From positions 62,001 to 126,000 of the forward strand of contig NOWV01000169.1 in assembly GCA_003344405.1 (NCBI GenBank): a stretch of 64,000 bases of DNA. The letters are read 5' to 3'. The notes under the pieces were generated by a model. The model was not told the origin of the DNA, did not search any database, and saw nothing but the letters and a program-made list of their open reading frames with translations. A program made the position numbers and the translations under genes. The stretch comes from Trichoplax sp. H2. Its lineage: Eukaryota. How positions within the stretch are numbered: position 1 is the stretch's first letter; each line of letters opens with the position of its first letter. Of this stretch, positions 1 through 64,000 are shown in pieces.

Positions 1-284
1 CACCATGCGGCTTAGGAAACAAATGTGACTACTTGTGCTTTTAATACATTAAAGTGTAATACTATTTAAAATTTAGACAGCAAGCATATGCAGTGAGCAA
101 TAATTACAACTTGTCTATAATGCCCCATCAATATTTGAATCAAAGTTCCGAAAGAACATTAAAACAAATACGAGTATGTAAGTCATACCACAGAAGCTAG
201 CAATTCTCGTTGCATGCGAATGTAGAAAGCCATACGTTTAGTTAATTAATTTTACAGCGAACTACGAAAAATTGCACTACAAAC

Positions 285-886
285 CTTGCATCTAAGTATC
301 ACACAAAATTGTTTCACCTATAAAGAGTACAAAAATAGGAGAAATTTGTTTAGTAACTGTACTGTATACTCCCTGCTGTAACGTATCCATTTCACTATCT
401 GCATTTAATAATTACCGTGTGTACAGTTACAAGGACTGCATTTGCTAGATTGTTAGGGTACTGTACACTGTACAGTATACAGTACAGTACAGTAATAGTA
501 GAAAGGTTGCATAGTTCTATCATTATATTGTACTGTCTAGAATCAAAGAAACGCAAACAGTAACCTGAGAAAGTTGTTCTTTCGCGAATGGCATTGCTTG
601 AATGTAATACCAGTCATGCAAATGTCTACCGAATATAAAGTCAATTGTATTTTTTCGGGAAGCATTCATTAATTTTGATCTCGACAAGATTAAGTCAGAG
701 AATGATTGATTACTTGCGGGAAAAGACCAAGTTATTAATGAATCTCCATTAACATCGGATTCTGCGATATTGTGGTAGCAGAAATGCAGAGATGTTAAAG
801 GTTTCCCTGAGCATACACGCGTAAATTCATTAATTAACATCAGTACCTATAATATGTAAGCTATGCAATTTCAAACTTCTACTCAT
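285..886 (-). CDS. DENND10: DENN domain-containing protein 10 (FAM45A-like), 5' part; gene continues beyond the left edge of the window
   Basis: GT-AG exons 886-847, 761-565 and 317-285 splice in frame to MSRSLKLHSLHIIE-SDVNGDSLITWSFPASNQSFSDLILSRSKL...FIFGRHLHDWYYIQ...LSQ-VKQFCVILRCK. This matches the FAM45A N-terminus as recalled (GLIEKDTNGEVLWVWCYP...FVFGQYRRTWFYI...VTHFSIVLTAK). No further exon was recognised in 1-284. Confidence 0.85.
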
Positions 887-1742
887 CTCGTAGTAAAAAT
901 TAAAAGTTCTCGCCTTCCTTTCACTTCTTTACAGGACTTTAATCTAAATTAATAATTTTTAATCTTAAACTCTGCTATAAACGTTTCCACATTCACTGCT
1001 AAGAATCTCTGAGTTACTGTATCCCTAATGTTTACTGTACTGAGTAGTACCTGTAGCTACTGTAGTGTCGTGCTGTACTGTACAGTACAAGTACAGTACA
1101 GCTATCATGAACTCAAGTACTCAACGATGCTGTCTGGCAGCAACATACTGTAGCAGCATAGAACTATTTAAATTAAATAGTTTTTAAACTTACTGTACAT
1201 ACCATACATTATAGTACAGTACTGTACTGTACTGTACAGTACATTTAAAACCGTACAGTACAGTAATGTACAATATACTGTACTGTACTGTACTGTACAG
1301 ACCGGTATTACGTTGTAAAATGGTTATACACAGTACACGGTATAAAGTTACTGAACCTCTGACAGGTCTATGACAAATGGTAATACTATCTGTTAAATGA
1401 GCACATTATCGTAAACCGTCAGCAAAGCGACGGGAGTTTGCACTAAAATTAATTATTCAATACTACAATACAGTACTGTACAGTGCACTTGTGCACTAAA
1501 TGTGCAGTTTGCTGTAGCGTTTACGGCTACACTCCAAAGTAGCTACCAATAATACCGTACACTGTACCGTACTGTACAATACATGTACAAAGTTGTCTAC
1601 AAACTATTAATTGACGGTTACTCTGAGAGGTACTGTACTGTACTGTACTGTACCGTACTCTACAAATTTCACAAAAATTTCTTGAATATCCCTAAATTTG
1701 CAACTCACAAGTTTGCAAACGTCTTAAATATCATTTATTACT
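887..1742. promoter_or_regulatory. Putative bidirectional promoter DENND10 / DCTN1
   Basis: Divergent start codons at 886 (-) and 1743 (+), ~860 bp apart. The interval is rich in ACAGT/ACTGT tracts and carries the dispersed element at 1335-1446. Confidence 0.6.
1335..1446 (+). mobile_element. ~112-bp dispersed repeat with Helitron-like 3' end, copy 1
   Basis: Near-identical to the reverse complement of 52804-52916. It ends in hairpin CCGTC-AGCAAAGC-GACGG (1416-1433), followed ~10 nt later by CTAA (CTRR). Confidence 0.65.
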
Positions 1743-4700
1743 ATGTCGGAAAAAAGTATCAAACTTGGTCAAAAGGTAGAAGTACCCGGTCGTGGATATA
1801 TAGGCACTGTTGCGTATATTGGCTCTACCTCCTTTGCTCCGGGTAAATGGGTCGGGATAATTTTGGATGAGCCAAAAGGCAAAAATAATGGCACAGTACA
1901 GGGCAAGCGATATTTTACATGTGAAGATAATTTTGGCATGTTTGTAAGACCTACACAAATTAATATTCTTGAAGAAGTACCGTCGACCGACGTAACTTCA
2001 AGTTCCGAGAAATTATCGTATGTTAAATTAACGTAACTAAACATTGCTACTGGTGTTATCTATTTTAACAAATTCAAAATTTATCGATACAGGCTGCAGT
2101 GCACAGTGCAGTACAAGGCGCAGTCACTTAGTTAAGGCTAATTATAAGTACGCGTATTGCGTGATGAAAAATATTGATATGTTACTATGCTAATTTTTTC
2201 TATGAAAGTACGAACTTACGCACTGTTATAACGAAACTCGAAATAGTTACTTTGAGCTAATAAGATAACGTTTTGGATATTCTTGCCTTCAGCTCTGTCA
2301 TTGTTAATGATCATTAGTCTAACTCAAAAGGGGTTAAGTTCATGGAAATTTGCTATTTAACCTGAGTTAGCAATTTATTTAGTGTATATCATATGGGTAT
2401 GTCAGACGCCTTGAATGAATTAATCGAATAGGAAATCGTAGTTAATTATTACCGTGATCTCTATATTCAGTGTATATTCACATGATTGTTGGGATCAAAG
2501 GTCCGGTTTAACCATTTAAATTTTACATTCAAAAACATAACCACTACTTATGGTATGTAATATTTATGATGGCGTTATTGCGTCGTGCATATAGTGTTCC
2601 TGTTGAATCGAAGAGAAGAAACACTGGGCCATCTTCCCCGACGTCTCCGAGAACTCCTGCAGTGTCCGTTAGTGCAAGTACCAGTACTGAAAAGCTTAAG
2701 TGAGTAAGATTACTGAGTACTGGGTTATCGTTGACTTTAAAATTTTCTGTTTACTTATATGATCATTATTAATTAATTCAATAACATCGAATTTACTTAG
2801 CACTGCGGTAGATTTATAATAAGGTTACATGGGTAATTTCAGAAGTCTTTAAAGACTTTTTTTCGATTCACTCTACTGTACTAATACAGTAGTATGATGT
2901 TATGATATTAATAATTTCATAGCGTTCCTACGGAATCAAAGCGTCGAAATACCGGACCTTCAAAAGATAAATCCACAGTACCTACTGGAGTTAAGACAGG
3001 AAAATCCGGGCCCCAAATATCGGTGATTGTAGCTAAAGATGCAAGCACTAATATTAGCAAACCGCTACCTTCTCCCAAAAATGCTACCAAAAATTCTTCT
3101 ATTGTCAATCCTGTATCAAAGCAGCCGTCAATAACCTCTGATGGTCACTCCGTCAAGTGTAAGGTTTCATTCAAAGTTTGTAAAACGTATCTGTCTTATG
3201 TAATCCGTAGCTAAGATTTAATATCGTTGCTTCAAAATTATATGCTAGTGGAAACGTCTACATCCAACGATAATGCGGAGGAATTATTAATCCTGAAGCG
3301 AAAACGAGAAGAAGATGCGTTAAAGATGAAAGATTACGAGAAGCTAAAATTGCAGTTGCAACAGGTTGAATAATATCTAATGTCATCGTTTTTTTATGTT
3401 TATTGACGCTAAGGTCCAATTTTATGTAGTTAAATGAATTCAAAATAAAATGGCAGGAAGCACAATCGGATTTGCAGAAGAAGCTTAAAGAAGCAAAAAA
3501 GGTTCAATTTAAAATCCTGACGGCAAGTCCGTCATCATGAAAAGATTTTGATTCTGCATATGTATAATATAACGACAGCAATAATAATTTCATTAAACTT
3601 TAGGAAGCTAAGGAAGCTATTGAATTTAAGGAAAAGTTTGAAACGGAAATGCAAGAAAAAGAGGAATTGCTTCAGTTAGCTATGCTAGACAAGGAATTGG
3701 CCAATGAAAAGGTACAGCATACTTAGACTGGATCAGAGCAGGCACCTTGAAAGATATACTTCTAGAATAGTATGCTATGCTGCTTCACTGAGTAGCATTG
3801 ACGAACATCACAACTCTTTGTAGGTGCTTGTATTACAGGATGAATGTGAGCAAAGCTTAGAAAATATTGAAGAACTAAAAAGTGAGATTGAACTACTGAA
3901 AGGTGAAGTTGAAGACCTAAAAGGTGAAGTTTTTGTCTTCTTTTAGTAACCCAGATTACAATCAATAAGGCGCTACCAATTACATGATACTTTAATGCTT
4001 TACTAATGAATCCGTAAAAATACTCATTGAACAGCTACCGGGAGTAATAATGATAGTGAAACAACTCATCAGGTCCAGTTACTACAGAAACAACAAAGAC
4101 AGCTTAAGGATGCCTTAATTAAGTGCGCTTGATATCACAGATACAATATCGAAAGACAATATTCTATAGTTAATTAATTTAACCTCTATTGTGTTATTGT
4201 TCCAACTAGAATGCGAGAGTTATCTATGTCCGAAAGGCAGGATCACGCCCAAACTGCTGAAGAGTTGAAAAAAAAGTCATCTCAGCTGAAGTCTATAAAT
4301 GCTGATGTAGCGAAACTTAGAACAGAACTGGCGGTAGGAGGCTACTATCTCTTTATATACGCGCATATTACTGTTCGAAACGTGTTAAATTGCAAAGTTA
4401 ACGTTGCATACGTTTGTGTGTCTTAGAATGCGGAAGAAACTATTGAAATTTTAAAAGAACAAGTTGATGCCGCTGTTGGAGCACAAGACATGTTAGAAAA
4501 ACTAACAGATAATAATTTAGAGCTTGATGAAAGAAACAGGGAGCTAAATGAACAAATCGATGAATTGGTAACAAGTGCTAACAAACGCTAAAGCCTATTG
4601 TTAATTGATTAATTAATTATATTACAATCGAAATTACTCTGATTTAATTTAATAATAGCAATTAAATAAAATATCTGTCACATCTTTTACCATTTTCATA

Positions 4701-7700
4701 GGAAGCACTGGTCGATATGAACGACGAATTAGAAGAGAACCATCAAGAACTAGAGAGGGACTTGAGAGACGAAATAGCTTCTTTAACGAATGAACTACTT
4801 GAGGTATAGATGTGTACTAAAAAATTGTGAGGATTTTATTTCGAATTTTGACTAGCTGATTTAATCTTTCAATATAAAATCGCAGCTGCCTCATATACAA
4901 TTGAATAAAGCTCATACCTTTGCGGTACATTACTTTCGATCGTTTAATAATTAATCTATTTTCTCATCGAATTTCACGGTGTTAGAGAAACCAACGACTA
5001 GAGATAGCAATAAATACAACTGCAGATCAATCAAGTACCATCAATAAATTCCGTGACTTAGTACAACAACTACAGGTAATGCTTTTAAAGTCGCAAAGTT
5101 AATTAGAATGTAATGGAATGTTACTGTCAAAAAGTATAATTACTATCTACTTGATTATACAACTTTGCTAGGAAGAAAATGTGTCTTATCGAGAAAAGTT
5201 AGAGTCAAATATTGTATCAGAAAGCCCTAAAATAAATACTCAAGCCATTGACTACAAACTAAAAATGGCAACCACGAAAGCACACGGCAAAGTATGACCT
5301 ACAAATTTAACATCATTAATAGTCAATTATCCTTAAACTACTTTATCTTTAACCGGTACTTCCTAGGCGATTGATATCGAACTATTAAAAGTAGAGATCT
5401 CAATGCTGAACTATTATAACGACTTACTACTGACGTTCTTACCAAAATCATTTGTTGACAACGGTGGTAAGATTCGATCACACCATTATTGAAATTTAAT
5501 AACCAATGGAACTATTTTATGATATTTGTTTCACTTTTCGTTAGGCGAACGTGACTGTTTACTAGTTATGACTCTAATGAATCGAGTTTCACGCAAGTCC
5601 TCCATCATCTCAACACAAGTAAAAGAAAGGGTAAGCATTTTTTGACATTTGTGTTAATATACTTTTTATCTTGTTTCTATGCTTGACTTTAGCTATTAAC
5701 TTTATTACAGTTTGCAATAGGTGACGCTCTAGATCTTACCAATGTGGATACTTCGCAATTAGAGAGAGTAGAATTTGGATGTAGAATAATTCAGGAATTT
5801 TCAAATCTAATTATCATAGTTAACAGAATCGAAAGGTTAGATACTTATTAACTAACTATGTTGGATATTTCATATTACAAATATCAGTTACACTGCATCA
5901 TTGTATTTTTTGTGTTATCAGTAATTCTGAGTGTGTGCTAATTATCTAGTGCCATGTCGGTATGCAGTATGGAGATTTTTAGTAAATTAGGAAGTTTATA
6001 TGCAGACACTCTTCCTCATGAAAAAGCTATTGATAATATTATAGAATTGCTACGAAAAGATCAGGTCTGAATGAGCATTAATAGAACAGCGCTATGTTTA
6101 AAAATGAAGCTGCTAAATAATTTGTATTTTATATGTGCATAGTTGGACGAAAACTGCTCATTGGATTCTCTGCAGAAATGTTTAGCATTTTTTAAGGTTT
6201 TTCAAGTAGAATAGAAATTAATATTCAAACTTTTACGTCATTAAACTGACAATCTCCATAAATTCGCTGCTTGTGTGATAGCACCTAGTTAACACGCACC
6301 TAACAAATGAACCTATCGACCATTGTTTGTTCCTTTGTGATCATGCAAATTGTTTGGGTTGCTTAGCTGACTATTTGTCCGTGAATCTATCTGGGTTATT
6401 GATAATTGGGAAGGTAATAAAATAGCGGTACTTCTTAAAGCAGTACGTTTTTTTAATGTGGCCATTATAATTTCCATTTATAAATGATATGCATTGTTTC
6501 GAAAGCATGTAGATAATAGTCATGTTAAGCAATGGCTGACTGATCTATCGAGGATAATTATGAATATCCGACAACACTGCCGAAAGGTAACCGTATTTTA
6601 AAACTGTGTTCTTTTTCAAATCTCACTACTAAACGTAAACAGCATTAAACGATGGAAGAGATTGCAATGTAATATGAATCTGATGAATTATAATTATTAG
6701 GTTAAAAGGAACATCCCGCAAGATGGAAACAGTATAATTGAACTCCCAAAAAAGGTAATGAAAATTACTTCCTTTTGGTATTGTAATATACAATGGATAC
6801 TTTATAGTTTGATTGTCTTACAGATTTATGATACATTGTCTGAGCATAATGATTGCTTAAGAACGTTGGGTTTCCTGTTCCAAGATGTATGTTCGAATAT
6901 TAATGTACAGGCAATCTCACCGGGAGGTATGGTCTCACTTACTGATAATGAAAATAATTTCCTTCTGTTAGATAAAGTTCTATTGAGCTGTTATTAAATT
7001 TCGGTAATAAAAATTCCAATCTTATTTGATGACCTACGGTATCTTAATTGACGTTTTTAGAAGATGTTAATATATCTGAATATGAACTCGAGAATACTAT
7101 TCTAAAATTGATTCATAAATCCTACGGAAGTGAATCTTCCTTGGAATCACTACGGTAATACAAACTGTAGGATTTTATTATTCCTCAGTAGCGTATGTAC
7201 TATTTGCTTGTTATTTTTGGCTAGCGTAAGATTCCAATTCCTATTGAGCAAAATCGGCGCTTACTTGCGAATGATTTCACAGGCATTGCTACCGATCTTA
7301 GTCTTGTATTAAAATACATCGATAGTGTTCGAGTTTAACAACTGTAAAAAACTATTTTCTCTTGTATAGTGATTTACTAGAGAAAATTGAATTCGATATG
7401 CAAACGATTGCTGATGCCTTGCAAAGTGGTGAATATGACAATGAAGGCAATAAGGGATACAAGGTTGAGTACACTATAGTATCAGTATGAGTTCATTTCA
7501 CTTGTATTTTCGTCACCTACTGCAATAGGAAACATTTGCTTACACTAATTGTTGCAGTAATTTTTTTGAACCACCTAATTGATAGGGAGAGGCCCCTTAT
7601 TCTATCCGAGCTAAAGAAATGATTGGAATCATTGACAGTGCTGTTGCAGTTGAAAAGAAGTTAAAAGAGAAAGAAGAAACGGTCACTGAACTTCGAAAGG

Positions 7701-9580
7701 GTCTTAAGGGAAAGGTTATACTGGATATACTATTAGAAATAAGATTTATGTAAAGCCTATCCTTGCGTTACAGACCCTATAAATGTTACTGTCATATCAT
7801 GCCTAGAATGATGAAATAGGAGAGCTCAAAGTACGAATTAATATGTTGGAGAAACGTGTTGAAAATGCGACAAAAGAGGTGCCCTGAAGAGTGATGAATG
7901 CCATTTTTTAAGGCTTGCTATTAATTGCTATTTTCCGATATTTGTGCAGTCGCAAGCCCACCTTCAGGATTTAGAAAGGAAACTAGAACACACGAAAGAA
8001 GAATTGGCTAAGAAGGAGAGGTTATCAATTATTCAATCGTTGCTTCAGTCTATAATTAACTTAAATTAAAATACTATGAAACTGAATTAGTGTGTTTGAA
8101 GCTGCGATGGATGGACTACAACAAGACATTGAAGATTTAGAGAGAGAAAAAGAAGAATTAGAGAAAAGGCTGAATACTGTCGCTAAAAAATCGATGATGA
8201 CTAATATTTCTCAACGTGGTCCGCCATCTGGAATAGCTGCTATTGTTGCTGGATTAAGCGGATCATCAGGCACTGATCTTAATACTGATAGTAACACTAT
8301 TACACCTGGATCTATAATTGCTGGTGAAACGTCTCAAGTTGTTATCCGAGATTCTGACAGTATTTTGAAACAGGTTCTTAAAATAGCTATGCTTAAAAAT
8401 TGTACGTGCTTGAACTAAATCAACTTCATGGAGTCAATATTTTAAAGAATGATACAAAAAATCTTATGCTAGGTGGATATTTTAAAGTCAACGGTTCGCT
8501 ATCTTAGAAATGAAAACCTTCGATTAAAGGGAGAGAAAGCTAAGGTTCTCTATATATGTATTATTATTATTTAAATTCGCTCATAGTGATCTGGCTATTA
8601 CAATACTTTTAAACCTGTATATAACGTTTAAAACAAATTGATTGCATCTGGCTTTGTTAGATTGAATTAGCAAGCCTCCCACCAATAATATTGCCGAATA
8701 GTTTAAGTAAGCCTTACGATGAATTAGAAGCAGAAAAAGAAGCTGATGGAAACACGGAAACTATAGACGGTAAGGCAACAGATGTTTATAATTTTATTAT
8801 CTACCTCTAATATAATCAACTGACGTGTTTTACTAGATGAGCAAGAAAAAGAAACGAAAATTGATGTGAACAAAGAAAATTCTACAGATACAACATTTCA
8901 GATTGCCTCCTCGAGAGCACCCATGCAAATTAAGTCAAGGTCTACCACTAAAACTACTGAATACTCTGTACAATCAGTTGTGCGAGAAATATGTGATGTC
9001 CTTCATGTTAGTACTGTATTCGTAATATTAAAATTTTTTATTAAGAATTTTCACAACATATATTTTGATTTAAAATTCTTCATCTGTAAAATCTAACCAC
9101 AGAGAATTGAGTCCGCTAGTTCAAATCCGATAGTGGTTGATATTAGCAACAGAAAGCCTGGAAATGTACCAGCCTCAGAAAAACAAAAACCTAGTCACCA
9201 GCTGGTAAACAGGGTTGCTTCTCTAAATGAACTGCAATCCTCGTATGACCAACTTCAAAAAAAAGTATCAACATTTGTTGCTAATCGACTTCCTGGTGGT
9301 GTATCAAAGACTACATTTTCTTCATTTGTTACCCCTGTTTTCTCGAAGGTATTTAAATCATACATAAATTTCTTATCTTTACTTTATAATTAAGTCTTTA
9401 ATACGATAGCATCTTTACTCACTGTATTAATCATCCTAGTCATTCTATGAACAAGCTGCTACTCCTGTTATTGGAAAAGTAACGATACCAACTTTGGAGA
9501 ACGAGTATAAAATGGACAGACATAACTTATTGTTACAGCATTCTCAATGGCATGCTCTGCATACATTATTTGTTCGATAG
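1743..9580 (+). CDS. DCTN1: Dynactin subunit 1 (p150Glued), multi-exon
   Basis: Exon 1 (1743-2017) encodes a CAP-Gly domain ([27 protein letters not shown]). Ser/basic exons follow at 2595-2699 and 2923-3158, then coiled-coil exons ([85 protein letters not shown]). Last exon ends [12 protein letters not shown] at 9580. Confidence 0.96.
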
Positions 9581-11776
9581 TTATTGATTCTTGCTACTAT
9601 CTGTTTTGAAATTTATTCTATTTGATGTAGATTCTACTATGGATGAGATTATGCGAATTAGTGTTAAACAAAACTTTTTATAAACACTAAAAGATCGATC
9701 GACTGCTCGTACTAAATTTGTTAATTCATTTACTATTTTGAAAGTTTCTGATTATCCTAGTATTGCGTGTTTGAAGTAAAAGTGTTCTACGTATGAGCTA
9801 TTTTATGCTATTTGTACGATCATTAGAAACATTAGAAGCAAATTGTACTGTACGATATTTTCAAACTTTTAAAGTAATTGCGCTACTCTAACTTTGACGA
9901 TAAAGAGTAAGTTTGTATCTTAATGGTTTTAATGAATAAAGCCAAATACTTAAAATTTTTTAACAGTATACAACGTGCGCGTATTACGAAAGCTTTCTTC
10001 AAAGTAGGATTAACTTAGTTTTTTTCATAGAAATTTATTGTTGTCTTTAAACTATACATAAAGTAAATGTCCTGTAATTATTTGAAATAAAGCAATATAT
10101 GTAAATTTTTAGCATCAGCTGTTATGTCCCGTTTATACATTTTACAATTATTTCTTTATATAATTCTGAGATACCAAACTTACAGGAAGAAATTAGCATG
10201 CTTTACTATAAATTTCGTATCTCAGTAAGCGTAGTTTACATTGTTTGCATACACTCCATAATAATATCAATGTGCAGAAAATTTCATTGATAACTCGCAT
10301 AGACTATATGAGTGATTTTAATACCGTAAATATGAAAATGGGAGGGAGGGGACTGTACAGTACATTGTATAAGTTTAGAGCAAGACTGATATCCTAGGGA
10401 CCGTAAGTGCTGTTATTGAGGTTCTGAAGTAGTTTTGTTACCAGACATTCAAATGTGTGACTCTTCTTTAAATGTTACTAGTTGAGATAGATAAATATAA
10501 TTGTTCAGAAAGCTTATTAGCTAATGCAATGAATTACTAGTAGTCAGCTATTTTTATTATAGAACAGAATACATTCCTACTTAAAATTTATCTTAAGCCC
10601 GCGCTTGCAGGAGTAATTACGTATACTAGCGGCACGATTATCGGGTAGTGGGATACATAAATTACGGAGAATTCTTCAAACTTGACATTCGAAATTTGGA
10701 TAAATAATTAATTTACGTGCAACTAATATTTTTATACCGTAGTGGTGTATGAATCGTAAATTATGTACTGTGCTCATGTTGGTTAATCTGAAATATCAAA
10801 TACAATATATGCTTCTCCTTTGCCTTACAGTATTATACATATAAGGAAATTTAGTGGAGTTGATGGATACTAATTTGTTGATTTAATAGAGACAAAAATT
10901 ACATAGTTTAGAAGTAGTCATGTCACAGTAATAAACCGGACAAATATACGAGTAATTGTAGCAGATTATATCGATGAAAAGATTAAGAGCAGTAAAATAA
11001 GGTTGGAATAAGATACTTTTTAAGTCCTTCTAACTGAGCTTAAAACAATCGTACGCATAAATGCATTAAACGATTATCGTATCAAAACCAGTATATCTCG
11101 CCAAAATGTATCAGTAAACTTTTACTAAAAGCCATCGCACTTTGCTAATGCAATACTGTAATATGAATAAATCTGAAATAAAATTAAATTCAAGGTAATA
11201 TTATAAAGCTATTTCTATACTTAGGATTCATTGCGAGCATTTAGCCTACTGTGTTATATCATGTAGTAAAGGACCGGTAGATTTTTTCTCTCCTAGTTTA
11301 GCTATTCAGTAACTATGGTAACTATAGTATTGATCTACAATCAATTTTAGATTTGATCTCAGTATAAAATCTCTCAGCAAGATAACGCAGAAGGAAAAAC
11401 TTCAGAATGTATTAAGTAGCATTGCCATATTTTAATACGTTTAAACTCGTTGATTAAGCCAAGTAGGAGGACTTGGCTTTAGGCGAAATATACCTTAATA
11501 ATTTAAAATATTACAAAAACTTGACTATAGTACGATGGATGCTTCTATGTAAGTCAATTCACTAAAGTAATATTACTATTTACTATTACTGTCTAGTGGT
11601 AGCCTTAGTGCAATATTTACAAAAATTACAGTCGCACAAAAACTACATAGAAAGTTATATGGTGTGTTGAGTTTATTTATTAATGTAATGCATTAAAAAC
11701 AAGGGTGAGTTAATTATAATAATTATAGGTATCTTAAACTAAGTTAAATAGGCATGTGGTCCGCGACTGGAGTCGT

Positions 11777-11798
11777 TGACGTCAGTAAACAACAGCTG
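11777..11798. promoter_or_regulatory. Compact motif cluster: CRE (TGACGTCA), forkhead (GTAAACA), E-box (CAGCTG)
   Basis: Three consensus sites lie nearly back-to-back at 11777-11784, 11785-11791 and 11793-11798, in a GC-richer patch ~350 bp downstream of the peptide gene stop. Function is inferred only. Confidence 0.35.
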
Positions 11799-12151
11799 AC
11801 TGGTTGCGGAATAAGAAATTTTCATAACTATTACATTTTCAACAAGTATACTTGAAGTCCTCACGTCGAACGTAATAAAAAGCTATGCTGACACAAACAC
11901 TATCTTACTGACTTTAATTCAGTACTCATGGTAATTTTCATTTAAAACGGATATTCTTTAGAGCTTAAATTCGAAAAGAACAATCGTATTTGCTACTGAA
12001 CAGCAGATAGACCATTCTAGTCACATTACAATTAAACTGTTTGAGTATACATATGTATACATTATTGAATAATATAGGGAATCCGGAATACGTCATTGTA
12101 AAAGTACATTAACAAGAAGCATCAAGGTATATTTATATTCGTAATCTTATA

Positions 12152-12962
12152 TTATCCCAAAATGCACATTAGCCAAAAACTACCAAATCTACCGCATTTG
12201 GATTTATTCTTTTTTGGAGGCGCTGTTGTTTGATCTTTTTCATTAACATTTCTCGAGGTCCCATTTTTTGTTAATGAAAGTATCTTGTTTAGCAAGGAGG
12301 ATCTTCGTTGTGAATCATCTATTTATTATAATCATGTAATCTTATATATTAATAGAACTGGAAACACATGATACAATTAAATCATAACCACAGAAATTGA
12401 AATAACGGTTGTTCTAGAACTATGTACACATCCTACTATTATATAGTATGACATATTCACTATTACTATTCAGCTATTTGAAATAATGTAAAATATAGTA
12501 TGTGTAGCGTATTTACCTGATTTAAGTATATTCGATATGAATTATTAATTTAGTGTTTTTCATTACAGTATAATAAAATATGTCAACGATGGAGTACTTA
12601 TATATTTATATTACATCATTGGAATGAGACTTATTTTCAAGTTAATGTAAAAATTGTTCCAAATGTGAAAAATATTTATAGTAGAAAATGCTCTGAAGGT
12701 CTCGATGGTTTTAGTATAACTTGATATTAGCGCTATTACCTTTAGGGTGCAGAATTTGACGATTGTAGGGAACATGTCGTATCGATTCCTCCCATCCCTT
12801 CGTCAATAGTCTGCTATTTCCTATGTAATCGTTGAATCGTTTTGGAATTTCGACAAAGCGCTTGTGTTCTACAGATGTAAAGCGACGCGGCGTTGCGTTC
12901 GTTAGCTGATAGAACCACATGGCACTTATAATCACTACGATAAATTTTTTCATCTTCAGCAT
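12152..12962 (-). CDS. Secreted prepropeptide (neuropeptide/peptide-hormone-like precursor), 2 exons, ~129 aa, with a C-terminal Cys-Cys ring peptide
   Basis: Exon 1 is 12962-12740 (donor AAG|GTAATA) and exon 2 is 12318-12152 (acceptor AAATAG|); phases are compatible. Product: signal-peptide-like MKKFIVVIISAMWFYQLTNA, then TP-RR-FTSVEH-KR-FVEIP-KR-FNDYIGNSRLLTKGWEESIRHVPYNRQILHPKDDSQ-RR-SSLLNKILSLTKNGTSRNVNEKDQTTAPP-KK-NKSKCGRFGSFWLMCILG*. TATAAA occurs upstream on the - strand (12998-13003, 13028-13033) and AATAAA downstream (~11672-11681). Confidence 0.75.
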
Positions 12963-15900
12963 TTTCGAATAAATCTGTTTAAATTGGAAAATCGCAATTT
13001 ATATAGATATTTATCGAGGCTTTCTTATTTATAGATAAAATCTTAAATTCTATGTTTGTCTACGGTATCGCATTTATCAATGCACAGCAACTTTGAAGCC
13101 TAAATTCGAACAAGTACCTTTGTGCTTTCATAAAAAAATAGACAAGCGAATAATGCGCTACTGTTATAAAACTAATTGCTATATTTTGAAATAAGCAAGT
13201 TCTTTATAAATTTTTAGTGATAATCTATACTATTCTTTCAAATATTTTATATAATTCCACTTACATTTATGTAAAGTAATCGGCCCGGTGATAAGATCAG
13301 TTCAAGGTGTAGAATGATTAATCGATTTGTATCAAAACATTTGCTTTTATAGCTTCTGCACTATTGATTATCTATGATTACACTCGGAATTACGTAATAT
13401 TATACGTAGTACTTACGAATACTAATGCTATAATATTACTGACAAGAACTGTTAAATTACTAGACTATTCGACTACAATAATACGTGTAAACTACGAACA
13501 AAGGGTAACAACTGGCTACTTTTGTTAATAATCCTGAAGGTGCGGATTAAAGTAAACAATGACAGGGAAAGAGGAAGTCGCTGCATAATAGAAGATTATT
13601 AAGAAGACTAATTTTTTAATCTATAAATGCCAAGGCTTTATAACTTTGTCTATACAAATAAACATAATTCTATTCTTGACGAGTCGTCCCTAACGGTGTT
13701 TTAATTTTAGATTTGTTTTGTTTGAAGGTGTAAATGTCTGCTGAGGTTATCATACATCTGGAAGCTAAAAATATGTCAGAGTAATCCAAAACATATTTAT
13801 GCGTAATCAACATACATATGATAGAAATGAATGTGAATGTATTGTAAGTCACTGGACACACCGCTGATTCACACCGATCTAATTCACCTTTTATCTATCC
13901 CTTCTTATTGCAGCTAACATATAATATCCGCAATATAATTAAATACTACATTTCTTTTTAAAAATGTTAAAATATTAGAATTTATGATTATAAAATATTA
14001 CTATCATTTATATATAGATAATGTATATACGTAAACAATATTGCACCTGTAATCTAACTTTTTTCGAAGTCAAATCATTAAAATCAAGCTGTTATATGGT
14101 TCCGATCTATTTAAGAATTGATTGTAGAAGTGGATCGAAATACTTATGCAAATATTAAAATGCCCAAATGGCAACGTCATTCCCCAAAATAAGAGTGATT
14201 GCATATTATACATTTTTTATTATCTACGGTATTGTTTTGATTACAATTAAATTTTAGAATCCGAAATATACTGCGTATAAAGAAGCAATCTCACAATTGA
14301 TTCATAAAAATTTATTAGAAAGACATTGCCAGCCGTATAGATTAACCTTTGTAGACAAAGTTCTAGCGAAACATATTATTTCAAGATTTAGTATAAATCA
14401 AATCTAGCGCCATATTTCGTGGTTGTTATTTTGTTGTAGCAAATATACTTTGGCAATATATGTTTAATGCCATCAGTATGCAAAATTAAAGATAAATTCT
14501 ATGGCGTTATAGAATTTTTATCTTTATTTAGCATCTTAACCAAATCTTTAAAGGAAATTTCATAATAGAGATAATACTTAAATTTACACCAAGATGCTAA
14601 AATATTTAAATTGATATGGCTACTGCAAGCATAAGTTTCGATGTTTTGCAGTCTGTATGCTAGTTTAAAGATTAAAAATTGAAGGATCAGGAATCGAAGA
14701 TATGCTCTACTAAAATCAAACTCTAATGAATATAATTTAATTTATTACTTAGATCTGCCGTTATATATAATGGCATAGCCTTAGAAAATCTCAACCAATG
14801 TAGGCTACTCTGGATTAAATAATAAGGTCCTCGTTGATATGAATTATAGACACATATCGCAATCCTTAAATTTCTTTATCATGGAAATATGTGAACTGTC
14901 AAGTCAATGAAACCTTATAGTCTAATCATGAGTAAATTTTACCTGTGAGGATTTAAGTGATATGTTTTACTACTTGAATTTATCATTATATTGACAGTAG
15001 ACCCTTACCGTTGTACCTACAATACAGTGAGAATCGACCTTTGACAGAAAATTTACGCTTTTAAGAGAAAATTTTTAGTTGAGTGGTCTCTGGTACTGTA
15101 CAATTAATTACTGTAATTTCTTAACTGGTCGACTTGATACATGTTTCTCACATGGTCAATTTTAAGTTTTTTGTTCCAGGGTTGGAAGTTCAAGCAATTT
15201 GTTAATTTATACTGCTAACGGAGAGACAAGAAATATATTTTAAAAAAGGCTTTGCTATAATACGTATCGCGTATATCTATTAATAATGATCAAGAATAAA
15301 TTTTTTTCAAAATATAAATCGCTGTCCGCAGGTACCGGTAATGAATCAACTGAATAGATTTATTAGTAGACTTTTTAGAAAAGTATACAGTGTCTGTTCA
15401 TCGTGAATAGGTATTTCAGCTAGTTTATAAACATGTTATTGTACCAATATTCTGTCGCTTTATGTGAAGTGAGATTGCTTGGATTAGGTGTAAATTTGAT
15501 ATTAATTGTAAATTTTTGTTCGTGTCCGAACAAGGTCTGTCATTTTCATATATCACAATTCTACTAGAAAACTTCTACAAGATTATGGCCTGGATTTTCA
15601 TTGGCTTTACAACAATAGTCCATCGATAGAAAATGACGATAGATTTACTGTATACCCAATAAAGTAATGGAGGTGTACCTGCAAATTCTGCTTACCGCAG
15701 TTACCGGTAATTTTAGTGCTGTGCTCATATTGTTTTATGGTAAACAGCAATACACTTAGGAAATTGCTAATAGTGAGATATTTTTAAACCTTTTGTTAAT
15801 ACAAATTAAAATTAGTTGAGGATATTCGATGTAAATGCTATAAATAGTGTTACTCACAATTGAGTGAAACCTATCATAATCGTTTTAATAGCGGTTTTGT

Positions 15901-16731
15901 ATAATAACTAAATCAGCCTTTCCTTAAGGATTTTAGTGTATGCCTGTTAAAATTTTTTAAATATTGGTTAAGGTAAGGCTTGCAGCATCTGATAGAATAA
16001 TATTAACAGACAGACTTATGAATGAAAAAGTACAAAAATAATAATTTCAAATGGATTAATCCGCTTAATCAGAGTATGACACCTGTCATTTTATAATGCC
16101 ACATGATATCTTTATTTCGTGTTTCTCAGATAAAGATTTGTAGATAAATTCGTACGTCTAGTCGTCTACTACCGCAGTACAATACCTAATTGCACACTTT
16201 GCACTAGCTTCGACTATTTGCGAGGTTGCTATAGCTATAACGATCGAAACTGGATTGAAATTAAATCTATTAAATCAATTGAAGGTAACAAGCGTTAACC
16301 CAGTTTCAAAAAGAAATTTAAGGTAAAATTTACCGTAATCAAATAGAATCCATAGCGATGGAGGAATAGATAAATATTTATACCCTGGCAACACGGCGAG
16401 TAATGTTAGAAAAGATTCTTACTTATACAGTACTATGAATTTGCGATATAACGCTATGTAAGTGTTTACTATAGGTTAAAAGATAAGGTGAATCTTCAAT
16501 TCAGCACGTATATTATTATTACTGCACTATACAGTGTTTAAAAGAATTCTAGAGCATAATTTTAAAAAGAGCACGCTATAGTGTCAAGTAATTGTCTTGC
16601 ATTTTTCCGCAATGTCGTCATATCTCCGTTGATGATATACGCCTTTGAATCTTATTAATTGAATATGATTGTACACTTCCGTTCACCATTCGATCTTGCC
16701 AAATTCTGATTCATTGACTTTCACTAGGAGC

Positions 16732-19700
16732 TTAATTGGCATCACAAATAACTTCTACAATCTATAAATATATTTATGAATTTTAACAAACTATAATTAG
16801 GTAGCACAACGGTAAACTTTTGCTTACGCTTTGTTCCATAAGTAAAGGTTCCAGGCATCGATTTACAGTACTATTCACAACCTCATCCAATAGAAAACTC
16901 ACTATACTGTTATTAAAATAATGTTAAATATTACTTTAGCAACGACTAACATAAAATCATTTATAAAAGAGTATATGAACATCGCACAAGAGTGAACGAT
17001 CGACTACCTTTCGTCAGAAACGAATTTCCATAAGTGCAGGTATAAGTAGTATGTGTCGACTTGTATTTGTTGCAGACCATATTTATTAAAAGTGCGCAGT
17101 CGGATACACTCAAGAAACGTCTTGAAGATAAAAGTGCCTCAGTTATAAATACAGTTTACAGTTATTCTAGCATACTGCTAAAGATACATACTTTTAAAGC
17201 AATTTTAACTATTCCCGTCATAACAGATAATTTACTGAATTCTACGGCACTAAAGATTTCAATCCTTTCTGTAAATAGCTTCTGGATATTAGACATTAAG
17301 CTAGTATCAAACGGTGCCACACTAACGAAATAAATAATCAAGATGTTAATCGGATGCATTCTGCTTCCTGTATGACACAGAATCGAATTTTAATTCGCTA
17401 ACTTTCCACTGTATCCCCATTGTTTAGATTGATTTCTTGAAGGTGGACGCCTCCCTGAATCTTTTCCATAGTAACAAAATATTTACCATATAATTTCGTC
17501 AAGATATTCATGAATTAGCTTAATTATAATAATAATTATATCCTTTTAAACAGTATAGTGATAACATCGTTTCACCTGAGCCGATATCGTGTCTTGATGC
17601 ATCTTCAAATAACATTCCAACCTGCACATCAACAGCGTTGAGATCTTCTACAACTCTTTTCATAACAGAACGGACATTCCTTGGCTCAATGGTGTTCATC
17701 CAGTCGCGCGTTTCAACGCTTTTTCTTATCATCTAAAATGTAAATCGAAATATAAATGTATACCTACTGCCTAGAATTATGCAACATATAGCCTGGTTGG
17801 TGACAGGGACTACTCAAGAAGAAATTTTGTTAATTTTTCTCTCCTCCCCTTCTTGTAAGGAGAAGGTGGAAGGCTTAGTTTGGCTGGAGGGGATTAGCTT
17901 GAGATTTGGGGGACAAATTTTTTCTTCAGTAGTCCCTGTTGGTGGTCAGTAATCTTATCTACATCAAAATAAACTAGTAATTTATGGTGTGATGTGGGTA
18001 CCTGAGATATTATTAGCCCTTGAGTTTTTACGTAGTAATCCAGTAGAGTCTAAAATATTTGAGGTACTTTAATACTAAGATAACGTGAATTGTGATTATA
18101 ACATTACTATATAACCTGAGCAGTATCTTTGGTTTGTTGACGTAATTCCATAACTGATAGACTGTTTGAGCTACTATCACCGCCAATAATGTGGGGAAAT
18201 TTCTCATCTGTTATAGATATCTGTAAAATTCGCAACAGTAAAATGCTGTAGCAATTAGAGGTACTTCAAGTATTGTAAAAGCTCAATTTGATAAAAAAAA
18301 TGAAAGGTGCGTGCTTACTATATAATTAATAGTCGAATTGTGAAAATCAGAGCAGAGGCGGGAAAGTAGTAGCAATAATTCCGGTGGTATTGACATTCCT
18401 TTACCGTGAATGGTCGTGCAAAAATTCTAAAACGATTAAATCAAAATCTTGACTGCTCCATCGGCGCATTTAAATTATGTAATAAAATTACGAGTAGATA
18501 ACTTTGATATTCCTAACTTTCGCTACTATGTTGACATGCTTGATAAAATTGATAACGAATGAATCCCTGACATCGCGACAAAAGTTATTTCGAAAGTATG
18601 CTGTGTTGGCTATAGTAGTGAAATCCGGGTTTATAAATTCCTGCGATAAAGCAATACATTGTAATGTTATGTGCATTAGTGGTCACTCATTAATACAATG
18701 TAATACTGTGTGCCAAATATAATGATAACATAATATCGACCTCCAAATGATCGAGGAAGTATTTCATTTTTTGGGTGACAGCTGAAATAGTTCTATGTAA
18801 TAAATCGATCATTTTAATTTCCAGCTCTTTATCTTTTTGAGATATTTTGTTACTCGCCATAGTCTGCCTAATATCAGTTATGCAATCTAGTAAGTTAAGA
18901 ATAGGAAAGTGACGTTAAATATCACTCATTATATAAGACTAATTTGAATACAATGAAATATTTTAGCGAACCTGCAAAATACGCTTTCAATTGCTTGAGA
19001 TAGTGATGTAAACGCTCTCGTGTTGCATCAAATACCACGTTTAAGCTTATCCTGTAATAATTATAATCAGGATAGAGTCAGATACCAAGATATTTTGTGA
19101 TCGTGCACAGTTTTAATTTATATTGTATATGGTATACGTATCTCTCAGAGTGTCAGAATATTTAGAATGGAAGTTATCTTACTCTTTTATGCCAATATCA
19201 GGCAGTAGCTTGTCTAAAGCTTGTAAACGTCTGTAGAATCTGTCAAGGGCTCTAACTAGGATAGGATTGTCTTCACTATCGGTCTGCAATGAGGCAAAGT
19301 AGGCATAGATCACCCATTGTTAAAGGCTAATGCATCATTAAGCTATTACAAAATGTCGAAACGAAAATGATCTAAAGTGTATCTAGATATAAATTACGTA
19401 CACAAGGAATTTCCAATAGTATAAAATCCTGACAATAGCTTAAATAATCGTTAAACATTTTTTGGACAAACTGTCTGAGTCTTTCAGTTGCCGCATTTTC
19501 TGTTTCACGTTGAAGTGGTGTTCTGTTTTTGATAATGATTTATTGTGAGACTGACATCGCTAGGCATTAAGATACTATAAATGTTTAGTATGCACACCCA
19601 ATATCACCATGATATTGCATGAAATTCTCTTTATATGTTGCAATTACAAGACACATGTCGCTTACGAATCCATTACAGCCGCAATCAATAAACTCCAAGA

Positions 19701-22572
19701 TATCCTGCATTCGAACAAGACTTATTATGATGTGGCTTCGTGTCATATAATAAAGTATGTGATAACATAATTGTGTCGCAGGAATTTAGTAAACGAATTA
19801 TATCTGTTTAAGAAACTCACCATCGACTGAATATTGGCCGGATTAGCGTTTGGACTATAACTTTTTCTACAAACGTCTGCATTAAGCAAATCATCAGAGG
19901 TGGTGATCGCCGAAGTTTCTGTAACGAAATTGGGATTTTGTTCTCCATCAACACTCACAGTATGCATGTTAAGTTTTCTTGATTGTAGCTAAGAATGGTA
20001 TTAGAATTATTAATATTGTTTGTTAACTTAAACAATCTTATACATAAAAATTTAATTTGATAAGCTACTAAAAAAGTTGATTTGCCTTGTCTTTAAATAT
20101 AATTAAATTCATAGTTACAAGTTTCTTAAAGCATACTAAAAACTTTATATCAAAAATTACGGACTTGCTGCCTGAGAAACTGTAAATCTTCATCTAGACG
20201 TCGCTTAGCGCTGTGTAAGGAAAATAGCAGTAATTAATTGCGTATCATAGTTCAACAGATGGAACAGTTATAATACTGTACATACTGGTTCAAGAATTTA
20301 TCATACAGTTCATCAGGTTTTTCCTTTAATTGCAGTAAAAGTTCAACGCATGTCGTCAATTCCTTAGAGGTAGACTGAAAGTATTGGAAAATCAATCAAT
20401 GGAGTAATAAACCTAAAATTAATAGTTTGAATTCTGTAATAACGTATAAGCTCAGCAACTAAATATATTCGAATATTCTGACCTCCGGATCATCAAACTT
20501 CTCCTTTAGAATCTTGCATAGTTCACCCATAATAGATTGGCAGTCATTGCGTATCCCTTGAAAGGAAGGCTCATGATGATACCGATCGAGAATATCTCTT
20601 GTTTTAGTATAATACCTAATCATAGTATATGAATATCATAATAATCATTTGATGCTGTGAAGTTAAAAATCTAAATATTAATATCAGGCCAACCTAACTG
20701 CCTGCGAAAAGGACTTCATATGTATACATTGCTTCAGGCGAAATGGAAGCTCAAACAAAAACTGTAGCTAAGAGTATATTGATGATATAAAATGTAAGTC
20801 AGATTTTCTGATTCTATTTGAAATATGTCAATAAGGGACTTCTAGCTCAGATAAAAGCTATACTTCGTTATTTCGTAAATCAGCTATGCAGTGGTTACTT
20901 ACTTTCTTCAATAATGTATGAACTCCCGATAATTTCGTTATTTGTTGACGCCTTTCAGCCAATGTTGAACTAATGTTGCTGCTAAATTCAGTAATTGATG
21001 ACATTTTGATTGCAAGCTGCTCCATTTCGTTTTCCATTTTTTTAAAATCATGTTTCATCTATTTAAAGGAAAGGAAAGCAAAGCAACAGGAGAACGCTTA
21101 CTTATATTTTTTAATGCTATTACCAAGTTAGATGATCTCAAATTTCGTGTCTGTCGATTATGCGATACAGTAATGATTAATCTAAGACATCATTTTAGAT
21201 GGTCCTATCTTATTTTGCGATTTACAGTCGACAAAGAACGTAATCAAAGCAGAGAAGACATACCTTTTTGATAGTGTCCGTTGCACTAATAAATTTGTTG
21301 TAGTTTTCATAGACTAGAGTTTGCATTTCACTGTCCAGGGCTCGAATTTCTGCCATTAAGGTAAAAATCATATGTACAACCATAATATGAATTATATTAA
21401 TGTAAAGGATAATGAGGGGTAAAAGTATATATGTGAATTACGTTAGTGTGTTATAGTAGTTCACTGGCAACTAACTAATAAGGTTTTAAAATCATTTTTG
21501 ACGGAAATATTAAATGCATCAGAAACGATTATATACCTCAGTGATTTCTAGGGTTACAGTTATACCGTATTTATACGAGGTCGTATTAGTAATAAATACA
21601 GTTGGGATAGCGTGATTTTATTAAATTCAGAAAGGATTCCGTAATAGTATAAAAATTTCAAGTAACTACAATAGGGGGCTAACGATTACAGGATTGTTTA
21701 TGGAAAGCCTACGGCACTCCATATCATTCATAGGATGTGTCAACAGAATCTCGCGCTATTACTCCATAACATTCCACCGTCAAATTCTGCTATTTCTGCA
21801 AATATATTTATAGAACTTTCCATCACATTACGTGTATTACTATAGCTTTTGTTGGAGTGAAAAATCGCTACTCTAACATGTCTTTCTGTGGCCCCAACAG
21901 GATTGCTCATTACCATAATCCTTACACTTTTAAATGACGGGAATACTTTCTAGTTTTATGTCACTATTTTTAAACTTATAATTTACTATTTATTAATAGT
22001 AATTATTGTTATCAATGTATAAAATTTCATCGTTATGACATTCTTAATAAGATTTTTAAGGTTAGGCATGTGAAATTCATTACTAACGTTTGACCATCTC
22101 CGTTTCCTTTTCCATTAATTGTTGAAGTCCATTCTCTCTAAGTTGTTTGGACAGATAAGATTCTACTTTAAATTGGTTACTGTCGATATCCAATGGATCG
22201 ATTGTTTGTGACCCTCCTTGTTCTTGCAAACCATAGTATAGCTTCAAAATGCCACGAGTCGGACGACGAGTGGGTTCATCTCCGCCGTCAAAATCTGTAC
22301 AGAATGGTACAAGAGGGTCAAGAGTATGCAAGCTGTTGTATCAAACAAGTTAAAGTTTCAATATTACACTAAGAAACTAGAGATGAATTGTGCAAAAACA
22401 ATTACATCGGTCTAAAACCATGTTAAGATAGCAAACTGTGGCTCTAGACAGCACTAGAATCTGGATTATACTAAGATCATAACATTGTCATTATATAATT
22501 AAAGTTGCGAACTACAGTACTAGGAATTCATTGAATGGTCCCCGCGGCTGTGTTATTACCTGATGCAGCCAT
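16732..22572 (-). CDS. VPS51: Vacuolar protein sorting-associated protein 51 (GARP/EARP subunit, Ang2/fat-free), multi-exon
   Basis: A 13-nt first coding exon (22572-22560, MAAS) joins [23 protein letters not shown]. Later exons give [43 protein letters not shown]...[43 protein letters not shown] and [17 protein letters not shown]. Last exon is IVEVICDAN* (16761-16732). Confidence 0.95.
17804..17938. mobile_element. MITE-like element with ~26-bp terminal inverted repeats, in a VPS51 intron
   Basis: Left arm CAGGGACTACTCAAGAAGAAATTTTGT; right arm reverse complement CAGGGACTACTGAAGAAAAAATTTGT. Flanked by an imperfect direct repeat TTGGTGA / TTGGTGG. The interior is GC-richer than the host intron. 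Confidence 0.7.
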
Positions 22573-23099
22573 TTTGGAACTTTTATGTAGTATAGAAGAC
22601 TGTATTTGTTTACCATGAGCTGTACAGAATTCTACTCGTGATCAGTCATTGAAATTATGGTACGGTGCATATTGTTATGCAAGTCTAAACGTTTTTAATA
22701 ATTATTTAACAAACAACTACGTACATAAATCAATCTTACTTGCTATACTGCAGTATGTCTGCGCAGCATATACCTGCTATTTTAGTAAAACTAAAGTTAC
22801 TGGTACCAATTGCATGGCACAGAGGTAAGAAAATGGCCAACTATCGACTTACCCACTGATATTTGTCCGTAATTAGTAATTAATATTGTTGCAGATACGA
22901 TCATATGATCAGTGAATTATGCCATGCTGTACAGTGTACAGTACGTACAACCCTAAATTGTCAGAATTTCAATCACCAGCTGTTCTCGTTTAGTCTCTAA
23001 TAATTAATTATATTTACTAATAATATCGTACAAATGTACACTTGTACAGGTATACGGCGCACCTACTACGTAGTTTTTTTCTGATCTCTCGCATACAGC

Positions 23100-25650
23100 A
23101 CTTAAAAAGTACAGTACTGTATAGTACAGTAGCTATAATTATCCGTGACTTACAGAACTGTACGTACTGTATATCAAAGCTAACTCGGATCTAAGAGATA
23201 GGAGTATAAAGATATTTTAAGGGTGTTATTGATATTTTGATAGCACAAACTAAGGTTAGGAATTAAACCTTGCCATTCTAACTATTGAAGGGAACTCTTT
23301 TCTGTTAAAATCGAAGCTGTTAAACGGTGTAAGAGGTCATTTACCCGATCTCCAAATGCGTAAATTTATAGTGAATACTCTCCGGATGTGTCTGAGCTAG
23401 TGGATGAATTGGCGCATTGACATACGAATAATGTAATAGATAGCAACAGGACAGAAGCAAACGCTTACAACAACTTCTGTTAGGAAAAGCTATAATATTG
23501 TATATAATAAATGAAATTCGTGTGAAAATCGAATTTCATTTATCTCTATAGTGTACTTCTTATCAGGCTAAGCAAACTACAGTATTCTACAGTACATGCC
23601 ACAAAAATTTGACGAGCAATATTCACGCACAATACAGTACTGTACTGTACAGTGTACAGCGTTTCAGATTCAGCTGCGTGGATAATTTATAGTTGATTAG
23701 TGTACCGTAGACGCATTTTATGGTGAAGTTATTAGATAAGATTTCAGCGATTTTAAGTCTTAATAAGCTCTGTCGATACACAACAAATCGTGAACGTACT
23801 GTACGGTACAGTGCACATATCTACAGTACAATGCAACTCATGGAATATGAAGGCTGATAAGTGCTATGTACAGTAGTACTGTATATTATACTGGATGTTA
23901 TCTGTCGTTTTGAAGATCTTTGGTTATTAAGAAAGTAAAACAAAATTACTGGTCGAGCCTGCATACAGTGTTTTACGTTATGAATTGATGAACATTTCAA
24001 CCTCTTACCCGCCATTTGGATGCAAGGAGATTCGGAAAGGCTATATTTCACATACAGTATGCACACTGCAGGCTGCGGCGGTACCTGATCAGTGATCACG
24101 GCATAAGCGTTTATGAAACGTTAACTACGCTGTACGCAGCGTTGTTCACAATTAAATGTTTAATGTTATAACCGAACCTTTCTCACGCCTACAGTACTTG
24201 GTAGCTACTTTTGTCATGGAAGCATTAACTGTACTGTACGTACATTGTACAATGCAGCTTAGCATGTGTAATACAGTACTTATACAGTATAGTACACTGT
24301 ACAGTAGAGTTAACACTTATCTACTGTACTGTAATCATGTACAGTACTGTACCGTACTGTAGTAAACTTGCATACTACAGTACAGTATACACTACAGGAA
24401 CGAAGTAAAGTATTCTTAGTACTGTAGATATACAAGGTATGGTATGGCTATACTGTACTGTACTGTACTGTATGTATGCTCATGGAAACAGCGTATAGTA
24501 CTCAGTATTGAATAAGATTTAGAATAGAATTTTTACATCAAAAACCAATTCGACGTCAATCTTACAAATCCTATGAAATAAGCTAAAACATTTCATTCAG
24601 ACTTACGCTTAACACATCGTATAAGGAGTAAAACGCACGAAAAATAACATTGTTAAACGTATAATTTCCAAATATTTAATAGATTTAAGATTTTTTATTA
24701 TGTTACAATCCATAAATGGATTCGCCATTTTCATGCAAATCGATACTGTATCATCAGCCATCTCTGTAGTATGCTACTGATGAAAGCGTAACCATACTGC
24801 TTAAAACCAACTTGGCAGGCTAATAACAGCTGATTTGGATGTCAATCGCAGACTGTAGTGTGCCATTACAGATATGTGATACAGTTGAAATGACCAAAAA
24901 ACAATCAGTCTCCACATTATTAGTACAGTATAGTGAACAACCGTTTCCTGTCCCGTCTCTTTCTGTTTAGTAGTCCCTGATACTATACTGTACTGTACAT
25001 GTATTCTGTACCAGAACAGTGGACTAGAAAGAAGGGCCAACATACAGTTACAGCTGTCGAAGGTTTGGTTGTAGAACCAGCGGCTTCTCGATAAAAATTG
25101 AACTTCGGCACTGCTACAGTCTACAGTACAGTATTACTGTACAGCTGTACTGTAGATATTGTAATCTTGTAATTAGCGGAGGAGTTTGCGCAGTCTAGCG
25201 ACCTGAGTGTATCACTATATCACGTCCATAGAATTTTTCCTTTTACAGTTTTACCTCTACGATCACGTCTTTCACTTGAGGTATAGGTACCTCAAGGTTC
25301 AGGTATGGCTCGTCACTGGCTATAAGTTCTATACAGTATAAGGTTAATATCTGACGTAAAATCGAAGGCGCAGAGACACTGCGAAATCTATTAGGTTAGG
25401 GATAGGGTACACACGTACTGTACACCAGAGTTCTTAATCAGATTTAGCGCCTTGATACGCGGCTAGGCCAGGACGAGGTATGTACTGTAGATTTGAGCTC
25501 TACGCTACTTTGTCACAGCGTCGCCAGTTCGTGATAGAAATACAATAATAAACTATGCTGGTATATAAAATTGATAGTAATACGCCAAAAAATTGAGTAG
25601 ACAAATATAACCATCCGTGTACTGTACAGTGTACAGTACTGTAGTACTTG
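23100..25650. repeat. Intergenic region with dispersed (ACAGT/ACTGT)n and GTAC-palindrome simple repeats
   Basis: Tracts such as tactgtactgtactgtactg (24451-24470) and acagtactgtactgtacagtgtacag (~23634-23659). No recognisable coding exon. Confidence 0.6.
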
Positions 25651-26170
25651 TAACAAACTTATCGTACTGCATGTCATAAAACTTCAAAGGGCAACAAAGG
25701 GCAACTGTACTTAGATTGATTCATTATATAGCTACGGTAGCTTACCATTAAGAGTAAAATTCTAAAGCCCAGAAACATTAAGATTAATTTAAGTATCGTC
25801 ATACATTAGCAAGCCAAGACAAAAATTTCACCATAAATATAAAATAATAGCAGTTTATTAGCTATTTTACGGTAGCTACGTAAGTTACCACCATAACATT
25901 TATATTTAATAAGGCGTAGATATAATGTTTGCAATTAACCATCCGAATTATGCCTCACATAGGTATTTACTGTTAAAACATTACAGTAGAAATTACGGGA
26001 ATGTTAGTACATCTTTGATTTAGAAACTACAGTAATGCCTATCGTAGTTTATTAATGTTTGCAAAATAGCAACAGGGTTTTAAATTATAAAGGTGATAAA
26101 CTTAATTCCAGAACAATCTCGTAAGCTATTTGCGGAAGGGTTTTACGGTTTAAATTGTGAAAAAAAGCAA

Positions 26171-37494
<11,324 letters not shown>

Positions 37495-37651
37495 TATGGA
37501 AGTCTTAAGGATATACTCGTGGAGTAGATATCTAGAGATAAAAGAATATCCTCATAAAATATGATATTTACTGTAGTACATGTACACTAGCACACTAGTT
37601 GTTTATTAATTTGATATTCCACAAAGAGGAAGTATATAAGCAGAGTATATA

Positions 37652-39660
37652 AGTACTTCTCTTCGACAGCCTGGCGCTACAAAAACGGCGAGGAATTAAT
37701 TAGTTGCAGAACTTGTAGCTATAATGCGGTGCTTGTTGCACAGTACGCGCAAAAAACAGTAAAGTACAGTACTGTACTGTACTGTACTGTACTGTACTGT
37801 ATAGTAAGTGTACAGTACAGTACTTCTCTTCGACAGCCTGGCGTTACAAAAACTGTGAAGAATTAGTTGCAGAACTTGCAGCTACAGTACAATGAGGTGC
37901 TTGCGTACTGTACAGTGTACAGTACTGTACGCGCAAAAAAACGTAAAGTACAGTACAGTACAGTACAGTACTATACTGTACTGTACACTTCAAGTACAGT
38001 GTATAGTACTGTAGACACAGTACTGTACAGTAGAGTTGTACTGTAGACATGTAGTACTGTACAGTACAGTCCGGTACAGCACTTGCAGCCATTCACGTAC
38101 GCGTACAGTACTGTACTGTACTGTATTCGAGTATTATACTGTACTGTACTCTACTGGGAGATGCGGGAAATTTCGAATTTATGGTACCAACGTACTGTAC
38201 CAACAGAAAGTGGTCCTGGTCCTGTAGTACTGTACACTATACTGTACTCAGTGTACAGTACTGTACTGTACTAAACAGACTGTGTAACTAACCATGCATA
38301 TCCCCCGTTATTAATAATGCACTACGTAACGACATGTAACAGTACTGTACTGTATACATAAGTCTCATTTGTACTGTAGCGGAAACGCTCTTCAGAAGAA
38401 GAGTAAGAAGCATAGGGGCAAAATTGCTAAACGACTAAATGACTTCCTTACTTTCTTGCCACTCTCGAGCTTCCGAATCCGAAGCCCTGTTCTTACTTGC
38501 TGTACTGTACAGTACAGTACAGTACAGTACGCGCAAAAAAACGTAAAGTACAGTACTGTACAGTACTATACAGGTACTGTACAGTACAATACTGTAGATA
38601 CAGTAGAGTTGTACAGTACTGTACACTAATGTACAGTACAGTAGGCTATGCAACTGCATACTGAACAGTACAGTACTGTACAGTACAGTGTACACTGAGT
38701 GTACATGTACTGTAGACATGTACAGTAGTACTGTACAGTCCGGTACAGCACTTGCAGCCATTCACTGTACGCGTACAGTACTATACAGTACTGTATTCGA
38801 GTATTATACTGTACTCTACTGTACAGTATATATATACAATACATACAGTACTGTACAGTAGGACGACGCCATATTGAAAGGCAGGANNNNNNNNNNNNNN
38901 NNNNNNTTGCTGTACTGTACAGTACAGTACAGTACAGTACGCGCAAAAAAACGTAAAGTACAGTACTGTACAGTACTATACAGGTACTGTACAGTACAAT
39001 ACTGTAGATACAGTAGAGTTGTACAGTACTGTACACTAATGTACAGTACAGTAGGCTATGCAACTGCATACTGAACAGTACAGTACTGTAGACATGTACA
39101 GTAGTACTGTACAGTCCGGTACAGCACTTGCAGCCATTCACTGTACGCGTACAGTACTATACAGTACTGTATTCGAGTATTATACTGTACTCTACTGTAC
39201 AGTATATATATACAATACATACAGTACTGTACAGTAGGACGACGCCATATTGAAAGGCAGGAATGAGTACGCGCGTGGTAGAGGCGTGGCAGCGTGCAAT
39301 AGTACTGTACACTGTACAGTGTACAGTACAGTACTGTAGTGAGAGACAGGAAACGAATTTTTATCGACAAAAATCTACAGTACAGTACTGTACAGTGTAC
39401 GGTACGGTACAGATTCTGCTCCGTTATTAAAGTTGTCCCTTTTGGGCTACCGTAGAAAGTCCTGTAATCGCACGTACTGTACGGTACAGTACGGATACGA
39501 CAACAAACTGAGCCAGTAGCTTAGCGTTAGCGTAGTGGATCGATTTGTAAATACTGTATGATTAGTCAATAGTACTGTACAGTACTGTACAATGTACTGT
39601 ACACTGTACAGTACATCGTGAAATGATACTACACAGTACTGTACTGTAGTCTACACTACA
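37652..39660. repeat. Compound repeat upstream of SNRNP200: dense (ACAGT/ACTGT)n with repeated unique modules
   Basis: AGTACTTCTCTTCGACAGCCTGGCG...TTAGTTGCAGAACTTG occurs at 37652 and 37819 (167-bp period). CGCGCAAAAAA(A)C(A)GTAAAGTACAG occurs four times (~37747, 37930, 38530, 38940). GTCCGGTACAGCACTTGCAGCCATTCAC occurs three times. 38497-38886 is repeated at 38907-39262. Confidence 0.9.
38887..38906. other. Assembly gap (20 N)
   Basis: Run of N directly visible. Confidence 1.
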
Positions 39661-41706
39661 GTAATGTCGACGATCATCCTTATCATAACGCAGTTTAGCC
39701 AATATATTTACCTTAATGCAATGATGATGTGGTTAACAAAGAAGAGTGTTGTACAGTACAGTATATTATACGCGTAAGCAACGGGAGCGATCCCGTAAAT
39801 TTTATTCATTTCGTTACGGCCAAAAAAATGTCGATTTCAGTAACTCCAATTTAATAATAAAACTAAAAAAAACACTGACGTTATACTGTATGTTACGTTA
39901 TGACATACTGTACAGTAATAGGATTACAGTATGCTGTAAGTAAGCTTGGTGTCACTTAGCAATATTACGAATGGTATTTTCAATGTCTGTACTCTGCAGA
40001 AATTTCTACGTTAGAGCAATTCGTTTCACATAAAGAAATTGTAAGATAAAAGGGACTGTAAAAAAGACTCTTATACTGACCTATAGAAATGTATAAATAC
40101 CCCGGCGCCCGCTCATTCGAAGGGAGAGTGAGTGGGATTCTACACTCTGAATCATTCTACTTAATAGAATATCACTACTCTCTTATTAATGTCCAGCACG
40201 TTGGGCATCTTCACAATTACAGTGTTTCTCGTATCATAAATCTTGTACTATAATAAGTCAACTGGCTAATATTGGTCATCAGCAATTTCTAAGATAGTAG
40301 TTATCAATCATCTAATATTAGCTTTATAATCAAATACGGGGGCGCATCACTACAAGCCCATATACTGTACTGTACGTGTACAATACAGTAATAAATGTAA
40401 AGGAAGTTTCCAGTTCCATTCCCATTATTTTTGTAGTTGCTGGTTGTACTGCATTTGAAATGTTTCTCGTACTACAGAGTCGACAAACACCGGTGATCTC
40501 ATTGAGAGCCTTTGTTGCTAACTTGCATGCTTTCACAAATTTGACTCAATTTACAGTTAATAAAAACTCATAGGTACGTAATAGCTGCCAAGTACAGTAG
40601 TGTGAGTCAGGGTACTGCAGTGGAATTTTTTTAACCTATGGAGTACTCTACATAAAAGAGTCATCGATTTACGGCAAGTAAAAGAAGTTTGCAGTACAAC
40701 ACTGAATTTACTTATAATTAATTCACGATAGTCTACTTTGTACATATATGCAAGTAGGTACTGTGCATTAAGTAGGACACTAAGTTTTGCAGAAGTTCGT
40801 TATACCGGTAAATACTGTAAATCTATCTATTTCTTCCAATCTCTAATTCAAACCTTTTACTGCAATCATATAAATGCTATAAACAGTGGTAAGTAAGCTT
40901 TTAGATCAACTAAGAAGGATTGGAATTATAAGCAATCTTTCTTGGACACCCAGCATTGACAGTATCATAATAGCCTCTTGATGTGGTATTATGCAAGTGC
41001 AACTGCAAAGCCGGTAAATAGAGGAAGAACGTTATGTTTGTTTATATAAAATCACTATGACCCCTGAATTCCGAGAAAGATCACCGCACTGAAAGCTTTA
41101 TATTAGGCTTTCTAAGAATTGAGTCCACCTGCCGAGCCAGAATGCTGTAATTCGGATGCAATTAAGATTAGAAAGAGCCCTGTAATTAGCGTCAAGTGAT
41201 AAAGGCTCAGCAATCTTCGACTTTATTAATATGCGTATATGGGTATATTTAATCTAGTACTAGCACTAGCACATCTGTAATCTTTCAAGCGAGGAAATAC
41301 GCATTCAACTAGGCCTTTTATAACATGTCGTTAACAATATTCACTAAGTTCGAATTTAAGATTTCAAAATTTTAAATGGGCTGCATGCATTGCCAGATAT
41401 TAGAATGTACGGTTGTTTTAGTTAGGTGGATACTCTATAAACTTTATAGTGACATGCTATCTTCATCAGACAGGTGATCAACACTAGTGATCAGTAAAGT
41501 TTCCTTGACCTTTAAAACTGTATTATGTTACTTTCAATCACGCCTAGATTGCTGGGAAATTAGCATGGTGTCATTTCACGCCATGACATCATCTTTAACT
41601 CGCAATCCTATACTGGCATAATAATTTTACTTTATAAATTTGCATGTCAACTTATTTATTTCCACAATTTCTAGCTCTCCAACAGAAGATATCTTGAAAT
41701 TTCGCT

Positions 41707-42483
41707 ATGGATTCTCCTGAAAGTAACTTTATTAATAATCACTTTCATAGATTTTTTAGGCCTGTAGTATTATATAATACCGCTGCAGACCGTGAACATC
41801 AAATGCTAATAGCCAACTATCCGATGGACTGCAGTTATCCAGTAAGCACGATGAGATCTGAAATGCCATCTATTGCACCATATAATCTGCAGTCTAATAA
41901 TTTACCGCAGCTGTCATCGGTAGCATATTATCATTCGCCGGGTTGGTTATCGACTTCACCATCTACATCACCATCGGTATCGACATTATCCACTTGTAAT
42001 TATTACAATAACCATCACGAGTATAAGCATCCTTCAAGTCCGTTGATTTTAATGTATCATTATGCTAACATGCTTCCATTATCAACAACGGGCCAAGCTC
42101 AACATGATAAAAATAATCATCCTGTTCTTGATTCTAAATCTGTCAAAGCAGTGAAAAAAAAGCGATATCAGTGCCCAAAATGTCAGACAAATTGCTCCAA
42201 TAACGGCCAGTTACGTGATCATTTAAGAATTCATACAGGTGAGAGACCATATCAGTGTGACTTTTGTGGTAGGCGGTTTACACGTAACGAGGAATTAACA
42301 AGGCATAAACGAATCCATACCAATGAGAAACCATTTCGATGTCCAATTTGTTTTAAAAGATTCGGCAGACGCGACCATTTAAATAAGCATATCAAGACAC
42401 ATTCCAACGGAAAAAGGACACAGAGAAAAATTTTCGAACCCTGCAGTGAAGAAAATTCGGAGGCTCGAAAATCCGAAGAATAA
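41707..42483 (+). CDS. hkb: Huckebein-type triple C2H2 zinc-finger transcription factor, intronless CDS, 258 aa
   Basis: Fingers CPKCQTNCSNNGQLRDHLRIH-TGERPY-QCDFCGRRFTRNEELTRHKRIH-TNEKPF-RCPICFKRFGRRDHLNKHIKTH. The recognition helices SNNGQL / TRNEELTRH / GRRDHL are those I recall for Drosophila Huckebein and differ from Sp/KLF/EGR (RSDELTRH, RSDHL). The N-terminus is Ser/Pro/His/Tyr-rich. Confidence 0.85.
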   Translation: MDSPESNFINNHFHRFFRPVVLYNTAADREHQMLIANYPMDCSYPVSTMRSEMPSIAPYNLQSNNLPQLSSVAYYHSPGWLSTSPSTSPSVSTLSTCNYYNNHHEYKHPSSPLILMYHYANMLPLSTTGQAQHDKNNHPVLDSKSVKAVKKKRYQCPKCQTNCSNNGQLRDHLRIHTGERPYQCDFCGRRFTRNEELTRHKRIHTNEKPFRCPICFKRFGRRDHLNKHIKTHSNGKRTQRKIFEPCSEENSEARKSEE

Positions 42484-44536
42484 ATTTATAGTTTGTCAGA
42501 TTTCATCGATATTTTTGTATTAATAGAATTTTGGTTTCACGAATTATACTATAATAGTAACATGCATGGTTTTATGACTATCTTAGGCGTTTTTAATTTG
42601 CATTTTATGAAAGTAATAATCTCAGGCATATATTTCACAATATGAACTGTTAATATTTTAACTATTATCTAACAGTTAACTTATAAGATTTTCGTCAATG
42701 GCCAAATTTTATTGCCAATATTTGTCGTGCCTTGTTCAAATTCTGTAACGTATTTAAATGATACAGATTTCTATATAGTCAATTTAAAATCGCAAAAACA
42801 AATCCTATTTTAAGTGCTTCTCATTTTATTTATCTCAACCTATAAAATTAATATTTGATACGTAGTTACACAATTATTTTAATTTCGCGAGTACTTTTTT
42901 AATCCAACTGAATGTTAAGAGGAAATAGATGAGCACTGCAGATTTATCTTCAATAAACTTTAAAACACTTCCAAACCTATTCTTATATTAACAGTGTCGT
43001 CAATAAAATTGGATCACATCTTAAGTTTTGCTGATACTGATCGTGAATGAGAGAAAACGAGCGACCATGCTGCTAGTTATAAATGGCTACGATTTTGCTA
43101 CATATATCTAGACGTAAATTCTCCTGTCTACTATTTCGAGATAAAACTGATCAAAGTCTTAGTTTACTAACTGATTTACTATACCATTCGTGGAAGAGAT
43201 TATGAGAAAATTTATGATATTTTACTCACGTTAGATCAAGCAAACACTGTACAAATAAATGCTCATAGTTGCATACGCGTATTGTTCGTTGCACTAGTTT
43301 AAATCACATTAGTAACAGCCTATAGGTATGTACTAATATAGCGTTCGTAATGTTATCGTCTACTGCATAATACTGAAAGATTGCTTTTTAACTGCGTTAT
43401 AATCCATAACAACACTTAATAAGACTTATTTCGTTTTAGGCGAGTTAGACATTTTTACACGAATAACAAAGCCGTCGCACTAATAATAACGCAATTTTGA
43501 CCTTAATGAACTATTTTGTTAGCTGCATATATACGGTAGTTATCATTGCGCATCACATTAAGTGTAATAATTATATATAGTATGTTATATAATCGAACGA
43601 AGGGTCTACCGTACTAGCAACATAATAGCGATACAGTACTTTCGGATTACATACATCTCGCGTGTTATATTTCCGCAGCAATTAAAAGTTGCGTAGGGAT
43701 AAATAGTGACCGCGAAGATATCCATAATTATTTCTTAGCGTTTTGTTGAACATTGCGTAGTACTATAGTATTGCATTTTATTTAGCTGCCTACGAAATTG
43801 AAAAGACCGAACTGTAGTATCTCCGTCAGAGAAGTGACTGGACGTTAAGCTACGTAGTACAGTATACGAATGTATAAACGCTATGGGCGTATTCGGATAA
43901 TGAATTATAGCTAATTTTAGTCATTTATACAATGAAGTCTACAGCTTAAAATTAAAGTTTCCGTGATGATTAAAATAATTACAACTATCATACGCGTACA
44001 CGTACAGTATATTACTTCAAAATTATACAGTTCAATTTACCTATGGCGTGCGTGTATCTCTTAAAATGTTGCCTACAAGTAGGGTGACGTGCACGATTAC
44101 TGTTTTCATAATATTGTTGTCTTGATTGCTAGTGCAACACTGAATACAGTATAGTTACTCATTGAAATATAGTTGATATAAGATAGTATCAAGATATCAG
44201 AATAGTCTTATTGACATTTTTAGGAGTAATCTTAACAGACCATCCATGAGTAAATAATAGAGTTATAAACACTTTCAGAAAGATTTAGAGTACCAATATA
44301 GCATATACAAACGATAGTATACTATAGTAACAATCAGTTAAGTAGATATAGCAGCAGATAGAATTACAGAAGTAGCATTGTGGATTATCAAAAGTGACGC
44401 TTGATTAACGCACTATAAGTAAGTCCGTAATAAATGCAGAACTTCTATAAATTCTGTGCGAGTCTACAATTATAATTATTTCACGTAACTTAATTAAAAT
44501 AAGTTGATTTACGCCTGCTAAGACCCAAGGTAGCCA

Positions 44537-47500
44537 TCAGTTCATCATATCGCATAGCTTCGAATCTGTGACGTAGTCAAAAGTCTCTTTTAATTCGTTC
44601 AGCCTTTCCGGCAAATCCACGTTCTGTTCTTTATTAATTTTTATACTCAACACTTTTCCATAAAGGTCTTTCAAGCGAAATATTAAATTGGGATCTCTAT
44701 ATATTAAAAAATGTAGTATATTTATCTAAATACTTATAGGGAAGCTGATAGCTGTCTAAATGATAGTCACCTTTTCTTACAAGAATTGGCAGCTAAAAGC
44801 ATATTTCTTAAAGTTGTTAAAGTCTGCTTCATAACAAGGCCTAGCAACTTCGTCAAATCATCATATTGAAAACTCCGGGTTTGAAGATTAACTGGTATTT
44901 GTGTACCACTTTCTTGCTCCTGGATAATTTTCGAGGTCGATTTTCGCTGATTCCTATCATCAATTTTCGACGAAATGTGATCCAGTAGCGGTTTCGTATC
45001 TTTGAATTTGATCAAGATACTTGCTAACGTTCTCAGTCTGGTACTCGGGCTAATATTTTCCACTATGTGAATAATTAGAACAATATAAAGTCATTCAACC
45101 AATTGGCAATTTGAATCAATGGAGATTACAGAACAAGAATCATAAAAACCTTCAAGACTTTTCAGAGCACACTGTTCCAAATGTATCCGAAGACATGCCA
45201 TCACATCTGTATCGGGCTTAATGAGGGTCAATGATTTATCATAATATCGATTCGCTAGAGTTCTAAAATACCTAATACGTTGTTCATCCACAATCTATGT
45301 TATAATCCATTGTAATACCGTTAAAGATTATAAATTAAGAAAGAAACCTATCATATTCAGAGATAATTTTTTATTAGTCTACCTTTTGACGAATCGAGTT
45401 GTGATGTAAAGTTGCTAAATCGAAGTATACATAGCCCATTTGTTTAACGGTTTCGGAATGTTTACTATGTACAACAAAAAATTCTAATAACGGCAAGTTT
45501 ACTATAAAAAAATATGATAACTTAAGCAATTACTCTGACATATCCTGCTCCCTTAATTGTATTTCATACAGGCTAAGGAGTTTATGGAGCAAGTCGGTAA
45601 CCTCTTTTTCAATCTAGTATCAATAGATAATAGATAACTTTCCGATAAACATTGTCATAGGTGATTTATAGCAACAATATCTACGTCTATACGCGTATAA
45701 TGAACATTCATACCTCTTCTATGCTCATATAAGCCAAAGGAGGATATTCCTGAAGTAAGGTAGCAAGAATTCGATACGTTCCGCATAACTGATCTCGAAT
45801 TGAGTCCCAAATTTGCACATAGTTTTTCCGGACTCCCAAGACGTTTAAAGCTCGAATGTATGCTTCTATTGCCTACACCGAAAATTTACTAATAGTCACC
45901 ATAGATAACTGGACAGCTTTATAATATAATTTTTTGCCGATCTTAATTGCTAATAAAAATCAGCAAGAAACTTTTAAATTACAGAGACAGTACGGATTTT
46001 TTAAGAAAGCCAATCTATTTCTTTTACCTTATACATATACATTTTTTCTTCTTCCGTAACTTGCCTTGCTTTTTCTCTTTGCTTTGATTCTCGAATTCCA
46101 ATAGAATGAACATATAACCTTAACAGCCGTCCAATATTACTATTTAGTAAGGCAATATTGGGCCTGTAATAAAATGAATATCGTAATGATCATCGAGAAC
46201 ACATGGTATATTATAGTTAATGATTTAATAGAATGCTAAACATCTCCCGCACCGATCAGAAATAGTCTCAAAAGTTCTAATGCCAGCTTCAAAGAATGCA
46301 GCACTTTTTTTCCAAGCTTTCTCAGCAGCTTTAAGTGATGGCTCTATAAATAGAGGAAAATGGATTATTTACGATATCTTGAAATAGGAAACGAAGCTGT
46401 GTTAGTTGTACAGTAATTCAACTATTAATGTTACATACCATCTTTAGATGATATTTCTGCTGCTAAAGTCATATAGTAAGTACCCAATTCATTTCTATTA
46501 TTTCCAATTCTTTTGGTAATTGCGATAGACTGCTTTCAATAAAAATACGTCATACCACGAAGCGTCAGTCAATTTATTGATCTCTAAGAGCACTGACAGT
46601 AACGATGCTGCACATAGTTAGAGATACTACTCTCGATTTTACAAGATATATTTAAGATTCAAAAATTCATGTTATTAATTTTATAAAACTTCATTATTGA
46701 TAATTTCATATTTACTCTAAAGAATAGTACCTCATCATCTATTTTACACTGGTGAGCTAATGCCATTTTGTAGAGCGTCTCGCTGTAGAAATTAATAAAG
46801 TATCAGGTTCGTAAGTAAAGAACCTATAGATCCGTTAAATTTTCCCCACCAATTTGTTACCTATTCGTACGTTAGCGAAAAATACTACACAAGTTTTAAA
46901 TTTGCTTGCCTAGAAAGTAAGCACTCTTCTATGTTACTTGCGAATTCCTTGGGGTATGATTGTAAACAACGATCTGTATTTATGAAATTTAAAAACTTAC
47001 AAATTTGTTACAAATATAATATTTTCGGAATCAGAATATAACTAGCATTCTACAAAACCGACCATTATAAAATTTATTTAAGGTTTTCAGGACACCAATT
47101 ATGGTGCTTTCATCAGATGTCGAATCGGAGAATTCTTTCTGTAATTTTTATTAAGCCGAGGTCGAATGGAAATATCAAATTATTATTCAATACTTATGCT
47201 TTACGAATCATGAAAGCACACCTGAAAGTTGCGGATACGACCTGGTACCTATATGTCGGAAGCAATTTTTTTACATTTTACCAATTGTAACTATAAATCT
47301 ATTGTAACCATGAATGTCTATAAAATTCTTCAAGAGCGTAATCTAAACTACGTAAAACAATTTAACACGTGTCTAAAATCATTATTTCGAAGTCAAAAAA
47401 GTAGTAAGCATTATTCTACAAACTCTAGCAACTGAAAACAATAGAACCTTCTACGACTCATTAAGTGAAATCTGGAATTAATAAAATTGACATGCAATAG

Positions 47501-50500
47501 ATATAAAACAGCAGCGGTAGTACAAGGCTAGCCTACTACAATATGTCGCTACTTGATATAACAAATTACACGTGATGCAGGTAGATTACTAAATTATTAT
47601 TTTTGTCAACGCATGTTAAAAGTTCATGGAATAGAATTTAAAACTGACTACATATCTGAATTTTAGCTGTAAAGTATCAACAGCATTATTCACCTTTGTA
47701 ACTTTCAAAAATATATCTCCTGCCTTGACTAATGCGGCCTGTATTGAATTTCTGTGAAATTGGCATTCGGCTGTGCGACATTCATTAAGCAGAAATTCTA
47801 GTTAAAGATAAGTTATTTGTTTAGGGAAAAATGACATTCGAAACCTGCAACTTATATTAATAATTACCATCACATGCCAAAGATAATTTTAAAAATCGTA
47901 CTGCAGCGCCATATTTCAGGCTCAGGTCCTTAATATGCGCTAGTTTTAAGCAGGCTCGTTTCGCTTGTTTCATAAAGATTATTGTTGATAAATACTTGCT
48001 ATCTTCAGTTGAAAAGCAGCTTTCCGATAATTCTTCATTTTTCTTGCGCAAGCTGGAATGATTGCATTTATTATTAGTTATGCATTTAGCGTTAGCACAT
48101 GCTAAGCATGATTCAGTTTTATCCATTTGGTACAGTCTTCTTCCTCTGATATTGATTCCAGCCTCTATAATCGCTGCTCTTCGAATATTAGCCGTACTTT
48201 CTAGACCCTGAACGAAGTATTAATGAAATTAGTAATTTGTAAGAAAATGTTACGTCTTCGGTACGGATGAAAGAGTTCGTAGAACTGTTGCTTCTATAAA
48301 TTAATAAAAGCAGCATTTTACGACAATCAACGAATACCACTTTACCAGACTAAACGAACCTGAGAGATGTGCTTCAGCGCTTTCCTGTAGTTCTCTTCAC
48401 TATTTCCTTCTACAGGAATAGGCTTAGGAGTTCGCTACAGCAAAGTCAGGTAATATTTTAAACTATATACAGTATTAGTGTAAAGTGTATATCCGTAAAA
48501 ATAACAGTACATACGGTATTAACTTCTGAAAATAAGATGTCATCCGTGGACTCGGCTTTGAAATTTATAACGGATGTTTCCTAGAATTTACAAATAAGTA
48601 ACTCAATTGTTATCAATAATAAGGCAATCACTCAATATTTTTGTTCATGATATTAAAATACCAAGGTATTACATTAACTATTATGTTCTTCGTAACGCTG
48701 GCTTCATTTCTTGTACTTGGTAAGCATTTGATACAGCTATCACAGTATCTGTTGCATTCATACTTTAAAAGCTGATCTGCATCAGAATTCTCGGTGGAGC
48801 TTTCGATACATTGGCATCCCGACTTTAATTCAGTAATGTCGATTAAGAGTTCACTTAACATCTGATTTGCAAGGGTGTAAATCTAGTTGTTTAGAAAACA
48901 AAGATTGTGAAATAACTACGTGAAGAAGCACCGTTACTATGTTAATAATTATCAAGGGCCAAGCCAGTGCAACACCAGCAGTAACCCAACTTACCTCGGC
49001 ATTAATTACTGGATCAAGCAAAGGTATACAATTTTTTAAAAGTGAGTGAACTGAATGTAGGTCACTAAAAGTAACAATAGTACTCAATTACATTGACGAT
49101 ATATATTTAGAATTAAAGTAAACCGGTTATGCTTTCGCTTTATTTTTGCCTACCTATTACTTTTTTTTTCCAATTTGCATAGATTGTATGCTACCCTGTC
49201 AGGTGAGGTGTTATATTATTACCTTAAGTTATCATCACTTTAGTGGGTATATGGATGATACCATATTTATGCATTTACAGGTAAAATATATCAGATGTAT
49301 AGCTTTCATATCTATGGTACAATTATTAAATTTTTTACTTATATAATAGCATTGCAACTGGTAATTGAAAAGGATTGCAATCTGAGCCCTCTCCAGTCTA
49401 AGGAAATCGATACGAATATATTAATGACAACCGGTATTTAAGTGCCATTTTGCATATTCTCGGCATTAGATAGAAATTTATGAATTATGTTACTTAATCC
49501 ACCATTATACTTATCATACAATACCTCTGCACAGAGTGAAGTTAAATCATACAATTTAATAATATCTTCGTGTTTATCTTTTAAAAGCCAGTATGTGTGA
49601 CCTTCTTGCGTACAGTTGGACTTAAGAAACGATAGAATGTTTCTCGCAATATCTTTTATTAGCTAAGCATATTTAAGCAATTTTTATAAATAGTTAATAG
49701 CGAGAACAATGCATATTTTACTAATAGATATTAAACAATTATTTATTTAACTACTGTACCTTAGGCGAAAACTGACTTCCTTCAGCTTTGGGAATATCTT
49801 CAGTTTTGATTAGTTCATAGTCCTTTGCGGTAGCTAAGTTTAAGTATTCTACATCATATGCAACATTTTGTATCTATTAAAGAACAATTCTTACTTTAAC
49901 GATTCCGTTCAAATGATAACACATTGCTAATTCGGGAACATTACACATCAGATTATCCAGCCAATAATCTAGGCCAGTCAGAACATTAATGGGCTTCCCA
50001 AATTCTCTTTCGAATACAAGAATCTACTTCAGAAGCAGTCTCAAGCCAATATATACTGACTAACTTTACATTTTCTCGCTTACCCATGTCGTAAACTAAC
50101 AGCAGGATGGGTTCCTCTCCCAAATATCGGCATATTTGAACCCACTAGCATTTTAATATTTTCAAATTTCCAAATTACGTTCTGTTGAAAGGCGGCCTAA
50201 AATAATTTTTATTTCACAACTTTAATACTAAAATGGAATATACCGAAGATATAGTTAAGATATTGATTGAGGAATAATAATGAGGAGAAACGAACAGAGC
50301 TCTTGCAGCTATCTAATATCGACAATGGTAAGGCTTTATGACTGGAACGGGCTAATTCGTTTTTCAAATTTACTTCTGTGTTACCAAACAAAGATACTGT
50401 TTCGTGTTTAATCGACGCTTGTGGATCTTTAAATAATGAAGTAATGTTATTCATAGACAATATTTGATCCAGGTTTCTTTCATTTTCTATGCTAAAAGAT

Positions 50501-52385
50501 AAGATATATTGCGTATCATCTTATACTGACATAAAATGAACAAATCGTTACAGTAAGTAGCAAAAAAGTCAATATATTTAGAAATTTATAACTTGAAACG
50601 GCCTCTGTAATGTATCGTATTGTACCTATAATACAATAGTCGCGACAACATATCTCTACTACTAGTAACTTTCTGATTCTTTCTTTTTTGATAAAATATT
50701 TCATCCTAATAAGAAATGTAGAAGACAATCGGCAACAAAATCTCATGCATAACGGAAATGGGGAATTTAGACAAGGAAGAATATCACAATAACTTGATTT
50801 ACAGGCTTACAGTGACGCAGTATAGTTATTTCACGTAACCCATACCTTAGGTTTATTTAACTGCTCGCAATAAAAGTTCTTAAGCCAGTCCCAATTTTCA
50901 ATCTATGTAATATTCAAAATAGCAATAAAGTTAGTAAATATAGCAGCAAAGTCACAGTATCTTTGCCTGTAATGATGTTTCTTAAGCAACCTTAGTAGCA
51001 TCCGCTAGTAATCTGTCGACATTAAATTCGTCAAGTAGTAACGTCTTGCCGATGCGATGAACAGCTAAGCTTACAGTTGCCGGGCTAATATAAACAGAAA
51101 CATTAATACGATAAAATTTCACAATTACAGTACTCTCCTAAAACGTGTACTGTAACAATTAATAAATTATAACATTGCAACAACTACTAAGCCTTCACTC
51201 GCTACAGAAAAGGATTTATATTATCATGCTGGTATATATCTACAAAATAAAATTTGCATAGTTTATAAAAATTGTATAAGTACAGTATATACGTACATAT
51301 TAACGTATTTAATGCCAAAATATCTACGTAATAGCATAATTTAATTACCTGAAAGGCATCTTCAATAGCTTTTTAATATTCTTTAAAAACCGATAATATT
51401 GCAGACCGATACGCATACGTACAGTGAGAAGTGAAATATGAAAGAAAATCAGTTATAGCGAAGTATCAGTCAGCTTTCTACCTTAGCATCCGAAATTACT
51501 TCAACTTTATCAATTGTTTCTGGAAATGCGTCGGCCAATGCAAAGCTGAGTCCAGATATAATGGAAAAGAATACAAGACAATAATTTGATAAAGACTAGA
51601 TTATATAATGTTATCACTGGTTTCACTCGGCTGTTGCAACTATATTTATAAAAATTCTTTTGAGTAAATTATCATAATCTACAACAGTCATTGAATAAGA
51701 AGACTTAATAGGGAAGTGCTATTGTACAATAATATTATTTAAAAATTTCAGCAATTCACTGTTGGATATTAAAGATAATACCTCTAGAAACATATAGACT
51801 GTACCTCGAGAGTTCGAGCGAATTTTCTGTGGGGAATAAGTTTTGTATCCACCTGGCAATCTTCAGCCAATGTAAGGGTGGCTGGTTAAGGTTAGTTTCC
51901 TGATGTCATTGATAGAGGAATCGATAATTTTAGCGGAAAGTATCAATGCAAATAGCAAAAGATTTTCGTTGAATAGGCAGGCATTATACTTATATTTATC
52001 TAATGCTGCCGTATAAAGTGCACATAACACCTCGCAAGTAGTGCTAATGGTTAATATCTGCATATACTTTACACGTAATCTTAGTTAACGATTCAATTAG
52101 CTGTAACAAGTGAACCTGTTTTACTTGACAGAAAGGCATAGGGAATTTGGCGGCAGAGTATTTAACGACAGCTGTAGAATTTATGCCATTTTCTTCGAAT
52201 TGCTCCTAGAGATTAAAATACGAATTCGATTTTGTTTCTTTAAGTACATATTCATTCTAAAATCATTTGCTATATGATATGGTATAATCAAATAAAATAC
52301 CCGGTAAAGTAAAATATGCACAGCTGCATGAATAATGTATTCACACAGAAGGGTTAAAGCCTCCTGTGTGAATTATCATGACCAT
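44537..52385 (-). CDS. EDRF1: Erythroid differentiation-related factor 1 (C10orf137) homologue, multi-exon; first exon/start uncertain
   Basis: Spliced exons give INSTAVVKYSAA, TNLNQPPLHWL, VEVISDAK|NIKKLLKMPFS|PATVSLAVHRIGKTLLLDE, NVIWKFENIKMLVGSNMPIFGRGTHPAVSLR, KPINVLTGLDYWLDNLMCNVPELAMCYHLNGIVK and LSFLKSNCTQEGHTYWL, matching recalled EDRF1 blocks. TPR-like C-terminal exons end LCDMMN-TGA at 44537. Confidence 0.92.
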
Positions 52386-53219
52386 TTTTTGACGAGATTT
52401 TTAGATGTACTCGTATTTCGATTGCTACAGTTAGTTTGAATTGTGTGGCACGTAATATGATTTGCGATCAATACAGTACAGTAACATTACAGCACTTGTT
52501 TATGTGTCAAGTGCAGTACTGTAGATTCAATATGTCAAACTAATTAATCATTACCATTATTTCACGAGATCATTGACTTGAGTGAAAGCCTTCACGCCAT
52601 TAAGATTCGAATTTGTACGGTGATAGCACTTCAATTTATAATTACCAATAATAATTATAATTATAATTATGATTAAATTTGATTTTGATTTTAATTAATT
52701 TATTTGTTTATTTACTACTGATTTAATACCGTACGGTACAGTATGATCTCCTTCAGAAATCTCAGTGAGAACAGTGCTGATTTGTTAATTAATTAATACA
52801 GTACTAGTGCAAACTCCCGTCGCTTTGCTGACGGTTTAAGATAATGTGCTCATTTAACAGATAGTATTATTACCATTTGATAGACCTGTCAGAGGTTCAG
52901 TAACTTTTTACCGTGTCAGTCAGCAGGGATAGCTTCAGTGGGCCGAATTTCGTAATAAAGGTTCACCGAAGTTATTCACTGCTGTCAGTGTACAGTACAG
53001 TACAGTACAGTACAGCGTATCAGTTGCTTGCATTCACTGTACAAACTACTGTAGACCCTGCTATTGCCTGATCACCCGCGCTATTTTGGAAGACAATTTA
53101 AACTCTTTTATTAAACGTCATTGATTTCTGAAGTACTGCCTTTCCTAAACAATAAATAAACTTTAAAAATTTATTTGTTACTCACCGTCCACTAGCATTT
53201 GCAATTCACTAGATTAAGA
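52386..53219. promoter_or_regulatory. Putative bidirectional promoter EDRF1 / FANCI
   Basis: Divergent predicted starts at 52385 (-) and 53220 (+), ~830 bp apart. Contains (TACAG)n at 52991-53015, an AT microsatellite at ~52648-52700 and copy 2 of the dispersed element. Confidence 0.6.
52804..52916 (-). mobile_element. ~113-bp dispersed repeat with Helitron-like 3' end, copy 2
   Basis: Reverse complement of 1335-1446 with a few substitutions and indels. On the - strand it ends CCGTCAGCAAAGCGACGG-GAGTTTGCA-CTAG|T: hairpin, CTAG, flanking T. Confidence 0.65.
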
Positions 53220-56200
53220 ATGAATAGCAGCTCTTTTTTGCTAAAATGTTTTGCTGAAGGAAACCAAGATGCAGTACTGAAATCCGTTAACTGCTTAAAT
53301 GAGAAACAGGTAATGCATCAAAGTTTTAAAGAGTTTATAAGGTTGTTGCTATCCCTAACTTTTTATCCATATTATTGTTATACGTATGTAAGTCTTCTAG
53401 TTTCGCATTTAGAAATAACCATCTATACTGTACGTATTTAAAAGATTTCTTCTGCAGTGGCCACTACGGCACTGTACAGTACTCATAGTACTTGAGTGTC
53501 GCACTTGATATGCAGCTCGTATTTGTAGGCCCTTGGTTGCTTTTACCCACTTAGCTGCATTCTACGGGTACGCCTTTTCGCTCGTTTACTATATCTGTAA
53601 ATGGGCTTTAAATTGTTACCTACAGTAATCTGTTTCAGAAGCCAGGAGGTACACATAGGTACAAGTCGTATGAAATTAAATAATTTAACGTAATTTATGC
53701 TGGATTCAATTACAGCTCTGCAACTTGATTGATGGACATCATCCGCAGACATGTGAACTTATGCAAGTTATTCTTAAAGGTAACATTCGCCTACAATATA
53801 TAATAAATTCTGACATTATGGCATTATACTGGTTTTTCAATAATTATTTTAGCGAAAATTTTTTATTTTAATTACTGAATAAAACTGACTCTACAAAAAT
53901 TAAGCGGCTGCATGATGAATTTGTTCTTCTTATACCATATTTTAATACTACTGTAGAACTTGACTGTAATTACCAAATACGCGTAGCAGCAGAGTGATTT
54001 AATGTACAGTACTGTGTTGACTGCAGAGGATACTATGTTGTTTAAAGGCAGTTGAACAATATCATAAGTTTATAATCTTAGTAAATTATCTTCGGCACAC
54101 AAGGAAGGATAGAGGAGTGGCATTTTGTAATGGGATATATGTGCAGGTATAAAAATTAGAAAAAATTATGTTGTGACATCAATCACTGTAACTGCCAAAT
54201 GGTAAAAGTGCAAATAGTTACCTATGCGGAATACTTGTATAAATGAACGTTATGAATATGACAAGTAAACTTAAAATGGTGGCTGTTATATTTTACTATT
54301 TGCACTTGTACAACTGCCGTATAACAGTTTAGCTATAAAGGTGACAGTAACGACGTACATGCTGTATGTAGTAGTATAGTAAGCGTTTAAGTTTTGATTT
54401 AGATGCCGTTAGTTTGATGAATTCATATTATTTAATTGCAAGCTCTAATAACTGATAAGAATGAAGGATTCCAAAAACATGACTTTGTAGTAAAACATTG
54501 TGTATCGTTGATCAATGAAGGACAGATGCCACAGAAGGTAAGACAATTAACATCTAAAATTATATAGCCAATGTCAATTTACTCGGTTGTCCTTCGCTAG
54601 TGTATAAGAGCCTGTGGCGTATTTAGATTTTTGTAAGTAATGTTTCGAATATACAGTACTTATCAGTAAGACTTGTATTGCTGTAACTATTAGGTACTTG
54701 CTGGAATGGTTAGTTATCTATTGGTACAGGTAAACGATCTATTTTACTTCAAGCAAAAAATGCGAACTTTATTATTTGTACAATATGAACAGTATTAAAG
54801 TTCTAGTATAATCCTCTACATAAAGTAGTAATTATAGGTTATTTAAGCTGGATTCTGTATCATATAAATTGATTATATGTTATCTTATAGATAAACTCGG
54901 CGTCTTGTTCACTGTTGTTGGATTTATGCAATATCTTCTTGGAAGCCATTGAATCTGGTATTTGCAGAAATGAAAAGTAGGAGCATCACCAGATTTATGT
55001 CTAGCGTATTTTAATTCGGAATTACTCTTATACCTAAAATTTAAACCCAAGGTCTTTAGAATTATTTGCGAAAGTGCTATCTGCTATTTCATTGAAGGAA
55101 AGTGTTTTCCATAAAAAAGGTAAGGTAGCGGATCTATCTGATAAGATGCTATTATACTTACGATGTAGAGTCTTGCTTTAATTTCTGAGCCCTTCCGAAT
55201 ATTCCTGCTATTCAAATCAGATATTTGCACTCCAATGAGTGGACCTCAATATAAAGCTTACATATTGAATAAATTATGCTCTAGCAGGTAATTGTTGGAA
55301 TAAAACACTATTATATGACTACTGTCTAAACAACTCCTAGAAAATTAAGGCAATACTAATTTATAGTAAACTAGCTTTGTAGTCATTTTGTGACTATGCA
55401 AGTATTTACTATACAAATACAACTGCACGTATCACTTAAAGAGCACTGCCTATTCGTAACTTTACATGTGATGCCCCCTATTGGTGCTGATTAGTTTACT
55501 TACGCTCTTAAATTTATCTTACCTAGATGGCATGCCAGCTGCATAGTATCTATGGCATCGATGTTTCGGTACGCTACCTATATATTGTAGATGAAATTAC
55601 AATTACTCTCAGTGATATTTCACGAAAGTATATTTCCAAATAATTGTGTGCCAAATTTATGTCTGTATACGAGCAATAAGAGGTGACTATAGATTTAAGA
55701 AATGTACTTGCTCTGTGCTGACCTCAATTTACCTTTACAGAGGTATTGATATGAGTGAAGAAGAACTACGTGTGGTAGTGGAGAAGATGATACTGTAAGT
55801 ATGGCTTTTAGTTATGAATATGATATTTACTTTAGTCGGTATTAGTAAGACTACCGATAAGAACTACCTATTGGTGTCGTTACTAGGACGTTACCTAGCA
55901 TTGATATTTTGGAATTGCCTCCCTTGGTATATCAGTTGCTTTTAATGTCAAATCAGGTCAGGATATCTTTGCTCCTTAGGGTTGCTTACCTAGATGATTC
56001 GATTGCAAGCAAAATATTACGTACTTTTATGAATCGTACTGTAGGGCTTCAAGAGGACTATTTTAGCTGGTATCATCTCATATATGACAAGCTTAAACTT
56101 ACAAATCCGAAAAGAACAGGAAGCATCAAAGTAAAATATGTTTTATTATTGTAGTGATTGCTCTTCTGTTCGTTGGTAATCTCTTTCATGAATACTCTTA

Positions 56201-59200
56201 CCTACTTACTACTAGCGAAATTGTGGCTATTTCTGATAAACAATTACAACCGTTAGAAGGGACTGTAATTTTACACATGACCTACGCAATTAAGCAAGAC
56301 CAAGTTTGTTCATAAGTTCATGATCCCATTGACGATATGTTTATTTCAGTTTCGTATAATCTAATACTATTTACGTTTTTATAGGATCTTGGAAAAGAGC
56401 TTATAAAATATTTTAAGGTTAAATAAGAAAATCGTTTAGGCTGAATACGAAAGCACTTTGTTGTGGAATGATTCGATTTCTCTGTCATAAGTTTCAATTA
56501 AATACTGCTACTCTTTGCTATTTTTATGTAGGAAAATTCAAATACTTCATCGTCATTCCGTTTAGCTTTATCCCTAGCCGTTGCCCGTATAAGTCGCTTT
56601 CACGATTTGGTAAATTTTGAATTAGGGTCATTTTGAAGACCATTTATAATTATTTATTCATTGTTAGAGCAAAATTACGATCTTTATAGTATTGTAATAT
56701 TGAAGTTATTTTGATTAAATTTTAGATTTTTGATATTTTGAAATCAAGTATCATCAAAGCCTACAAAGATAACGAACGTTTTAATTCGTGTCGATGGTTA
56801 AGAGGTACAATAATCAATTGATTGAACTAGCCATCAAAAAAATTAAATGGTAACTATCTATACGCATAGATTCTTCACGTACACCTCTGACGATTGAAAA
56901 AGCAACGCTCAAAGTGATCGAAAATAGGTGCAGGATTGTGTAATTGATATCGGATCAATGATAAATTTATAGAGTTGTATTTATAGCCATGATTTTGACC
57001 AATGGAGATGAAAATTTTCTGAGATTTATGTTCACTAATATAACAGATTTACAAATAATATTTCTCAGTGCTAGATAGTGATCATATGCATTATTATTCT
57101 TTCTTCTAGTTCGCTTGGATGGGATCAAGTCACTCAGGGAATGTTAGAACTTGGATTCATTCTTGTTGATGGTTTTTTAGTTAAAATACAGCCAGGTATT
57201 TTAGTAAATAAAAATTTATTAATTGTACTGTAACTTGCAAACGGCGATGACCTTTCGTGCACTTCGAATGTATAAAACTATAGCACAATTGCAAGTCTCC
57301 CGGTTAGGAACTACTATTATACTAAAATGCTTTAAGGTTAGTATTATACACGCGAACTCTACACATTTTAAATGACCGTAGTGGTACATTATTGTTTTCA
57401 CCTCTATTAAGATAGTGATCACACAGTATACGTATTAACATAATACAGACAGTTGTAGAAATTTTTATCATTTTCTATCCATCTTGAAGGTTCATGACGC
57501 GATGAGGGAAGAAATATTAGAACAAATTATAAATCGGATAATTTCCAAAGGAATAGCTACAGTTACAAATTATATTGGTAGGTTATATCTTGAAAGTTGT
57601 CTATTTCATCGTCGAAGATAACTAAACAAACTTTGCACTTTACAGATATGCTCGCTTACGCCTTAAAGATAATCAATCAGCTTTCTTCAAATATATTTTC
57701 CAAAGTAAGAAGTCCATAACTTTGTTTGGAATTAGACATAGTGCAAACACTTTTTAATTACTAAAATTTCATTATCTACCATTGAACTCGTGATTCAACT
57801 ATTAAATTGGGATGAAATGGTAACGGCACTTCTTTTATGGCCTTAAACGACACAATGATAGCTTAAGAGAGCAATTAATCATATATCATTGCTACCTTTC
57901 GAAACCTCCAGAGAAATATTACTTGCTCTATTGGTAGATAGGAATTGTTCGAACCCTTAAAACTTCATTTAAACTTGGAAATAATCGTCTGATTATCAAT
58001 TCTTTCTGCTTTGTCAGCCTCAATTTGTGTCGAACTTCAATCTGAGGGATCATACACTAAATATGTTGTTCAAGGCTGTATTTTCTAGGTAACGATCGTG
58101 TGCCTTTAACAAATTTTGTCCTGTAGTTGTAATTGTTTAAAAATGAACCGTAATAGCGTATAATTAGAGAATTATATTCTGACCTTGTACTGTTGATAAA
58201 TAAATTTGAGTAATTTTATTGGCCGCTAAATTAACTTAATTATCTTCTTGCAGATCAATTGAAGCTCGTAAAATAGCTGCATTTGGTATGACTGTTCTAC
58301 TGAAAGCGTATAAGGTATATAATCCATAATTCTTCATACGTCTGTTATCAATTTCAAAATTTACCTAACGATCCATAAGGAAATGGAGCGCGAGGGCAAC
58401 CTTAATCTATCAAGCCAGGTAGCTGTCTTATACAGCCAGGAATCTAACTTGGTACGTTACATTTTAATATCCTACTGTACGTCGGTGCTTTCATAGGCAA
58501 GTTAACGTATGATATATTTTATAATATTTAGGTACATATTCACAGCCAGACCGGTAGCAAGCTCAATCATAAGTGGGTAAAATCAGAAATTTTAAGTAAG
58601 TGATATATGGTAATTAATGAATACACAATTGATGTAATACCTTGGATTGAAGTACTCAGTCAATAATCGGATACTTCTATAGGACATTTGTAGCGTTGCT
58701 TGTCACATCAGGCGTCTGTTAAAGAGATATTGTATAAAGTAATCGGAGCTCAATTTTGATATATAGTAGGCTATGTGGAATTATTAAATATCTGATAATG
58801 TATAATTCCTTTGATAGGGTTTTTATCAGACTGTTTCTATCGCTACAGAGCTACAAAAACTCGTTTACAATATTCTGATGAAGCAAGTTAGTATATGGTT
58901 ATTAATAATATATCTATTGTAAGTAATCGTTACAATATCGATTGATTATCTCTAATAGTTTAGTAAGGTATATCGAAGCGATTCAGGGTTGTTACCTCCC
59001 TTAGCACTTCATTCGTGTCTCATAACGGTCAACGACGAAACCTTTATTGTCGAACCTTTGGTGAATTTCATTTAAGGACTGATTCATCTAAATGTTCATT
59101 TAGAAGTAGTTAATTTTTATAGATTGTATTAATTTTACTGATTAATTTGTTTCAATCTCAGCCAGCTTTAGTATATTATCTGTATCAACTACACTTTCTT

Positions 59201-62200
59201 AAAGATCCAGGTGAAGGCAATAAATCTAGTTGTAGAACTATCGTATATTGCTTAATTTGGTATGGCTAGAATCAAATTTGATATTGGGTTGTTAAATTAT
59301 TTGAATTGCTTTTATTTAGTAAATGACTTACCAGCAAGTAATCTAATATCCTCGCTAAACTCTGTTGTTACTCGGATGATTAAGTGTGAAATAGAAGACT
59401 TCCAATTGGTAGTTTATCCTAAAAGTTAGTATTAAGGAATTATGGGCATCATTTAAAATTTAATTTCCTTAATATTGCTAGGACAAAGAGGCTGACTTTT
59501 CTCCAGTTACAGCTGCAGGATGTAGAAATCTAATTCTTTGTAAATTGATTGCCAATCTTTATGAGGTGTAATATTTGCCTTCTTCTGAAAGACACTAATC
59601 TTACTACGTATTTCACGGTATGAATAATAGTGAGTTTCTTATACCATTTGTTTTCTTACTGCAGGTTTTAATTGAGTTTATGTTAAGAAAAAACGATTTT
59701 GCGTAAGTGATCGATCATAACGGGCAGGGCTTAATAACACTTAGTAAATACCTTAAATACCACCGTACGAGACGTAATTGACAGTTGCCAATTCGATTTT
59801 ATATATGTATCTAATCCACGTCAAATTTATAGCATAGGCGATTGCGAAGACGCCACACGATTATTTGAGAGATATTCTCGGATAACTCAGATTTTACGAG
59901 AAAACGGAAACAATCCTCACGGTATAACTTTGTGTGATCATAGTTGCACACAACATTATATGAGACAATGCCGCTGTTATTGATACAGAAATACTATCTG
60001 CAATTAACTGATTCTAGCAAATCATTATATGCCATGCTTCGACACGTTTTAGACTTCATGAATAGGGTAAATATAGACAATCGTGGGTAATCATGTGTTC
60101 AATATTTGTAGTACGTTCAGTAAAATCTAAATATAGATTGGAAACCATGATATCATTTAGTTGCGTTTCGACGTTAATTCGGATTATATTTGGGTAAGTT
60201 TATTAAGATTAATTAAATTCATCCCATATCTCACTAATTTTCGCTTTGCTATAATTATATTCCTCGAACTTAACAAGTATTTATAATTAATTAGCAAATA
60301 GACCTAGTTAATGACTAATATTAAGATTATTGTACATGATAGAAACGTTTCCCCATGTTATCAGGAAAGCCAGCGAATTTTATCACAGTCGATTAGTTTT
60401 GTTAAGTTTACTTTTATAGCTTTACAAGATAGATTAAATGAAGTGAGTATGCGGTAAGGCAGTAATCGTATTTAGATAGTTAATAGTATAATTAGTATGA
60501 AGTTCTAGTTTATTATAATGACGGACGGCCTTGAACTTTAGGTTGGAAGTTGTAGCGCTGATCATATGGAGATATTTCAATATTGCCAAACAGTCGGGAG
60601 GTACGCTTTCCTTAGTATTTAATTTTATCAAAGAGTTAACAATGTGAGGCAATAATAAGCTATGGTAATGGCTGTTTTTATTAAAACTCTTTAGAACTAT
60701 TTTTAAATCCATCATTGGGGAAACGGTGCATGAGACATTTTTGACTACTGATGATGGAATAATGGTAATAAGTTTTATCGATCGCTATAATGTGGTGATT
60801 TTTTGTATAATAATTTTCTGTAATTAAATGTCATAGAATAAATCAATATCACTTTTGCAACTCGAAACCTTTGGATCGTTGATCAATACGATTTTTAAGA
60901 GCTTTTCGGATCGAATTGAACCCTTCTTACGAAATCTTAGTAATCGTCTATATATATATTTTAATTCTATGCAAGGATCTGCTTGCATTTGCTGTCAGCA
61001 TTGAGCTACCCTAATATCATATATCCATATCACAAGTTACTAATGATTCGTAGGTATCTTGGATGAACAAATTAACAATCAAGATGAGATGATTTACGCC
61101 CTGGTGGCCTTTTTTCAAAAATTAATAAATTCAGCCCTCACTGCCGGTGCTGAATTTAAGCAGGCACACATCGCAATGACCATCATTCTATCCCTATTGC
61201 AGCATCTTGGTGAATCAGGGCTCAAACAAGTTAGATTTATGTCAGATTATGACTTTAAGCTTATTAATAAATTCTGTAATTTTTATTTAGCAGATTCAGA
61301 AGCATTATGAATGGCTTCTAGCAATTTGCAAGCATCAAGTTATAGGCGAGCGTTTGTTTAACATTTATTATTGCCATCCTATAATTAAATAGTTTCGATA
61401 ACTAAATTTGATTTCTGATTACTTAACTAGATGATCTTCAACTTGTTAAATGCTTCATCGATCAGTTATTTACTATTTGTAATCGGATTGAAGATATCCT
61501 AGGATTGGTATAATTTGCATTATGTATTGTACTGTAAACCGATTATTTGCTTATACTGTAGGTACAATATTGCATATAGTTACATACGCGTATATTTCTT
61601 TTGCAGCTATTAACTGTATCAATAGACATTCACGGACAACTCGGCGATGTTGAAGAAGTATAGTATACGCGTATACAGTATTATAGAAATTAGCGTGTTG
61701 CAAAATAAGCTATTTCGCTACCGTTAACTTTCTTTTCAAAAAATTATTATGCCATATTTGAATAAGGATATAGAGGTGAAAAAGCATAATAATTTTGCTA
61801 TAATTACGGAATTCACGGCTGCTCCAACGGTTTTGGTAATTTACGAACATGTCATTGTCCGTATCTTCTGTTGAAAATCGCAAAGATTGCTAAATATTCA
61901 TACTTTAGGTCATACTGTCATCTCAATTGGAAGCTGCAATGGAAAACATTGATTGGCTAGTTTCCAATCTGAATGCATTGATCTTCGATGATGATATCGG
62001 TAGAGCATGTCGTGATATTTTTGCATCGTTTGTAAAAATTTAAATTTTTCTATCATTACCTGAAATTCGATTTCTAAAATATTTATAGGTGAGGCGGAGT
62101 TCTCAAGGACTTATAGTGAGATGGAAGCGACCGTATGTTCAAGGTTAACTATGGTAGCGCAATGTTTGCAGGAAATCATAGAATCAGCTATTCCGACAAA

Positions 62201-63875
62201 GACATGCACTGAATGTTCCGTTAAAGTAAGGGCTTCGTTAATCCATTGCTGCGTGTTCAGTGTTCAGTTTATACTTTACCCTCACATCAATAGTAGCGCT
62301 TAGTAAGCAAATTGATACTTTGAAATGCATCTTAATCTCCAAATAGTATTGCTTGCGTTACGAATGTATGAGTTGCGAACCCGTACAGGACCAAAATCGA
62401 AAGTTTATTTAGAATATATTCGATTTCGAAATTCACGATCTCTCTTTTAGGGTGTTACGCGATTGTATACCAGTATGACCTTCCTTGTCAAGCATGTAAG
62501 TATTCTTCAGTTTCGGCTGGATAGATTAGTAATCTTCAGCTGTTCTAGTGATAGATTACTCAACAATGAAATGTTAATACTATATTATTAATTTAATCCC
62601 GTAGTATATGCAGTTATTTATGCGAAGACGTGTCACTGTCTCTGAAAGATTCGAAAATTTGGTAATAGTAAAACAAATACTAAAATATTATAGTTTAAAA
62701 TATTATAGTTTTTAATCATAAACATTTTCATCATCTTATTAACTTAAATTGCAGGTAAAACTGTCTGGATTGCAAGTAACACCTAAGGTTTATGCAATGC
62801 TTACATATCTTCAGGTGGATACTTTGGTACATTTACCTATTTCCATTGGTACATAAATCACTTAAAAATCTTTCTTTACAATATATATCAATAAGGCAAA
62901 TCGTGCCATAATTGAAGATACAGATGATAATCGAATTAGGAAGAAACGGAAGGGGAAGAGCAATAGTTCCTCCACAACTCGCGGAAATGTAACCAATTTA
63001 ATACGCCTTACTATCTTACAGCTTTTGTTCGAAAATTTTTCATACATGATTTAAAATATCATCTAGGCTATTTCTTTCGTGATTTGATGTAATGATATTC
63101 ATTGCAGGCAGTACGAGAATCACGTGTTATTCCGAATTTAATTTATGCTATTGAAATGTACGAAGCTCATCTCATTCGTTTGGAGGCGAAATTGCAAGTG
63201 AGGTTTTTGCTCAATTTTATGCTAAAGCACCGAAAATGGAATATCCTACAGTTTGGTGCAACATTAGCATATTATTATTATTATATGCTGTATATCAATA
63301 AACTGATTATTCTGTATTTATAGTTAATTATTGTGGTAGCATGATGCTTACAGTAAAATTACCAGTACGGTAATAATTATTAAAAGTATTTTTTTTACGG
63401 TGATTATGTAGTTACTATTACTGCAGTACTGCTAGAGTACTAAGGTGCTTCTAAGATAGCAAACTTCTTGCATCACATTCATTGGCTTGTTGATTTATAT
63501 GACTTTGTTAGGTAAACCTGATGCAATATTTCAAGCGGAGTACATCTCGCGACTTTAAAATTCATGGAGCTACCTTACAGACTATAATCGACGATGATAG
63601 TGACGACTCATATGAAGTTCCAATGGAAGTCAGTTCTCACAGTCTCTTATATGTAATAATAGGATGAATTTATTACGTTAAGATACTGAACAACTGTAGC
63701 GTTTGATGAAACGATATAGCGTATAAGCGATCCAAAGTCTGATCTTTTTCTAGATTATATTTAATATTTAAGGGTTGTTTACACTTTTTAATCAAATTCT
63801 AATTTTACGGCTATCGTTTCGACCATTTTTATGAAGGTATCAGAAAAGAATCGACCAAGAAAGAAGTTAAAATAG
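53220..63875 (+). CDS. FANCI: Fanconi anemia group I protein, multi-exon
   Basis: Exons give LELPPLVYQLLLMS, LEGTVILHMTYAIKQDQ|DLGKELIKYFK, SLGWDQVTQGMLELGFILVD, LRDHTLNMLFKAVFSR|SIEARKIAAFG, RCLSHQASVKEILY, AVRESRVIPNLIYAIEMYEAHLIRL and VNLMQYFKRSTSRDFKI. The basic tail VSEKNRPRKKLK-TAG ends at 63875. The start at 53220 is the best candidate. Confidence 0.93.
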
Positions 63876-64000
63876 AAGACTTGAGTGATCTGCTACCCGG
63901 ATAGTTTCGAAATGATCAGATTTTCGTGTCCTTTTAAATCATAACTAGAAGTAAAGTCCATGCATACTAATCAAGAAAATTACGCTATTTTTGTTTCTAA

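Follow-up and report, generated by a model that had tools for sequence, protein, structure and literature searches.

A small open reading frame on the minus strand of Trichoplax sp. H2 DNA raises two linked questions: whether splicing to a second exon extends it into a prohormone that ends in a disulfide-ringed peptide, as an earlier note on this DNA proposed, and, if so, whether that peptide belongs with somatostatin and allatostatin-C. We considered both within the window, by which we mean the whole 64,000-nucleotide stretch that was analysed.

Gene structure and transcript evidence

Read from the minus strand, the ORF list gives an 83-aa frame (12962-12711) with its ATG at 12962. The donor of the coding intron reads AAAG/GTAATA on this strand, with 12740 as the final exon base, and the acceptor reads AAATAG/AT, with 12318 as the opening base of the next exon. 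The first coding exon provides 74 residues plus one extra base, which makes the coding intron phase 1; the last exon encodes the split Asp and 54 further residues, ending in APPKKNKSKCGRFGSFWLMCILG and a stop, where the computed chance of 54 open codons at the local base composition is P ~0.016. Joined by coordinates with a script, the exons give a 129-aa protein that has exactly two cysteines, C116 and C126, and a terminal Gly. This product is identical letter for letter to GenBank entry RDD38592.1, "hypothetical protein TrispH2_007822 [Trichoplax sp. H2]", and the host is therefore a placozoan, as the earlier note had supposed. The gene was not hidden from annotation: the TrispH2_007822 gene model is already deposited in GenBank, without a function.

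The transcript evidence consists of Logan contigs from four of 23 listed public runs (X11, X10, X12 and X17; four studies), of which X11 is on record as RNA and the other three are RNA by guess. One contig per run, in all four, skips the 421 bases from 12318 to 12740, the shorter flank of the joint comprising 99–238 letters; contigs of this kind show that the spliced form exists, but not how abundant it is. The skip is bordered by CT..AC on the plus strand, equivalent to GT..AG on the minus strand. These contigs show that the gene is transcribed and is spliced exactly at the proposed junction; its host is Trichoplax. Two contigs of low depth cross from the exon into intron 2 (X10, 12485-12751, depth 9.8; X11, 12549-12761, depth 3.8) and are unspliced RNA or DNA. 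The region encoding the terminal peptide is without differences from the window in all four runs.

The contigs also add to the earlier model a non-coding 5′ exon ending at 13265, seen in two of the four runs (X11 and X12), where 12974 is joined to 13265 across 290 skipped bases that are again bordered by GT..AG on the minus strand. The RNA contigs end at 13294, with adapter, in X12 and beyond 13300 in X11, and the minus strand of 13265-13315 contains no ATG. The box upstream of the transcript start may be a promoter element (Table 1). At the other end of the gene, contig pieces of exon 3 extend to 11800 and then run for 21–92 letters more, which leaves the 3′ end approximate, and an AATAAA is located at 11681, beyond the 3′ UTR limit of about 11708. 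The best explanation, to which as a whole we give neither more nor less than half of our belief, is a placozoan-restricted gene of three exons, the first of them non-coding, that encodes a 129-aa secretory pre-propeptide.

Elsewhere in the window, the ORF pieces 6701-9393 and 17520-21058 match no Pfam family at E ≤ 0.01, bar one weak coiled-coil-type match below the cut-off; these pieces have no bearing on the gene.

Table 1. Positions of the gene's features in the window
Feature	Position	Strand	Evidence or remark
TATAAAAG box, putative promoter element	13344..13351	-	read in sequence, ~30-55 nt upstream of RNA contig ends
Non-coding 5′ exon (exon 1)	13265..13315	-	12974/13265 joint; 5′ end approximate
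Intron 1, 5′ UTR, 290 nt	12975..13264	-	contig joint; donor ATAAAT/GTAAGT, acceptor AAACAG/ATTT
Exon 2: 12 nt 5′ UTR, ATG at 12962, codons 1-74 and first base of codon 75	12740..12974	-	
Intron 2, coding, phase 1, 421 nt	12319..12739	-	skipped by contigs in 4/4 runs examined
Exon 3: codons 75-129, stop 12154-12152, 3′ UTR to at least ~11708	11708..12318	-	
Signal-peptide-like residues 1-23 (MLKMKK / FIVVIISAMWFY / QLTNA)	12894..12962	-	hand rules
KK110-111, putative convertase site preceding the terminal peptide	12209..12214	-	cleavage inferred
Terminal 18 residues, NKSKCGRFGSFWLMCILG	12155..12208	-	C116 12196-12194, C126 12166-12164, G129 12157-12155

Architecture of the precursor

The prohormone-like layout proposed earlier is borne out, in that a lone two-cysteine peptide lies at the extreme C-terminus behind a basic pair and ends in Gly. 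The start of the protein is signal-peptide-like by hand rules, with a basic n-region, a 12-residue hydrophobic core (11-residue Kyte-Doolittle mean up to 2.68) and a putative cleavage site that has A at -1 and T at -3 (T-N-A at -3 to -1). C116 and C126, the sole cysteines of the protein, have nine residues between them (C-x9-C); judged by position alone, the chance that both fall among the final 18 of the mature part's 106 residues is P ~0.028. The peptide is single-copy, and a tblastn search of the 64-kb window with the 129-aa query found no paralogue (next best match, E 0.99). Compared with the usual features of placozoan and cnidarian peptide precursors, the protein has the signal-like start, the basic site before the peptide (KK) and the amide donor as last residue (G129), and one copy of the peptide instead of many.

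The dibasic sites are RR26-27, KR34-35, KR41-42, RR79-80 and KK110-111. The RR/KR/KR sites listed in the earlier note are present, therefore, together with a fourth, RR79-80, and the KK before the terminal peptide; their conservation is another matter, taken up below. For convertases, KK makes a poorer site than KR or RR do. Two other fates of the C-terminus were considered and rejected. The CAAX-like ending C-I-L-G was set aside because the signal peptide would keep the protein from cytosolic prenyl transferases, and an RFamide product from G-R-F-G because the Gly is not followed by a basic residue.

The mature part is strongly basic (computed pI 10.5, net charge ~+12.6), and the ESM Atlas model of the protein itself has a pLDDT of 0.57 and a pTM of 0.17; such a charge and such low confidence would fit a processed pro-region and not a folded domain. 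In the ESM Atlas search the best feature score, 0.80, is at chance level according to the tool, and no structural look-alike with a meaningful TM-score was found.

Relatives and conservation

A HMMER search covering 1.84 billion representatives returned three matches at E ≤ 0.001, namely the protein itself, P0004 and a 1137-aa repeat protein (P0005, E 1.6e-4) that we take as spurious; no neuropeptide precursor was matched in this search. A word search with a 2-sequence profile yielded 3 out of 20 candidates. The two relatives found (P0004 and P0006) are both ORFs of the first coding exon alone, and the comparison, with identities of 41–48%, covers that exon. YQLTNA is invariant in both relatives, which lends further support to the signal-peptide-like start noted earlier. 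The RR/KR/KR sites are unconserved, the relatives reading VR or YR, KS and ER at these positions, so the dibasic pairs here need not be processing sites. Residues 24-43 carry 10/20 and 9/20 identities in the relatives, as against 7/31 for residues 44-74, and residues 27-43, the mature stretch that is best conserved in the two relatives and part of the basic pro-region (residues 24-109), could be a second active piece or the real one.

Searches aimed at the rest of the protein were negative within their scope. No candidate came from a word search limited to the last exon, and a scan of JGI metagenomes with a 3-sequence alignment that includes the invariant YQLTNA matched 166 pattern stretches, none of which was confirmed. 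Compared with Pfam at E ≤ 10, the entire protein and its last exon produced three weak, unrelated matches (FAM91_C, ERG4_ERG24 and DUF2788), all below cut-offs. The peptide string and the locus tag are absent from the full texts searched, including the main text of PMC10580291.

This pattern of conservation bears on whether the precursor is processed at all. It is conceivable that a small basic secreted protein is used whole, or that a surface protein carries a GPI-type anchor signal at its hydrophobic C-terminus, the cysteines and Gly being incidental. The lack of conservation of the dibasic sites in the relatives and the N-terminal position of the best-conserved mature stretch (residues 24-43) would suit such a protein, as would the hydrophobic character of the C-terminal 11 residues with small or polar N-K-S before them. 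For a GPI signal, however, a hydrophobic tail of 11 residues with a spacer of 4 is short. The low confidence of the structure model likewise speaks against a protein used whole, and the Cys pair at the extreme C-terminus, behind KK and ahead of a terminal Gly, forms a specific combination. We regard either form of this reading as improbable.

The main rival to a regulatory peptide is a host-defence (antimicrobial) precursor, whose cationic, hydrophobic, ringed and amidated C-terminal peptide, or the whole basic protein, would hit microbial membranes of the food biofilm rather than serve as a signal between cells. The composition is suitable: the terminal peptide has a net charge of ~+2.7 before amidation, a GRAVY of 0.32 and a hydrophobic tail (Kyte-Doolittle mean of 1.78 for FGSFWLMCILG), and the mature part has a computed pI of 10.5. 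The protein is also lineage-restricted and fast-evolving, as its identity to the sole relatives found indicates, and both traits are common in defence peptides. Furthermore, Trichoplax is reported to express arminin-like putative antimicrobial peptides that are secreted and have Gly at the C-terminus (PMC11452194). Their precursors are described in the same source as 150–250 aa long, with a highly acidic N-terminal pro-region, a basic C-terminal part and a C-terminal Gly; the Trichoplax protein, in contrast, has 129 residues and a strongly basic pro-region (net charge of the mature part ~+12.6, computed), and shares of this set the C-terminal Gly alone. A defence function is in our judgement unlikely, if somewhat less so than use of the unprocessed protein.

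The somatostatin/allatostatin-C question

The earlier note had gone further and suggested that the ring peptide could be a pre-bilaterian ligand of the somatostatin/allatostatin-C type; on this reading it would be a true homologue sharing a common ancestral gene with the echinoderm SS1/ASTC-type precursors. The starfish SS1 peptide that it quoted is real, ArSS1 being printed as KCIGRFQPFSMPC in PMC7536072, and the resemblance is considerable. The ArSS1 precursor, ArSSP1, is 132 aa long, with a signal peptide of 24 aa and a C-terminal ring peptide of 13 residues behind a dibasic site, close in size and layout to the 129 aa, 23-aa putative signal peptide and 18-residue tail behind KK of the Trichoplax precursor. 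As in that family, a single C-terminal peptide lies behind a basic site (KK110-111 and the last 18 residues, with putative cleavage) and contains a Cys pair (C116 and C126, with a putative disulfide). Likewise, a phase-1 intron lies within the coding part's C-terminal half in echinoderm SS1-type genes, and the coding intron here is also phase 1. With one gap, K, C, G, R, F, F and C are common to the ring peptide and ArSS1. The likeness of GRF to echinoderm SS1 stands to the extent of five non-Cys identities with one gap, for which the chance is ~6e-4 in a single pre-chosen comparison; ArSS1 was picked afterwards from among many ring peptides, and this is therefore not the relevant probability. 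Moreover, the likeness rests partly on GR, a motif described, in what the source states of it, as specific to the echinoderm peptides.

Several of the family's own hallmarks are wanting. Its core motifs are given as FXP in ASTC and echinoderm SS1 and as FWK or IWK in chordate SS and echinoderm SS2 (PMC7536072); the Trichoplax peptide reads F119-G-S and F122-W-L, so that the family-wide FXP core is missing and the FW that the earlier note had linked to the somatostatin FWK core is followed by L, not K. The numbers of residues between the cysteines listed in PMC7536072 are 10 in echinoderm SS1 and in human SS and CST, 12-15 in SS2, 13 in amphioxus and 6 in ASTC; the nine found here match no listed group, in a family whose spacing itself varies. 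The conserved phase-0 N-terminal intron is absent, the lone coding intron being phase 1 and lying after codon 74 of 129, with the other intron in the 5′ UTR. A 3-residue extension with an amidation Gly follows the second Cys; in ArSS1 and ArSS2 that Cys is the last residue. The protein matched no profile of the family in the Pfam scan, and the HMMER search gave no neuropeptide precursor. With regard to the host, receptors of the somatostatin/ASTC/opioid type are reported to be bilaterian-specific (PMC11087051), and neither bilaterian neuropeptides nor the GPCRs they act on are reported to have orthologues in placozoans (PMC9545775).

On these grounds, kinship with somatostatin/allatostatin-C is not supported, and descent from a common ancestral gene strikes us as very improbable. 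The same low standing applies to a particular form of it, in which the K-C-(x)-G-R-F...F...C shared with echinoderm SS1-type peptides would be ancestral and the ring peptide, as a pre-bilaterian relative, would act on a receptor that is no recognisable somatostatin-receptor orthologue; were this highly doubtful proposal true, the common ancestor of placozoans and bilaterians, itself without neurons, would already have possessed an inhibitory peptide hormone with a ring. The gene is most likely a lineage-specific, independent invention and not a member of this family. The case tests how far short-peptide likeness can be trusted, since the resemblance to ArSS1 is striking yet fails on gene structure, core motif and receptor, the criteria by which the somatostatin/ASTC field itself judges.

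Proposed processing and function

A placozoan-restricted precursor of a secreted regulatory peptide is the best reading of the protein, and we hold it with moderate confidence. Residues 1-23 would guide the protein into the ER and be removed after TNA, and a C116-C126 disulfide would close an 11-residue ring. In secretory granules, a prohormone convertase would cut after KK110-111 and a carboxypeptidase would trim the basic residues, after which an amidating enzyme would convert the terminal Gly, giving a 17-residue ringed, C-terminally amidated peptide (NKSK-ring-IL-amide). Once released, the peptide would act on other cells as a paracrine regulator. Cleavage, disulfide, amidation, secretion and activity are all predicted here. 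By analogy, the layout may work like that of the somatostatin/allatostatin-C type, in which a lone ring peptide ends the precursor. Placozoans are reported to express enzymes of neuropeptide processing, the amidating enzyme PAM among them (PMC10580291; PMC11452194), and mass spectrometry of Trichoplax sp. H2 and Hoilungia is reported to have found 60 small peptides encoded by 53 precursor genes, half of these peptides carrying pyroglutamate and/or an amide (PMC10580291). Inside the ring, G117-R118 could be a placozoan GR-type cleavage/amidation site; an uncut GR is reported, by mass spectrometry, to be kept inside the ring of starfish ArSS1 (PMC7536072).

It is worth considering what such a peptide would mean. 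The placozoan peptides described in PMC9545775 and PMC11452194 are short and linear, most of them in many copies; with a peptide that is single-copy, disulfide-ringed and amidated, the signalling of a neuron-less animal would gain a further structural class. Such a peptide would also offer a defined candidate that can be synthesised for screens of behaviour and receptors, and transcript evidence and a 5′ UTR exon are now attached to the GenBank hypothetical protein TrispH2_007822.

Comparison with known systems

Among known systems, ArSSP1 and the echinoderm SS1-type precursors, as described in PMC7536072 and PMC4772807, resemble the Trichoplax precursor in overall plan (~130 aa, a ~24-aa signal peptide and one C-terminal two-Cys peptide behind a dibasic site), in the K-C...G-R-F...F...C of ArSS1 if one gap is allowed, and in the phase-1 intron in the C-terminal coding half. 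They differ in having 10 residues between the cysteines instead of 9, an FXP core and a phase-0 N-terminal intron; the Trichoplax peptide has the I-L-G extension, an amidation signal, after its second Cys, and its host lies outside the Bilateria, where the receptor clade is reported absent. Vertebrate somatostatin and cortistatin and echinoderm SS2 likewise have their ring peptide at the C-terminus and an aromatic F-W pair in the ring, but FWK or IWK stands in place of FWL, the ring size differs, the Trichoplax gene has no phase-0 intron and its product has no match to Pfam Somatostatin.

Closer to home, the placozoan PRWamide, SIFGamide, FFNPamide, ELPE, WPPF, LF and TaELP precursors (as described in PMC9545775 and PMC11452194) share with it the host clade, the signal peptide, the Gly that donates the amide and, presumably, processing by convertase and PAM. 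The described prepropeptides hold many short linear copies (11-15 in PRWamide precursors) and their N-terminal cuts are often at acidic residues (PMC9545775), whereas this precursor is single-copy, with two cysteines and a basic pair. The arminin-like peptides of Trichoplax (PMC11452194) are alike in being secreted and in having a basic and hydrophobic C-terminal part with a C-terminal Gly. Although their ring is small (Cys 1 and 6), seven copies are present and there is no sequence likeness, the cubozoan cyclic FRamide precursors (CTGQMCWFRamide type; PMC6402141) provide, as reported there, a non-bilaterian precedent for ringed, amidated neuropeptides, and share with the Trichoplax precursor a predicted peptide that is both ringed and C-terminally amidated.

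Results

An earlier note on this DNA had joined a small open reading frame to a hidden second exon, and all elements of that reading were found when the window sequence was read directly. The 83-aa ORF begins with an ATG at 12962 on the minus strand, and the exon translations comprise 74 residues, a split Asp codon (phase 1) and a further 54 residues ending ...APPKKNKSKCGRFGSFWLMCILG, followed by TAA. The gene is transcribed, and the proposed junction is used: in each of the four public sequencing runs examined, one contig skips exactly 12319-12739, a stretch of 421 bases bordered by CT..AC on the plus strand, which is GT..AG on the gene strand, and the shorter side of the joint spans 99 to 238 letters. 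These runs (X10, X11, X12 and X17, one per study) were chosen from 23 found by a public-run search, 20 of which held part of the stretch; all four are represented by Logan contigs, whose depth is unreliable for expression level, and RNA is on record for X11 only. Low-depth contigs that cross the donor into the intron (X10, 12485-12751, depth 9.8; X11, 12549-12761, depth 3.8) represent either unspliced transcript or DNA present in the libraries.

A second joint, 12974/13265, is present in two of the four runs (X11 and X12) and skips 290 bases with the same GT..AG borders on the gene strand, which establishes a non-coding 5′ exon. No ATG was found in this exon up to 13315, and that at 12962 is therefore the first of the transcript. 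The X12 contig terminates at 13294 in adapter. The 5′ exon, the 5′ UTR intron and a TATAAAAG box were all missing from the initial model. At the other end, the 3′ UTR is at least about 440 nt long, with contigs extending to about 11708.

Features of the gene and its product, with window coordinates or protein residues
Feature	Position	Strand	Basis, or identities to the Trichoplax protein
TATAAAAG box	13351-13344	-	sequence
Non-coding 5′ exon (ends 13265), then 290-nt 5′ UTR intron	12975-13315	-	contig joints
Coding-intron donor AAAG/GTAATA	last exon base 12740	-	sequence
Coding-intron acceptor AAATAG/AT	first base of next exon 12318	-	sequence
Basic pairs	residues RR26-27, KR34-35, KR41-42, RR79-80, KK110-111		
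Putative signal peptide	residues 1-23		P0004 12/23; P0006 12/23
Following stretch	residues 24-43		P0004 10/20; P0006 9/20
Remainder of first coding exon compared	residues 44-74		P0004 7/31; P0006 7/31

The gene is isolated within roughly 9400-17000 of the window, and a search of the 64-kb window for a paralogue found none. On the plus strand, 7863-9393 contains open frames that resemble exons of an adjacent gene in the opposite orientation and have much charged sequence of coiled-coil-like character, as at 8086-8418; Pfam placed them in no family at its cut-off. A run of 20 N at 38887-38906 is presumably an assembly gap.

The 83-aa ORF, used as a query, retrieved a single 129-aa protein, 'hypothetical protein TrispH2_007822 [Trichoplax sp. 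H2]', whose sequence is identical to that of the exons joined by coordinates. The coding sequence is thereby fixed and the host is a placozoan, the circumstance on which the interest of the gene had been made to depend. By exact look-up the accession is RDD38592.1, with a EukProt entry as well, and its cluster has a single member; GenBank already contains the model with two coding exons, without a function. The full texts searched, like the main text of the Cell 2023 atlas paper (PMC10580291), contain no occurrence of the peptide string or of the locus tag. Table S5 of that paper is described as listing 400 peptides assigned to 53 genes of Trichoplax sp. H2, and TrispH2_007822 may already be among them.

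The window's source differs slightly from all four runs, since at 11933 in the 3′ UTR all of them carry G where the window has A, and three of the four share a synonymous 12801 C>T. The codons of the terminal peptide are identical to the window in every run, at an overall divergence too low for this to indicate constraint. In X17, 12263 A>T (plus strand) gives N93K by codon count, converting the N-glycosylation sequon K-N-G-T to K-K-G-T and adding one more dibasic pair. Within 12929-12945, in signal-peptide codons and at most about 50 nt from its end, the X10 contig departs from the window by three substitutions and lacks one base (12945); misassembly, strain variation or a broken allele could each account for this. 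In X11, contig record 5 carries a 30-letter exon piece (12809-12838) inverted at one end, probably a chimeric or fold-back assembly artefact.

Residues 1-23 of the protein are signal-peptide-like by composition, with three Lys followed by a hydrophobic core of 12 residues (Kyte-Doolittle mean reaching 2.68) and then by QLTNA, in which positions -3 and -1 are small. The other 106 residues are strongly basic (pI 10.5, net charge about +12.6), and the ESM Atlas model of the protein is of low confidence (pLDDT 0.57, pTM 0.17); composition and model together would fit a processed pro-region rather than a folded domain, and a Pfam scan of the protein gave nothing meaningful. The sole two cysteines are C116 and C126, and the last residue is G129. 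That both cysteines fall within the last 18 of 106 residues has, by position alone, a P of about 0.028.

A HMMER search against 1.84 billion cluster representatives returned the protein itself, the 80-aa relative P0004 (E 4.5e-7) and an 1137-aa repeat protein (E 1.6e-4), the last judged spurious; a profile word search added a 90-aa relative, P0006. Both relatives are Logan/ENA ORFs that span the first coding exon only, such that the ring exon lies outside the comparison. They are 72.7% identical over 77 residues and diverge after residue 76/77, a pattern that points to an exon read through into its intron. Past the point where Trichoplax splices, both continue with Q-D-R..G-G; their own coding intron therefore probably lies about seven codons further on, in phase 0, and its position may differ between placozoan lineages. 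A word search with the last exon alone gave no candidate, and none of the 166 pattern matches in a JGI metagenome scan was confirmed.

Because the first three basic pairs of the Trichoplax protein (RR, KR, KR) align with VR or YR, KS and ER in these relatives, it is unlikely that they are conserved sites of processing or that the small peptides they delimit are products. Given this lack of conservation, a small secreted or lipid-anchored protein that is never processed is also a possible reading. The best-conserved mature stretch in the comparison is the one that immediately follows the putative signal peptide, and an active piece may therefore lie at the N-terminus.

Discussion

We regard TrispH2_007822 as a new, unproven placozoan secretory peptide precursor with an unusual ring-peptide design. 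The protein would enter the endoplasmic reticulum and lose residues 1-23, C116 and C126 would form a disulfide, a convertase would cut at the KK pair (a weaker convertase site than KR or RR), the basic residues would be trimmed, and G129 would serve as amide donor, releasing a ring peptide of 17 residues, ending in IL-amide, as a putative paracrine signal. Placozoans are reported to possess the required enzymes and many amidated and pyroglutamylated small peptides (PMC10580291, PMC11452194), and ringed amidated peptides have been predicted in cubozoans (PMC6402141). The main rival is a defence peptide precursor: the tail is both cationic and hydrophobic, the protein as a whole is highly basic, and Trichoplax is described as having secreted peptides of arminin-like type with a terminal Gly (PMC11452194), although the acidic pro-region of that type is absent from TrispH2_007822. 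If a ring peptide is released, G117-R118 inside it looks like the GR at which PRWamide copies are processed in placozoans (PMC9545775), and a cut there could yield a two-chain product; counter to this, the GR of the starfish peptide ArSS1 is described as remaining uncut (PMC7536072).

It had been proposed that the terminal peptide is a somatostatin/allatostatin-C-type ligand, partly from its likeness to a starfish sequence. The starfish sequence had been given correctly: ArSS1 is printed as KCIGRFQPFSMPC, with its disulfide established by mass spectrometry (PMC7536072), and the 132-residue precursor carries a dibasic site and a signal peptide of 24 residues (PMC4772807, PMC7536072). The Trichoplax peptide and ArSS1 have K, C, G, R, F, F and C in common if a single gap is placed behind the first Cys. 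When random peptides were simulated in the same Cys frame, a single comparison gave at least five non-Cys identities with a frequency of 6e-4, a value that overstates significance because ArSS1 was selected post hoc among many ring peptides. Furthermore, the common GR is described as echinoderm-specific (PMC7536072) and is therefore not a family-wide character.

The same source gives FXP or FWK/IWK as the family core, whereas the Trichoplax peptide reads F-G-S and F-W-L; it has 9 residues between the cysteines as against 10, 12-15, 13 or 6 in the groups listed, and continues with I-L-G after the second Cys, where ArSS1 and ArSS2 end (PMC7536072). The gene lacks the conserved phase-0 intron that family genes have in their N-terminal coding part; its sole coding intron is phase 1, and the only counterpart in the family is an additional intron found in echinoderm SS1-type genes. 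The somatostatin/ASTC/opioid-type receptor group is stated to be bilaterian-specific (PMC11087051), and a review found that, LGRs excepted, placozoan peptides and GPCRs had no orthologues in bilaterians or cnidarians (PMC9545775). Core motif, intron, ending and receptor clade disagree with the proposed kinship, whereas ring spacing varies within the family itself; true homology appears very improbable, and for these reasons we do not assign the Trichoplax gene to the somatostatin/ASTC family, which it resembles in layout.
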